Positions 1 through 60,173 of a stretch of DNA of 60,173 nt are shown here, one piece after another. This DNA comes from a bacterium UBP8_UBA6595 (lineage in GTDB: Bacteria > Margulisbacteria > Marinamargulisbacteria > UBA6595). The translations under genes were made by a program, and so were the position numbers. Position 1 is the stretch's first letter, and each line of letters opens with the position of its first letter. The stretch spans positions 1 to 60,173 of the forward strand of contig DJIL01000012.1 of assembly GCA_002433595.1 (NCBI GenBank), given 5' to 3'. Under the pieces are notes generated by a model. It ran no database searches, was not told the DNA's origin, and saw only the letters and a list, made by a program, of their open reading frames with translations.

Positions 1-19
1 CTTTAGGGGATTTAGGGGC

Positions 20-889
20 CTAGGCATACGGAGCCAGCGCCTTTTGTAAGGCATCCAGTTCACTCGCTGTTAATGGGACTAGCGGCAATCGTGGATTTCC
101 AGTTGAAAATCCCAGCTGATTCATGGCTGCTTTGACAGGCACCGGGTTGGTGGTCATAAACAATGCATCGCACAACGGCATGAGTTCATCCGCGATCGCC
201 TGGCTATGGGCTGTTTCATCCGCTTGCTGATGCTCAATTAACTGCTTGAGCTGAGGCCCCACAATATGCGAGGCTACGGACACAACACCAGTAGCACCGG
301 CATCCATAAACGGTAAAATTAACCCGTCATCACCGGCATAGATGATAAACGACTCCGGGGTTAGAGCACGGATGTTGCGTACCATCTCCACACAGCCACC
401 CGCTTCTTTAACTCCCACAATGCGGGGGTGTTTCGCTAAGGTTGCAATTGTTTCGGGGGTCATGTTGACGCTGGTTCGTCCCGGAATGTTGTATAAAATA
501 ATGGGGAGTTGGGTCGCATCGGCAATGGCCGTGAAATGCGCGATTAACCCGGATTGAGTGGGCCGATTGTAATACGGCGTTACTTGCAAGGACGCATGCA
601 CGCCTAGTGCCTCGGCCGCTTGGGTGGCTGCAATGGCGGTGTGCGTGCAATTGGATCCAGTACCCGCAATAATGGGAATCGTGACCGCATCTAATACTGC
701 CCGATACAAATCTAATTCTTCTGCATGGGTTAAGGTAGGGGACTCCCCGGTGGTGCCGGATAGCACAAGGGCATCGCTGCCGGTAGATTCTAAATGCTGG
801 GCAATCCGTTGGGCTTCTGTGCAATCAAGCGTATCGTTGATGTCAAAAGGAGTAACCATGGCTGTAATTAATGATCCAAACATATACAT
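20..889 (-). CDS. dapA: 4-hydroxy-tetrahydrodipicolinate synthase
   Basis: The product begins MYMFGSLITAMVTPF and contains GTTGES, a TPYYNRP-type motif and VGVKEAGG, as expected for DapA. I moved the start to the ATG at 889, which overlaps the coaE stop as TAATG. The longer track ORF (to 973) would overlap coaE. Confidence 0.9.
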   Translation of the reverse strand: MYMFGSLITAMVTPFDINDTLDCTEAQRIAQHLESTGSDALVLSGTTGESPTLTHAEELDLYRAVLDAVTIPIIAGTGSNCTHTAIAATQAAEALGVHASLQVTPYYNRPTQSGLIAHFTAIADATQLPIILYNIPGRTSVNMTPETIATLAKHPRIVGVKEAGGCVEMVRNIRALTPESFIIYAGDDGLILPFMDAGATGVVSVASHIVGPQLKQLIEHQQADETAHSQAIADELMPLCDALFMTTNPVPVKAAMNQLGFSTGNPRLPLVPLTASELDALQKALAPYA

Positions 890-1440
890 TAGTGTACTGT
901 ACGAAGCAACCGTTTGAATAGGGCGAGGGTGTCGGTACGCAATTGAGTGGGAGTTGTATTGTGTAAAGTCCAATCACCACGGGTTTGAAACAGCTCCCGA
1001 GACGCTTGGTGAGGCAAAATAGTCGCTGCTTTGGGGTTGCTAGCTAGAATATCTGAATCGGCACGATCCACCGTCACAATGGTTTGGCAACGGTCGCGTA
1101 GTCCAATTTCATCAATTAACGCCCCAACCAACACTGATGGAGTTGTGGGGGTTGGGAGCTGGGCCCGAATGACTGGATGTGAGATCGCATTTAATCGTTG
1201 CAGCGCTACAGGGTCATGAAAGACAATAGTGCCCAATCGTTTTCGGTCAATATGACCACTGGGGTGCAGGACATTGGGCGAAATCTGATGGGTAATGGCC
1301 GCAATAACATCGGGCATTTCCAATACGGCCCAGCCAAGATGATCCAATTCTACAATGGGAAGACCAAAGGTCTCATGCACAAGCTTGGCTACGGTTGACT
1401 TTCCGGATCCCACACGCCCGATGATACCCAGCCATGTCAT
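889..1440 (-). CDS. coaE: dephospho-CoA kinase
   Basis: The N-terminal P-loop IIGRVGSGKST and the size (183 aa) fit CoaE. The ATG at 1440 overlaps the nadD stop as ATGA. The rest of the protein is divergent. Confidence 0.72.
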   Translation of the reverse strand: MTWLGIIGRVGSGKSTVAKLVHETFGLPIVELDHLGWAVLEMPDVIAAITHQISPNVLHPSGHIDRKRLGTIVFHDPVALQRLNAISHPVIRAQLPTPTTPSVLVGALIDEIGLRDRCQTIVTVDRADSDILASNPKAATILPHQASRELFQTRGDWTLHNTTPTQLRTDTLALFKRLLRTVH

Positions 1441-1994
1441 AGATATAGTCCATGGGTGTGGCAATAATTAGCCACAGCTTCCGGGACAGCATCGGGCGCC
1501 CAGCGGTTGCGTAATGCAGTAGCGGCTAGGGGGCGTGGGGGTGCAGCACAATGCGTCACTTTGGCTGTCACGGGTATGTGGGGATTAGTGAATGGGTGCG
1601 TGTCTCTGGGAACAACGAAAATATGGGCAAAGGCACACAAGTCATCAATCCGGTACCACGTATGCAAGACCTGGTATTGATCACTCCCAATGACGAGTGT
1701 CAGTGTGGCACTTGGATACTGGGTTTGAAAATGTTCAAGGGTATGCAGGGCCCAATTGGGACTGTGATGAGCGTCATAGTCGGATACCCGAACGTTGGGC
1801 CAATGGGCAGTTGCCTGTTGTGTCATGGCCAATCGATGGTGAAATGGCGTTGAACTAACCGCACGATGGGGCGGATGAGCACAGGGCAATACAATGATTT
1901 GGTTAAAACGGGGGATTAATTGCCGAATTACATGGTCATGCCCCCAGTGAAAAGGATCAAACTGTCCGCCAAATACGGCTAAAGTATCCGGCAT
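1437..1994 (-). CDS. nadD: nicotinate-nucleotide adenylyltransferase
   Basis: The N-terminus FGGQFDPFHWGH is the (H/T)xGH nucleotidyltransferase motif, and the 185 aa size fits NadD. The start overlaps the upstream stop as TGATG. Confidence 0.85.
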   Translation of the reverse strand: MPDTLAVFGGQFDPFHWGHDHVIRQLIPRFNQIIVLPCAHPPHRAVSSTPFHHRLAMTQQATAHWPNVRVSDYDAHHSPNWALHTLEHFQTQYPSATLTLVIGSDQYQVLHTWYRIDDLCAFAHIFVVPRDTHPFTNPHIPVTAKVTHCAAPPRPLAATALRNRWAPDAVPEAVANYCHTHGLYL

Positions 1995-3361
1995 CAGTGA
2001 ACGGCCTCTTGCTTGAATACAACTAAAAATGTTTTAAGTATTATTTTAAAATCCAACAACAAGGACCAATTGTAAATATAATATAAATCGTAATGTAGTT
2101 TTAGATTGGGGTGCGGCGTTAAATAGGAGCGGCCATTGACCTGAGCCCATCCAGTGAGCCCCGCCTTAACATGAAACCGTTCGGTAAAGTGGGGGGTTTC
2201 TTTTTTGTATATATTTACAAAATGCGGGCGTTCGGGACGTGGCCCGACAAAGCTCATGTCTCCGCTTATAATATTGAGTAGCTGGGGTAGCTCGTCTAAC
2301 GATAATCGACGAAGTATTGCCCCAAAGGCAAACACTCGCGGATCGTTGCCAACCACACACACCGGTCCAGTCGTGGCTTCAGCATCCAAAACCATGGTTC
2401 GAAATTTAATAATTATAAAGGGACGCATGGTTTGGGTCAGGCGCTCTTGGGTAAAAAAGATTGCACCAGGCGATGATATATAAATGCCAATGCTAATTAA
2501 AAGCATAAGCGGGGCAAGTACAATTAGTAAAAACAGGGCTAGACTACGGTCTAATAATTCTTTGATTGCATTTTGTATGGGGGTGTTTCTAACTGGGTGG
2601 GTATGTAAAAACGTTAGACTGTCCATAGAACAGGCTTGAACCGGTACCTGCTGAAACACGGATGTATTGGCGACGACATGTAGGGTGCTGGTATGGGATT
2701 TTAATAGCTGAGTATAGGGTAGAGCTAATGCGGGGTTTGTGATATAAATAATATCTGGTTTATACGCGTCCAATAGCTGAATAATGTTGGAGATCGGGCC
2801 TAAATTTTTATAGTGGTCATTAATTCGGTAGCGAAACTGAGTGGGCACTGTATCTGAAATACTACCAATGTAGTGAATGCAATAGCTGGGTTGCTGCAGG
2901 AGCGTTTCAATAACCATTTGCTCGGCATCTCCGCCACCAATAACAATAGCTTTTTTATGATGGCGCAATCGAAACCAAGGCCACTGTTCAAGTTTCCATA
3001 GTACGATACGAACACTGCTGGTGCTAACGATACACAATAAAGATGCATAGGCAATAACGGCACGTGATTCTGGCAATTGAGGAATTAAAAATGACAAAGC
3101 CATTAATTGGACACCTGCAATGATAGACCCTTTAACGCCAACAAGAATGGTATCCACAATGTGTAATGGGCCAACGCGTTGACGGTATACACCATAAAAA
3201 GAAAAAGAAATCATCCATACTAATGTAGCGACTAAGCTTAGAATTATATACGGCTCAGGCATGACGGCTAATGAAAACTTAATGCGATAGGCCAGCGAAA
3301 AAGCGCTGGGTATTAGTAGCATATCTAAACAAAAGCTACATATGAAAATAAGTTTATTCAT
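1994..3361 (-). CDS. polyprenyl-phosphate sugar phosphotransferase (Bac_transf / WbaP-WcaJ-like)
   Basis: The N-terminus has multiple TM segments. The C-terminal region FIIIKFRTM...DELPQLLNIISGDMSFVGPRPERP...KAGLTGWAQVNGRS is the bacterial sugar transferase domain. I chose the ATG at 3361 (MNKLIF...), which overlaps the gpsA 3' end by 8 nt. Confidence 0.85.
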   Translation of the reverse strand: MNKLIFICSFCLDMLLIPSAFSLAYRIKFSLAVMPEPYIILSLVATLVWMISFSFYGVYRQRVGPLHIVDTILVGVKGSIIAGVQLMALSFLIPQLPESRAVIAYASLLCIVSTSSVRIVLWKLEQWPWFRLRHHKKAIVIGGGDAEQMVIETLLQQPSYCIHYIGSISDTVPTQFRYRINDHYKNLGPISNIIQLLDAYKPDIIYITNPALALPYTQLLKSHTSTLHVVANTSVFQQVPVQACSMDSLTFLHTHPVRNTPIQNAIKELLDRSLALFLLIVLAPLMLLISIGIYISSPGAIFFTQERLTQTMRPFIIIKFRTMVLDAEATTGPVCVVGNDPRVFAFGAILRRLSLDELPQLLNIISGDMSFVGPRPERPHFVNIYKKETPHFTERFHVKAGLTGWAQVNGRSYLTPHPNLKLHYDLYYIYNWSLLLDFKIILKTFLVVFKQEAVH

Positions 3362-4331
3362 GAATAAGCGGGCGATCAAATAGGCACTGCAGTGCCGCTT
3401 GGGGAGATTTGGATTCAAGCAGTACTCCGTGAATTTCATACAAAAGGGGCAGGCTTAAATTTTCCTGATGGGCATAGGCATAGAGGCACTGGGTTGTGCG
3501 TAAGCCTTCAACGGTGTGCAAATGTGTCGTCGATGTTTGGGTGCCAAGGGCATAGCCGTACTGCCAATTTCGGCTATTTTTAGATTGGCAAGTTGCGATT
3601 AAATCGCCAATGCCCGATAAACCATATACCGTTGCCGTGTGCCCACCCATGTGAGTCACCAATACGCGCATTTCATTGAGACCGCGGGTCAATAAGGCCG
3701 CTTTAGCATTTTGACCTAAATGTAGAGCATCGCAAAGCCCAGCGGCAATGGCTAATACATTTTTAAATACACCCCCAATTTCAACACCAATACAGTCAGT
3801 AGCCGTGTATGGCCGAAACCAGGGGGTACTTAGCTGTTGCTGTAGGCGAGTCGCTAGGCCTGAATTCGTACTGGCAATAACACTGGCGGCTGGTTGTTTT
3901 TGAGCAATCTCATCCGCCAAGTTTGGACCAGAAAGAACCGCGACATCGGGGGCTCCCAGTCGGCTTAAATACGCAGACAATAACCGGTCGGGTTCATCGG
4001 TAAGACCTTTGCTTAAAATTAACCAAGGGGCGGCTCGGTTGGTAATCGTACAAACGTGTGCGTAATGTTTCGCCGGCAAAGCATATACCAATAGGTCGGC
4101 ACGATCCACAACAGTAGCTAGAGACGTGTGCGCCGTAATTAACGGGCTTAAGGTACAATTGGGCATATAATCGGGGTTGCTGTGCTGAGTATTAATGTGC
4201 TGACAACGGCGGTCACTGCGACTCCATAGCCGAACCGGATTTTGATTATGGGCCAATAGGGTTGCTACAACAGTAGCCCAAGAACCACTACCCAAAACCC
4301 CAACGGTTAGTGTAGGTTCGGCTGGCTTCAT
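3354..4331 (-). CDS. gpsA: NAD(P)H-dependent glycerol-3-phosphate dehydrogenase
   Basis: The N-terminus has the Rossmann motif VGVLGSGSWAT. The region GVFKNVLAIAAG...GLNEM and the 325 aa size also fit GpsA. Confidence 0.9.
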   Translation of the reverse strand: MKPAEPTLTVGVLGSGSWATVVATLLAHNQNPVRLWSRSDRRCQHINTQHSNPDYMPNCTLSPLITAHTSLATVVDRADLLVYALPAKHYAHVCTITNRAAPWLILSKGLTDEPDRLLSAYLSRLGAPDVAVLSGPNLADEIAQKQPAASVIASTNSGLATRLQQQLSTPWFRPYTATDCIGVEIGGVFKNVLAIAAGLCDALHLGQNAKAALLTRGLNEMRVLVTHMGGHTATVYGLSGIGDLIATCQSKNSRNWQYGYALGTQTSTTHLHTVEGLRTTQCLYAYAHQENLSLPLLYEIHGVLLESKSPQAALQCLFDRPLIHE

Positions 4332-4909
4332 TAGACTTTGTTTTCAGTGCCGTCTAGCAATCGGCGAATATTGCTTCGATGTTTAAATATAACCAGTGTC
4401 GATAGTCCTGTAATAGCACTGGTATACGCAAGTGGTAAGTTCAAAGAGTAGGCCATGATGGGGGCCAAGCCAGCACCCAATAGACTGGCAACCGACACAT
4501 ACCGGGTGGTTCGAATAACAAGGCTGGCTACCAATGCGAGCGATGCCCAAATTAGGGGGCTGAGCACCAATAGAAACCCCAAACTGGGGGCAACACCTTT
4601 ACCCCCCGTAAAGCGCAAAAACACAGGCCAAATATGCCCCACAATTGCGAGAAGTCCAACGCTAACATGCCACCAAGGATTGCTAAAATAGACAATCGCT
4701 AGACTAGTTGGAATCGCCGTTTTACCGGCATCCAAGATTAGGAGTAAAGCGGCTGGTTTCCATCCGCCTTGGCGATACATGTTGGTCGTGCCTAAATTCC
4801 CCGATCCTGTATTTTTCAAATCGAAGCCATACAGGCGCTGAATCCCAATCGCAAATGGGATTGAACCAATTAAATACCCCAGGATACTGGCGATGCATCC
4901 AACGAGCAT
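4331..4909 (-). CDS. plsY: glycerol-3-phosphate acyltransferase PlsY
   Basis: GSIPFA and GSGNLGTTN motifs are present. It is a 192 aa polytopic membrane protein. Its stop overlaps the gpsA start as TAATG. Confidence 0.9.
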   Translation of the reverse strand: MLVGCIASILGYLIGSIPFAIGIQRLYGFDLKNTGSGNLGTTNMYRQGGWKPAALLLILDAGKTAIPTSLAIVYFSNPWWHVSVGLLAIVGHIWPVFLRFTGGKGVAPSLGFLLVLSPLIWASLALVASLVIRTTRYVSVASLLGAGLAPIMAYSLNLPLAYTSAITGLSTLVIFKHRSNIRRLLDGTENKV

Positions 4910-4911
4910 AA

Positions 4912-5823
4912 CTAGCTTAGTGCGTCAAATACATGTTCAGCTAAGTATGAACTACGAACTAAGGGTCCTGAAAAAACATGGCGAATGCCCAAGTCAGTCG
5001 CAATGTCTTTGTAATAAATAAACTCTTTAGGATGGTAATAGCGGGAAATAGGCAAGCTATTTCGATCCGGTTTTAGGTACTGTCCCAATGTTAGAATATC
5101 AATGTTTCGATTGCTAATATCACGAAATGTTTGAATAAGCTCATCTTCAGTTTCCCCTAGGCCTAGCATCACACCTGTTTTAGTTAATCGGTTGGGATCC
5201 GTAGCTTTGACGGCAGACAATACATCCAGAGACCGCGTATACAGAGATCCTTTTCGCGCGATTCGATACAGGGAGGGGACCGTTTCTAAATTGTGGTTAA
5301 TTACATCAGCACCGGAGGCAATGACGGTAGCTAAGGGTGTGGCTTGGCCTTTAAAATCGGGGATTAACACTTCAACTTTTACGCGGTTTTTGTAGCGCTT
5401 TTTTATTTCAGATACGATAAATGCATAGTGCCCAGCACCCCCATCCGGTAAGTCATCACGGTTGGGCGAGGTGAGCACAACGAATCGTAAATTCAAGCTT
5501 TCAATGGCATTAAGAATATGCGCTAAATCAGCGGTGTCTGGCGGGAGTGGTTTCCCAAACTTTACACTGCAAAATTTGCATCTTCGGGTGCAAATAGTAC
5601 CCAAAATCATAAATGTCAGTAGGCCTTTGGACCAACATTCCGATCGATTGGGACAGCGCGCTTCTTGGCAAATAGTATTGGGGATGTCGGCGTTTAAATT
5701 TTTAGAGAGTGTTTCGGCGGCTTCCCGCTTGCCAATACTGGACCGAAACCAGCTAGGTAATCGCTCCCCAGTGGTCTCACTAAGTTCTGATTTGGTTAAT
5801 ATACAAGTCCGCTCAATTGTCAT
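4912..5823 (-). CDS. lipA: lipoyl synthase
   Basis: It has CQEARCPNRSEC and the radical-SAM cluster CTRRCKFC. The 303 aa size fits LipA. Confidence 0.92.
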   Translation of the reverse strand: MTIERTCILTKSELSETTGERLPSWFRSSIGKREAAETLSKNLNADIPNTICQEARCPNRSECWSKGLLTFMILGTICTRRCKFCSVKFGKPLPPDTADLAHILNAIESLNLRFVVLTSPNRDDLPDGGAGHYAFIVSEIKKRYKNRVKVEVLIPDFKGQATPLATVIASGADVINHNLETVPSLYRIARKGSLYTRSLDVLSAVKATDPNRLTKTGVMLGLGETEDELIQTFRDISNRNIDILTLGQYLKPDRNSLPISRYYHPKEFIYYKDIATDLGIRHVFSGPLVRSSYLAEHVFDALS

Positions 5824-5947
5824 AATAACCTTAAGTCTATCAAAAATTATAAAAATGAAACAGTCCGATGTTTAAATAATGGTGAAGGAGGGTATTTTAA
5901 ATTTATAAAATCACATAGATATTAGCGAACGATTATAAGGAGATACA

Positions 5948-6079
5948 ATGACCCATTATTCGATGGAAGACCTTCAGAAAAAATTGCCAAAAGTACTAAA
6001 AAGGGCTAACCCAGTAAAGAAAGAATTTGTTATGGAAGGATTTAATGTAACAATTTTTGTTCAGTTTTTTATGAACTAG
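5948..6079 (+). CDS. possible small ORF (43 aa), Phd/YefM-antitoxin-like N-terminal fragment?
   Basis: This ORF is not in the track. An AAGGAG Shine-Dalgarno lies 7 nt upstream of the ATG. The product is MTHYSMEDLQKKLPKVLKRANPVKKEFVMEGFNVTIFVQFFMN. It has no partner gene, and its 3' end overlaps the convergent gene by 11 nt. Confidence 0.25.
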   Translation: MTHYSMEDLQKKLPKVLKRANPVKKEFVMEGFNVTIFVQFFMN

Positions 6080-6992
6080 AAGGGGGTAGTAAATTTTGAA
6101 TGCGCTGAAGCGCACGTGTCAACCAACCCGATTGAGGCTTCGGTGGTGAGGGCTGTGGAATGCTTTGTAATTCAGCTAGCCATAACGCACAGGCTGAATC
6201 TCCGGCCGGTAACTGTCGAATTTTTTGATAGGTACTGAGCCACAGGGGGCGCAAGCGCTGAATAAAGTCATTATGGCCGGGCTTGTCCATTAACAACAGT
6301 AAAATGTCTTGCCAATGGGTTTGAAATATTTGCCAGGACTCGCCAGATATGGGCGGTGGCGAATACTCAGAGTCATCTGCAAACGAAAGCATGAAAAAAT
6401 CGGTCAAAAATGCAAGGGCGTTAGTTGCGGCATAATGCTCACGCAGCGCTTGGTTTAGTTGTGCACACCGCTTGGGAGTAAGCGCAGGCAGTTGAATATC
6501 CGATACAGCATCGTTGCTTCGGTATGTTTGGCTAATAGCCGCATCAACTGACTCATCATCCAAGGGCGGAAGGTCTCGCCGTTCACCCGTTTTGGATAAC
6601 TTTGGATAAAACCGTTTGGTGGAGGGGATAATTGTGGAAGATTGGGTACTGGGTTGCGTGGGTGTTTGAATAGCCTTTGGTTCTTTTTGGGGGGGCTTAC
6701 TCCCGGTTAGCAGGGCTAAAATCTCGATAACAAAGTTGTCATCAACCGTTCCTCCTTGTTGATTGATAATAGTTTGCCATTGCTTTCCCAAGGCGCTAAT
6801 AAAAGTATCCGGGACCTTAATTTCAATGACCTCATCAAAAATTTTCTTCCAGCCTTGTTGAATGCGGTCAATGTCTAAGCCAGACGGAATGGGAAGGTCA
6901 ACTCCCGAATAGATGGTTTCAAAATATTGAATTAAAAACGCATTATGGTCATTGTCGTCGAGCGCGTTCTGAATCTTTTGATAACTCATGCG
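6069..6992 (-). CDS. hypothetical protein (307 aa) with internal duplication, coupled to the djlA-like gene
   Basis: The ATG at 6992 (MSYQKIQ...) overlaps the djlA-like stop as ATGA. The N- and C-terminal halves resemble each other (NAFLIQYFETIY...PIPSG versus NALAFLTDFFMLSF...PPPISG). They are separated by a Pro/Thr/Gln-rich linker. I recognise no known motif. Confidence 0.6.
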   Translation of the reverse strand, partial: RMSYQKIQNALDDNDHNAFLIQYFETIYSGVDLPIPSGLDIDRIQQGWKKIFDEVIEIKVPDTFISALGKQWQTIINQQGGTVDDNFVIEILALLTGSKPPQKEPKAIQTPTQPSTQSSTIIPSTKRFYPKLSKTGERRDLPPLDDESVDAAISQTYRSNDAVSDIQLPALTPKRCAQLNQALREHYAATNALAFLTDFFMLSFADDSEYSPPPISGESWQIFQTHWQDILLLLMDKPGHNDFIQRLRPLWLSTYQKIRQLPAGDSACALWLAELQSIPQPSPPKPQSGWLTRALQRIQNLLPPSSS

Positions 6993-7813
6993 TGACTTTT
7001 TAAATACTGATACGCTTGGGTAATGGCTTTGATTTTTTTGTCGGCAATTGTGCGGTATTCTTGGCCCAAGTGCTGAACCTTGTCGGGGTGGTACTGCTTG
7101 CACAGTTTTTTGTATGACTGCTTGATCTCGGCTATATCAGGGCGCCCGGACAGCTCTAGAATGGCGATGCATTCGGCATAGCGGTCATGATTAGTGCGTG
7201 CAGTTGAGCGATTAAAGTATTGGTGCTCAAACGCAGTACGGTCATGGGGCCGAATGGCAAGCCGTTGACAAATTTCTTGAATGATTTGACGCTCATTGGT
7301 ATGGACCGAGCCATCGGCAATTGCAACTTGACACACCATATCCAATAAAATCAGTTTGGATTGATACTGAAAGGACGCATTAAATTCTGTGCACAATTCC
7401 GCCAACGGTGGGTTTTGCTTTAACGCAGACTGCAATAAATCCATCAGCCATGAGATACGAGAATGGGGAAAACCGATCCGATGAAAACATTGAATAACAA
7501 TGGCGAGTTCTTTATCACTCACATGCCCATCACTATGAATGACATGTGCGATGATGCGAATTAAAATTTCAGTAAATCGCTGATGCGATACAGTAGTGCT
7601 TTTGATGTTGGTATGAATGCCAGTGTTGTGCCGAATGGTTTTGAGTAATGAATAGCCAATAAAACCAATAACAATGATTGGAAAAAAGTTGATTAAAATA
7701 GCCAATGTAATTCCAAATAGCAAAATTACAAACCGAAAACCGCCAAATAAAAGTAAGAACAACAAAGCCAACCAAAAATAGTTGCTGTTGTTTGAGTAGT
7801 TTTTGTATCGCAT
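6986..7813 (-). CDS. djlA: DjlA-like membrane-anchored J-domain co-chaperone
   Basis: It has an N-terminal TM region and two TerB-like repeats (VIHSDGHVSDKE and VAIADGSVHTNE). The C-terminal J domain contains KKLCKQYHPDK. With the start at 7813 the product is 275 aa, and a TGGTAAACT -10-like box lies 10 nt upstream. The track ORF extends to 7900. Confidence 0.75.
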   Translation of the reverse strand: MRYKNYSNNSNYFWLALLFLLLFGGFRFVILLFGITLAILINFFPIIVIGFIGYSLLKTIRHNTGIHTNIKSTTVSHQRFTEILIRIIAHVIHSDGHVSDKELAIVIQCFHRIGFPHSRISWLMDLLQSALKQNPPLAELCTEFNASFQYQSKLILLDMVCQVAIADGSVHTNERQIIQEICQRLAIRPHDRTAFEHQYFNRSTARTNHDRYAECIAILELSGRPDIAEIKQSYKKLCKQYHPDKVQHLGQEYRTIADKKIKAITQAYQYLKSHA

Positions 7814-7955
7814 TGTACTAAGTAGTTTACCACGTTCTGGGTATTGAGCCCTACATATCTGTGTATTGAGCCTTGCATAAGCCTTACACGAATGAGCCAT
7901 AATATAAATAACGAAATAATAAGTAACAAAACAATGTTATACTGGCAGTCAAAGT

Positions 7956-8585
7956 ATGACACAGAAAGTAATAGGTATTGTTGATTATGGCGCTGGAAAT
8001 TTACATAGCGTTGAAAAACTATTTCAGTATTTAGGGTATGCCACTCGGCGAATTGGTACGGTATCGGATTTGGTCACTAGTGATACCCTGATTTTGCCAG
8101 GGGTTGGCGCGTTTGGTTATGGCATGGAACAATTAAATCAACGGGGATTTTCAGGCCCAATTATAGAGCATATTCAGGCTAAAAAACCCTTTATTGGTCT
8201 ATGCTTAGGGTTTCAGTTATTGTTTGAAAGCAGTGATGAATCCCCCGGAGTTACTGGTCTAAGCGTTTTTCGGGGGCACGTGCAGTCTATGGATAATTCG
8301 GTTCAGGTTGTTCCGCATATGGGGTGGAATCAGTTAGACTATGCGGACCAACAGCCATATTATTTACAGGGGATTGATCGTCCATTGGTTTATTTTGTTC
8401 ATAGTTACTGTGTTCATGGCATTGATGTCTCAATTGGCCATACTCAAACCGAGTACGGATCCCACTTTGTGTCTAGCGTGTGGACACCAACCGTATTTGC
8501 TGCGCAGTTTCACCCTGAAAAAAGTGGGCAGGTGGGGGTTCAGTTATTGCGCAATGTAATGCATTACTTTGCACATTTAAAGTGA
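7956..8585 (+). CDS. hisH: imidazole glycerol phosphate synthase, glutamine amidotransferase subunit
   Basis: IGIVDYGAGNLHSV, LPGVGAFG, the catalytic Cys in GLCLGFQLL, and QFHPEKS are all present. Confidence 0.92.
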   Translation: MTQKVIGIVDYGAGNLHSVEKLFQYLGYATRRIGTVSDLVTSDTLILPGVGAFGYGMEQLNQRGFSGPIIEHIQAKKPFIGLCLGFQLLFESSDESPGVTGLSVFRGHVQSMDNSVQVVPHMGWNQLDYADQQPYYLQGIDRPLVYFVHSYCVHGIDVSIGHTQTEYGSHFVSSVWTPTVFAAQFHPEKSGQVGVQLLRNVMHYFAHLK

Positions 8586-9487
8586 GTTTTTGCGACAGTG
8601 TGCAGCTGGTCTCGCCCCAATGAAGCAAGGACTTGGGCGTACGCAGTCTGAATGTGTGTGGCACCTTTGGGTAATACAATTCCAATGTGGTTAGATAACG
8701 CCTGAAGGTCGGTGATAAATTGATTGCGCGCAAGAATACTGGCGGCGGCTACGGCGATATTGGATTCAGCCCGAGTGGCTTGATGAATAGTGATATGGGG
8801 GATTCGGGCGCGTCCCAACTGGTGCAATAGCGTTGGTTTGGCAAATTGATCGGATAACGCAACTTTACACGATGTTTCGTGGCTCAGGTGCTCAATAACA
8901 TCAATATGACACGTGGCGAGTAATGTATTTAAATTAGATGTTTCGGGGTAACGCTTGTTGTAGCGTTCGGGCAATAAACTGAGTATAGTATGGGGGCAAT
9001 GCGCTTTGATCCAGTTTGCCAATTGTGCAATTTGGGTGTCATTGAGTCGCTTACTATCGGTAACCCCACGAGACTGAAGCGCGGGGGCTGTATCGGGGGT
9101 GACATAGGCAGCAGCAGTGACCAGTGGGCCAAAGAAATCCCCCTTTCCGGATTCGTCAACGCCAATTAAAGGCAGTGGACACTCACGAATAGACGGAGTG
9201 AGATTGGTATTTAGAGGGGCGGCCACTCCGATTTGTCTGGGTGTGATTGTGACGGCTAAGGGGGATAGCCAGGTATGCAGTTGTTTCTGCTGCTCGAATG
9301 ATTTTACCTGAGACAAGTCGATGCTGGGTCCCTTTTTTCCAAAAAACAACCGAATAATCACGGTGCTTTGATTGAATAGGCACTCAAGTTGATGCCCATA
9401 TTGAATTTTTTTTTGGCTTTTAATTTCAATTGAATTATGCTTTAATAAGCGTGTAGTTGCTAATATTAAATTACAATTTTCATTCAT
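8564..9487 (-). CDS. rnhC: ribonuclease HIII
   Basis: A roughly 90 aa N-terminal domain is followed by the RNase HII/HIII catalytic motif GVDESGKGDFFGPLV. The 307 aa size fits RNase HIII. Its 3' end overlaps hisH by 22 nt (convergent). Confidence 0.82.
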   Translation of the reverse strand: MNENCNLILATTRLLKHNSIEIKSQKKIQYGHQLECLFNQSTVIIRLFFGKKGPSIDLSQVKSFEQQKQLHTWLSPLAVTITPRQIGVAAPLNTNLTPSIRECPLPLIGVDESGKGDFFGPLVTAAAYVTPDTAPALQSRGVTDSKRLNDTQIAQLANWIKAHCPHTILSLLPERYNKRYPETSNLNTLLATCHIDVIEHLSHETSCKVALSDQFAKPTLLHQLGRARIPHITIHQATRAESNIAVAAASILARNQFITDLQALSNHIGIVLPKGATHIQTAYAQVLASLGRDQLHTVAKTHFKCAK

Positions 9488-9523
9488 TTATTCAAGTGTA
9501 CAGAACAGAGAATACATAAGTCC

Positions 9524-11293
9524 ATGAATATTCCAGTTTTATTTGAATTTTCTACCATGTTTGTTGCGGGGTTATTTGCTCAGTGGGTATCGTGGAGAAT
9601 GCGGTTACCTGCTATTTTGCCCTTGCTCCTCATTGGCTTATTGGTAGGTCCCGTTTTGGGGATACTGCATCCCGATCGCCTAATGGGAGATTTGCTATTT
9701 CCCTTTGTGTCATTATCCGTAGCGATTATATTATTTGAAGGGGGGTTGAGTTTAAAAATAAAAGATATTCATGGGCTGGGCAATGTGGTTTGGAATTTAA
9801 ACACAATCGGGGTTTTAGTTAATTGGGTTATTATTGCAATTAGTGCGTATCTGTTTTTAGATATGACCGGGTCGTTAAGCACAATTTTGGGGGCTATTTT
9901 AGTAGTGACAGGCCCCACGGTTATCGGCCCTTTGTTAAAGCATGTGCGTTTGGATACCGATTTGGGGTCAACCTTGCGGTGGGAAAGTATTATTATCGAC
10001 CCAGTGGGCGCCGTCATAGCTGTATTAGCCTTTGAATGGGTGTTTCTAAGTGAAGTTGGGGCGATGGTGTCGTATTCGGTTGTGTTTTTGTTGATGACAC
10101 TACTAGTGGGTGTTGGATTGGGGTTGTTGGGGGGGGGCTTTATTATGATGCTGCTTAAACGGGGGTGGGCACCAGCCTATTTGCATTCGTCATTAACGTT
10201 GGCCACCGTGATGGCTGTGTTTGTAGTCTCAAATTTTATTCAATTAGAGTCCGGGTTACTAAGTGTAACTGTGATGGGATTAATACTAGCGAACCAAAAC
10301 CAAGTGAAAATCCAACATATCTTACGGTTTAAAGAAGATGTAACCTTGTTGCTAATATCGGTGCTGTTTGTTATGTTAGCGGCACGTATTTCGTTTTATG
10401 ATTTAGTGGGGTACACCTCATGGAACACACTGTTTTTTTTAATTGGTGTGGTGTTTGTGGCTCGGCCTTTGGGGGTCTTTTTATGTACCATTGGGTCTCG
10501 CTTGACGTGGCGACATAAAGTGTTCATGAGTTTGACAGCCCCGCGCGGGATTATCGCAGCAAGTATTGGGTCATTATTTGCATTAAAGTTAAGTCAGTAT
10601 GGCATTGCAGATGCTGAACAACTGGTGTTTTTTACGTTTATTGTTATTTTTTTTACAGTGGCTCAGTCGGGGTTGTTTGCTGGGTATTTAGCCAAATGGC
10701 TGGGGGTTACACGGCCGCATTTTTACGGCGTTTTAATTGCGGGGTCCAATGCGTTGTCTCGGTCTATTGCGACACAATTAATTAATCAAAAAATTGATGT
10801 GTTATTGGTTGATACCAATCAGCAATCGATTAATGAAGCCCGTGTTCATGGGATTCCATGTATCGAAGCCAGCATTTTAGACGACAGTATTTTAGATGAG
10901 CTGGAAGATCGAAAAATTGGCCGTTTTCTGGCCGTTACCTCTAATGACGACTTAAATGTATTGGCGGTTAGAAAGTATCGGTCTGTATTTGGGCGAAACA
11001 AAGTATACCGGTTGTTTCCTCAAGATGTGACCCATCAACAGCATTTAGAAATTACCACATTATTTTCAGCGGGCATGACGTATACCCAATTGGTCAATTA
11101 TATGATTTCTGGTTACTCAGTGGTGGCTATTCATCTCAATACGGGTGAGCAGCTTAATGATATTTTGGAGCAATACGATGCGCCGGTTATCCCATTATTT
11201 TTTGTATCAAAAAATTATGAGCTGTATATTTTTTCTGAGGGGAATAGCCCTCCACGATTGCCCGATATGACGTTAATTGCATTGGTGCCATGA
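9524..11293 (+). CDS. CPA1-family cation/proton antiporter with C-terminal RCK/TrkA domain
   Basis: About 11 TM segments form the N-terminal part (LPAILPLLLIGLLVGP...). The C-terminus has the Rossmann-like VLIAGSNALSRSIATQL...VLLVD. Confidence 0.82.
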   Translation: MNIPVLFEFSTMFVAGLFAQWVSWRMRLPAILPLLLIGLLVGPVLGILHPDRLMGDLLFPFVSLSVAIILFEGGLSLKIKDIHGLGNVVWNLNTIGVLVNWVIIAISAYLFLDMTGSLSTILGAILVVTGPTVIGPLLKHVRLDTDLGSTLRWESIIIDPVGAVIAVLAFEWVFLSEVGAMVSYSVVFLLMTLLVGVGLGLLGGGFIMMLLKRGWAPAYLHSSLTLATVMAVFVVSNFIQLESGLLSVTVMGLILANQNQVKIQHILRFKEDVTLLLISVLFVMLAARISFYDLVGYTSWNTLFFLIGVVFVARPLGVFLCTIGSRLTWRHKVFMSLTAPRGIIAASIGSLFALKLSQYGIADAEQLVFFTFIVIFFTVAQSGLFAGYLAKWLGVTRPHFYGVLIAGSNALSRSIATQLINQKIDVLLVDTNQQSINEARVHGIPCIEASILDDSILDELEDRKIGRFLAVTSNDDLNVLAVRKYRSVFGRNKVYRLFPQDVTHQQHLEITTLFSAGMTYTQLVNYMISGYSVVAIHLNTGEQLNDILEQYDAPVIPLFFVSKNYELYIFSEGNSPPRLPDMTLIALVP

Positions 11294-12654
11294 CGACGGT
11301 TATTCACTGGTTTCAACGGGATCTCCGGTTAACGGATAATCAAGCACTAGCAGCTGCCAAACAACGGGGTGCTGTGCTGCCTGTCTATGGTCTAATAGAC
11401 GCGTGGCAACCTGTGCCAACGGGGTCGGCTAGTCGCGTGTGGTTACACCATAGTTTAATGCAATTAGCGAATCAGCTGGGCGGTAACTTATCAATTTTAA
11501 CAACGATGGATGACTGGGCAGATCTAATGCGTCGTTATGCCGTGACGGCCGTGTATTGGAATGCCGTTCCGGGTGTTGATTATCAGCCGGTGCACGAATA
11601 TTTAACGGCATTGGGTGTTCAGTGCTATGGCTATACCGAGGGGTTGTTATGGGAGCCGGGGTCCGTGGTTAAACCGGATGGGCAGCCTTATAAAGTATTC
11701 ACGCCCTATTATCGACGCTGCATTGGCACAGCCCCCAATCGGCCCACTGCATCGGTACATCCATCAGTGGTTGGGTGTGGCCTGGGTAATATAGCCGGCC
11801 TAGACTTGGTGCCCCAATTGGACTGGCCAGCGCGCGTTATTCAGCAGTGGCATCCGGGTGAACGGGGGGCCACTGAACGACTAGCCGGTTTTTTATCCAA
11901 CATTCAGAGCTATTCAGAGGGTCGCAACACGCCCAGTGAACCTCACGTGTCACGGCTATCGCCACATTTAGCCTTTGGCGAGATATCGCCCCGAACGATT
12001 TGGCATGCGGTGGCAGACCATGGGCTAGATCCCACGCAGGATGCGTTTTGTCGACAATTAGTTTGGCGAGAGTTTTCTCATTATTTATTGCGTGATTTTC
12101 CAACGTTTTATAAAGAAAACCTCAACAAGCGATTTGACCGGTTTCCATGGCGGGATACAGACCCAATGTTGGCGGCCTGGCAATCGGGGAGAACTGGTTA
12201 TCCGATTGTGGATGCGGGCATGCGTGAATTGTGGCAAACGGGGACTATGCATAATCGCGTTCGGATGATTGTTGGGTCATTTTTAGTTAAAAACTTGCGC
12301 ATTCATTGGCGGCGCGGGTTTGAGTGGTTTTGGGATTGTTTGCTGGATGCTAATACGGCTAATAATAGTTTTGGCTGGCAATGGATTGCGGGTTCTGGCG
12401 CCGATGCTGCCCCTTACTTTCGAATTTTCAATCCAATTCTGCAAGGTAAAAAGTTTGATACAAATGGTCAGTATACCCGCCAGTATGTGCCCGAATTGGC
12501 AGCCATGCCGGACCGGTATTTATTTGATCCATGGGAGGCTCCAAAATCAGTGCTTGATCAAGCGGGGGTTACATTGGGTGTTCACTATCCGCGACCGATT
12601 GTATCAATTTCCGATTCGCGACAGTTGGCGTTGGCGGCATTTGCGAGCATTTAG
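11290..12654 (+). CDS. phrB: deoxyribodipyrimidine (CPD) photolyase, class I
   Basis: The N-terminus is IHWFQRDLRLTDN. The FAD-binding region reads TGYPIVDAGMRELWQTGTMHNRVRMIVGSFL...GWQWIAGSGADAAPYFRIFNP. The start overlaps the antiporter stop as ATGA. Confidence 0.9.
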   Translation: MTTVIHWFQRDLRLTDNQALAAAKQRGAVLPVYGLIDAWQPVPTGSASRVWLHHSLMQLANQLGGNLSILTTMDDWADLMRRYAVTAVYWNAVPGVDYQPVHEYLTALGVQCYGYTEGLLWEPGSVVKPDGQPYKVFTPYYRRCIGTAPNRPTASVHPSVVGCGLGNIAGLDLVPQLDWPARVIQQWHPGERGATERLAGFLSNIQSYSEGRNTPSEPHVSRLSPHLAFGEISPRTIWHAVADHGLDPTQDAFCRQLVWREFSHYLLRDFPTFYKENLNKRFDRFPWRDTDPMLAAWQSGRTGYPIVDAGMRELWQTGTMHNRVRMIVGSFLVKNLRIHWRRGFEWFWDCLLDANTANNSFGWQWIAGSGADAAPYFRIFNPILQGKKFDTNGQYTRQYVPELAAMPDRYLFDPWEAPKSVLDQAGVTLGVHYPRPIVSISDSRQLALAAFASI

Positions 12655-14059
12655 CTATCGAATGAATTAACCCATTAAATATAAAATGATGAAACGGTAG
12701 ACAGGAATACCAATAGAGTCGTCCAAATAGGCCCAAAGGGCGAAATGTTGCTGTTTGGGTTAAGGTGTTCCCTTGAATATGAAATTCCAGCCAGGCCTCG
12801 CCCGGCAATTTCATTTCAGCGTAGAGTAATAAGCGATGCTGGGTTTTGTCGGCAATAAGCACACGCCAAAAGTCTAAGGAGTCTCCGGGTTTGAGGTCGG
12901 TGGGGCTACGTCGACCCCGCCGCAAGCCAACACCGCCAACAATTTGGTCAATTACCCCCCGAATTCTCCATAATGCGTTACCAAAATACCAACCGGATTT
13001 TCCACCAAGCTGCCATAGTTTTTCTAGGGATGCTTTTGGGTTTTTTACAGAGACGGCTCGGTGATCAATAAAGCAAGCATGAGTGGGGACACGAGTATAG
13101 TAAGCAATTCCTTTTTCTAAAAAATAATGATGGGGTGAGTCAGTCCAGCTGGATACGACATCATTTTGTTCAATCCGATGGAATGCTGATTTAATCGCTT
13201 CCCTATAAGTCATGGGGGTAATATCGAGCAATTCAAACAAGCGGGTGTCTCGGCAAATAACTTCAGTTTTCATGCTATCAACCAAACGCTGAGCAAGCGA
13301 GTAGGTTGTACGTGTTACAAAATTTAACCAATATGAGGATAGGCGTGGTGATAATAAAGGTGTGGTAAAAATATACCGTTTGAGTCCCCGAACATCAGCG
13401 AACTGAAGCATCATTCGCTTATAAGATAAAATATCGGGTCCGCCAATGTCAAAGCTTTGGTTGTAGGTCTTTGGGTTTAATAAGCTACGGTGTAAGCACA
13501 TAATCACATCGCGAATAGCAATGGGTTGGCACCGTGTTTGAATCCATCGAGGTGTTATCATAATGGGTATTTTTTCAACTAAATCATGAATAATGTCAAA
13601 GGAAGCGGACCCAGACCCTACAATAATTCCTGCGCGGAGTGTGGTAAGTGCATACTGATCGCTTTGAAGTAGCGACTCAACATGCAAACGCGATTTTAAA
13701 TGGGGGGACAAGTTGGCTTCATTTACAATACCGCTTAGGTAGATGACTTGCTTTGCTTGTGTGTTTTCAACGGCTACTTTGAAATTTTGGGCACAGGTTG
13801 CTTCCAGTGCATGAAAATCAACAGTGGGTTTGGACATGGAATGAATAAAATAGAAGGCGGCATCAATATCATGGGGAAGCTCAATCGAATCGTTTAAAAA
13901 ATCAACAACAATTGCGGATAAATTGGGGTGGTTGTGATAACTGTCATTAAAGCGATCTAAATCGCGGACACAACAAGTCACACGACACGATTTGGATAAC
14001 AAAGCGGGTAATAATCGTTGAGCAATGTAGCCAGTTACGCCAGTAAGTAAAATATGCAT
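12569..14059 (-). CDS. NAD(P)-binding SDR-like protein with C-terminal DUF2867-like domain
   Basis: The N-terminus is the Rossmann motif ILLTGVTGYIAQRL. The C-terminal roughly 170 aa resemble DUF2867 by eye (low certainty on the family name). The last 26 codons run antisense to the phrB 3' end, an 86 nt convergent overlap. Confidence 0.72.
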   Translation of the reverse strand: MHILLTGVTGYIAQRLLPALLSKSCRVTCCVRDLDRFNDSYHNHPNLSAIVVDFLNDSIELPHDIDAAFYFIHSMSKPTVDFHALEATCAQNFKVAVENTQAKQVIYLSGIVNEANLSPHLKSRLHVESLLQSDQYALTTLRAGIIVGSGSASFDIIHDLVEKIPIMITPRWIQTRCQPIAIRDVIMCLHRSLLNPKTYNQSFDIGGPDILSYKRMMLQFADVRGLKRYIFTTPLLSPRLSSYWLNFVTRTTYSLAQRLVDSMKTEVICRDTRLFELLDITPMTYREAIKSAFHRIEQNDVVSSWTDSPHHYFLEKGIAYYTRVPTHACFIDHRAVSVKNPKASLEKLWQLGGKSGWYFGNALWRIRGVIDQIVGGVGLRRGRRSPTDLKPGDSLDFWRVLIADKTQHRLLLYAEMKLPGEAWLEFHIQGNTLTQTATFRPLGLFGRLYWYSCLPFHHFIFNGLIHSIAKCSQMPPTPTVANRKLIQSVADSEHPM

Positions 14060-14069
14060 TGGTATGTAG

Positions 14070-15785
14070 CTAGTGTATCATAATTAAGTCCCCGAGTGCT
14101 TGACCACCAGGTGTGCGGGTATCAGATACGCCGTAAAGCACACCTTCTTGTTTCATAATGCTTTGCGTAGAGCCCATAACGGGACGTGTGACGACGGTGT
14201 GCCCCATGCGCCTAAGAATTGCTTGAGTGTCGGGGGATAGGCTATGCGGTTCGATTCGCAGTTCATCGGGCCATCCTTGGTGATGAAATCGTCCAGCAGC
14301 AGATGCTTGTGCAAGGGTCATTCCGTGGTCAATCACGTTGCTGATAATTTGTGTGACAGTTGAAATAATGCGGCTCCCCCCTGGGGATCCGGTCACTAAA
14401 ACTCCGCCGGTATCATTCAGTACGAGGGTTGGGGTCATAGAGCTGAGCATTCGCTTATGAGGCGCAATGGCATTTTGGGCATTGCCGAGCAATCCGTAGG
14501 CGTTGGGTTCCCCAGGTTTTGCTGAAAAATCGTCCATTTCATTGTTTAAGAGTACCCCGGTTCCGGGAATGCTGATGCCAGAGCCATAGCTAAAATTTAA
14601 AGTTGTTGTTACCGATACAGCATTGCCCCATTGGTCCATGACGCTATAGTGAGTGGTTTCGTCACTGTCATACGGCTGCCCGAATTTTGTGCTGACACTG
14701 GGGGTATGCTGGTTTAAATTGATGTGTTTTCGGCGTCGATTCAAGTAAGACTCGCTTAGTAATTGCTGGACCGGTACGCGAACAAAGTCGCTGTCACCCA
14801 GCCATTCCGCACGATCCGCATACGCCAGTTGCATGGCTTCTGCCATGGCATGAATGGTTTTTGCGCTATTGGCCCCCCAGGTCTTTAGTGGAAATGGTTC
14901 AATTAATTTAAGAATTTGAGCCATAATAAGGCCACCAGAACTGGGTAAGGGCATTGTATAAATATTCTGGCCACGGTATTGAATATGAAGCGGCTCTCGG
15001 ACAACGCTTTGGTAGTTACGCAAATCGGCTAGAGTGATGAGGCCATTGGTGTTTTTCATAAAAGTGTCAATGGCCTGGGCGGTTTTTCCGGAATAAAACC
15101 CCGCAATCCCATACTTTGAAATACGGGATAACGTCTGGGCTAAGGCGGCTTGAGACAGACGGTCTCCGGGTTTTAATGCCCGATCGTTTGGATAAAAAAT
15201 GGCGGACGTGTAGGCGTCTTGTTCAAGCCGTGGGCGTGCCTGTTTTAGTGATACAGCTAAGGCGTGTGATACAGAAAAACCGCCTTTGGCTAAGCGAATA
15301 GCGGGGGCAATAATGCGCTTGCGGGGCAGCGTTCCGTAGTGGTCTAAGGCAGTTAGCAGCCCATGAACACTGCCAGGAACGCCGCTGGATTGCGTTGAAA
15401 ATCGAGCCCGGTGGGTATTCACTGTGCCATCTGAATTTAAAAACAAATCAGCATGGGCGGCTGCGGGTGCGGTTTCTCGAAAATCCAAAGCAATGGTTTT
15501 GTTTTCACTGGCAATATGAATCATCATAAACCCACCGCCCCCTAGATTCCCGGCTTGTGGATGCGTAACGGCTAAGGCAAACCCAACGGCTATCGCAGCA
15601 TCAATTGCATTGCCGCCAGCGTTGAGTACGTCGATACCAATACCCGTTGCCCGCGCTTCTTGGCTGACCACCATGCCATGGGTGCCAATAACAGGGTGGT
15701 GAATCGCCATATTGGATAAAATTGGCGTGCCCATCAGGGGGGCGGTTAGCCCCATGAACCCAATGACGTAGTTGAAGAATTTCAT
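14070..15785 (-). CDS. ggt: gamma-glutamyltranspeptidase
   Basis: The autoprocessing/catalytic Thr context is DSDETTHYSVMD. GGGGFMMI and GSPGGSRII are present. I chose the start at 15785 (signal peptide MKFFNYVIGFMGLTAPLMG). TGCTATACT lies 10 nt upstream. The track ORF extends to 15860. Confidence 0.9.
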   Translation of the reverse strand: MKFFNYVIGFMGLTAPLMGTPILSNMAIHHPVIGTHGMVVSQEARATGIGIDVLNAGGNAIDAAIAVGFALAVTHPQAGNLGGGGFMMIHIASENKTIALDFRETAPAAAHADLFLNSDGTVNTHRARFSTQSSGVPGSVHGLLTALDHYGTLPRKRIIAPAIRLAKGGFSVSHALAVSLKQARPRLEQDAYTSAIFYPNDRALKPGDRLSQAALAQTLSRISKYGIAGFYSGKTAQAIDTFMKNTNGLITLADLRNYQSVVREPLHIQYRGQNIYTMPLPSSGGLIMAQILKLIEPFPLKTWGANSAKTIHAMAEAMQLAYADRAEWLGDSDFVRVPVQQLLSESYLNRRRKHINLNQHTPSVSTKFGQPYDSDETTHYSVMDQWGNAVSVTTTLNFSYGSGISIPGTGVLLNNEMDDFSAKPGEPNAYGLLGNAQNAIAPHKRMLSSMTPTLVLNDTGGVLVTGSPGGSRIISTVTQIISNVIDHGMTLAQASAAGRFHHQGWPDELRIEPHSLSPDTQAILRRMGHTVVTRPVMGSTQSIMKQEGVLYGVSDTRTPGGQALGDLIMIH

Positions 15786-16145
15786 GCTTTTATTTAGTAT
15801 AGCATAGGCAATAAAATTATTTTTTAAATGTAGTGACATTTTTTTATTTAACGGTGTCACGACGGGGCCACAAAAATTCTTGCCTGTATAATGACACAGG
15901 GAATCTTACAGTAAAAGAACAGCTTGAAAACACGATTCAATTGGCAATGCGTACCGATAGTCGAGTAGGTATTGTCTAAATTATCGCTTAGTTTTTTTCT
16001 ATACAAATCAATACGAACGAATCGATACGAATTTTCACAGTTGCAACTAAGATGCGTTATCGGATATACTTAAAAGAAGGATCAACTATTAGTAACGTGT
16101 GAAAGTGTAATAATTTAAGTGTATTTTTCAAGGAGTGAGATAAGT

Positions 16146-17465
16146 ATGAGAGTCAGTAAACTAATAATAGCAGCCGTAATTGCTTCGATGTGGTCATCAA
16201 CAGCCTTGGCATCGGATGCTGAATTGGCGGATTTACGCGCGGAAGTGGATGCGTTGAAGCAGTTGTATGCGCGATCGGGTCGTTCAGTTGGCCACATTAA
16301 AAAAAACAAGCCATCAATTTTTAGCAACAGCCTCAATCCATCGATTGGCATGGTATTTAACGGTGCATACCGTAGTTACACAGAAAAAGAGGCTGATATT
16401 GCGGGGTTTCCGGTGGGGCACGACGGCCATCGAAAGTCTGAAGGGTTTGCGGTTGGCGAATCTGAGATCAATATATCGGCTAGTGTGGATGATAAGTTTT
16501 ATGGAAGCTTTACAGCGGCCATGGTGCGGGAAGCGGGTTTAGACAAGCTTGAATTGGAAGAAGCGTACATTCAAACATTGCCGGGGTTTGGCTTGTTTGA
16601 TGGTTTGACGGCTAAATTTGGACGTGCATTTTGGACGTTGGGGTATTTAAACGAACATCATTTGCATGCGCATGATTTTTCGGATCGACCCCTTCCCAAT
16701 CGGGCGTTCTTAAATGGTGCATTTAATGATGATGGGGCGGAGTTAACCTATGTATTGCCCACACAATTTTACACAGAAGTTGGTGGGGGGCTGTTCCGAG
16801 GTGATGACATGCCCTTTGGTGGCGCAACGGGTGATAAAACGCAAGCCTGGTCTGCGTTTGTCCGCGTTGGCGATGATATTGGATACAATCAAAGCTGGCG
16901 AGTGGGTGCCTACCGATTAGCCAGTGACGCGGTTGGCCGCTTTGTTAAAAGTGAAGAAGGTGAGAGCAACAATACTGGGTTTTATGGGCATACCGCGCTG
17001 GATGCCGTGGATGTTCGGTATACGTGGGCGGTTAATGGCAACCCAAGAGAGCAAGAACTGACACTACAGGGTGAGTATTTTTGGCAGCACAATGAGGGCG
17101 ATTACAAACTTGAGGGCGCAAATGCTAAGGAAAACGCTACAAAGTCTGCAATTTATACCAACGCCCATGCAACGGGTTGGTATTTGCAAACAGTATATAA
17201 AATGGCGCCACAATGGCGTGTGGGTGTTCGATACAGTGAATTGTCCCCTGCGGATGTGCCGACGGCTTTAAAGAATAACGATGTTCTCAATGCCGATGGG
17301 CATGACCCTCGCTCATTGAGTGCTATGCTCGACTGGACCAATAGCGAGTTTAGCCGAATTCGATTTCAATATAACCACAATGTTTTAGCGAAAAACAAAA
17401 CGGATGATCAGTTTATTATTCAATATGTGATGAGCATAGGAGCCCATGGTGCGCATAAATATTAG
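16146..17465 (+). CDS. outer-membrane porin-like beta-barrel protein with His-rich motifs
   Basis: AAGGAG precedes the ATG at 16146. The signal peptide is MRVSKLIIAAVIASMWSSTALA, followed by a short coiled coil (LADLRAEVDALKQL) and an alternating beta-strand pattern. His clusters occur at NEHHLHAHDF and at the C-terminal GAHGAHKY. Assignment to an OprO/P-like family is inference. Confidence 0.6.
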   Translation: MRVSKLIIAAVIASMWSSTALASDAELADLRAEVDALKQLYARSGRSVGHIKKNKPSIFSNSLNPSIGMVFNGAYRSYTEKEADIAGFPVGHDGHRKSEGFAVGESEINISASVDDKFYGSFTAAMVREAGLDKLELEEAYIQTLPGFGLFDGLTAKFGRAFWTLGYLNEHHLHAHDFSDRPLPNRAFLNGAFNDDGAELTYVLPTQFYTEVGGGLFRGDDMPFGGATGDKTQAWSAFVRVGDDIGYNQSWRVGAYRLASDAVGRFVKSEEGESNNTGFYGHTALDAVDVRYTWAVNGNPREQELTLQGEYFWQHNEGDYKLEGANAKENATKSAIYTNAHATGWYLQTVYKMAPQWRVGVRYSELSPADVPTALKNNDVLNADGHDPRSLSAMLDWTNSEFSRIRFQYNHNVLAKNKTDDQFIIQYVMSIGAHGAHKY

Positions 17466-18348
17466 TATAATTATCAGTAGCTTGATTGCCGCATCCTTCG
17501 GTGTTCAGGCTGCAGTTTCTGTCTTTGCCTGTGAGCCCGAATGGGCGTCGCTTACAAAAGCAATTGGCGGGACGCATGTTCGAGTGGTTTCAGCCACCCA
17601 TGCCAGGCAAAACCCGCACTATATTCGTGCACGGCCCAGCTTGATAGCGGCAATTCGACGCGCAGAATTGCTGGTATGTTCTGGGGCTAGTCTAGAAGCG
17701 GGCTGGTTGCCGGTGTTATTAAAACGGGCATCATCCGAGCTTCAGCCGGGTGGCGTGGGGTACTTAATGGCAACGGACCATGTGGCTGTTTTAGAAACCC
17801 CAACAACGGTAGACCGCAGCATGGGGGATGTGCATCCCGAAGGCAATCCACATGTGCATTTAAATCCCAACAATCTTATTCAGATTGGGCGCCGTATTAA
17901 AGAACAGTTGCAGAAAATAGATCCCGATAATAAGGCCGTATACGCAAAGCGGTATGCTGATTTTGAACGTCAGTGGGCGGTTGCTATTCAACGCTGGACC
18001 GTTCAAGCGGCGCCGTTAAGAGGCCAGACTGTCATTGTGCATCATAAATCATTAAGCTATCTATTGGATTGGTTGGGCATTAATACACTGGCTTCGTTGG
18101 AACCGGTTCCAGGCTTACCACCCACAGCGTCGCATTTAAATACAGTGCTTAAGGATTCGAGTCGGCAACCGGTGTTGGCGATACTCCGCACCCCATACGA
18201 TCCGTCCGATGCAAGTGAATGGATGGCATCAAAAACAAGGATTCCTTCTGTGGTGGTGCCATACACGGTTGGGGGTAGTGACCAGAGTACTGATTTAAAG
18301 GCATTGTTTAATCATACAATTGAGTTATTATTAATGCATGGATCTTAG
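17446..18348 (+). CDS. metal ABC transporter substrate-binding protein (ZnuA/TroA cluster A-I family)
   Basis: It has a signal peptide and the metal-site context DVHPEGNPHVHLNPNN. The 300 aa size fits the family. It lacks a long His-rich loop, so metal specificity is open. It overlaps the porin gene by 20 nt. Confidence 0.8.
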   Translation: MVRINISIIISSLIAASFGVQAAVSVFACEPEWASLTKAIGGTHVRVVSATHARQNPHYIRARPSLIAAIRRAELLVCSGASLEAGWLPVLLKRASSELQPGGVGYLMATDHVAVLETPTTVDRSMGDVHPEGNPHVHLNPNNLIQIGRRIKEQLQKIDPDNKAVYAKRYADFERQWAVAIQRWTVQAAPLRGQTVIVHHKSLSYLLDWLGINTLASLEPVPGLPPTASHLNTVLKDSSRQPVLAILRTPYDPSDASEWMASKTRIPSVVVPYTVGGSDQSTDLKALFNHTIELLLMHGS

Positions 18349-19084
18349 TGTTTTTATATTAGTGATGCCGGCGCTTGTTGCCGGTGTTATGATTGCAGCA
18401 ACGCATGCGCCCTTGGGTTTAGAAGTATTAAAACGCGGCATTGTATTTATGGATTTGGCAGTCGCTCAAATTGCCGGTTTAGTGATGGTTTCCGTAGTGA
18501 CATGGATGCCCCATCCGTCGCCATGGCTCATTCAAGGCCTTGCTTTGACGGGGGCTTTAATGGCAGCGGGCGTATTTCGATGGGTTGAATCGGTTGTGCC
18601 CAAACGGCAAGAAGCCATTATTGGAACTAGTTATGTTTTTGCGGCATCAGCCGCTGTTTTAGTTTTGCTCAATCATCCCCACGGGGGTGAGGCGATGCAA
18701 AATATGGTATCGGGACAGCTTTTATTTGTAACATGGGTAGACGTTATGAAACATGCCCCGGTGTATGCGGGTATTGGTGTGGCCTGGGTGACACGCCCCG
18801 ATTGGCGATCCGGTATTGGGTTTTATAGTTTATTTGCATTGGCGATTACGTCATCTGTACAACTGGTGGGAGTCTATGTTGTGTTCGCTAGTTTAATCGT
18901 ACCGGCATTGGTTGCGATTGGCCGGCCCAATGCACTGATCCGTGCCTGGTCTTTTGGTTTTGGCATGATGGTACTTGGGAGTGGGAGTGCGGTTTTATTG
19001 GATATGCCGGCCGGGCCCATGGTTGTAATGGCGGGATGTGGCCTTGCGAGTTTGCACTGGGCTTGGCGTTCTCGATGGCCATAA
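18338..19084 (+). CDS. metal ABC transporter permease (ABC-3 / ZnuB-like)
   Basis: It is a polytopic protein. APLGLEVLKRGIVFMDLAVAQIAGL, SLIVPALVA and DMPAGPMVVM align by eye with the ZnuB layout. It overlaps the SBP gene by 11 nt. Confidence 0.78.
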   Translation: MDLSVFILVMPALVAGVMIAATHAPLGLEVLKRGIVFMDLAVAQIAGLVMVSVVTWMPHPSPWLIQGLALTGALMAAGVFRWVESVVPKRQEAIIGTSYVFAASAAVLVLLNHPHGGEAMQNMVSGQLLFVTWVDVMKHAPVYAGIGVAWVTRPDWRSGIGFYSLFALAITSSVQLVGVYVVFASLIVPALVAIGRPNALIRAWSFGFGMMVLGSGSAVLLDMPAGPMVVMAGCGLASLHWAWRSRWP

Positions 19085-20550
19085 CAAGTATTGTTTGGTT
19101 TAAGCGTGATTTGAGAGTCGATGATCATGAGCCATTGAGTCTGGCTGTTTGTCAGGGCCGGGTGATTCCCTTGTATATTGTTGAGCCAGAGTTTTGGCAT
19201 CAACCGGATACCAGTTATCGGCAGTATCAATACCTCGTGACTACGCTTAATGAATTGGATTCCGGTCTAAACTTATTAGGGTCTCGCTTAATTATTCGCT
19301 TGGGCGATGCGGTGGAGGTGTTGGATTCGTTGGTTCAAACCTGGGGTGTGACTCAAATGTTTTCGCACCAAGAAACTGGGAATAACTGGACGTATGCCCG
19401 AGACCGGCGAGTGCAGCGTTGGGCTAAGACACGTGGGGTTTCTTGGCAAGAATCTACGCAAACCGGGGTGGTTCGTCGATTGAAGAATCGCGATGGCTGG
19501 TCCGCTCGGTGGCAAGCAACGATGCAGGCACCGTTGGTTCAGCGCCCCCATCATATTCAGTCTATTCCGGTTGATACACAGGCCATGCCCTCGGCGGATG
19601 CGCTGGGCTTGATGCACGATGGTTATACGACTATTCAATCGGGGGGTAGCCCGATGGCTCATGACACCTTGGCTACATTTTTGGACAATCGTGCGCAGCC
19701 CTACGCACGGGCACTGTCGTCACCGGTTACGGCGTATACCCATTGTTCTCGGTTATCGTCGTATTTGACACTGGGAGCGGTGTCGATGCGAACCGTATCT
19801 CAAGCAACTCAGGCGCGGCAAGTTGCCATTAAGCAACAGGCAATTGGTGGTGGATGGCGCAGTGCCATGCGGTCATTTTCAGGACGCTTGCGGTGGCATT
19901 GCCATTTTATACAAAAGTTAGAAGATGCCCCGCGTATTGAATTTGATAATATGCATTCAGCATACAATGGCTTGAGAGAAAACACCTTTAACGATGCCTA
20001 TTTTGATGCCTGGAAAGCTGGGAAGACAGGGTTTCCTATGGTTGATGCATGCATGCGAGCGTTAACGGCAACCGGGTGGCTCAATTTCAGAATGAGAGCC
20101 ATGTTAATGAGTGTGGCTAGTTATCATTTGTGGTTGCATTGGCGGGAGCCAGCAGTACATTTAGCTCGATTATTTGTAGACTATGAGCCGGGCATTCACT
20201 ATAGCCAAGCACAAATGCAATCCGGTACAACAGGCATTAATAGTGTGCGTATTTACAATCCCATTAAGCAGGGTGTTGATCACGATCCAGCCGGTGAGTT
20301 TATTCGAAAATGGGTGCCGGAACTGGCGCAATGCCCAACGGAGTTTATCCATATGCCTTGGAAAAACGGATACTATAGGCCGCCAATTGTCGATGAGGCT
20401 CAGGCTCGCCAAGCAGCGGCAGCCCAAGTGTACGCATTACGAAAAAAAACCACTCACCAAGAAGAGGCGCAAGCAATTGTGAAGCAGCACGGCAGTCGAA
20501 AACGACCGAGACAATCGGTCAAGCCTGACCAGTTACGATTGCCTATATAA
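19075..20550 (+). CDS. cryptochrome/photolyase-family flavoprotein (not class I CPD type)
   Basis: The N-terminus is IVWFKRDLRVDDHEPL. The FAD-domain core reads KTGFPMVDACMRALTATGWLNFRMRAM...SGTTGINSVRIYNPIKQG. I chose the start at 19075 (MAITSIVW), which overlaps the permease stop by 10 nt. Confidence 0.85.
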   Translation: MAITSIVWFKRDLRVDDHEPLSLAVCQGRVIPLYIVEPEFWHQPDTSYRQYQYLVTTLNELDSGLNLLGSRLIIRLGDAVEVLDSLVQTWGVTQMFSHQETGNNWTYARDRRVQRWAKTRGVSWQESTQTGVVRRLKNRDGWSARWQATMQAPLVQRPHHIQSIPVDTQAMPSADALGLMHDGYTTIQSGGSPMAHDTLATFLDNRAQPYARALSSPVTAYTHCSRLSSYLTLGAVSMRTVSQATQARQVAIKQQAIGGGWRSAMRSFSGRLRWHCHFIQKLEDAPRIEFDNMHSAYNGLRENTFNDAYFDAWKAGKTGFPMVDACMRALTATGWLNFRMRAMLMSVASYHLWLHWREPAVHLARLFVDYEPGIHYSQAQMQSGTTGINSVRIYNPIKQGVDHDPAGEFIRKWVPELAQCPTEFIHMPWKNGYYRPPIVDEAQARQAAAAQVYALRKKTTHQEEAQAIVKQHGSRKRPRQSVKPDQLRLPI

Positions 20551-20995
20551 GCGATAATGAAACGCGGGTACACGAATGCTGAATCAGCATGGATACAATA
20601 GCCAATGTTTTAAAAAGCCATAACCCAGTTCGATAGGCATTGAGGCGTACTAGTACGGGTATTGCCTGCGGATCTCCGACTGTTTCAAGTTGTTTGTGAA
20701 TAGGAATAATTTTAATAAATGTTAGTAACCAAACCAGTATCAAAGAAGCGGTTGCACAGTACAAAGCGGTTGTACGCATAGCTGGAAATGTCCAAAGAAC
20801 GATTAGTGATAGGGATTCAACTAGCATAATAGGGCCTACAACATATGAAATTCGCCGTACGTGATCGGTTGCGTAGCGGGTAAGTTCTTTATGCCCGACG
20901 CTTCCAAACTGTGGGTATACAAGCACTTGAACCAGAATAATTAGGGTGCATATGCTAATAGTGGCAATGCCTTGGGCCCACAAGGCGAGTATCAT
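20543..20995 (-). CDS. small integral membrane protein (4 TM)
   Basis: The 150 aa product has four hydrophobic segments. Its 3' end overlaps the cryptochrome gene by 8 nt (convergent). No family assigned. Confidence 0.55.
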   Translation of the reverse strand: MILALWAQGIATISICTLIILVQVLVYPQFGSVGHKELTRYATDHVRRISYVVGPIMLVESLSLIVLWTFPAMRTTALYCATASLILVWLLTFIKIIPIHKQLETVGDPQAIPVLVRLNAYRTGLWLFKTLAIVSMLIQHSCTRVSLSLI

Positions 20996-21004
20996 GCGAA
21001 CGAA

Positions 21005-21418
21005 TTAAGATACAGGCCCAACATACTCGCCATTAACATGCCAGTAACCGGTTCGTTTAATTCCCACTTCATCATCGTCATCGCGAGTATCATCGTCACT
21101 CAAAAATGTTTTTGGGTTAAACCGTCGAATTTTATGGGGGTGCACAGAGTAAACAATATTACCCGTGTACCGATGTACATGGTAACGGTTCATTCGAGAT
21201 TTAATGCGAATGTAGTCCTCTTCGGAGATCATCATCAAAGGTGCGTGTGTTGGATTTAACTGTGCAAAAGTTGAGAGTTGACTTTGGCTTTTAAAATCGT
21301 TAGAAAGACGCAGCTGATTGGTTTGATCTTTACCAGAGCGTACTAAATCAAAATGACTGCTTCCAATTTTCCGTGGAGACGATCCAGATTGTATGGTTTG
21401 AGATAAAAATGTTTGCAT
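21005..21418 (-). CDS. hypothetical protein (137 aa)
   Basis: This ORF shares a strand with its neighbours. The N-terminal half is Ser/Gln-rich and there is an acidic DDDTRDDDDE patch. I recognise no motif. Confidence 0.45.
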   Translation of the reverse strand: MQTFLSQTIQSGSSPRKIGSSHFDLVRSGKDQTNQLRLSNDFKSQSQLSTFAQLNPTHAPLMMISEEDYIRIKSRMNRYHVHRYTGNIVYSVHPHKIRRFNPKTFLSDDDTRDDDDEVGIKRTGYWHVNGEYVGPVS

Positions 21419-21570
21419 AACTAAGGCTTATTCGCCTAATTAAAAGTATACAAAAAAATGAAGGGTTTGTCTAGTAAAGAGTTATTAAAATGACCGGTGG
21501 GGGGCATGAACCCTTTGCATTTAAAACTTGTGCAAACGAATGCGTCATAACTAAGAACGATACGGCTAAT

Positions 21571-22356
21571 TTAACCATGGATTTGTAGCAAAAATTCAGT
21601 AATATGAGCGATGAGTACGTTGGGATGCTCCGCATGCAGCCAATGCGACCCCGGCATGGCTGTAACATGTGCTTGGCTAAATAATTGATGAATGGTTTCT
21701 ATGTCTGCGTTTAGAATGTAGTCAGAGGCAGTCCCACGTAAAAACAAGGCGGGGGTGTCTGTGCGATTGAGTAATAGGGGTGCCGCCATAATTTCAGGTT
21801 CATGCTGACGAAGCACGTCGAGTGGAATGCGCCAATGCGGATGTGGGGTTAGGACTAAATTATGCAACAAAAATGCTCGGATTTCTGCATGAGTAACCCC
21901 CTGACTTTCTAAGGCTCGGTTGGCGTCTGCTCGGGAGTTTACGGTATCGACCGGAAGGGCTAAACACGCGTCGAACAGCGGAGTTTGCCGGCCCATTGGG
22001 TATATTTTTGGCGCAATATCCACCACAACAATAGATCGAAATAAAGGGGGGTAATTGTGGGCTGTTTGCATGGCTACTTTACCCCCCATGGAATGCCCGA
22101 TAAAACATAAGCCATCGCTTAGCTTTAAGGTCTGGCATAGTTCGGCAATATCATTGGCCATAGCTGTGTAGGTCATAATTGGCGTGTGTGGTGAGTCGCC
22201 ATGGTTGCGCAAATCAGGCAAAATAACTCGATATTGTCGACTAAGCTGTCGGGCAATGGTTAGCCAATTTCGCTTAGAGCCAAACAACCCATGGGCGATT
22301 AGCAGTGTTGCGATTGGTGCGGTTGGTGGATTTAAAATCTGATAATTTAAATTCAT
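21571..22356 (-). CDS. alpha/beta-fold hydrolase (esterase-like)
   Basis: The nucleophile elbow GHSMGG is present. The N-terminus LLIAHGLFGS and a C-terminal His (GSHWLHAEHP) also fit the fold. Confidence 0.8.
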   Translation of the reverse strand: MNLNYQILNPPTAPIATLLIAHGLFGSKRNWLTIARQLSRQYRVILPDLRNHGDSPHTPIMTYTAMANDIAELCQTLKLSDGLCFIGHSMGGKVAMQTAHNYPPLFRSIVVVDIAPKIYPMGRQTPLFDACLALPVDTVNSRADANRALESQGVTHAEIRAFLLHNLVLTPHPHWRIPLDVLRQHEPEIMAAPLLLNRTDTPALFLRGTASDYILNADIETIHQLFSQAHVTAMPGSHWLHAEHPNVLIAHITEFLLQIHG

Positions 22357-22426
22357 TGTCTTGGCATTTAGTGTACCCCACGCACCGGCGTACTCGCTAC
22401 TTGGGAATGATGTGTGGGGTCGGGGG

Positions 22427-22455
22427 TTGTTGAGCTTGTCTGTATTTGATATAAT
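22427..22455 (+). promoter_or_regulatory. sigma70-type promoter for rplU operon
   Basis: TTGTTG, a 17 nt spacer and TATAAT, lying 44 nt upstream of the rplU ATG. Confidence 0.5.
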
Positions 22456-22499
22456 TATCGAACTATAAAAATAAAATTAACAAATGGTGAAAAGTTATT

Positions 22500-22817
22500 A
22501 TGATTGCAATTATTGAACAAGGAAGTAAACAATTTAAAGTTTCAGTGGGAACGATTATTGACATTGATCGAATTGAAAACCCATCGGATTCTATTGTATT
22601 AGAAAAAGTTTTGCTCGTTTCGGATGAATCGGGGAGTACAATTGGCAAGCCGTATGTTGATGCAGCGGTAGTTCACGCAGAAGTGCTAGAGCCACTGCAC
22701 AAAGACGAGAAGGTGACTGTTTTTAAATTCAAAACAAAAACCGGTTATAAAGTTAAGCAGGGGCATCGGCAGCAATATACTCGCGTTAGAGTCACGGCAA
22801 TTGAGTCGGGTAAGTAA
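22500..22817 (+). CDS. rplU: 50S ribosomal protein L21
   Basis: The product begins [14 protein letters not shown]. The 105 aa size and the position directly upstream of rpmA fit L21. Confidence 0.95.
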
Positions 22818-22828
22818 AGGAGTCGGTA

Positions 22829-23092
22829 ATGGCACATAAAAAAGGAAAAGGAAGTACTAAGAACGGTCGCGATAGTCAAAGCAAGCGGCTTGGAGTTAAA
22901 CGGTTTGGTGGCGAGTTGGTTTCTGATGGGGAGATTTTAATTCGACAGCGGGGGACTCAGTTTCACCCAGGCAATCACGTGGGTTTAGGAAGAGATTATA
23001 CGTTGTATGCTAAAAAGACCGGCACGGTTACCTTTTCTCGTTTTTCAAAGAAGCGATTAAAAGTATCCATTGTTCCAGTTGAAGCTGTTTAA
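22829..23092 (+). CDS. rpmA: 50S ribosomal protein L27
   Basis: The product begins [24 protein letters not shown]. An AAGGAG SD lies upstream. Confidence 0.95.
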
Positions 23093-23117
23093 TTGGGCCC
23101 CAGTGTAGGGGGGCATT

Positions 23118-24113
23118 ATGGCATTTGTTGATACAGCAACGGTGTCTTTAGAAGCTGGGCATGGAGGCGCTGGCGCTGTCAGCTTTCGGAAAGAAAAGTT
23201 TGCACCCAAAGGCGGACCGGATGGGGGCGATGGGGGGCGTGGCGGATCCATTATTTTGTCGGCTGATTTGAGCTGTCAAACCCTTATGGACATGCGGTTG
23301 AAAAGGAAGTATCAAGCCCCCAATGGTCAACCGGGCCGACCCCGTAAACAATATGGTTCTAATGGGTCTGACTTAATTCTTCCCGTTCCATGCGGGACAC
23401 TGATTTACCAAGCAGGCACCCAAGAATTAATGGCTGATTTGGTGACGCCGGGTCAACAGTGTGTTGTTGTTCGTGGGGGTAAAGGTGGGCGTGGAAACAC
23501 CCATTTTTCAACGGCAAAGCACAAAACTCCGCGATATGCGCAGCCGGGTCTTCCGGGAGAATCTGAGACTATTGCATTGGAACTTAAATTGTTAGCGGAT
23601 ATAGGATTGGTCGGGTTGCCCAATGCCGGAAAGTCAACGCTATTGAAAGTATTAACAGGCTCTAAAGCCAAGGTGGCAGCGTATCCATTTAGTACGCTTC
23701 GGCCGAACTTAGCTGTTTTGGAGCACCATGGGAAAGGCCGGATTATTGCCGATATTCCAGGTTTAGTAGAAGGGGCTGATAGCGGTGTAGGCTTAGGTAA
23801 TGCGTTTTTGAGACATGTGTCGCGCACGCACATGTTGATTCATTTAGTCAGCGTGGCCTATCAAACGCCAGAGTCTTGTGTGAAAAATTATACAATTATC
23901 ATTAACGAATTGAAGAAAAGCGGCGTTTTAGATCATTTGGGTCGTCGAGCGATGGTAACGGTGTTGAGTCAAATAGATGTCTTAGAATCTGAAGCATTGG
24001 ATAGTTTTACTGAAGCATTTACTCAGGCAGGCATTGCTATTCGGCCAATTTCGGCTATTACGCAACAGGGCTTGTCGGAATTGAAGCACGTGGTATGGGA
24101 GTCCTTAGAGTGA
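23118..24113 (+). CDS. obg: GTPase Obg
   Basis: The Gly-rich Obg fold reads GHGGAGAVSFRKEKFAPKGGPDGGDGGRGGSI. GTPase motifs G1 (GLPNAGKST) and G3 (DIPG) are present. Confidence 0.93.
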   Translation: MAFVDTATVSLEAGHGGAGAVSFRKEKFAPKGGPDGGDGGRGGSIILSADLSCQTLMDMRLKRKYQAPNGQPGRPRKQYGSNGSDLILPVPCGTLIYQAGTQELMADLVTPGQQCVVVRGGKGGRGNTHFSTAKHKTPRYAQPGLPGESETIALELKLLADIGLVGLPNAGKSTLLKVLTGSKAKVAAYPFSTLRPNLAVLEHHGKGRIIADIPGLVEGADSGVGLGNAFLRHVSRTHMLIHLVSVAYQTPESCVKNYTIIINELKKSGVLDHLGRRAMVTVLSQIDVLESEALDSFTEAFTQAGIAIRPISAITQQGLSELKHVVWESLE

Positions 24114-24847
24114 CACGGGTAGTGAAGATTGGTAGTCGCGTATTAACCACAGCAGATGGGCAGCTTGATTTAAATCAAATGCGCCAGTTGGTGTCGGATA
24201 TTATGGCTGCTCAAAAATTTGACGGTTCCCCTGTTGTGTTAGTATCATCAGGTGCCATTATTTGTGGGTCGGGCGTTTTGAACTCTCCGGTGAATACCTT
24301 GCCAGAAAAGCAAGCCGCAGCGGCAGTTGGGCAAGGGTTTTTAATGGCAGAGTATCGTCGGTTTTTCAGGGACTTTGGACTGTCGGTTGCCCAGATATTA
24401 GTGACCCAGGATAGCTTTGAAAATCCGGAAAAACGACACAATATTAAAAATACGCTAGATGCCTTGCTGGCCAAGCAGGTGATTCCGATTATTAATGAAA
24501 ACGATACCGTATCAACAGCAGAAATTAATTTGGGGGATAACGATCAACTGGCAAGCCTAACGGCACGCTTGATAACAGCCAGTCAGTTAATTTTGCTTAG
24601 TGATGTTGATGGGGTATATGGAGCGAATGGTCAAGTGATTACGGAGCTAAATAGTCAGTTGGTTTCAATTGATAGCCTGGTTGACGATGCGCGTCGTTGC
24701 GTATCCAATGGCGGAATGCGGTCAAAGTTGTTGGCAGCCTATGATGCTGTAGCCGCTAATATTGCAGTGACAATTGCCAATGGATCAACCCCCAATGTAA
24801 TTATGCGGGCGGTTAAAAATCATAATATTGGGACTCAGATTATATAG
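24095..24847 (+). CDS. proB: glutamate 5-kinase (no PUA domain)
   Basis: It contains VVKIGSRVLT and NENDTVS. At 250 aa the C-terminal PUA domain is absent. The start is either the ATG at 24095 or the GTG at 24110, which overlaps the obg stop as GTGA. Confidence 0.88.
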   Translation: MGVLRVTRVVKIGSRVLTTADGQLDLNQMRQLVSDIMAAQKFDGSPVVLVSSGAIICGSGVLNSPVNTLPEKQAAAAVGQGFLMAEYRRFFRDFGLSVAQILVTQDSFENPEKRHNIKNTLDALLAKQVIPIINENDTVSTAEINLGDNDQLASLTARLITASQLILLSDVDGVYGANGQVITELNSQLVSIDSLVDDARRCVSNGGMRSKLLAAYDAVAANIAVTIANGSTPNVIMRAVKNHNIGTQII

Positions 24848-24856
24848 GAGATTACT

Positions 24857-26095
24857 ATGGAAATAGAACAGCAGTGTCAGATCGCCAAGCAGGCGTCTAG
24901 TGCAATGGCAACGCTCTCAACAGCCGATAAAAATGGTGTAATTCTAGCGATGGCTGATGCATTAGATGGGGCTCATGATGCCATTTTTCTAGCCAATCAA
25001 TCCGATATTCAAATGGGGAAGTCAGCCGGTCTTAGTTCAGCGTTGCTGGATCGCCTGAGACTAACGCCGGATCGATTAACGGGGGTTGCCAATAGTTTAA
25101 GAGCCATTGCGGCATTGCCCGATCCAGTTGGAACTGTTACTACAGGGTTTCGACGACCCAATGGTCTGAATATCATTCAGCAGTCGGTGCCAATTGGGGT
25201 TCTGGGTATTATATATGAAGCTCGGCCAAATGTTACGGTTGATGCAATTGGGCTGGCGATCAAATCAGGCAATGCGTTGGTATTGCGGGGTAGCCAGTCG
25301 GCCACGCATACCAATCGGGCCTTGGTGGAGGTGCTAATGGCGGTGGCCTCACCAAGGGTTCCTGATGGATCAGTGCAATTGTTGCACGATACCAGTCGCG
25401 ATGGTGTGAGTGTGCTGTTGGGTATGCGAGAGTATATTGATGTGATGATTCCCCGAGGCGGTGCCGGGTTGATCCAACGAGTAGTGCACGAAGCAACGAT
25501 GCCCACTATTGAAACCGGCGAGGGGATTTGTCACGTTTATGTGGATGAATTAGCCAACTTAGAGAATGCCTTAGATATTGTGGTTAATGCTAAGACCCAA
25601 CGCCCATCGGTATGCAATGCGTGTGAGACGGTCTTGGTTCACGAGTCTTTAACGCAGTGGGTCCCTACAATAGTAGGCGCATTGGTAGAGCGTGGCGTGA
25701 CGGTTCGGGGGTGTATGTCTGTTCAAGCGTGCCACCAGCAGGTGGTGCCTGCGCAAGCGTCTGATTGGGCAACTGAGTATTTAGACCTTACAGTTGCCAT
25801 GAAAATAGTGCCAAATTGTGAAGCGGCTATACAGCACATTAATCAGTATGGGTCGCATCACTCAGAAGTGATTGTTAGTGATTCGTATACGGCGATTGCT
25901 GCGTTTACCAATCGGGTGGACGCAGCGGCTGTATTGGTCAATGCATCCAGTCGATTTACCGATGGTGGGGAGTTTGGGTTTGGAACTGAAATGGGTATTT
26001 CAACTCAAAAATTACATGTGCGTGGCCCTGTGGGGCTGCAACATTTAACAACCAGCAAATACATTGTGTATGGCACGGGCCAAATTCGCGGATGA
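24857..26095 (+). CDS. proA: glutamate-5-semialdehyde dehydrogenase
   Basis: It has an aldehyde dehydrogenase fold with the catalytic Cys context VCNACETVLVH. It sits after proB and is preceded by a TAGGAG SD. Confidence 0.92.
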   Translation: MEIEQQCQIAKQASSAMATLSTADKNGVILAMADALDGAHDAIFLANQSDIQMGKSAGLSSALLDRLRLTPDRLTGVANSLRAIAALPDPVGTVTTGFRRPNGLNIIQQSVPIGVLGIIYEARPNVTVDAIGLAIKSGNALVLRGSQSATHTNRALVEVLMAVASPRVPDGSVQLLHDTSRDGVSVLLGMREYIDVMIPRGGAGLIQRVVHEATMPTIETGEGICHVYVDELANLENALDIVVNAKTQRPSVCNACETVLVHESLTQWVPTIVGALVERGVTVRGCMSVQACHQQVVPAQASDWATEYLDLTVAMKIVPNCEAAIQHINQYGSHHSEVIVSDSYTAIAAFTNRVDAAAVLVNASSRFTDGGEFGFGTEMGISTQKLHVRGPVGLQHLTTSKYIVYGTGQIRG

Positions 26096-26147
26096 TCCGA
26101 GTGTGAACGTATATACAATTGGGCAAAAATTCGCTACACTAAGAGTC

Positions 26148-28811
26148 ATGGAATCATCAACAGCAACAGAAATTCAACGGTGTTTAGAATCTTTAGCGTA
26201 CATTCTTCAATTTAAGACAGAAGCAGAAGCAGAGCAACTGCTTCGTACGGTTATGGATCAGGCTCATTTGTTGGGGTTGCCAATTAAAATAACAAATACG
26301 CCGTATATTAATACAATTCCAGCAAATAAGCAGCCCAAGTATCCAGGCAATATAGAACTGGAAAAGCGGCTGCAAAATATTATTCAATGGAATGCAATGG
26401 CGATGGTTGTTAAGGCCAATCGCGAGAACGATGGTATTGGTGGCCATATTTCATCGTATGCATCCAGTGTGCATTTATATGAGGTAGCGTTTAATCACTT
26501 TTTTCGTGGGTATGGGAACAATCACAATGCCGATCAAGTTTATTTTCAAGGCCATGCATCGCCAGGTATTTATTCGCGAGCATATGTTGAAGGTCGGTTG
26601 GAAGCTAAGCAGTTGCATCATTTTCGTCAAGAATTAGCGGAGGGGGGTGGCTTGTCTAGTTACCCTCACCCGTATTTAATGCCAAACTTTTGGCAGTTTC
26701 CAACGGTGTCCATGGGTCTTGGCCCGATTATGGCAATTTATCAAGCACGATTTAACCGATACTTAGTAGCACGGGGTATTTTGTCTAAAGATGATAGTCG
26801 CGTGTGGTGTTTTATTGGTGATGGTGAAACGGGTGAGCCAGAAACCCTTGGCGCATTGTTTATGGCATCGCGAGAAAAGCTTGATAATTTAATATTTGTT
26901 GTAAATTGCAACCTTCAACGATTAGATGGGCCGGTTAATGGCAATGGAAAGATTATTCAAGAGCTTGAGTCTGTATTTAGTGGGGCGGGTTGGAATGTTA
27001 TCAAATTAATTTGGGGTAGTGATTGGGATCCCTTGTTGGCTTCAGATCAGCGAGAAACCCTGGTTAAACTATTGAATGAAACTGTAGATGGGCAATATCA
27101 GAAGTATTCCGTAGCACCTGGAAGCTATACAAGAAATAATTTTTTTGGCAAGTATCCAGAATTGGCAGAGCTGGCCAACCAACTAACCGACCAGCAAATT
27201 TTAGATATGCGCCGGGGTGGGCATGATTTGCATAAGATTTACGCTGCATATCAGGCTGCTGTCGATCATCAAGGGCAACCCACGGTTGTTTTAGCTAAAA
27301 CAGTCAAGGGGTATGGGTTGGGTGAGGCTGGTGAAGGCCGTAATATTTCTCATCAACAAAAAAAGATGAATGAAAAAGAATTGCGCCAATTCAAAAAATG
27401 GCTCGATATCCCATTGGATGAAGATGAAGTGGCCAACGCCCCATTTTACAAGCCAGATCCAAGTGCGCCTGAAATTCAGTATTTATTAAAACAGAGAGAG
27501 AAGCTGGGTGGCTTTTTGCCCGAGCGACGGACTGAAAAAACAGCGTTTGAGTTGCCAAAAGAATCCGCATTCGAGTCCTTTTTTGGGGATTCTGGTAACT
27601 CAAAAATGTCAACAACAATGGCATTTGTACGTGTTTTAACAATGTTGCTGAAAGACAAAGCCGTGGGTCGTTATATTGTTCCAATTGTGCCAGATGAATG
27701 CCGAACCTTTGGTATGGAAGCCTTATTTAGACAAATTGGAATTTATGCATCAGAGGGTCAAAAGTATGAGCCTGTGGACAGAGAATCTCTACTGTACTAT
27801 AGAGAAGCGAGTGATGGGCAAATGCTTGAAGAGGGAATTTCAGAGGCGGGTGGAATGGCATCGTTCCTAGCTGCCGGAACGAGCTATGCAACACATGGGG
27901 TTACAACCATTCCGTTCTATATTTACTACTCTATGTTTGGATTCCAGCGTGTGGGCGATATGATTTGGTTGGCCGGAGATATTCGAGCAAAAGGATTTCT
28001 ACTGGGCGGTACGGCTGGTCGAACCACCCTAAATGGGGAAGGCTTGCAGCATCAGGACGGACACAGTCATTTAATTGCGAGTACAAACCCAGCATGTGTC
28101 GCGTATGACCCCTCATTTCGGTTTGAAATTGCCATTATGATTCAACAAGGCATGCAGCGCATGTATGTGGATAATGAAGATTTGTTTTACTACATTACAG
28201 TGGGGAATGAAAACTATGCCATGCCCGCACGTCCCGAGTCCGCAACAACGGATAGCATTATGCGTGGGCTTTATAAATTTAAAACGGCTAGTGTAGCAGT
28301 TGAAACGCCCACGGCACAGGCGCATTTACTGGGAAGTGGCGCCATTATGCCATCCGTTCTGGAGGCACAAGTTGTGCTAGAATCCGAATACGGAATACCC
28401 ACACAGGTTTGGAGCGTGACGAGTTACCAGCAACTGAGGCGCGATGCGTTAGATGTTGAACGCCGCAATCGATTAAATCCAGAGGCTAGCCCTGAACAAG
28501 CCTATATTCAACGCTGTTTTGAGAATGAAACGGGCGTATTTATTGCAGCGTCTGATAACATGAAAGTCGTGTCTGATCAAATTTCAGCGTGGGTTCCGGG
28601 CGGGTTAACCAGCTTGGGAACCGATGGGTTTGGGCGAAGCGATACACGTGCGCAGTTGAGACGTTTTTTTGAAGTGGATACTGGCTTTATTGTATATACC
28701 ACAGTCTACACATTGTATCGGCGTGGTGATGTGTCGGTGGATCAAGTAAGAAAAGCAATGGATCAATACGCTATTGATCCAAATAAATTGTATGGGAGAA
28801 CAGTAATCTAA
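26148..28811 (+). CDS. aceE: pyruvate dehydrogenase E1 component, homodimeric type
   Basis: The 887 aa product has YINTIP...PGN.ELE...W and a GDGE ThDP motif (FIGDGETGEPE). It aligns by eye with E. coli AceE from MESSTATE onward. The track ORF starts earlier, at 26064. Confidence 0.92.
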   Translation: MESSTATEIQRCLESLAYILQFKTEAEAEQLLRTVMDQAHLLGLPIKITNTPYINTIPANKQPKYPGNIELEKRLQNIIQWNAMAMVVKANRENDGIGGHISSYASSVHLYEVAFNHFFRGYGNNHNADQVYFQGHASPGIYSRAYVEGRLEAKQLHHFRQELAEGGGLSSYPHPYLMPNFWQFPTVSMGLGPIMAIYQARFNRYLVARGILSKDDSRVWCFIGDGETGEPETLGALFMASREKLDNLIFVVNCNLQRLDGPVNGNGKIIQELESVFSGAGWNVIKLIWGSDWDPLLASDQRETLVKLLNETVDGQYQKYSVAPGSYTRNNFFGKYPELAELANQLTDQQILDMRRGGHDLHKIYAAYQAAVDHQGQPTVVLAKTVKGYGLGEAGEGRNISHQQKKMNEKELRQFKKWLDIPLDEDEVANAPFYKPDPSAPEIQYLLKQREKLGGFLPERRTEKTAFELPKESAFESFFGDSGNSKMSTTMAFVRVLTMLLKDKAVGRYIVPIVPDECRTFGMEALFRQIGIYASEGQKYEPVDRESLLYYREASDGQMLEEGISEAGGMASFLAAGTSYATHGVTTIPFYIYYSMFGFQRVGDMIWLAGDIRAKGFLLGGTAGRTTLNGEGLQHQDGHSHLIASTNPACVAYDPSFRFEIAIMIQQGMQRMYVDNEDLFYYITVGNENYAMPARPESATTDSIMRGLYKFKTASVAVETPTAQAHLLGSGAIMPSVLEAQVVLESEYGIPTQVWSVTSYQQLRRDALDVERRNRLNPEASPEQAYIQRCFENETGVFIAASDNMKVVSDQISAWVPGGLTSLGTDGFGRSDTRAQLRRFFEVDTGFIVYTTVYTLYRRGDVSVDQVRKAMDQYAIDPNKLYGRTVI

Positions 28812-30091
28812 TGGGTATAAAAATTCCGTTTTTAGGTGATGGCATTGAGTCCGCCAATATATTAAGTATTGGCGTTCAGCCCGGCGATACAGTAGCCGTG
28901 GATGATATTATTTTGGAGCTTGAAACAGACAAGGCTGTAGCCCCTGTTCCAGCGACGCAGGCCGGTACTATTGAATCTATTTCAGTGTCAGTTGGTGATG
29001 TGGTTCATGAAGGACAAGTGATCGGTCAATTGTCTGGGGATAGCGAGGGTGCAACCGCGCCATCCCCGACTGGCGCGGCCCCCATTGGGGCCGCATCACC
29101 GGTACAACCGGTGGCGGTTGCGCCGATTGTTCATGCGCCTGTTTCTCAATCAGTAGTTGCACATCCCGTGGGGGATGCCTCTGCGGTTATTACATCCCCG
29201 TGGATTCGATCTTTGTGTACCCAGATTGGCTTGGATTTAGCGCGCGTGGTGCCTACAGGGCGGGGTAATCGAGTCGTTTTAGACGATATTCGACGATATA
29301 TAACTCAGTTGCAACAGCCCATTGCTGCACCACAGTCACAGGGTGTGGATAAGCCATTGGTAGAGACCTTACCCGATTTTTCAAAGTGGGGGCCAATTGA
29401 GTCGGAAACGGTATCGTCCTTACGCGTAAAAATTGCAGATAAAATGAGTAGTGCATGGCGTATTCCGCATGTGACACAGTTTCATGATGTGGATATTACT
29501 CAAGCGATGGCTTTGCGTAAGCAATGGAATGGTCAATACAAAGAAAAAGGCGCCAATCTAACGGTGACTGCGATGGCAGTTAAGGCTGTTGTATCTGCCC
29601 TTCAAGCGTTTCCAGCGTTTAATGCAAGTTTTGATGGAAAGCAATTAATTAAAAAAGCATATTATCATATTGGCATTGCAGTTGATACGGCCTCTGGCTT
29701 AATTGTACCGGTTATTCGGGATGCCGATCAGCTGTCATTATTTGAATTGGCAGTTCAAATTGGTACCGTAGCGGACAAAGCGCGGGAGCGTACGTTGACA
29801 GCAGCAGATTTGCAAGGCGGCACATTTACTATTTCAAATTTGGGGGGCTTGGGAGTGGGACCCTTTACGCCAATTATTAATACGCCAGAAGTGGGAATTT
29901 TAGGCTTAGGTCGTGGGGTGAAGCGCCCTATTGTAAATGCAGATGGCGACATTGGGATTGGCCTAATGCAGCCCTTGGCACTATCGTATGACCATCGGGT
30001 AATCGATGGAGCGGATGGCGCCCGGTTCATGACCCACTTATCGGATGCGTTGGCTAATTTAGAAGAAGCCGCAGTTAAGGAGTCATTATGA
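28811..30091 (+). CDS. aceF: dihydrolipoyllysine-residue acetyltransferase (E2), single lipoyl domain
   Basis: The lipoyl-Lys context is LETDKAV. An Ala/Pro linker and a subunit-binding domain follow, and the catalytic motif is DHRVIDGA. The start overlaps the aceE stop as TAATG. Confidence 0.9.
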   Translation: MGIKIPFLGDGIESANILSIGVQPGDTVAVDDIILELETDKAVAPVPATQAGTIESISVSVGDVVHEGQVIGQLSGDSEGATAPSPTGAAPIGAASPVQPVAVAPIVHAPVSQSVVAHPVGDASAVITSPWIRSLCTQIGLDLARVVPTGRGNRVVLDDIRRYITQLQQPIAAPQSQGVDKPLVETLPDFSKWGPIESETVSSLRVKIADKMSSAWRIPHVTQFHDVDITQAMALRKQWNGQYKEKGANLTVTAMAVKAVVSALQAFPAFNASFDGKQLIKKAYYHIGIAVDTASGLIVPVIRDADQLSLFELAVQIGTVADKARERTLTAADLQGGTFTISNLGGLGVGPFTPIINTPEVGILGLGRGVKRPIVNADGDIGIGLMQPLALSYDHRVIDGADGARFMTHLSDALANLEEAAVKESL

Positions 30092-31494
30092 ATAAAGTAA
30101 AGACTGATGTTGTTGTATTAGGGGCCGGCCCTGGGGGCTATGCAGCTGCATTTTATGCGGCAGATTTGGGGCTCAATGTTGTTTTAGTTGAAAAAGAACC
30201 CGCTTTGGGAGGCGTATGTCTAAATCGAGGGTGTATTCCATCCAAGGCGTTGTTGCATGCTACAGATGTGTATCATTCTGGACAGCAGGCGAGTGATATG
30301 GGAATTCAATTTGGTAAAGCTACGTTGGATTTAGATCAGCTTCGAACCTGGAAAAATGGGATTGTTGATCGATTGGGTGGCGGGGTGCGTCAACTGGCAG
30401 CCACACGCAACGTTACGGTTATAGCGGGTCGCGGGTATTTCGAAGGGTCTCAGCTGTTGCGTGTAGAGACCGAATCCGGTCAGCAATTTATAGACTATGA
30501 TAAGGCCATTATTGCCACGGGGTCTCGGCCCGCAATGCCACGTGCGTTTGATTTGGGTAGCCCACGCGTTATGACATCAACAGAAGCCTTAGATATTCAA
30601 CAGATTCCGGATAGTTTATTGGTTATTGGGGGTGGTTACATTGGTATGGAGCTAGGGATTGTGTACGCACGGATGGGTACATCCGTTAGTGTGGTTGAAG
30701 CCACGGAGCAATTGTTGTCAGGGGCAGACCCAGACTTGGTTCGTCCGGTTGAAAAAATGGCAGAACGTATGTTTTCAAGCATTCAGAAGTCCGTTAAAGT
30801 AAAAGAGATGGCAACCAAAAGCAAAAAAATTGAAGTTGTATTGGATGACAAGGGAACACTCAGTACGCATGCTTTTGATTCAGTGTTAGTGTCTGTGGGT
30901 CGTGCCCCCAATACAGATGCGTTAGGTTTAGAAAATACAGACGTTAAGTGCGATGAAAAAGGGTATATTAACGTGCATATGTATCAGCAAACTGACGATC
31001 CAAATATTTTAGCGATAGGGGATTGTGCCGGTGGGCTTTTACTGGCCCATAAAGCGAGTAAAGAGGCGCGCATTGCGGTAGAGGCCTTAACGGGTCGTCA
31101 ACCCACGACAGAATTCACAGTTCCGGCAGTTGTATTTACAGACCCAGAGTTAGCATGGGTGGGTTTAACAGAAGTAGAGGCAAAGGCCAGCAAGAAAGCA
31201 ATAAAAGTGGCTAAATTTCCATGGACCGCATCCGGCCGAGCGATGACTTTAGGCCGTACTGATGGTATGACAAAACTTATTGTTGAGCCAGATACACACA
31301 GAGTATTGGGGGTAGGTATTGTGGGTCCACATGCGGGAGATTTAATTAGCGAGGCGGCGATGGCCATTGAAATGCAGGCGACTGTTGAAGACATTGCGCA
31401 TATTGTTCATCCGCACCCCACATTATCAGAAAGCATGTTGGAAGCTGCCGAGGTTTTTTTGGGTCACTGTACTCACGTGGCTAGTGCACGATAA
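30088..31494 (+). CDS. lpdA: dihydrolipoyl dehydrogenase (E3)
   Basis: It has GAGPGGY, the redox-active disulfide CLNRGCIPSK, and HPHPTLSE near the C-terminus. The start overlaps the aceF stop as ATGA. Confidence 0.93.
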   Translation: MNKVKTDVVVLGAGPGGYAAAFYAADLGLNVVLVEKEPALGGVCLNRGCIPSKALLHATDVYHSGQQASDMGIQFGKATLDLDQLRTWKNGIVDRLGGGVRQLAATRNVTVIAGRGYFEGSQLLRVETESGQQFIDYDKAIIATGSRPAMPRAFDLGSPRVMTSTEALDIQQIPDSLLVIGGGYIGMELGIVYARMGTSVSVVEATEQLLSGADPDLVRPVEKMAERMFSSIQKSVKVKEMATKSKKIEVVLDDKGTLSTHAFDSVLVSVGRAPNTDALGLENTDVKCDEKGYINVHMYQQTDDPNILAIGDCAGGLLLAHKASKEARIAVEALTGRQPTTEFTVPAVVFTDPELAWVGLTEVEAKASKKAIKVAKFPWTASGRAMTLGRTDGMTKLIVEPDTHRVLGVGIVGPHAGDLISEAAMAIEMQATVEDIAHIVHPHPTLSESMLEAAEVFLGHCTHVASAR

Positions 31495-31516
31495 AGCACC
31501 CGCTAGACCCATATTT

Positions 31517-32506
31517 TTGTATGCAGCCACGATTGGGTTGGTATGGTTTTCCCTGATTAACTTATGGCCCTTCGTGGCATCCTTTTTTGAAGCGGTTGTA
31601 TTATTTGTTTTATTTAATTCACTGTATTTAAAATCCGAACGACTGATAGGGTCACGCATGGTGGCCGCTATGAGTGTTATTATGCTTACGTTTGTTATTA
31701 TTGTTGTGCCATTATTATTTGTTATTCCAACCTTGATTTCAAATGTTCCTCGTTTTTATAAAAGTTTGATGTGGTTTTTAGGGCAGCCTGTAGAGTGGCC
31801 AGGCTTTTTGCAGGTATTTGTTCAATCGAATACGTTTTTAGTGAACCAACTGTTGCCGGGCGCTGTGGGGCAACTGGTGTCTAAAAGTGGTGATTTTGTA
31901 TTGGCGGCAATTACCAACGTTGGTGGCTTTTTTATTAATATTATTATTATGTATGTTATTTTGTTTTTTGCTTTTACGGAGCAAAAACGATGGGTTCCGG
32001 GGGTTTTGTCGTATTGGCCGAGCAAGCATATTTATCTAGATAAAATCACTGATATTTTCCGAAAAACAATCCGGTCATTTGTTATTAGCACTGTGATTGT
32101 GGCTTTATTTCAAGGATTATCGTTGGGTGCTATGCTATTTATTACTGTAACCCCCAATGCATTTATTTTAATGTTAATTGCGTGTGTGTTGTCATTTGTT
32201 CCCATGATTGGGGTTCCATTCATATGGATTCCGGTGGCTGTGTACCATGTTATTCAGCATCAGCCAATTCAAGCGGCTATTATCTTGGTTATGGGGGTAT
32301 TAATTAGTAATCTCGACAACTTAATCCGGCCATGGGTGCAAAAACGTATTGGAAAAATTCACCCATTAACTACAATTTTTGGTATTATTATTGGGCTTCC
32401 GTTGTTTGGCATTTCAGGATTAGTCATTGGTCCTGTTATGATTGGTTTAACAGCCAGTCTGTCAGGGTTCGCATTGGAGCAATACAATCAAGACTTAATT
32501 GTTTAA
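31517..32506 (+). CDS. AI-2E (PerM/YhhT) family transporter
   Basis: It is a polytopic protein with an AI-2E-like layout. There is no ATG between the lpdA stop and the first TM segment, so I propose the in-frame TTG at 31517. The track start at 31367 would overlap lpdA by 128 nt. The start is uncertain. Confidence 0.7.
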   Translation: MYAATIGLVWFSLINLWPFVASFFEAVVLFVLFNSLYLKSERLIGSRMVAAMSVIMLTFVIIVVPLLFVIPTLISNVPRFYKSLMWFLGQPVEWPGFLQVFVQSNTFLVNQLLPGAVGQLVSKSGDFVLAAITNVGGFFINIIIMYVILFFAFTEQKRWVPGVLSYWPSKHIYLDKITDIFRKTIRSFVISTVIVALFQGLSLGAMLFITVTPNAFILMLIACVLSFVPMIGVPFIWIPVAVYHVIQHQPIQAAIILVMGVLISNLDNLIRPWVQKRIGKIHPLTTIFGIIIGLPLFGISGLVIGPVMIGLTASLSGFALEQYNQDLIV

Positions 32507-32537
32507 AGTATTCCGTGGGATGCTATACTAAAAGCTT

Positions 32538-34160
32538 ATGAATCGAGAACTCTTGGTTACTAGCGCGCTGCCTTATGCCAACGGCCCCCTGCATTTGGGG
32601 CATATGGTTGAATATATTCAAACAGATATTTTCGTTCGCTTTCAGCGTAGTGTTGGCCAAGTGTGTCATTATGTGTGTGCCGATGATGCTCATGGGACGC
32701 CAATTATGCTAAGTGCTCAAAAAAAAGGCGTTTCCCCGGAGGATTATATTCAAGAAATATACCATAATCACTGTGCTGATTTTGAGCGGTATCAGATCCA
32801 ATTTGATTACTATGGTCAAACTCATTGTGATGCGAATCAGGCACGCAGCGAGGCGTTTTTTAAGTTGGCAACCGAGGCAAATAAAATATACAAAAAAACC
32901 ATTGTTCAAATGTACTGTAAGGACTGCTCGTTATTTTTGCCCGATCGATTGGTTAGAGGTACGTGTCCACACTGCGGGACTTCGGATCAATATGGCGATG
33001 TATGTGAGCAGTGTGGGGTGACCTACAAACCGAATGATCTGATTGAGCCTCGGTGTGCGCAGTGTGGCGTTATACCGGTTATGAAAGATAGTGAACATTA
33101 TTTTTTTTCATTGCAGTCGTCTCAAGAATTTCTCATGCAGTGGCTGAACGCATCAGCGTTTCGTGATGATGTTAAAAATAAACTGAGTGAATGGTTTGAG
33201 GTAGGGCTTCAAGATTGGGATATATCGCGAGAAGCCCCCTACTTTGGATTTAAAATACCGGGTTCAGATCATTATTTTTATGTGTGGGTAGATGCCCCAT
33301 TTGGGTACATGGCCATGACGGATCAATTGGCAAAAGCGAATCCAGAGCAATCAGGTTTGCGGGACATTTGGTTTAAAGATACGGTAGAAATACATCATTT
33401 TATTGGTAAAGATATTTTATATTTTCATGGACTATTTTGGCCGGCAATGTTGTCAGTAATGGGCGCTAACTTACCCACTCAATTGCATGTTCATGGTTTT
33501 TTGACGGTTAATGGAGAGAAAATGTCTAAAAGCCGCGGTACATTTGTTTTAGCCAATACGTTCTCAGAACGCTATGAACCAGAATTACTCCGGTACTATT
33601 ATGCTTGTAAACTGGCTGGAGATATGAGGGACCTTGATTTTAATGAAATGGATTTTATTCATCGAATTAACGCCGATGTTTTGGGTAAATTTGTCAATAT
33701 TGGTAGCCGAACGGGATCGATTTTAAAAAAATCATTAAACAATCAACTATCAACACCAGATGCTTCTGGAGCTGCTGTCATAGCGTCAATTCTGGATCAA
33801 AAAAACACAATTTATGAGTATTATGATCATTTAAATTATAGTAAGGCAATGTCGGTAATTATGCGACTCTCAGAGCAGGTTAACGGGTATATTCATAATT
33901 CTGAGCCCTGGGCTTTGGTGAAGGATAACCCCAGGGCAGCTCAAGCCGTGTGCACAACAGCCATTCATGCTTGGCGATACTTGGCTATTTATTTGCAACC
34001 AGTCTTGCCCGGGCTTACCGGCAAGATACAAGGTATTTTAGCGATTGACTCATTAAATTGGGAATGTCTAGCTCAGCCACTACCCAATGGCCACATAATT
34101 TCCAATTATTATCATATTATTAAACGTATTGATGGTCCAACAACCAATTTATCGGGCTAA
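32538..34160 (+). CDS. metG: methionine--tRNA ligase (no C-terminal tRNA-binding domain)
   Basis: The HIGH-type motif is PLHLGH and the KMSKS motif is KMSKSRG. Zn knuckles occur at CPHCG...CEQCG...CAQCG. Confidence 0.93.
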   Translation: MNRELLVTSALPYANGPLHLGHMVEYIQTDIFVRFQRSVGQVCHYVCADDAHGTPIMLSAQKKGVSPEDYIQEIYHNHCADFERYQIQFDYYGQTHCDANQARSEAFFKLATEANKIYKKTIVQMYCKDCSLFLPDRLVRGTCPHCGTSDQYGDVCEQCGVTYKPNDLIEPRCAQCGVIPVMKDSEHYFFSLQSSQEFLMQWLNASAFRDDVKNKLSEWFEVGLQDWDISREAPYFGFKIPGSDHYFYVWVDAPFGYMAMTDQLAKANPEQSGLRDIWFKDTVEIHHFIGKDILYFHGLFWPAMLSVMGANLPTQLHVHGFLTVNGEKMSKSRGTFVLANTFSERYEPELLRYYYACKLAGDMRDLDFNEMDFIHRINADVLGKFVNIGSRTGSILKKSLNNQLSTPDASGAAVIASILDQKNTIYEYYDHLNYSKAMSVIMRLSEQVNGYIHNSEPWALVKDNPRAAQAVCTTAIHAWRYLAIYLQPVLPGLTGKIQGILAIDSLNWECLAQPLPNGHIISNYYHIIKRIDGPTTNLSG

Positions 34161-34963
34161 CCTAAAATTTTCATGGCTTCTTTATAGGCCGTATCAATGG
34201 CTTTAAATCCAGTATTTTGAACCATGGTTAATAGGCGGTTAATATTAACCATTTCAATATTTAGCGCAGCGGGATTCACATTGGATAATTCGCGCTGCTG
34301 ACCAAAAACAGTACTGGTAATGCTACCGTTCGGATTGTTAGCCGCTTCAATTTTATACGGTTCTCCCGTAATTCGGGATGCCCGATAAGACAAAATATCT
34401 TCAATGTCTAACTGTTCGGGATTGTGAAATTCAGCGACAGCCAATTGATATAATGGGGTGGGTGTATCAGAGTTTATATTAGACACAACCGTTCCATCTT
34501 CTAAAATACCAACGTTGGGGCTATCCGTAATATCTAAGGGAACCAATGATTCGCTTACTGTGCCATTTACAATTTTAAACCCCAACGCTTTTCGGCCGCG
34601 AATCCCGTAAAACACACGATTATCTTGTTGAATAGCGGAGAATTCCCCCGCACGAGTGAAAATACGTTCATTAGTACTGGATTGGGTGACAAATAAAGCA
34701 TTGCCTTTAATAGCAGCATCATTGACAGCCCCTGCACCCAAATCGCCTTGACCAAAGTTAAGCTTAACCGCAGCCATCACCCCCCCGCTTTTATCGGGAA
34801 TCATGGTCGTAATCATTTCCTTAAAACCAGAGGTGGACATATTACTAGCATTGCGCTGTAATATGTCAATTTGCTGCTGTGCCATAACCAAGCTTTGGGA
34901 TGATTGTGCGAGCATTGATGAAAAAGTGGCCATTGGCATTGTGGATGTGTTGTAACTATTCAT
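34157..34963 (-). CDS. flagellar basal-body rod/hook family protein (FlgG/FlgE-like, 268 aa)
   Basis: The N-terminal LQRNASNMSTSGFKE fits the axial-protein motif (ANNxANxNTxGFK). The C-terminal RELSNVNPAALNIEMVNINRLLTMVQNTGFKAIDTAYKEAMKIL fits the rod C-terminal motif. A strong AGGAGG SD lies 7 nt upstream. Its 3' end overlaps metG by 4 nt. Confidence 0.7.
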   Translation of the reverse strand: MNSYNTSTMPMATFSSMLAQSSQSLVMAQQQIDILQRNASNMSTSGFKEMITTMIPDKSGGVMAAVKLNFGQGDLGAGAVNDAAIKGNALFVTQSSTNERIFTRAGEFSAIQQDNRVFYGIRGRKALGFKIVNGTVSESLVPLDITDSPNVGILEDGTVVSNINSDTPTPLYQLAVAEFHNPEQLDIEDILSYRASRITGEPYKIEAANNPNGSITSTVFGQQRELSNVNPAALNIEMVNINRLLTMVQNTGFKAIDTAYKEAMKILG

Positions 34964-34975
34964 GTGGGTTTCCTC

Positions 34976-36775
34976 CTATACATTTGTACAAATAGACCGA
35001 TACATATCTGGGCGTATGTGCCCAGTTTCTGACTGACGGTGCCCAGGTTCTGTGGACGTGATACGCGCAAGTACACGCTGTAGTTGAGCGAGGCGTTCCA
35101 TTAACGCATGGCGTACAGAGGGCGGAAAGTTTGCGTCGTCTAGCATGCCGTAAATGCTGGCGCATTCTAACTCAACAATGGGGTATAGGGCACGATTCGC
35201 GCGAAGAATTCGGATGGATAAATTATGGGTACTAATGGGAACCCCCAAGCGTTGTAAATTTCGAATAACACTTTTTATTTTTTGATTGTTATTTTCCCAA
35301 TCAGTACCGGATTCAGTATGAAAAGATGCTTTTTCTAATAAAGCTTCATCGAGCATGGCCTGTAATTTTTGAATGGCTTGATGATTGGCTTGTGTGGTCA
35401 GCATGCGTTCAGTTTCCGTGTTATAAACACCCAATTTAATGCCGGTTCGTTTATCAAAAAAAAGCTTAAATTGTGCCATGAGACCAGCCATAAAAGATCC
35501 TGAAATGGCTAAATGCATTAAGTTGGCACGAATTCGATCCAGTATAATATTGGATTCGTCGTCTTGGGTGTATTGATACGCGTGGGAGTGATGGTCGGAT
35601 TCATTCGAGTGATCAGAGTCTCCAAAATCCAGTATCATATGCCCAAGGTCAAACAGATCAATAGCGGTTGTTTTATCAAACAAGGGATTATTTTGATCCG
35701 TAATAACCCCCAATTTTTTTGCATTTTCTAATAATTGATCCTGTAGTTGCTTAGGGTCTGACGACTGTCCCGAGGTGTTGGAGTCAGACGTGTGCTGTTT
35801 AACTATTGTCTGTAAGGCATAGAGTACTTCATCTTTCGCTTCATCTAAAATAGACGCATGCATGGTGTCAATTTCATCAGGTTGTCCCAGCTTTCTGGAC
35901 GATTTTAACGAATTAACTACAGATATGTAGCTGGATTCTAAAACTTTAGCATTCATAGTATCGGATACGGTTTTATTATTAATCGCAGACAAAAAGCCTT
36001 GAATAACCAATTGCTTCAGGTTTTGCTTTATACTTTTTTTCATTGCATTTTGAATAATTGACTGGCTAATAGATACTAAAGAATCAATGTCAGATTCACT
36101 AGCGCCTAATGCTATCATATCGGCCTTACTAATTGTATAGGATTTTTTAGTGCTTGCGTCATGATTGGCGGCGTTTTTTTGAATAGGATTTAAGTTAAAG
36201 ACACTTGCAACATAGTGCTGAGCCACGGCTTTAGCTGTTGTTTCCCCTGTTTTGAGACTGTGTTTGAGTTGTTTAATATTAGCTTGGGCTTGTTGATTAG
36301 CCATAATATCTAAATTAGCATTAATAGTGGGTGTGGGACTGGATAGTGTGCTAAGTGATTGCGTTAAACTAGCGTCGGTTTGCTTCGAAACGCTGAGCCG
36401 GTTTGTTTTTTTTCGTGTAGCTAATTGTTGATTCATTAACTGGTTTTTAATGGAGTGCTCAATTAATTGGGTTAAGCGCTGGATTTCCACTTTTAAGTAG
36501 TGATTATCCATATTTTTTTTATACATGCTTACGGAATCTTTGTGATTCGTGTATAGCAATTTTGACTGCTGGAAGACTTGGTCCAACTCATGCATGTTTT
36601 TTTGTACATGCTCAGCGTTTTTCATAGCTAATTGCTCTAATATTTTTTCACGCTGCTGTTTTTCAAGTTGTTGTTTTTCAAGTAGTTCTTGAACACGTTT
36701 TTCATCGTCATTTTCTATAGTGGATGGTTCAGTTTCATCCACTATAGAAATAGAATGGGGATTAATTGTACTCAC
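34976..36775 (-). CDS. hypothetical protein (599 aa), coiled-coil / Gln-Lys-Glu rich
   Basis: The GTG start overlaps the upstream stop as GTGA. It contains the LEKQQLEKQQREKILEQL coiled coil, the acidic/His patch DFGDSDHSNESDHHSHAYQYTQDDE, and a hydrophobic stretch LAISGSFMAGLMAQFKLFF. I recognise no family motif. Confidence 0.6.
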   Translation of the reverse strand: MSTINPHSISIVDETEPSTIENDDEKRVQELLEKQQLEKQQREKILEQLAMKNAEHVQKNMHELDQVFQQSKLLYTNHKDSVSMYKKNMDNHYLKVEIQRLTQLIEHSIKNQLMNQQLATRKKTNRLSVSKQTDASLTQSLSTLSSPTPTINANLDIMANQQAQANIKQLKHSLKTGETTAKAVAQHYVASVFNLNPIQKNAANHDASTKKSYTISKADMIALGASESDIDSLVSISQSIIQNAMKKSIKQNLKQLVIQGFLSAINNKTVSDTMNAKVLESSYISVVNSLKSSRKLGQPDEIDTMHASILDEAKDEVLYALQTIVKQHTSDSNTSGQSSDPKQLQDQLLENAKKLGVITDQNNPLFDKTTAIDLFDLGHMILDFGDSDHSNESDHHSHAYQYTQDDESNIILDRIRANLMHLAISGSFMAGLMAQFKLFFDKRTGIKLGVYNTETERMLTTQANHQAIQKLQAMLDEALLEKASFHTESGTDWENNNQKIKSVIRNLQRLGVPISTHNLSIRILRANRALYPIVELECASIYGMLDDANFPPSVRHALMERLAQLQRVLARITSTEPGHRQSETGHIRPDMYRSICTNV

Positions 36776-37710
36776 TGAACAACCCCAAGGGTTTTCAATC
36801 CCAATAAACGTTGATTTTTTTCGGCTTCCTGACTGCTAATTCGATGGGTATGCAATTGGTGCTCGAGCTGACGATTTAAATAATGACTCCGGGTTTTTAT
36901 TTTGTTGAAATAAATACCGATTCGGGCGTTCTTTTTTTCTAAAACATGACGAGGGTCAGGGTTAAAATCTGAAATCCGAACTTGAATACCTTCTGTTGTA
37001 TCTGAATTGTACCAATAGATTAATTGGTTATCTGTTTGTGTTTGTTCATCAAGAAAACTTGCGTGAATACGAACGAGTTGTTCCAGTTGAATGCGGGTTA
37101 TTCTTTCTGGCGTATACCAATTGTTTTGACCCAGCTTTTCCATGTGTATCGACAGCTCCTGACGAACTTTTTTTAGTGAACGCGTCAGTTTTCTTTGTTT
37201 CTTATGGTTTGAAACAATACACAACAATTCAATGTTATATTCATTCTCTTCAAATTTAGCTTTGTTTTCTTCAATAGATTTTTTAATAATATCGCGACGA
37301 CGCTTATCCAAATCACTGGCATCAACGCCAGCCGCCAATAGCACAGCGAGTAGGCCGTTTAGCTTCGCTAAGCTATAGTTAGCGATTAATACATTGGGCG
37401 ACTTGGACTGCATAACCATATGGTCATATTCAGACAATAACCGATCCACTTTAGAGGGGTCAAAAACTATTTGAATGGCCGGCCGCAGCGCTTTCCCAAC
37501 ATACTCAATAATACTGGAGAAAAAACTAGGGGCAGGGGCATCTAATTGTGTAGATTCCCATTTAAAAGCAACGCTAAATTCGACAGTATCTCGAAAATAT
37601 GAACGCGGGTTGCTTTCTTTTGTGCTTTCCTGGTTTTTCTTAGAGGATTGAGTAACTGACGGAGCGGACGATTGGTTGGCCACTTGTGTAGATTGATGGG
37701 GTTCTAGCAT
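36772..37710 (-). CDS. hypothetical protein (312 aa)
   Basis: The start overlaps the upstream stop as TAATG. The N-terminal 35 aa are Ser/Gln-rich and appear disordered. The central region is charged and helical. I recognise no family motif. Confidence 0.6.
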   Translation of the reverse strand: MLEPHQSTQVANQSSAPSVTQSSKKNQESTKESNPRSYFRDTVEFSVAFKWESTQLDAPAPSFFSSIIEYVGKALRPAIQIVFDPSKVDRLLSEYDHMVMQSKSPNVLIANYSLAKLNGLLAVLLAAGVDASDLDKRRRDIIKKSIEENKAKFEENEYNIELLCIVSNHKKQRKLTRSLKKVRQELSIHMEKLGQNNWYTPERITRIQLEQLVRIHASFLDEQTQTDNQLIYWYNSDTTEGIQVRISDFNPDPRHVLEKKNARIGIYFNKIKTRSHYLNRQLEHQLHTHRISSQEAEKNQRLLGLKTLGVVQ

Positions 37711-38045
37711 TAGTTCCCAGCAGCAGCTTTACTAGTATTTTCAATAATTTGCGTGGTTTTTTGAAGCATGACTGATATAATCTCACTGCCTCGCTCATAA
37801 AACTCTTCTTGAAACGTAATGGCGCGTAGTGTTTCGGGGTTTCCAGGAGACACGGGCCCCAAGCCTTCGACAAATACCAACAAATCATCAGAATCATCGT
37901 TATTTAAATTTCGAACGGTTGCATCCACGACCCCCGATTGAAAACGAAGTAATTCACTAAAATATGTCTTAGCAAGATCGAGTTCGTTGCTATTATGCTT
38001 CAGTTGAGGGTTAAATTGGAGAACTGGTATAGACACTTCAGACAT
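37710..38045 (-). CDS. hypothetical small acidic protein (111 aa)
   Basis: I prefer the ATG at 38045 (MSEVSIPV...), which has GGGAG 9 nt upstream. The track start is a GTG at 38051. The size and acidity resemble secretion chaperones or FlaG-type proteins, but only weakly. Confidence 0.55.
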   Translation of the reverse strand: MSEVSIPVLQFNPQLKHNSNELDLAKTYFSELLRFQSGVVDATVRNLNNDDSDDLLVFVEGLGPVSPGNPETLRAITFQEEFYERGSEIISVMLQKTTQIIENTSKAAAGN

Positions 38046-38130
38046 GTGCACACTCCCATTTGGTTATATTAATCATACTATAATATATATCGAAGCAATT
38101 CCGAGAAATCATGCATGCTATATAAACGAA

Positions 38131-39429
38131 TTAAGACACGTACTGGTATTTTGGGCGAATGATACGTCGTCCAGATAATCCTTCTTCAATGTAATGGGTG
38201 CACCAGCCAGATACTCGAGCCATAGCAAACATACTGGTAAATATAGGCACGGGTATGCCTAAACACTGGTATACAAAGCCACTAAAAAAGTCCACATTTG
38301 GCGAGATAATTTTAGTGGTTTTTTTAACAGTTTGAAATAGCCGTGGGCCCTCACTCTCAATGGTTAAGTATAGTTGATAATCTGCTGACTTTTTGTATTC
38401 AATCGCCAATTGATCCGCTTTTTCTTTAATTAAAATAGCCCTAGGATCAGATAGTGTATACACGGCGTGTCCCAAGCCATAAATTTTACCGCTTTTGTCG
38501 TATGCTTTTTTTTCTAAAATTTCTTTGAGATAATCGCACACAGCAGATCGCTGATCCCAATCGTTTAGTGTGGCTTGAATATGATCAATCATGTCGCACA
38601 CTTTTTGATTGGCCGCTCCATGCAAAGGGCCTTTAAGGCTACCAATGGCTCCAGCCAATGTGGAATACAAGTCAGATGCACTAGAAGCAATAACACGTGT
38701 GGTAAATGATGAATTATTGCCCCCACCATGCTCGGCATGAATGACTAAAGTTAAATCCAAGGTTTTTTTATCTAAATCTTGAACGGGTTTGCCTTCATGC
38801 AGCATGTATAAAAATGCTTCAGCAGTTCCCATTGTGGCTGTGGGCGTTACGTACTTGGCTGATTTCCCGTTGGCATTGGATAAATAAGCGTAAGCAACAA
38901 TCATAGGGAACTTGGCGATTATACCCAAGCTTTTTTCGAGTAGATCATCCGGTTGCGATGCCAACGGGTGTTTATCCACTGTGTACAATAAGCTGACAAC
39001 GGTTTGCACGGTATTCATAACACTTGTAGAGGGGTGGTTCTGAATGACTTGAATAATAGCGGGGTCGAGCTGGCGGTTTTCAGCCATCCAGGTGACCAAG
39101 TCGGCTAATTCATCGGGTTTTGGTAATCGGCCAACCAGTAATAAAAATACAGTTTGTTCAAATTGGTAATCGGGCGATAATTGCCGCACAAGTTCGTCTA
39201 GCGATAGGCCTCGATACGTCAGGACCCCATGACAAGGCTGGACGCCATGCGCTGTTTTCTCAACGCCTTTCACAGAAGAAACGCGGGTTAGGCCTGCCAA
39301 TACACCAGTGCCGTCGGCATTGCGCAAGCCACGTTTAACACTTAATCGTGAAAACTCTGCGTCTGGAATGCCATACGTTTGAACGATATCGTCACTTAAT
39401 TGCTTAATTATGGATTGAAGTCTAGTCAT
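38131..39429 (-). CDS. gltA: citrate synthase family enzyme
   Basis: It has GPLHGAAN and GLGHAVYTLSDPR active-site contexts. I prefer the start at 39429 (MTRLQS...) because a TGGTATAAT extended -10 lies 9 nt upstream, inside the longer ORF. Confidence 0.86.
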   Translation of the reverse strand: MTRLQSIIKQLSDDIVQTYGIPDAEFSRLSVKRGLRNADGTGVLAGLTRVSSVKGVEKTAHGVQPCHGVLTYRGLSLDELVRQLSPDYQFEQTVFLLLVGRLPKPDELADLVTWMAENRQLDPAIIQVIQNHPSTSVMNTVQTVVSLLYTVDKHPLASQPDDLLEKSLGIIAKFPMIVAYAYLSNANGKSAKYVTPTATMGTAEAFLYMLHEGKPVQDLDKKTLDLTLVIHAEHGGGNNSSFTTRVIASSASDLYSTLAGAIGSLKGPLHGAANQKVCDMIDHIQATLNDWDQRSAVCDYLKEILEKKAYDKSGKIYGLGHAVYTLSDPRAILIKEKADQLAIEYKKSADYQLYLTIESEGPRLFQTVKKTTKIISPNVDFFSGFVYQCLGIPVPIFTSMFAMARVSGWCTHYIEEGLSGRRIIRPKYQYVS

Positions 39430-39451
39430 TACCGTGCCATTATACCATATA

Positions 39452-40975
39452 ATGTCCATAACTCAATTAGTTCGACCGTCACTCGACGGACTCATTCAGT
39501 GTATTAAACCGTTGGGGGTTTTAGATAGTATTGCTTCAGTATTAGGCTGGGATGAAGAAACATGGATGCCACCGAACGGTATTCATCGACGGTCCGAACA
39601 ATCCGCCGTGTTGGCCCAAATTACCCATGAGCGATGGGTTTCAGATGAATTTCGTAGGGTGCTTTCACCACACGTTGATTTGAATACAGGGGTGGTTAAC
39701 CCCGATTATACACCCATAGAGTCACGCTTGGTGGCTGAAACGTATCGCCAATGGCGAAAAAAAACCGCCATACCAACGGCATTTGCGGCACGCTGGGCAA
39801 CACTGACTTCAGAAGCCCAGCATTGCTGGCAAACCGCGCGCAATCAAAACGATTATGCGCAGTTTGCCCCCCATTTGGATAAAATAGTAACCGCTGTTCG
39901 TGAAAAAGTGCAGTATCTTGGGTATTCGGATCATCCGTACGATGCCTTGCTGGATTGTTTTGAGCCGGGTATGACCACGCAGCGATTAACGACTATATTT
40001 GACCCTCTTAAGCAGGGAATTCGCCAAAAGCTAGCGCAATGCTCAGGCGGTAATCGCCCGTATATTTCAGGGGTATTTGATACCAATAAGCAATGGGATC
40101 TGGGCGTTATGATTTTGAAAAAGATGGGGTTTGATTTTAATCGTGGACGTCAAGACCAGTCCGCACATCCGTTTACTACAACATTTGGGTTAAATGATGT
40201 GCGCATTACCACTCGATTTAGCGATACTGATATTTTAGAGGGGTTGTCAAGCACAATTCATGAAGGAGGGCATGCTCTATATGAGCAGGGGTTGGATCCT
40301 CAATGGGCGGATACCCCTTTGGGTTCGGCGTGCTCATTGGGTATTCATGAAAGTCAATCGCGGCTATGGGAAGTTATGGTCGGCCGTCACGCAGCATTTT
40401 GGCAGGGCATTCACCCCCATATGCAATCATTGTTTCCAAATAACGTGGGTAGCAGGGATCATTCAACGCTATATCGCTACGTGAATCATGTGTCGCCTGG
40501 CCCTATTCGAGTATCCGCCGATGAAGTTAGCTACAATATGCATATTCTTATTCGGTTTGAGCTAGAAAAACAAATGGTACAGGGGTCTATTGATGCGATG
40601 GCTTTGCGGGATTTATGGAATGAGTATTATTACAATGAACTGGGCGTCCGTGTTTGCGACGATCGAACGGGTATTTTACAAGATGTGCATTGGTCAGCGG
40701 GACTTATTGGGTACTTTCCAACCTATGCACTGGGAAACTTGTACAGTGTAATGCTATTTAATGCCGCAAAACAAGCCATTCCAAACTTAGAAACTAAAAT
40801 TATGGCGCTTGACTTCTTGCCATTAACGCGTTGGCTTAATCAAACGATCCATAGGTATGGGAATGTATATGCGTCGGAAACGCTTATACAAATGGCTACA
40901 GGGGAATCGCTTAGCGCAAGCCCATTTTTAAACTATCTAAGTGATAAATACCCAATTATTGATTCACCCGGATAA
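39452..40975 (+). CDS. M32 (Taq-type) metallocarboxypeptidase
   Basis: The zinc motif is IHEGGHALYE. GIHESQSRLWE and a DVHWS context are present. The start is either the ATG at 39452 or the GTG at 39434. Confidence 0.88.
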   Translation: MSITQLVRPSLDGLIQCIKPLGVLDSIASVLGWDEETWMPPNGIHRRSEQSAVLAQITHERWVSDEFRRVLSPHVDLNTGVVNPDYTPIESRLVAETYRQWRKKTAIPTAFAARWATLTSEAQHCWQTARNQNDYAQFAPHLDKIVTAVREKVQYLGYSDHPYDALLDCFEPGMTTQRLTTIFDPLKQGIRQKLAQCSGGNRPYISGVFDTNKQWDLGVMILKKMGFDFNRGRQDQSAHPFTTTFGLNDVRITTRFSDTDILEGLSSTIHEGGHALYEQGLDPQWADTPLGSACSLGIHESQSRLWEVMVGRHAAFWQGIHPHMQSLFPNNVGSRDHSTLYRYVNHVSPGPIRVSADEVSYNMHILIRFELEKQMVQGSIDAMALRDLWNEYYYNELGVRVCDDRTGILQDVHWSAGLIGYFPTYALGNLYSVMLFNAAKQAIPNLETKIMALDFLPLTRWLNQTIHRYGNVYASETLIQMATGESLSASPFLNYLSDKYPIIDSPG

Positions 40976-41774
40976 TATTTTTCATCATTCGGATGCCCCG
41001 TTTGGCAGAATAGGACGAAGAGAGATAAATATGCCTATAGATGCCACGCGTATCGGGGGGTAATGATTTGGGAACAGAGGCTCCTTCATAAAACCCTTGT
41101 TTAAGCAATCGTTCGTGAGGTGGAACGCTTGTAATAAATTCAGGATCCGTGTGTAGCCGTATGCCGTCAACAATTTCCAACGCATTTAGATTTGATACAG
41201 ATACAATGCGCAAGGTAGCAATGGGCCCGCTATTTCCAATAATTACACCAGTGTGCGAAATATAAATATCTGAATTGGGCAATTGAATAGGCGTTAAGTC
41301 TTCGCTTAGCACGCGATGTTGGCCAGATACAGTGATGAGATAGCTTGTTTTTGGCTCTTTTTTGAATCGACCATCGCGCATTAAAAACCGATTCCCGGCT
41401 ACGGATTCAACAAGAAAGTAGCCTTGGGGATTTTGAATGTACACATCATAATCGCGTTTCGATGCCACGGGCGGGCCTGGTACATGCAACGGGTATGTTT
41501 TGAGTTGGACGAGTCCATTTTCTAGCGTTGAATAAGGCTTTACCCGCTTGTATCCAGGGGTCATCTTATTTATGGAGTATAGGGTCCATACCATAACCCC
41601 TTCACCGGCCATTTTCATTGCATTTTGGTTGACCGCCAACCCTCTATCTAATACGGGTTGATTGTTGCCGGAATCGGGCACAATGGATCGGTTTCGAATG
41701 ACATCCTCTTGGGTCACGATTTGGCCAAATACCGACAAACTTAGAACTAAACCCCACAGGCATTGGTTTATCAT
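40956..41774 (-). CDS. flagellar rod family protein (FlgF/FlgG-like) with hydrophobic N-terminal extension
   Basis: YSINKMTPGYKR matches the N-terminal motif. DVYIQNPQGYFLV...FLMRDGRFKK compares with DVAIKGQGFF...YTRDGSF in FlgG, and LLKQGFYEGASV compares with QGYVETSNV. The first roughly 20 aa (MINQCLWGLVLSLSVFGQIV) resemble a signal peptide. TGGTATACT lies 7 nt upstream of the ATG. Confidence 0.68.
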   Translation of the reverse strand: MINQCLWGLVLSLSVFGQIVTQEDVIRNRSIVPDSGNNQPVLDRGLAVNQNAMKMAGEGVMVWTLYSINKMTPGYKRVKPYSTLENGLVQLKTYPLHVPGPPVASKRDYDVYIQNPQGYFLVESVAGNRFLMRDGRFKKEPKTSYLITVSGQHRVLSEDLTPIQLPNSDIYISHTGVIIGNSGPIATLRIVSVSNLNALEIVDGIRLHTDPEFITSVPPHERLLKQGFYEGASVPKSLPPDTRGIYRHIYLSSSYSAKRGIRMMKNIIRVNQ

Positions 41775-41809
41775 AATCTCAAGTATACCAAATTATTAAC
41801 GACTCAATC

Positions 41810-42652
41810 TCAAAGCGCATAGCCCATGTACACCGTATAGTGCATGGATGATTTTTTTAGCGTAGCGGTTTGCGATTCAATTGGCATCCGAACGGTTGCT
41901 GAAGGGGTATAGCGCGCAACTAGGCCAATAAATACAGAAGTGGACACTCGATACAGTCCGGCGGTTTCAAGATACCCTTGCGATTGGGTAGCTGTTGAGG
42001 ATAGGGTGGCTAATTGGGGGGGGGCCCCTGATTTCACTTCAGTGTCACCAGTGCTATCGCTATTAATCACTAGTTTTTGACGGCCATTATTTGCAAAATT
42101 CCCACGCAGGGAGTAGTGGGTCCACAAGGCACCTGCGCCATAATATAGGGAAACGGAGGGGGTTAAGTCAATGTAGCGGCGCAGGCCTATCCGCCATTGC
42201 GATAGTGTGACACGCACGGTTGGTAAAATAGGCATTGGGTTACCCATAGGTTCTGGGGGTTCTTGTTGGAAATTATTATTCAGGAGAAATGTTAAATCAG
42301 CCAATCGTTGATCAAACATGCGGGAATTTGTGTTTGGTATATCCCGAAATGAATACCCTATAGCCAAATTAATGGGTAGAAGTGGGAGGGCATAGTCCCC
42401 GTCAATAGTGACTAAAACAGAGTGGTTTATTGGGTGTTGAATTGATTGCCCCAACGTATCGTTATCTTCGTCTGAAAAAATGTAATGGTGATCTTGAAGT
42501 GCTTCAAGATCACTGCTGTTACCGGGTGAGTCGGTAATCACGTGCATACCATTTGGGTTGGACAACGGGATAGAACCTTGTAACCCTGCATGCTGAATGC
42601 CCACTTGAATATGCCCACGATCCGTTGAGAATTGGGCAGTTGTGGGCACCAT
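41810..42652 (-). CDS. beta-strand-rich hypothetical protein, possible lipoprotein/OMP
   Basis: The called ORF has no signal peptide. The in-frame upstream codons (42653-42715) encode ...IIYTIPNNLYLWLCIGSIVAC, a signal-peptide-like stretch with an IVAC lipobox, but contain no ATG, GTG or TTG. The true start is unresolved. Confidence 0.45.
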   Translation of the reverse strand: MVPTTAQFSTDRGHIQVGIQHAGLQGSIPLSNPNGMHVITDSPGNSSDLEALQDHHYIFSDEDNDTLGQSIQHPINHSVLVTIDGDYALPLLPINLAIGYSFRDIPNTNSRMFDQRLADLTFLLNNNFQQEPPEPMGNPMPILPTVRVTLSQWRIGLRRYIDLTPSVSLYYGAGALWTHYSLRGNFANNGRQKLVINSDSTGDTEVKSGAPPQLATLSSTATQSQGYLETAGLYRVSTSVFIGLVARYTPSATVRMPIESQTATLKKSSMHYTVYMGYAL

Positions 42653-42793
42653 GCATGCAACGATACTGCCAATACATAGCCATAGATATAAATTATTTGG
42701 AATAGTATATATAATATAATTAGTTAAATTAAATGAGCAATAGGTCGCCCGTCACGAGCTTTGCCTGACCGAATGATTCATGTGGTTGTCTAG

Positions 42794-44212
42794 TTATTGA
42801 TTTGTGAGATTGTGGGTCCACTCGGATAACGTTTTAGGCAAACTAAGTGGCGCAAGCACGGGTTTGTGATCGGTATTCAAGGCTGTGCCGTGCACAATCG
42901 CTTGGTGCCAGATTGATGGTTTTGCATGCCATACTAGGGTATGCAGTTGGCTCATACGCTGAATCCATTGATCCATGCGATAGGTTGGTCGGTACAAGCA
43001 AGGCACGCCATGCGCAGCGGCTTGGCGCGCAACGGCGGCTTGACGGGTGGTAATCCAGCAGTGGCGCATATGCGGGTGGGCCCATGTGTACAAGGCCATA
43101 CCGGCGGCCCATTGATCGTTAGATTCAATGTCAACGCAAACAACCCCTTCAATCCGCAACCAATTATGAATGGTATCATTGGGCGTAGGGATGGGTGTTG
43201 TACTGGGGGTTTCCAGTAGGGAGGCCACAGCTGAGGCCACACGCTGGTGGGTGAGTGGCTCAATACAGTGAGGCTGTTGGCAAGGGGCTCGATACGGGAC
43301 ACAACGATACGGGCAATGACCGGTGTCTTTAATCAGGCGATGGTGGGTATTAAATGGCCCCCAACGAAACCCTCGAATGTATTTAATGGGCGAGATGCAA
43401 ACCACTTTTCGACCGAACAATGCGGCCAAATGCACGGGGCCAGTATCGGGCCCAATGACGAGATCGGCATGATGAATCAACGCCGCTAAGTCGATTAAAT
43501 TGGTTTTCCCACATACGTTAATGGCCAAAGGGTTGGCTTGTTGGGCAATGGCTGTTGTTAAGTTTGACTCGGTTGGAGTTCCGGTTAAAATGACTTGATG
43601 TGACTGGTTTAATAGTGGGATTAACGCCGCATATTGTTCGGGGGGCCATCCGCGATTTTTGTCCCCAAACCCGGGGTGGATGACGCACCATGGTCGGTTA
43701 ATGGGGAGTGTGTACGCTTCGGCCAAACTGTCCCGAGATTGGGGTAGATCAAAATGCTTGAGTGTGTAGTCAATTTTCGACGTAAATGAACGAAGCAGCT
43801 GGCACTGAATTTGGGCCTCATGACTTAAAAACAACGGGTGTTTCAGGGTGGTTTTTTGGGTCAAGAGGGAGGTCAATATGAGGGTGTGTCCCATACCCAC
43901 GCGATGGGGGCATCGCGCTAGCCATGCCGCCCACACATAGCTGGGGTCTAAATGAGCAAAAAATATGTGGCTAAATGCGTGGTGCTTAAACAATCGGTAA
44001 GCTGCAATAAAACCAGACAGCCCGCGTACATTTGGTGCGTCTAAAACGGTGTCAATAGCACTGTGATAGCGAAGCAATGGCCCAATGCTGGGCTGTGCAA
44101 TTACAGTGAGAGTGGCATCGGGCCAGAGGGCTTTAATATTGGCAATCAGCGGGCAGCTTAATACAGCATCTCCGAGGGCATCGTTTCGAATGACGCAAAT
44201 TCGCTGGGTCAT
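42794..44212 (-). CDS. GT9 LPS heptosyltransferase-family protein with about 135 aa C-terminal extension
   Basis: The N-terminus reads ICVIRNDALGDAVLSCPLI, and GPDTGPVHLAA is present. At 472 aa it is well above the usual roughly 330 aa. Confidence 0.78.
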   Translation of the reverse strand: MTQRICVIRNDALGDAVLSCPLIANIKALWPDATLTVIAQPSIGPLLRYHSAIDTVLDAPNVRGLSGFIAAYRLFKHHAFSHIFFAHLDPSYVWAAWLARCPHRVGMGHTLILTSLLTQKTTLKHPLFLSHEAQIQCQLLRSFTSKIDYTLKHFDLPQSRDSLAEAYTLPINRPWCVIHPGFGDKNRGWPPEQYAALIPLLNQSHQVILTGTPTESNLTTAIAQQANPLAINVCGKTNLIDLAALIHHADLVIGPDTGPVHLAALFGRKVVCISPIKYIRGFRWGPFNTHHRLIKDTGHCPYRCVPYRAPCQQPHCIEPLTHQRVASAVASLLETPSTTPIPTPNDTIHNWLRIEGVVCVDIESNDQWAAGMALYTWAHPHMRHCWITTRQAAVARQAAAHGVPCLYRPTYRMDQWIQRMSQLHTLVWHAKPSIWHQAIVHGTALNTDHKPVLAPLSLPKTLSEWTHNLTNQ

Positions 44213-45504
44213 GCCCGAGCATCCCGATAGTTTTTCAGAACATCTTGGGGGGTTTTAGGGAGAGGGTATCTGAAGATTATAGGTTGAACAATTTTTTTCA
44301 CAATTCCCATATACCATTGCAAAAGCTTCCCGATCACCCGGGGTACGTTGCCATGAAGGATAGAAATGTTATGCGTCACCAATTGACGAAATAGCGCCGG
44401 CCAGTTTGATGCCGCGGTAAAGACGGGGAACCCCACTGCGTCATACGCGGTATAGTGGGAGGGGTCTCCTGGAAACGGAAAGTATAAAATACGCAAGGTT
44501 GCATACCCATGCTGGTCGCGAATGTCGGTATCGGCTACACCGGGCAATGCCTGCAAGCGTTGATAGGCATTGTACAAATACTCGCCCGTTAGGTAATTTA
44601 AATAATGGGGGTAATCACTGGGCGTTAGCCGTAATTTTGAATAGTCCGTATCCTGGCGGATAATAACTTGTCGATTCGATAATGAGCCAAATGTTCCAGG
44701 TGGGTTAATTTTTAAGGGTGAAAAGAAGACCGTTGGTTTGTTGTAGTATGATGCCAAATGTGTGGGGCCAGTGTCGGGGCCAATATACGTATCACAGTAG
44801 GCAATCCACGCCATTAACGTCTCCAATGATGTCTGATTAATAGCATTAATAATATTGGGGCCTTTTGTGGCTAAAAAAGGGGATTCTGGGTCATGCCCCA
44901 ACAAAACAATTTTAGCATTGGGCGCTTGGCGGTTCATGTAATGAATAAAGGCCTCAATGGTTGATGGTGGGAACGGAATATTGCTGCCTCCAGTTTGGGT
45001 AAATAATGCAACTTTTTGAGTGGCTGTTGGCCATGGGTTGTTTTTTGGAATGGGAAGAACGGCGGGTTTGCACACGGGGGGCAGTCCCAGCGGGATTAAT
45101 AATTTTGTATTGTGCTCGATCATGTGGGTGATTAAGTTATCCCACCGGGTGGGGACGGGATGGGTCAGGTATGAGTTTGTCCACCAAGTGTGGTTAGAAT
45201 GTCCAATACGCATGGGGATCTTGGCGGCTTTACCCAGTGCGAGTAAATGGGGGTGGTTCCATAAACAAAGGTAAATATCATAGCCTTCGTTTCGAATGGT
45301 CTGGGTTAATGATGCGCGGTTGGTTGGGGTATAGACATGGTGTGTATGAATGTCAGGGTGGTGGGCAACCAGAGCTTCTCCTGCGGGCGATACCAAATAG
45401 TCAATTTGAATTGGATAGGGCAACGCCTTCAGTTGGTCAATAATTGGCAATGAAAATAGAACATCGCCCAGGCGGTCAGCACGTTGAATTAGTAGTTTGA
45501 TCAT
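44209..45504 (-). CDS. GT9 LPS heptosyltransferase-family protein with about 120 aa C-terminal extension
   Basis: The N-terminus reads LIQRADRLGDVLFSLPII, and GPDTGPTHLAS is present. The product is 431 aa. Its stop overlaps the downstream start as ATGA. Confidence 0.78.
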   Translation of the reverse strand: MIKLLIQRADRLGDVLFSLPIIDQLKALPYPIQIDYLVSPAGEALVAHHPDIHTHHVYTPTNRASLTQTIRNEGYDIYLCLWNHPHLLALGKAAKIPMRIGHSNHTWWTNSYLTHPVPTRWDNLITHMIEHNTKLLIPLGLPPVCKPAVLPIPKNNPWPTATQKVALFTQTGGSNIPFPPSTIEAFIHYMNRQAPNAKIVLLGHDPESPFLATKGPNIINAINQTSLETLMAWIAYCDTYIGPDTGPTHLASYYNKPTVFFSPLKINPPGTFGSLSNRQVIIRQDTDYSKLRLTPSDYPHYLNYLTGEYLYNAYQRLQALPGVADTDIRDQHGYATLRILYFPFPGDPSHYTAYDAVGFPVFTAASNWPALFRQLVTHNISILHGNVPRVIGKLLQWYMGIVKKIVQPIIFRYPLPKTPQDVLKNYRDARA

Positions 45505-45513
45505 AGTGTATTA

Positions 45514-45542
45514 TTGCTAGATTTTCTAAAAAATGCTATAAA
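45514..45542 (+). promoter_or_regulatory. sigma70-type promoter for tRNA-His
   Basis: TTGCTA, a 17 nt spacer and TATAAA, ending about 21 nt before the tRNA 5' end. Confidence 0.5.
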
Positions 45543-45563
45543 AATATATGCAATTGGCATTAT

Positions 45564-45640
45564 GGTGAGCGTAGCTCAGTTGGTAGAGCCCCGGATTGTG
45601 GTTCCGGTTGTCGTGGGTTCGAGCCCCATCGTTCACCCCA
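45564..45640 (+). tRNA. tRNA-His (anticodon GTG)
   Basis: I folded the cloverleaf by hand. G-1 is encoded and pairs with C73. The acceptor stem is GTGAGCG/CGTTCAC, the D arm is GCTC-AGTTGGTA-GAGC, the anticodon arm is CCGGA-TTGTGGT-TCCGG, and the T arm is GTGGG-TTCGAGC-CCCAT. The 3' CCA is encoded. Confidence 0.93.
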
Positions 45641-45704
45641 TTGCATCGTATCGTTGCTTGGTACCCATGAGCATAGAGTTAAACGAAGAATAAGAAGAGA
45701 AGGA

Positions 45705-46322
45705 TTAGTTTGTTTTTGCAAGTACGGTTAAGCCACCTTGGACTTTATCTTTTTTAGATACAAGAACGGTTGTCGTGTCGGCTGGGATATACAAGTCGGT
45801 TCGTGAGCTAAACTTAATCATACCAAAGCGATCCCCTTGATTAACGGCTTGATTGGGCGTCAGTCGACAAACAATACGCCGGGCCAATAATCCGGCAATT
45901 TGCACAACACGAATTTGGCCATGAGCGGTGTCTATATCAATTTCCATGCGCTCATTTTTTTCATGAATGCTTGGGTCAAAGGCCGCCTTAAACAACCCGG
46001 GCTTGTGCTGGGTGGCAATAACGGTTCCGGCGCAAGGAATTCGGTTGATATGTACATTAAATACGGATAAAAAGATAACAATGTGATGATACGGTTTTCC
46101 GTTATAGTCAATTTGATTAACAGATTGAATGGTGCCGTCAGCGGGTGAAAGAAAATGGTTGGGGTTGGGGGTGATGGTACGATTGGGATCACGGAAAAAC
46201 CAGACAATCAGGGCCGTAAGCATCCAAAATGGCAAGCTAATGAGTGGAAAGGTATAGTCTAAAATACTGCTAAGTATAAACGCAGCAAGAATAAAGGGGT
46301 ATCCGTCTTTTGCAATTCCCAT
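45705..46322 (-). CDS. psd: phosphatidylserine decarboxylase family proenzyme (short type)
   Basis: The 205 aa product has an N-terminal TM pair. The C-terminal processing-site context is GDRFGMIKFSSRTD, compared with FGSR/T in the family. Confidence 0.82.
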   Translation of the reverse strand: MGIAKDGYPFILAAFILSSILDYTFPLISLPFWMLTALIVWFFRDPNRTITPNPNHFLSPADGTIQSVNQIDYNGKPYHHIVIFLSVFNVHINRIPCAGTVIATQHKPGLFKAAFDPSIHEKNERMEIDIDTAHGQIRVVQIAGLLARRIVCRLTPNQAVNQGDRFGMIKFSSRTDLYIPADTTTVLVSKKDKVQGGLTVLAKTN

Positions 46323-46324
46323 AA

Positions 46325-48793
46325 TTAATGATAGGGTATCACATTTTCAAATTGTTCGCATGTCCAATCGGATAATTCTTGGCGAAATAGTCGGCCATAT
46401 GATTTAGAAGTTACCCGAGAATCCAGAACAATTAGGCTACCCGAATCCTGGGTAGTTCGAATAAGACGCCCGATGCCTTGGCGAAATTTTAAAATTGATT
46501 TTGGGAGTAAGAAATCCATAAATCCGTTCCCATTTTCAGATTCAATACGAGCTAATTTTGCTTCAATTAGGGGCTGATTGGGGGGTGCAAATGGTAGTTT
46601 TTGAATAATAACCGTCTCCAATTGAAGACCGGGTAAGTCTACGCCTTCCCAAAAGCTATCCAAGCCGAACAGTATTTGAGGGCTATCGATGCTTAGAAAG
46701 CGTTTAAGAACCGCATCATGAGTGCCATGAATGCGTTGGGCTAAAATAGGTTGCCGGATGCTTTTTTTACAGTGGGCATGCATGTGTTTTAGTGTGGCAA
46801 AGGCGGTAAAAAGGACCAGCGTTTTTTTCGTGGTCTGGTCTAAGTAATGAGCCAATTGGTTTATGGTAACATCCTGGGTGGATATATAAGCAGTCGCTTG
46901 AGTCGCGTAATCAAATAAGGGGGGCAATTTAACCGTATGGGTTGTGGTTGGGCATAGGCCTAATGTTGTTAAAAAATAATGAAAGGAATGCCCAATGCAT
47001 AGGGTTGCAGATGTGAAGATTAGTGGGGGTGCCTTTTTAAGAAAAGGCTGAATAACCGGGGCGCAATCAACCGGTGCGCTGTGCCAGGTGGCTCCGCCGC
47101 GTTTGTGAACACTAAGCCAATGGGCATAGTTGGGTCTATCGGATAACAATTGGGATAAACTGTCTAGGGATTGATCCAATCGCAATTGGCCATCAGTATC
47201 ATTAACCGTTAGGCCATTAATTTCGTGGTGCAAGGCGTGGAGCAGGGGCATAATATGATTATCGTCTAGCCATGCATGGGAGATAGGCAACTCAGTGGTT
47301 ATGCCGTGCCCCTGGGTAATGGCATCGCTAATGCGGTCATGAATATCATGAACAATTGGAGCCAATACGGAATAATGAGTCAAGGGTCGAAAGGCGAGTG
47401 TACATTCAAAGCAGGTTTGTATAACACTGTCTAGATCATGGGCTTCGTCAAAGACAATTCCCGCTGATTTGGGCAACAAGTGGGTGTTGGCTTGGTAATC
47501 GGCAAATAACAAAGCGTGGTTGGTAATCACTAAATCCGTCTGTTTGGCTTTTTTTCTTAGTGTATGGACAAAGCAATGGGGGACTGGATTTGGCGTTTTG
47601 GCGCGATAATAAACAGTGTCATTAAATGCAGAAAAAATGGTCGTGTGCAATTCAGATAAATCACCGGTTTTTGTGTTCAGTATCCAATAGAAAAGACCAA
47701 TAAATTCAACCGTTCGACCGGTTTGAGAATGACTCAAATACCGATGAAGTAACGCATCAAACTCGGTGACATCGATATAATTTTTCTTGCCTTTTATCAC
47801 CATGTATGAAAATGATGGCAAGGGAATGTCATGCAATGTGTGCAGGGTTTCAACGAGTTGGTTTTGTAGGAGTTTGGTTTTAGTTGATAAAATAATAGGC
47901 GCTTGTTGACGTACCGCAGTTAGCACAGCCGGTATAATATAGGCCAATGATTTTCCGGTTCCAGTGGGCGATTCAATAACAATATTAGTGGTGTTTTCAA
48001 ACGCGGTGTAGCAGTGCTGGGCCATATCGGCTTGCACGTGCCGATACGAATAATGGGGGAGTTGATTCAACGTGTCGGAAAATAAGTGGTCAACATCGTA
48101 GATGGGCTGGGTATGGCCATGGTTGGTTTTTTGATCGCAAAATCCATTTATATAATGTACGTAAGGAAGAATTTCTGTATGGTTGTAGTTGCAATAATAC
48201 TCATAGACCCAATCATGCAAGGGTTGCTTCTCGGAGCCATTGAATAGACTAAGCATAGTTTTGAGTAAAACTTTGGGGCACTGAGTCAGTTGGTCACAAC
48301 AATATTTAAATAAGTGCCATGTCGCTGTTGCATCGTCGGTTGCACGGTGGCTGGCCGCTACCGGAAACCCCAGTGTCGTCGCAATGTTGGATAGTTGATA
48401 GCTGGTAGTATTTGGCAGCAGCATTTTGCATAAATCTTGTGTGTCAATGCAGGGATTGGTTAGTCGGGGGCGCTGCAATCGATCAAGGCTGATATTAATC
48501 AGATCAATGTCAAAGGCAACGTTGTGACCGATAATGCAGTGATCACCAATTGCTTCATAAATTGAGTCCGCAACGGATGCAAATGGCGGGGCTTCAGCAA
48601 CAATGTGGTTTTTAATGCCGGTGAGTTGCTCAACAAACGGGGGGATAGAGTGCGTGGGTTTTACTAAACTAGTGGTGGTGCTGTGTATATGCTCAGACGA
48701 TGCAATAAGTATTGAAAACTCGATGATTTCGTTTTCATTATTTGCCCGACTGGTTCCTTCAGTGTCAATAAATGCGTAGCGTGTTTCTGACAT
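46325..48793 (-). CDS. dinG: DnaQ-like 3'-5' exonuclease fused to DinG-family helicase
   Basis: The N-terminal YAFIDTEGTS...GHNVAFD is an exonuclease domain. It is followed by Walker A ESPTGTGKSLAYIIPA and the DEAH box VFDEAHDL. I chose the start at 48793 (MSETRYAFID), with TACAAT 9 nt upstream. Confidence 0.85.
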   Translation of the reverse strand: MSETRYAFIDTEGTSRANNENEIIEFSILIASSEHIHSTTTSLVKPTHSIPPFVEQLTGIKNHIVAEAPPFASVADSIYEAIGDHCIIGHNVAFDIDLINISLDRLQRPRLTNPCIDTQDLCKMLLPNTTSYQLSNIATTLGFPVAASHRATDDATATWHLFKYCCDQLTQCPKVLLKTMLSLFNGSEKQPLHDWVYEYYCNYNHTEILPYVHYINGFCDQKTNHGHTQPIYDVDHLFSDTLNQLPHYSYRHVQADMAQHCYTAFENTTNIVIESPTGTGKSLAYIIPAVLTAVRQQAPIILSTKTKLLQNQLVETLHTLHDIPLPSFSYMVIKGKKNYIDVTEFDALLHRYLSHSQTGRTVEFIGLFYWILNTKTGDLSELHTTIFSAFNDTVYYRAKTPNPVPHCFVHTLRKKAKQTDLVITNHALLFADYQANTHLLPKSAGIVFDEAHDLDSVIQTCFECTLAFRPLTHYSVLAPIVHDIHDRISDAITQGHGITTELPISHAWLDDNHIMPLLHALHHEINGLTVNDTDGQLRLDQSLDSLSQLLSDRPNYAHWLSVHKRGGATWHSAPVDCAPVIQPFLKKAPPLIFTSATLCIGHSFHYFLTTLGLCPTTTHTVKLPPLFDYATQATAYISTQDVTINQLAHYLDQTTKKTLVLFTAFATLKHMHAHCKKSIRQPILAQRIHGTHDAVLKRFLSIDSPQILFGLDSFWEGVDLPGLQLETVIIQKLPFAPPNQPLIEAKLARIESENGNGFMDFLLPKSILKFRQGIGRLIRTTQDSGSLIVLDSRVTSKSYGRLFRQELSDWTCEQFENVIPYH

Positions 48794-48948
48794 CGTTAAC
48801 GTATTGTAGCCTAGTCCATCAAGGGTGACCAATAGTACGATGAGTTATTCTGATACAGAAGTACGCTTGCTTTGAGTGCTGGGTTATTGGTATAGTTTGT
48901 CTTGTTGCATTTGTATTGGTTTTAAAGTTTAAGAAAAAGGAGTTCAGT

Positions 48949-49152
48949 ATGGTTGAAGTTGAATTTTACAATGTGAAAAAGCGAAAGAAAGTCAAAATTA
49001 GTAATTACACAAAAGTGAAATACCCACGAAAAACAGACAATGGTGTACAGTTTCGGTACGCATTTCGGGGTGAAGATGAAGGAACAAATTTAACTAAGTT
49101 TTGTTCTGAAAAAGACTGGAGCGCATCTAACGCACCTGAAACTGAAGCTTAA
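48949..49152 (+). CDS. small Lys-rich basic protein (67 aa), possible nucleic-acid binder
   Basis: AAGGAG lies 7 nt upstream of the ATG at 48949. The product starts MVEVEFYNVKKRKKVKISNYTKVKY.... A strong terminator follows. The function is not established. Confidence 0.55.
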   Translation: MVEVEFYNVKKRKKVKISNYTKVKYPRKTDNGVQFRYAFRGEDEGTNLTKFCSEKDWSASNAPETEA

Positions 49153-49182
49153 CGCTCACGTTTAGTATAAGTTTTAAATGTA

Positions 49183-49209
49183 AAAGACCTCGTAAATCGA
49201 GGTCTTTTT
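49183..49209. terminator. bidirectional intrinsic terminator
   Basis: AAAGACCTCG-TAAAT-CGAGGTCTTT forms a 10 bp perfect stem with T-rich runs on both strands. It lies between the convergent small gene and hisI. Confidence 0.7.
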
Positions 49210-49271
49210 GTATCTATATCTTTTTTATACCTTTTTGTATCTATAGGCCGAATCGAATAGGCCGAATCGAA
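49204..49271. repeat. two short direct-repeat pairs in the intergenic region
   Basis: CTTTTTGTATCTATA occurs at 49204-49218 and 49231-49245. TAGGCCGAATCGAA occurs in tandem at 49244-49257 and 49258-49271. Confidence 0.6.
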
Positions 49272-49300
49272 GGGAGCTTCTTAATAAAACGCAGAGAGTA

Positions 49301-49774
49301 TTACAGTTGAGTGGGATTGGGGGCGTCGCCATACAGGGCTTTTGGATCAAATACCTTTTCAGTTTCTAGAAATGTTAAGTTAGCCGTCTGGGTGTCAGGC
49401 CGGGGCGTTATTTCTCGGTAAAAGCAGGATCGGTAGCCCACATGGCAGCTGGCTGATCCGGTAACATCAACCAATAACCATAAGCAATCTTGATCATCGT
49501 CAATGCGAATTGATCGGACAGTTTGAATCAGACCACTGGTTTTTCCTTTGTGCCAAATTGTTTTTCGGCTTCTTGAGTAATAAACGGCTTCTCCGATTGC
49601 CAATGTTTTTTGCAAAGCCTCGGCGTTCATGTATCCATGCATGAGGACTTCGCCGGATGTGGCATCCGTGGTAATCACCGGTATTAGTCCATTGGAATCA
49701 AATTTGGGGGCCAAGTCATGGGACTCCTCAACCTGTTCAATGCTTATTCGTTGTTTAAATTCATAGACTATCAT
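49301..49774 (-). CDS. hisI: phosphoribosyl-AMP cyclohydrolase
   Basis: LIPVITTDATSGEVLMHGYMN, YYSRSR..IWHKG.TSG and a C...CH.GYRSCFY metal-site context are present. Confidence 0.88.
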   Translation of the reverse strand: MIVYEFKQRISIEQVEESHDLAPKFDSNGLIPVITTDATSGEVLMHGYMNAEALQKTLAIGEAVYYSRSRKTIWHKGKTSGLIQTVRSIRIDDDQDCLWLLVDVTGSASCHVGYRSCFYREITPRPDTQTANLTFLETEKVFDPKALYGDAPNPTQL

Positions 49775-49946
49775 TATGCCTCCTAAAAGTTTTTCGATAT
49801 ATTAGTATCCCCGGTTCTCAAGGGTGCTGTCAACTGTACAGTATTTATACAAATTTGAATCCCCATTGTTTATTTTTTAAACGGTTCCCTTGGGTTCTTG
49901 TTGATCGTGGAGCCGATAGCTGCGTGTGATTAGCGCACGCAGGGCT

Positions 49947-49962
49947 TGGCACAGTTTTTGCA
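49947..49962 (+). promoter_or_regulatory. sigma54 (-24/-12)-type promoter consensus upstream of groES
   Basis: TGGCAC-AGTTT-TTGCA matches TGGCAC-N5-TTGCW exactly, with canonical GG/GC spacing. It lies 141 nt upstream of the groES ATG. It is abutted by the inverted repeat CTGCGTG-N9-CACGCAG (49920-49942). Confidence 0.45.
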
Positions 49963-50023
49963 CCTTTGCATTGATAAGTGTATAGCAACAATAAACTTGC
50001 ATGTCGCATGATTTTGAATTCGT

Positions 50024-50032
50024 TGGTATACT
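50024..50032 (+). promoter_or_regulatory. extended -10 (TGGTATACT) sigma70-type promoter candidate for groES
   Basis: This is a TGnTATACT box 71 nt upstream of the groES ATG. The groES ATG has a GAAGGAG SD. Confidence 0.4.
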
Positions 50033-50103
50033 AGTTGTTATTGGTGTTTTATCGGTTTTGCTAGTTATAGCGAATTTGTTTCATAGTAGAAGGAGTAACA
50101 TAC

Positions 50104-50403
50104 ATGTCAAAGCGTACGTTTAAGCCATTATCCAATCGGGTAATTGTTAAACCAAAAGAAGAAGAAAAAATCACAGCATCGGGTATTGTATTGCCAGGTT
50201 CATCCAATGAAAAGCCAACACTCGGTGAAGTTGTTGCCGTTGGACCCGGTAAAGCCAATGATGCGGGTGACGTGATTAAGTTGTCGGTTAATGTCGGCGA
50301 TGTTGTCTTGCATTCAAAGTATGGTGGCACAGAAGTAGAAGTGGATGGCGAAACATTGGTTATCTTGTCCGAAGATGATGTGTTAGCGGTTCAACAGTCG
50401 TAA
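50104..50403 (+). CDS. groES: co-chaperonin GroES
   Basis: The product has KPLSNRVIVKP...ASGIVLP and is 99 aa. It lies directly upstream of groEL. Confidence 0.95.
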   Translation: MSKRTFKPLSNRVIVKPKEEEKITASGIVLPGSSNEKPTLGEVVAVGPGKANDAGDVIKLSVNVGDVVLHSKYGGTEVEVDGETLVILSEDDVLAVQQS

Positions 50404-50436
50404 AGTTTTAGTGTTATATTAAGGGAGTGAATTTAG

Positions 50437-52071
<1,635 letters not shown>

Positions 52072-52076
52072 ACAAT

Positions 52077-52150
52077 AAAGTTGGATTTTAAATCCAGTTT
52101 TTCTGGCCATTTCTCGCACGGTATAGCGCGGGGAGTGGCCAGTTTTGTTT
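52077..52150 (+). terminator. tandem hairpins after groEL
   Basis: The first hairpin is AAAGTTGGATT-TTAA-ATCCAGTTTTT. The second has CTGGCCA...TGGCCAG stems followed by TTTTGTTT. Confidence 0.5.
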
Positions 52151-52243
52151 CTAGACAGTCCTATGGCTTTTTGGTACAATTTCACTAATATATTTTAAAA
52201 ATATAATTTTAAACAAAATAATTTTAAACAGTAGGAACAAAAA

Positions 52244-53317
52244 ATGACAATGGACTATAAAAACTGCATGGTAGCTGAATATATATGGTTAGATGGTACA
52301 GAGCCAATGAAGCTGGTTCGATCAAAAACACGTGTTATTGAGGACAAGCCAGTGACAACCATTGATCAGTTCCCAGAATGGGGGTTTGATGGTTCCTCTA
52401 CGAACCAAGCGACCGGTGACAACTCGGATTGTATTTTGAAGCCGGTTCGGTTTGTTCATGACCCAATTCGGGGCGAAGGCAATTATTTGGTGTTGTGTGA
52501 GGTGTATGATCGGTCAGGCAATCCGCACAAAACCAATACGCGTGCTGTCTTGCGAGATATTTTAGATCAAGGTGCGAATCAACACGATGCTTGGTTTGGG
52601 TTTGAGCAGGAGTATACGGTGTTGGATGAATCGGGACACCCGTATGGTTGGCCTGAATCCGGTTACCCAGGTCCCCAAGGGCCATACTACTGTGGTGTTG
52701 GTGGCACGCGAGTATCGGCACGCGATTTATCGGAAGATCATTTAGAAGCCTGTCTTGATGCGGGGTTACTAATTTATGGGACCAATGCGGAGGTCATGCT
52801 GGGGCAATGGGAGTTTCAGATTGGGTATCGCGGATTTGATGAACCAGTAGACCCATTGTTAGTCACGGATCACATGTGGTTGGCAACATGGTTGATGGAT
52901 CGGCTCAGCGAAGCCTATGATGTGCGTGTTTCATACGATAATAAACCCATTCAAGGGGACTGGAATGGCGCGGGGTGTCACACTAATTTTTCAACAAAAA
53001 CTATGCGGGATGTCCAGTTAGGCAAGGTAGAAATTGATCGTGTAATTCAGGCGCTTGAAGCCAATCATGCCGAGCATATTAAAGTGTATGGTGCGAATCT
53101 AGACCAGCGGTTAACAGGGTTGCACGAGACTTGTGATATTAACACGTTTAAAGTTGGTGAATCAGACCGAGGGGCGTCTATTCGAGTTCCCATGGCAACT
53201 TCAGACAAAGGCTATGGGTATTTAGAAGATCGTCGGCCGGGTGCCAATGTGGATCCGTATTTAGTTGCTGCGCGATTATTGGCAACCATTTGCGGCTATA
53301 GCTTTTCAAATCAGTGA
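52244..53317 (+). CDS. glnII: glutamine synthetase type II (eukaryote-like GSII)
   Basis: The 357 aa product has AEYIWLDG at the N-terminus and GAGCHTNFS. The region RGASIRVP...GYLEDRRP is typical of GSII. Confidence 0.9.
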   Translation: MTMDYKNCMVAEYIWLDGTEPMKLVRSKTRVIEDKPVTTIDQFPEWGFDGSSTNQATGDNSDCILKPVRFVHDPIRGEGNYLVLCEVYDRSGNPHKTNTRAVLRDILDQGANQHDAWFGFEQEYTVLDESGHPYGWPESGYPGPQGPYYCGVGGTRVSARDLSEDHLEACLDAGLLIYGTNAEVMLGQWEFQIGYRGFDEPVDPLLVTDHMWLATWLMDRLSEAYDVRVSYDNKPIQGDWNGAGCHTNFSTKTMRDVQLGKVEIDRVIQALEANHAEHIKVYGANLDQRLTGLHETCDINTFKVGESDRGASIRVPMATSDKGYGYLEDRRPGANVDPYLVAARLLATICGYSFSNQ

Positions 53318-54408
53318 GCGCTGTTCGTCTCATATTTGACGACGGCACAGTGTTTCACGGGGTTTCCTTTTCTAAAGGGCCTGAGGGTGTTGCTGAATTG
53401 GTGTTTAACACCGCAATGCAAGGGTATCAAGAAGTTTTAACAGACCCGTCATATGCTGGGCAAGGGGTGGTTATGACATATCCTATAATTGGTAATTATG
53501 GGATTAACGAGGTCGATGGCGAGTCTCGGTCTATTTACTTAAGTGCCTTGATTGTCCGAGATTATACGGCTCGGTATTCACATTACCAAGCGACGCAATC
53601 GCTGGGTGACTACTTAGCGGCGGCTAATGTATGGGGAATCACAGAAGTAGATACCCGTGCACTAACGCGATACATTCGTGCCTCCGGCGCTAAGCCGGCG
53701 GTTATTACCGCTTCAACAGACTCTGTTGAAGCGGTATTGCGTCGATTGCCGCTAGTATCCAGTGTTGAGGGGCAAAATTTAGCCAGTCGAGTTACGTGCT
53801 CAGAACCGTATAGCTGGAATGTTCCCGATACCGTTCAATATCGCGTGGCTATTGTTGATTGTGGTATAAAGGCATCGACACTTAATTATTTAACACAGCA
53901 TGGTTGTCAGTGTGATATTTATCCAGTAACCGTAGCCGTAGAGACAGTATTAAGTCGTAAATATAACGGCGTTATGATTTCAAATGGCCCCGGTGATCCA
54001 GAGCCCGTAACGGCGGTTATTCAACTTATTCAAGGGCTACAGGGAAAATTACCCATTTACGGAATTTGCTTGGGTCATCAGTTAATAGCATTGGCGCATG
54101 GTATTAAAACGTACAAATTAACATTTGGCCATCATGGATCCAACCATCCAGTTTGGAATGTTGAAAAAAACAAAATAGAAATTACAGCTCAAAATCACGG
54201 GTTTTCCGTTGACCCAGCGGGCATTGCTGCCGCTGGGTTTTCCGTCACGCATACCAACTTAAATGATCAAACTGTAGCGGGAATTCGCAATCAAGATGGG
54301 TCTATTCGATCGGTTCAGTTTCACCCGGAGGCTGGTCCTGGTCCGCACGATAGCGTTGGGTTTTTTGACCAGTTTATTCAGTCAATGCAAGTGGCAGTGG
54401 TGAATTAA
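53314..54408 (+). CDS. carA: carbamoyl-phosphate synthase small (glutaminase) subunit
   Basis: The catalytic Cys is in [16 protein letters not shown] and FHPE are present. The GTG start overlaps the glnII stop as GTGA. Confidence 0.93.
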
Positions 54409-54410
54409 AA

Positions 54411-57400
54411 ATGCCAAAACGAACAGACATTAACAGTATTTTAGTAATCGGAGCGGGCCCCATTGTCATTGGTCAGGCGTGTGAGTTTGATTATTCGGGG
54501 ACACAGGCCTGTAAAGCACTGAAAGAAGAGGGGTATCGAGTTATTTTGGTTAATTCCAATCCAGCGACCATTATGACTGACCCGATTATGGCGGATCAGA
54601 CCTACATTGAACCGCTAACCGTATCGGTTGTAGAAAAAATCATTCAAAAAGAGAATCCGTGCGCTATTTTGCCAACGGTAGGCGGCCAAACAGCCTTGAA
54701 TTTAGCCTTGGCCTTGCATCAAGCGGGGATTCTGGCCCAATATAATGTGGAGTTAATCGGTGCTGATCCAATGGCTATTCACAAAGCCGAGGATCGGGGA
54801 GAATTTAAAGCTGCCATGGCACGCATTGGCTTGGATTCGGCACGGTCTAGCGTGGCCTATACTCGCGAGACTGCCTTAGAGCACGCGGCGGTTTTGGGAT
54901 ATCCCGTGGTTGTCCGCCCGGCATTTACGTTGGGTGGAACGGGTGGTGGAATCGCTGCCAATCCGGATGAGCTCTGTTCGATTGTAGACAGTGGGCTGCG
55001 CAACAGCATTATGACAGAGGTTTTGATTGAAGAATCGATCGTGGGGTGGAAAGAATTTGAATTAGAAGTTATGAGGGATCACAGGGATAATGTGGTTATT
55101 GTATGCTCAATTGAGAATATGGACCCCATGGGCGTGCATACGGGGGATTCTATTACAGTGGCGCCGGCACAAACATTAACCGACAAAGAATACCAGCGTT
55201 TGCGCAATGCATCCATTGAGATCATGAGGGAAATTGGTGTTAACACGGGTGGGGCGAATGTTCAGTTTGCTTTAAACCCAGAGGATGGTCGTTTAATTGT
55301 CATTGAAATGAACCCAAGGGTATCGCGCAGTTCAGCGTTGGCGTCTAAAGCTACGGGGTTTCCTATTGCGAAATTGGCCGCAAAATTGTCAGTGGGCTAT
55401 ACGCTGGATGAGTTAAGCAATGATATTACGCAAACAACACCCGCCTGCTTTGAACCAGCCTTGGACTACTGTGTGATTAAATTGCCGCGATTTGACACCC
55501 AAAAATTTAGCAAAGATGAGTTAGTGAGTCTGGGTACCAGTATGAAGTCCGTGGGAGAGGCCATGGCGATTGGGCGGACATTTAAAGAAGCCTTACAAAA
55601 AGGCTTGCGGTCTCTAGAGTTGGGTCGCTTTGGGTTTGGATTTGACCAGGAAACGCCAGGGGTAGACGCAGAAACATTAGCCCGCCGCCTGATAGTTCCG
55701 CATGCCCATCGATTGCTAGATATATACACCGCATTAGCACAAGGATGGTCTGTTGAAAAAATCCATAAATTGACATATATTGACCGGTGGTTTTTGTGGC
55801 AACTAGACGATATTATTCAAGCCGCTCAGCACATTGATGTTACATCAAAGTTGGGGCTACGATCGGCTAAGCGATACGGATTTTCTGATGTTCAGCTGGC
55901 CCACATTTCTGGAGAATCGGTGACTACCATTCGGGACCGCCGATATGCACTTGGGGTAATTCCAACGTATAGTCTAGTGGATACATGCGCGGCTGAATTT
56001 GAGGCAAAAACTCCATACTACTACTCAACGTATGAAACCTACGATGAACGTCAAGAGAATGCCAAAGAATCGATTATGATTCTGGGTAGTGGCCCCAATC
56101 GAATTGGTCAGGGCATTGAATTTGATTATTGTTGTGTGCATGCGTCATTTGCCATTCGAGAAGCCGGGTATACCAGCATTATGGTGAATTCGAATCCAGA
56201 GACGGTATCCACCGACTTCGATTGTTCAGATAGACTGTTTTTTGAGCCCGTTACAGTTGAGGATGTCTTGGCTATTTATAGAGCTGAAAAGCCAAAAGGG
56301 GTCATTGTTCAGCTGGGAGGGCAAACGCCCCTAAACTTAGTTTCGGAGCTATCGGCCGCGGGCGTTCCTATTTTAGGGACTTCACCCGATAGTATTGATT
56401 GGTGTGAGGACCGGGAGCGAACGAAACAGTTGTTGGATCAATGTGGACTTAAACAACCCAATAGCGCAATGGCGGCTACAGTGGAGGGGGCTATAGCGGC
56501 GGCTGAATCTGTCCAGTACCCAGTACTGGTTCGACCGTCTTATGTTATTGGTGGAACGGCAATGCGCGTGATTCAAACCGAAGAAGATTTAACGCACTAT
56601 ATGCATGAATACATGGCGGGTCCTATGCAGAAAAACCCGGTGCTAATTGACCAGTATTTGGAACGCTCAATTGAGGCTGATGTTGACTGTATTGGGGATG
56701 GAACCGATGCAATTGTTATTGGTATTTTGCAACATGTTGAGCCCGCTGGCGTTCACTCGGGAGACTCGACTTGTGTATTCCCCCCATTCTCAATTGCCGA
56801 ATCTATGCAAAAATCGATGCGAGCCGCCGCTGTTTCATTGGCTAAGGCGTTGGGTGTTGTCGGGCTAATGAATGTTCAATTTGCTATTAAAAATGATGCC
56901 TTATATGTATTAGAAGTGAATCCGCGCGCGTCCCGTACGGTCCCATTTATTGCCAAAGCATCCGGTGTTCCGTGGGTGAAGTATGCGACGCGCGTCATGG
57001 TGGGAGAAACCCTTCAATCAATGGGGATTGCTGAAGTTATACCCAGTTACTACACCGTGAAAGAAGCGGTATTTCCATTTAATAAGTTTTCAGATACCGA
57101 TACATTACTAAGTCCAGAAATGAAATCAACCGGTGAGGTTATGGGAATTGATAAAACTGTATCCCAAGCATTTTTAAAAGCACAAGTAGCTACCCGTCAA
57201 AATACATTATCATTGGAAAACCCAACACCAAAAGCCGTTTTCGTGACAGTGAATGATCGGGATAAGCCATTTGCCTTGGCCTATGTGAATCAGTTAGTAC
57301 AGCTGGGTGTAACGATATATGCTACTCAGGGCACGCATGATTTTTTAAACAACCATGGTATTGTCAGTGAACGGGTATATAAAATTGCGGATCAAGCAGA

Positions 57401-57626
57401 TACATCATCGCTAACATTGGTGGAGCAGGAGAAAATTGACTGGGTTGTGAATACAGGGGCTCACCATAATGTCGATGATGAGCGTATTTTACGTCGTGCA
57501 GTTCTAGAATATCAAATTCCGTTTATATCAACAATTGAGGGATTTGGCATGTTGGTTCAAGCTGTTGTAGATGCTCAGTCAGCGTTTGATGTGCAATCAA
57601 TACAGTCGTATTACGCTCAAAATTGA
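54411..57626 (+). CDS. carB: carbamoyl-phosphate synthase large subunit
   Basis: The 1071 aa product has two ATP-grasp halves ([14 protein letters not shown] and [14 protein letters not shown]) and a C-terminal MGS-like domain. Confidence 0.96.
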
Positions 57627-57628
57627 GG

Positions 57629-57700
57629 GGCTGAGCTGAATTTTTCAGCAGCTCAGCCGATATGGTTCCCCTATAGAAACTGGGTTGTCAGCAGTTTCTA
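57629..57700. terminator. two stem-loops downstream of carB (no clear U-tract)
   Basis: The first is GGCTGAG/CTCAGCC with an inner CTGAA-TTT-TTCAG (57629-57658). The second is TAGAAACTG-N9-CAGTTTCTA (57674-57700). Confidence 0.4.
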
Positions 57701-57783
57701 CACCATATAACTGCATTAATACCTCCATATAAATAGTTTTAAACATGATATGATAAATACTATGATAGTAGTCCACCCGTTTT

Positions 57784-58737
57784 ATGTGGTTTGATTCGCC
57801 GGATAATCCGGCTAATGGGCTGCCCTTGGTGGCGTTGGGGTGGGATTTAACCACTAGCTTTCGGCCGGGCACCGCGATGGCGCCGGCCTATATGCAGGCG
57901 GTATCGCATCAAGTGGATGTGCAACATCCATGGTTTGGACGTGCGGTCGTGGATCGGGGCATTCAATCGGTACCCACACCCGAGTTGCTGACCCAGTATC
58001 AAGCCCTGTATGCATCAGTTGCGCGCACGTACCGATCCGAATGGGATGCCACGGGAGTGGTGTCGGCGTCTGTTAACGATTTAAATGCGGCAGGAGCTTC
58101 TGTGCATGAAGCAATTGCAAAGACTGTTTCTCAGCACTACACGACGTGCATAGGGGTTGTGGGCGGTGAACATAGTATTACATCCGGCGTTGTAGCGGGT
58201 ATTGCACAGCATCGGGCGCAGTTTGGAATTTTACAATTGGACGCGCATATGGATTGTCGTCATAATTATCAGGGATTGAGGTATTCGCATGCTAGTGTGA
58301 TGCGTCGGTGTTCCGCAATGCCTGAAGTAAACGCTGTTGTGCAAGTGGGCATTCGGGATTATTGTTTGGAAGAAGTTGAATTTGCGCAAGGCCAAGGATT
58401 TTATACGTGGTTTGACTGGGATATGCAAGCGGCAGTGTTTGAGGGGCATTCATGGCATGATTTATGTCAGCGCATTATTGAACCCTTGCCAGAATTGGTT
58501 TACATTACTGTGGATGTGGATGGTCTAGATCCTAGCGTTGTTCCGGGTACGGGCACGCCGGTTCCGGGTGGTTTGACCTATCATCAAGCGACGTATTTGA
58601 TTCAGCAAGTGGTGGCGTCGGGACGAAATGTGGTTGGGTTTGATTGTGTTGAAGTTGCTGGAGAGCCAAACAGTACGGGTATTATTAACGCTACACAATT
58701 GTTGTATTTTTTATGTGGGGCTGCATGTCGAAACTAA
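57784..58737 (+). CDS. ureohydrolase (agmatinase/arginase/formiminoglutamase family)
   Basis: The Mn-site motifs GGEHSIT, LDAHMD and VDVDGLDP are present, along with GFDCVEV. Substrate specificity is not determined. Confidence 0.8.
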   Translation: MWFDSPDNPANGLPLVALGWDLTTSFRPGTAMAPAYMQAVSHQVDVQHPWFGRAVVDRGIQSVPTPELLTQYQALYASVARTYRSEWDATGVVSASVNDLNAAGASVHEAIAKTVSQHYTTCIGVVGGEHSITSGVVAGIAQHRAQFGILQLDAHMDCRHNYQGLRYSHASVMRRCSAMPEVNAVVQVGIRDYCLEEVEFAQGQGFYTWFDWDMQAAVFEGHSWHDLCQRIIEPLPELVYITVDVDGLDPSVVPGTGTPVPGGLTYHQATYLIQQVVASGRNVVGFDCVEVAGEPNSTGIINATQLLYFLCGAACRN

Positions 58738-59498
58738 GTGCCTTTCGAAAGTTAGCCATTCACACTTGGTCCTCCCCCAATCAACCCGCTATTTATGCAC
58801 GTTTAGATCTGGATTATACAGCCGTTCGGGAATATTTAGCGCGTAGAAATGCCCAGGGCATTACCGTGAACCATGTTATTACATGGGCCTTGGGGCGTGT
58901 GATGCACCGCTATCCCAATCTGAACCGTCGATTGCATTGTGGGCGTTTGGTTCAGCGAGACCAAGTGGATACATTTTTAACGACGCATTTATCAATGGCC
59001 TATGGGTATGAGTTATCGGGAGTAAGCATTCGAAATATTGCGGATATGACGCTGACAGAGTTGTCGCAAACCGTGCAACAGGCCGTTACCGACTTGAAGT
59101 ATAATGCCAATACCCCCATGCGCCAAACGTATCGGCGACTTCGGTGGGTGCCATCGTTAATTATGCGACCCGTTATTCGGGTGCTTGATTTTGTTGCCAA
59201 TACGCTACGCATGCGAGTACCGGGGTATCCGGTGGATCCGTTTGGGTCATTTATTCTAACGTCATTGGGTTCTTTGGGATTATCCGATGCCTATATTCCC
59301 TTATATCCTACGGCCCGTAACGCGTGCACCATTGCGGTTGGCAAACCGAAGCGCCAAACCAATGGCCAGTTCACAGTGGTGATTAATGCCACCTTGGATC
59401 ATCGGTATGTGGATGGGGCTGATCTAGCCCGGCCGGTTGCGTTTTTAAAGCAAATCATGGCGAATCCAGAGGCGTTTTTTCAAGTGGAGGCGACGTAG
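58725..59498 (+). CDS. stand-alone 2-oxoacid dehydrogenase E2-type acyltransferase catalytic-domain protein
   Basis: The C-terminal ATLDHRYVDGADLARPVAFLKQIMANP is the E2/CAT-like active-site motif. There is no lipoyl or subunit-binding domain. The ATG at 58725 overlaps the upstream gene by 13 nt. Confidence 0.68.
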   Translation: MSKLSAFRKLAIHTWSSPNQPAIYARLDLDYTAVREYLARRNAQGITVNHVITWALGRVMHRYPNLNRRLHCGRLVQRDQVDTFLTTHLSMAYGYELSGVSIRNIADMTLTELSQTVQQAVTDLKYNANTPMRQTYRRLRWVPSLIMRPVIRVLDFVANTLRMRVPGYPVDPFGSFILTSLGSLGLSDAYIPLYPTARNACTIAVGKPKRQTNGQFTVVINATLDHRYVDGADLARPVAFLKQIMANPEAFFQVEAT

Positions 59499-59502
59499 TT
59501 AC

Positions 59503-59928
59503 ATGCTGGACACACAAGCGTATTCCTTGTTTCGGTTGCGCAAGCGGGATCGCATAGTGGGCTATATGCGCTATGTATCGCCCACCATGCACTATTATTC
59601 GACGGATTTATTGTGGTGGGCGGGGGAGGCCATTGCGTATGAACACAAAGATGCGTATAGCACGGTTAAAGACAAAAATAGTCAGTATATTTTTGAGTGG
59701 GATTTAATTAAAATGACCCATAAAACCAGTGGTGATGGCATGGATGCGCTGGTGGTTCATAGTCCGTTTACCAGTGATTGTGTGGCGGTTCAGTGCGAGT
59801 CATTTCAAGAGATTGCCCAATGCGATTGGGGCCAGTATCGCATTCAACGCCATAGCTATTTATTCGTGAACCCCGAATTAATGACCGCATTTAAATACAA
59901 CGGCTACATTCCATTTGATATTGTTTAG
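59503..59928 (+). CDS. hypothetical protein (141 aa), YopX-like by eye
   Basis: FRLRKRDRIVGYM...YSTVKDKNSQYIFEWDLIK resembles the phage-associated YopX pattern (FRAWDK...TGLKDKNGKEIYEGDIV). This is a weak, unverified resemblance. Confidence 0.45.
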   Translation: MLDTQAYSLFRLRKRDRIVGYMRYVSPTMHYYSTDLLWWAGEAIAYEHKDAYSTVKDKNSQYIFEWDLIKMTHKTSGDGMDALVVHSPFTSDCVAVQCESFQEIAQCDWGQYRIQRHSYLFVNPELMTAFKYNGYIPFDIV

Positions 59929-59943
59929 CGTGTGTGTTATAAT
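59915..59943 (+). promoter_or_regulatory. near-consensus sigma70 promoter with extended -10
   Basis: TTGATA (59915-59920), a 17 nt spacer ending in TGT, then TATAAT (59938-59943). It lies 40 nt upstream of the Gly/Ser/Cys-rich ORF. Confidence 0.6.
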
Positions 59944-59983
59944 ATTTTATGTTTTAATATTAAATAGAGAGAGGGAAAAAATA

Positions 59984-60173
59984 ATGAGTGTAGATAATAA
60001 TAGGTCTTTAGGTTTTAAACCAGTCACGAAAGGCTTTATTCAAAGTCAAAAAGATAAGAGTAGAGGTGAAAAAACTAATGATGGTAGCAGCGGCTGCGGA
60101 ACTAGCGGCGGCAACGGAACTAGCGGCGGCAACGTAAGTTGGATTAGCAGCGGCGGCAGCGGCTGCGGAACTA
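59984..60173 (+). CDS. partial ORF (runs off window): Gly/Ser/Cys/Thr/Asn-rich peptide, microcin-B17-like precursor candidate
   Basis: This ORF is not in the track because no stop is reached. A GAGAGGGA SD lies upstream. The product so far is MSVDNNRSLGFKPVTKGFIQSQKDKSRGEKTNDG-SSGCGTSGGNGTSGGNVSWISSGGSGCGT.... It contains an in-frame 18 bp tandem repeat, GGAACTAGCGGCGGCAAC x2 (60098-60133). Confidence 0.55.
   Translation, partial: MSVDNNRSLGFKPVTKGFIQSQKDKSRGEKTNDGSSGCGTSGGNGTSGGNVSWISSGGSGCGT

Follow-up and report, generated by a model that had tools for sequence, protein, structure and literature searches.

A strain-variable four-gene cassette with a divergent flagellar axial-family protein in a marine Margulisbacteria genome

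The stretch of DNA analysed here (the window; 60,173 nt of contig DJIL01000012.1, from a marine Margulisbacteria genome) contains four co-directional and tightly packed minus-strand genes, for proteins of 111, 312, 599 and 268 aa, that to judge by their junctions form a co-transcribed cassette of a Marinamargulisbacteria genome (Table 1). On profile evidence the last gene encodes a protein of the flagellar FlgE/F/G axial family that is intact, under purifying selection and very divergent, and the 312- and 599-aa genes are the form taken in the marine clade by a conserved gene pair of Margulisbacteria and Saganbacteria. Our preferred reading, put forward tentatively, is that the operon may be a flagellum-associated, exposed and fast-diversifying module.

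The chain of coupled genes described in the initial annotation was borne out by the ORFs and by reading the junctions: the stop of the 111-aa gene overlaps the start of the 312-aa gene as TAATG, the stop of the latter overlaps the GTG start of the 599-aa gene as GTGA, and the TAG stop of the 599-aa gene is overlapped by the AGGAGG Shine-Dalgarno sequence of the 268-aa gene, which begins with ATG after a 12-nt spacer. The ORF list and Pfam likewise confirm the location of the operon between citrate synthase (upstream) and metG (downstream, convergent with the 268-aa gene with a 4-nt overlap). All four are taken to be real genes because they are conserved in relatives with dN/dS values of 0.06-0.23. 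In the presumed promoter region, a GGGAG Shine-Dalgarno sequence precedes the ATG of the 111-aa gene; a consensus scan gave no strong sigma-70 site there, and no match to a sigma-28-type TAAA-N15-CGATA was found upstream of the operon. Sec signals and membrane helices are absent from all four proteins.

Table 1. Features of the operon and of the second FlgE/F/G-like locus (window coordinates)
Feature	Position	Strand	Basis
Presumed promoter region, citrate synthase stop to 111-aa gene	38046..38130	(-)	Sequence reading
111-aa acidic protein, operon gene 1, ATG start	37710..38045	(-)	ORF list
312-aa basic all-helical protein (predicted), operon gene 2	36772..37710	(-)	ORF list, AF2 model
599-aa protein, operon gene 3, GTG start	34976..36775	(-)	ORF list
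Spacer between 599-aa and 268-aa genes, 12 nt	34964..34975	(-)	Sequence reading
268-aa divergent FlgE/F/G-family axial protein, operon gene 4 (last)	34157..34963	(-)	ORF list, HMMs
272-aa protein, weak FlgE/F/G D1 similarity, outside the operon	40956..41774	(-)	Pfam, NCBIfam
280-aa protein beside the 272-aa gene, no family match	41810..42652	(-)	ORF list; Pfam, NCBIfam, PADLOC, PHROG

The 268-aa protein scores 67.9 bits (E=1.2e-18) against NCBIfam TIGR03506 and narrowly misses the curated cut-off of 70.25, so that its homology to FlgE/F/G is clear on profile grounds and curated membership is not reached. It aligns nearly end-to-end with the NCBIfam flgF model (E=1.8e-17; residues 23-243 against model positions 6-215 of 218), scores far under the cut-offs of all FlgF, FlgG and FlgE equivalog models in NCBIfam, and is not assignable to any one of FlgE, FlgF and FlgG. 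Pfam detects the D1 domain PF22692 below its gathering score (E=0.0017, 18.9 bits versus 27). The earlier statement that both terminal axial motifs are present stands in HMM alignments only (in HMMER residues 25-50 align to FlgG 12-37, and the alignment to the C-terminal part of FlgG extends to about residue 245); neither PF00460 (the N-terminal rod motif) nor PF06429 (C-terminal) is reported by Pfam at E<=1. Against the PDB, the family profile finds FlgG (2e-8; 2.3e-8 over residues 64-245), FlgE (1e-5) and FlgF (5e-3), and the gene evolves with a dN/dS of 0.07, close to that of housekeeping genes. It resembles FlgE/F/G proteins in its near end-to-end match to the FlgF and FlgG models, in a candidate N-terminal N-x-S-T-x-GFK-type helix, D1 domain and C-terminal helix region, and in its size, which is that of rod proteins and short hooks, including the ~264-aa Bacillus-type hook protein of NF009278. 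It differs from them in falling under every curated cut-off with the Pfam terminal families undetected, in having as operon partners not flgB/C, flgD or flgG but three genes that do not look flagellar, and in lying within a strain-variable cassette.

The 111-aa protein is acidic (pI 4.4) and without match in Pfam, NCBIfam, PADLOC or PHROG. It has orthologues in the related loci L007, L009 and L105; its link to the small ORFs of ~110 aa in clusters from outside the marine clade is weak (E=0.005 at 7% probability in hhalign). Its size and pI fit the chaperone role proposed earlier, but Pfam and NCBIfam find no FlgN, FliS, FliT or FlaG domain in it. The 312-aa protein is basic, with a disordered N-terminal 60 residues and an all-helical AF2 model of 8 helices (pLDDT 68.6), and matches no known family or fold in Pfam, NCBIfam, PDB profile or fold searches. 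The 599-aa protein has the LEKQQLEKQQ and DSDHSNESDHHSH strings as reported, a variable, coiled-coil, low-complexity N-terminal half and a conserved C-terminal half (residues ~220-599 in the marine clade, with a core at ~400-575 family-wide in the alignment); its AF2 model is all-helical at low confidence (pLDDT 50.9), and neither a PDB sequence nor a fold match was found. The hydrophobic stretch noted in it does not qualify as a membrane helix: over 19 residues the Kyte-Doolittle score peaks at 1.39, and the wider family has charges in this segment.

Searches of Pfam and NCBIfam for all three upstream proteins, and of PDB profiles and Foldseek for the 312- and 599-aa proteins, gave no flagellar homology; none could be assigned to FliK, FlgD, FliD, FlgK/L, FlaG or FlgN by HMM or structure. 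The FliK Flg_hook domain PF02120 is absent at E<=1 from the 312- and 599-aa proteins and from 66 members of the 599 family (which give no Pfam match at all), and FlgD, FliD_N/C, Flg_bb_rod plus Flg_bbr_C and Flagellin_N/C are absent from both proteins in Pfam and NCBIfam. Scanned singly, 66 + 83 family and cluster members are equally devoid of FlgD, FliD, FlgK, FlgL and flagellin domains.

No known family matches these three proteins, yet the label of orphans is wrong for two of them: the 312- and 599-aa ones are members of a pair represented across Margulisbacteria and Saganbacteria. An exhaustive profile search gave 106 representative proteins of the 599 family, whose named members are from these two groups, with core E-values outside the marine clade down to 1e-72. 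The 312-family HMM matches the gene upstream of the 599-family gene in nine non-marine loci (L012, L014, L015, L017-L019 and L022-L024; E=1e-12 to 1e-29, the match being split in L015). In non-marine Margulisbacteria and Saganbacteria the equivalent of the 312-aa gene is a ~250-aa plus a ~65-aa gene, always ahead of the 599-family gene. The marine genes are adjacent and co-directional and have profile homology to both members of this unnamed 250-aa plus 530-aa pair. No axial gene follows the pair at the non-marine loci, where it lies in a larger unannotated cluster that encodes small proteins (~110 and ~65 aa), proteins of 550-1370 aa, GT2+TPR glycosyltransferases and giant proteins.

Gene order and coupling are kept, as the initial annotation had asked of related genomes, in L007, L009 and the more distant L105. 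In L105 the cassette has DinG on its upstream side and a signal-peptide protein on its downstream side, in place of citrate synthase and metG, and the equivalent 599-to-268 spacer carries AAGGAGA (Shine-Dalgarno spacers of the axial gene range over 12-18 nt). The cassette moves as a block between genomic contexts. Between L007 and L009, identity drops from 93-98% in the flanking sequence to 55-77% over the interval between the citrate synthase stop and the end of metG; the boundaries of this divergence island are the ends of the operon, starting in the presumed promoter region and taking in the whole 268-aa gene. At the amino-acid level the 111-, 312-, 599- and 268-aa proteins are 56, 66, 56 and 72% identical, whereas metG, citrate synthase and E3 reach 94-99%, and dS is saturated within the cassette. 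Between the window and L009 the values are 79% for the 268-aa protein, 77-89% for housekeeping proteins, 63% for the 312-aa and 54% for the 599-aa protein.

A sharp, cassette-like divergence within conserved flanks, together with three unannotated upstream proteins, could also mark a variable accessory island of some other kind, for instance a defence system against phages or what is left of a mobile element. This reading is highly improbable: PADLOC and PHROG match none of the four operon proteins or their cluster homologues; no integrase, transposase or repeat boundary is present; the pair is vertically conserved in fixed gene order across two candidate phyla; and the cassette occurs in every marine-clade contig seen, not as a present-or-absent element, with constant gene content and differing alleles. 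The AT-richness noted earlier is real (GC of the AT-rich operon genes 0.39-0.41 versus 0.45 in the window), but their GC3 of 0.35-0.36 equals that of the host genes metG (0.366) and GroEL (0.354), so the low GC reflects amino-acid composition and not foreign origin, and no signal of horizontal transfer accompanies it.

The literature names Margulisbacteria among the phyla that possess flagellins and FlgV (PMC7018530, PMC11607428). In the lake clade (L020, L021 and L025) the 599-family gene adjoins a FliK-FlgD-FlgE-FliL-FliN-FliO-FliP-FliQ-FliR-FlhB operon, in MAGs labelled Marinamargulisbacteria. This operon is convergent with the module and not co-transcribed with it. In L021 the Flg_hook domain is on an ORF separate and distinct from the 599-family gene, and the lake FlgE, unlike the 268-aa protein, clearly matches the Pfam terminal families and TIGR03506. 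Because these relatives have FliK, FlgD and FlgE beside the 599-family gene, the module is no substitute for them.

It might be argued that the pair and the 111-aa protein form a non-flagellar Margulisbacteria/Saganbacteria system, for example an envelope, glycan or giant-protein apparatus, next to which an ordinary flagellar axial gene has come to lie in streamlined marine genomes, diverging with the cassette only by hitch-hiking in recombination. Most non-marine clusters indeed carry glycosyltransferases and small and giant proteins (visible flanks are free of flagellar genes at 8/11 non-marine loci), and the 268-aa gene is housekeeping-like in both its dN/dS and its identity to L009, with the 312- and 599-aa proteins far more divergent. 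Nevertheless, the axial gene is still attached by its short Shine-Dalgarno spacer in a distant relative with different flanks, the lake clade represents an independent second juxtaposition with flagellar genes, and the divergence island includes the axial gene in its entirety; we regard this explanation as rather doubtful.

The 268-aa protein had been described as a stand-alone rod/hook protein, a view called into question by the canonical flagellar operon of the lake clade and by a second, weaker FlgEFG-like ORF that had been overlooked 6 kb away. This 272-aa protein is weakly similar to PF22692 (E=0.0024) and, in NCBIfam, to the FlgF model (E=2e-5) and to TIGR03506 (E=3e-5). It carries an NKMTPGYKR motif, its N-terminus resembles a signal peptide, and it is 73% identical to its L009 counterpart; its family profile finds no match in the PDB. 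The rest of the window holds no flagellar gene that Pfam recognises. The 272-aa gene sits in a second divergence island, bordered by neighbouring LPS heptosyltransferase genes, beside a 280-aa gene that L009 and L008 have mostly lost and whose L007 homologue has a classic signal peptide.

The two FlgEFG-like proteins could also be relics of a flagellum lost in the marine clade, repurposed with the three upstream proteins in a non-motility structure for attachment or secretion, for instance. The lake clade's canonical FlgE is much less diverged than the 268-aa protein, the conserved signal-peptide-like N-terminus of the 272-aa protein is atypical of type III-exported axial proteins, the ~60-80 kb visible of this clade's genome contain no flagellar export gene, and no FliP locus resembling the marine clade was found among the best 80 of >579 metagenome matches. 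However, this FliP result is weak evidence, depending on those best 80 matches and on exact peptide seeds, and flagellar genes are often scattered, with ~60-80 kb of genome in view. Axial proteins without a Sec signal would moreover require a type III export gate to exit the cell, and the 268-aa protein has an apparently typical axial N-terminus and is under strong purifying selection. Flagellum loss thus seems unlikely to us. A further and still less probable proposal is that Margulisbacteria and Saganbacteria own an undescribed multi-protein apparatus (the small ~110/~65-aa proteins, the 250- plus 530-aa pair, the 550-1370-aa proteins and the giant proteins) whose reduced marine form would have recruited axial-family proteins as a strain-variable surface structure independent of the motility flagellum.

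The operon can be compared with several known systems. Chaperone-plus-substrate flagellar operons have the orders flgN-flgK-flgL, already drawn on for comparison in the initial annotation, and fliK-flgD-flgE, which is seen in L021. Like these, the cassette has a small acidic first gene and two larger, signal-less and N-terminally disordered proteins followed by an axial protein, all coupled, but no similarity to FlgN, FlgK, FlgL, FliK or FlgD was found in sequence or fold. Lineage-specific flagellar accessories, such as the disk and cage proteins of Campylobacterota and the collar proteins of spirochaetes, are clade-restricted and often helical or TPR-rich. The operon proteins share with them clade restriction, lack of homologues elsewhere and association with flagellar genes, and differ in being known from genes alone and in showing that association in two clades only. 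Hypervariable surface loci (O-antigen, capsule, flagellin and flagellar glycosylation islands) are replaced through recombination in conserved flanks. The sharply bounded divergent block with saturated dS resembles them, although the marine cassette has no glycosyltransferase or recognisable surface protein and varies only in its alleles.

In our tentative flagellar reading, the 312- and 599-aa proteins would leave the cell by the flagellar type III pathway alongside the axial protein, possibly chaperoned by the 111-aa protein, and would form, or be added to, an exposed and lineage-specific portion of a structure that is flagellar or derived from a flagellum. Phage or grazer pressure could then drive replacement of whole-cassette alleles by recombination in the conserved flanks. 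Points counted for a flagellar module were the coupling, the axial homology, the conservation as a block, the phylum-wide pair, the lake flagellar neighbours and the divergence island, as well as soluble proteins without signal peptides, disordered polar N-termini and the pI of 4.4 of the 111-aa protein. Counted against it were the lack of flagellar homology of the 111-, 312- and 599-aa proteins, the 8/11 loci without flagellar genes, the lack of a sigma-28-type promoter, the convergent lake operon, the lack of an export gene tied to the marine clade and the low or moderate confidence of the structure models.

Margulisbacteria and Saganbacteria are uncultured siblings of Cyanobacteria, and to our knowledge essentially nothing is known of their cell biology. 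A conserved gene pair within a larger unannotated cluster is newly defined here across both groups; it touches flagellar genes in two clades, and in the ocean it is joined to an axial protein in a cassette that varies between strains. If flagellum-associated, the module would add a lineage-specific layer to flagellar architecture, and phages or grazers would probably exert selection on it in this lineage of marine plankton; if not, it would point to an unknown apparatus into which axial proteins have been drawn. In both cases it supplies concrete candidates for testing.

The four minus-strand ORFs placed by the initial annotation between citrate synthase and metG were recovered at the same coordinates, and direct reading of the sequence gives the junctions it had described: TAATG between the 111- and 312-aa genes, GTGA between the 312- and 599-aa genes and, after the TAG stop of the 599-aa gene, a 12-nt spacer with AGGAGG leading to the start codon of the 268-aa gene. 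All four are conserved in relatives with a dN/dS of 0.06-0.23 and are therefore regarded as real genes. Citrate synthase lies 85 nt upstream of the operon on the same strand, and metG is convergent with the 268-aa gene; their stop codons overlap by 4 nt, which leaves no space for a terminator, and none was found between them in a scan. The remainder of the 60-kb window consists of housekeeping genes, with no other Pfam-recognisable flagellar gene. A CGATAT string, likened to the core of the sigma-28 -10 element, is common to four otherwise divergent upstream regions (the window, its close marine relatives L007 and L009, and the more distant relative L105); a sigma-28 promoter upstream of the operon was rejected, with no TAAA-N15-CGATA match, no -35 TAAA and no enrichment of the heptamer in the window. 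Assemblies differ in the start they give to an AI-2E family transporter gene (282, 340, 343 or 379 aa), and its longest version runs into the end of the dihydrolipoyl dehydrogenase gene before it. The contig was found again in marine assemblies, those of Tara Oceans among them, and the 599-aa protein has a close homologue in GCA_028096945.1 (L008), which NCBI names Candidatus Marinamargulisbacteria.

Coordinates of the operon and of the other features discussed
Feature	Contig	Position	Strand	Remarks
111-aa gene	window	37710-38045	-	ORF counted from ATG; first gene
312-aa gene	window	36772-37710	-	ORF
599-aa gene	window	34976-36775	-	ORF, GTG start
268-aa gene	window	34157-34963	-	ORF, ATG start
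metG/268-aa stop overlap	window	34157-34160		
CGATAT string	window	38087-38093		
AI-2E family transporter	window	31367-32506	+	
272-aa FlgE/F/G-like ORF	window	40956-41774	-	weak D1, FlgF and FlgEFG model matches, E=2e-5 to 2e-3
272- and 280-aa genes, joint region	window	40956-42652	-	
Second divergence island	window	~39500-42700		
Second divergence island	L009	~4500-6780		
Truncated 599-family and hisI-like genes	L008	8499-10065		
FlgE homologue, split	L020	8079-10324	-	MAG AM_bin-3330

The 268-aa protein is a homologue of the flagellar axial proteins and appears to retain their end-to-end architecture, since it matches TIGR03506 of NCBIfam (E=1.2e-18; 67.9 bits, below the cut-off of 70.25) and the flgF model (E=1.8e-17; residues 23-243 onto model positions 6-215 of 218), and since a profile of seven orthologues finds the solved structures of FlgG (2e-8), FlgE (1e-5) and FlgF (5e-3). 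The terminal axial motifs proposed for it earlier are visible only in profile alignments: the flgF alignment runs nearly end to end, whereas Pfam gives the D1 domain alone, below threshold, and neither of its terminal families. Ordinary short hook/rod proteins from other metagenomes reach 350 bits with the same models; the 268-aa protein is unusually divergent, with no call possible among FlgE, FlgF and FlgG. Its gene is under purifying selection (omega ~0.07), as are the neighbouring housekeeping genes. The label "stand-alone" given to it also requires revision, as a second, weaker FlgE/F/G-like ORF of 272 aa had been overlooked. This ORF carries NKMTPGYKR at the site of the axial proteins' N-T-x-GFKR, has a conserved signal-peptide-like N-terminus and shows 73% identity in relatives; its placement in the axial family is tentative because the family profile finds nothing in the PDB. 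It is adjoined by a 280-aa protein of unknown function, whose L007 homologue bears a classic signal peptide; most of the 280-aa gene is deleted in both L009 and L008.

The linkage of the four genes is conserved. Their order is kept in L007 and L009 within conserved synteny, and L105 retains the order, the GTGA overlap and an SD spacer at 60/41/37/61% protein identity to the window. The neighbours of the operon in L105 are different ones, DinG on the upstream side and a signal-peptide protein on the downstream side, so the four genes move together as one block. A comparison of L007 with L009 shows flanks of 93-98% nucleotide identity (PDH genes, metG, citrate synthase and heptosyltransferase genes) and, over exactly the operon, a drop to 55-77% that begins at the citrate synthase stop and ends where metG ends. 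Amino-acid identity is 56, 66, 56 and 72% for the 111-, 312-, 599- and 268-aa proteins compared to 94-99% for metG, citrate synthase and E3, dS is saturated within the island, and within the operon evolution is fastest in the 312- and 599-aa genes (omega 0.17-0.2). The 111- and 268-aa genes of L009 are nearer to their counterparts in the window (83% and 79%) than to those in L007, which indicates that the whole cassette was replaced by recombination. A second divergence island between the same strains spans the 280- and 272-aa genes and adjoins the LPS heptosyltransferases. Gene content changes there too, in strains otherwise 93-98% identical, and L007 has an additional glycosyltransferase-9 gene and a DUF6165 gene. 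At the variable cassette of L008, one junction truncates both the 599 homologue (382 aa) and the adjacent PRA-CH hisI-like gene (94/157 aa), and the 111- and 312-aa genes are missing; the cause is a real rearrangement or else a break in the assembly.

The interpretation given by the initial annotation is upheld in part: the linkage is conserved, as described above, and the three upstream proteins have no known flagellar identity by profile or structure searches. Single-protein searches gave no Pfam, NCBIfam, PADLOC or PHROGs match, a Pfam search of 66 proteins from the 599 family found no known family, and family profiles found nothing meaningful among PDB sequences. AF2 models of the 312- and 599-aa proteins are weak and all-helical (pLDDT 68.6 and 50.9), and Foldseek with these models gave no PDB match at E<0.3. 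No Sec signal or membrane helix was found in any of the three; the hydrophobic stretch of the 599-aa protein scores 1.39 (19-residue Kyte-Doolittle window), is charged across the wider family and was rejected as a membrane helix. The 111-aa protein is acidic (pI 4.4). GC3 in the three genes (0.35-0.36) equals that of metG and GroEL, so the AT-richness that had been noted is due to a Q/N/K/S-rich composition and not to foreign origin, and horizontal transfer is ruled out as its cause. The same GC3 value, together with the negative PADLOC and PHROGs searches, makes it very improbable that the operon is a defence or mobile-island cassette.

The term "orphan" requires revision, since an exhaustive profile search recovered 106 representative proteins that share the C-terminal core of the 599 family, the named ones from Margulisbacteria and Saganbacteria, and the 312-family profile matches the gene that immediately precedes the 599-family member in 9 of the 11 non-marine loci examined. 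A ~250-aa gene of these loci, fused with the ~65-aa gene that follows it, is the counterpart of the marine 312-aa protein. The pair lies in a larger conserved cluster whose recurring order is a ~110-aa ORF, a protein of 550-1370 aa, the two paired genes (in some cases separated by a GT2+TPR glycosyltransferase), a protein of 235-650 aa, small ORFs and a giant protein (at least 1100 to 4319 aa). Nine loci (L012, L014, L015, L017-L019, L022-L024) have such a cluster of unannotated genes, including the ~110-aa and ~65-aa ORFs; in some, GT2+TPR and CgeB-like glycosyltransferases join it, and in one locus there is an EF-hand protein similar to XopAW, a family of type III effectors (E=3e-8). Kinship between the ~110-aa ORFs and the 111-aa protein was not accepted, the collinear hhalign match being weak (E=0.005, probability 7%). 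No flagellar Pfam family was matched among 83 cluster proteins, and the visible flanks of 8 of the 11 non-marine loci hold no flagellar genes. One of the two main alternatives, a little less probable than the flagellum-associated reading given below, is that the genes encode a non-flagellar apparatus which happens to lie beside an axial gene.

The other three loci (L020 and L021, from MAGs labelled Marinamargulisbacteria, and the metagenome contig L025) share one arrangement, in which the 599-family gene and one unknown gene are followed directly by a convergent canonical flagellar operon (FliK-FlgD-Flagellar_put-FlgE-FliL-FliN-FliO-FliP-FliQ-FliR-FlhB). The module thus adjoins flagellar genes in two different arrangements. 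The FlgE homologue of L020 is split into 573 and 190 aa, probably by a frameshift or assembly error, and is a single 748-aa ORF in L021. It follows from this canonical operon that the phylum includes flagellated members, in agreement with two surveys (PMC7018530, PMC11607428). No paper on flagella or motility in Marinamargulisbacteria was found, and among the best 80 of >579 matches in a metagenome scan with a lake-clade FliP, none resembled the marine clade by tetranucleotide signature or export-protein similarity. Extension past both ends of the window yielded no further sequence, and by these searches no flagellar export gene was linked to the marine clade. The second main alternative is that the marine clade has lost its flagellum and that its axial proteins are repurposed relics, a scenario of still lower probability than a non-flagellar neighbouring apparatus.

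The reading best supported, though tentative and at less than even probability, is that of a module specific to the lineage and associated with the flagellum, with products that face diversifying pressure. It is supported by the persistence of the axial-gene coupling across different genomic contexts, by the second, independent neighbourhood with a core flagellar operon, by signal-less proteins with disordered N-termini, by a small acidic first gene and by the cassette-type hypervariability. The upstream proteins would leave through the flagellar export pathway, the 111-aa protein might serve as their chaperone, and the products of the module may be surface-exposed. The known part of this system is the flagellar axial family, to which is added an uncharacterised pair of genes found in both of the candidate phyla, Margulisbacteria and Saganbacteria.
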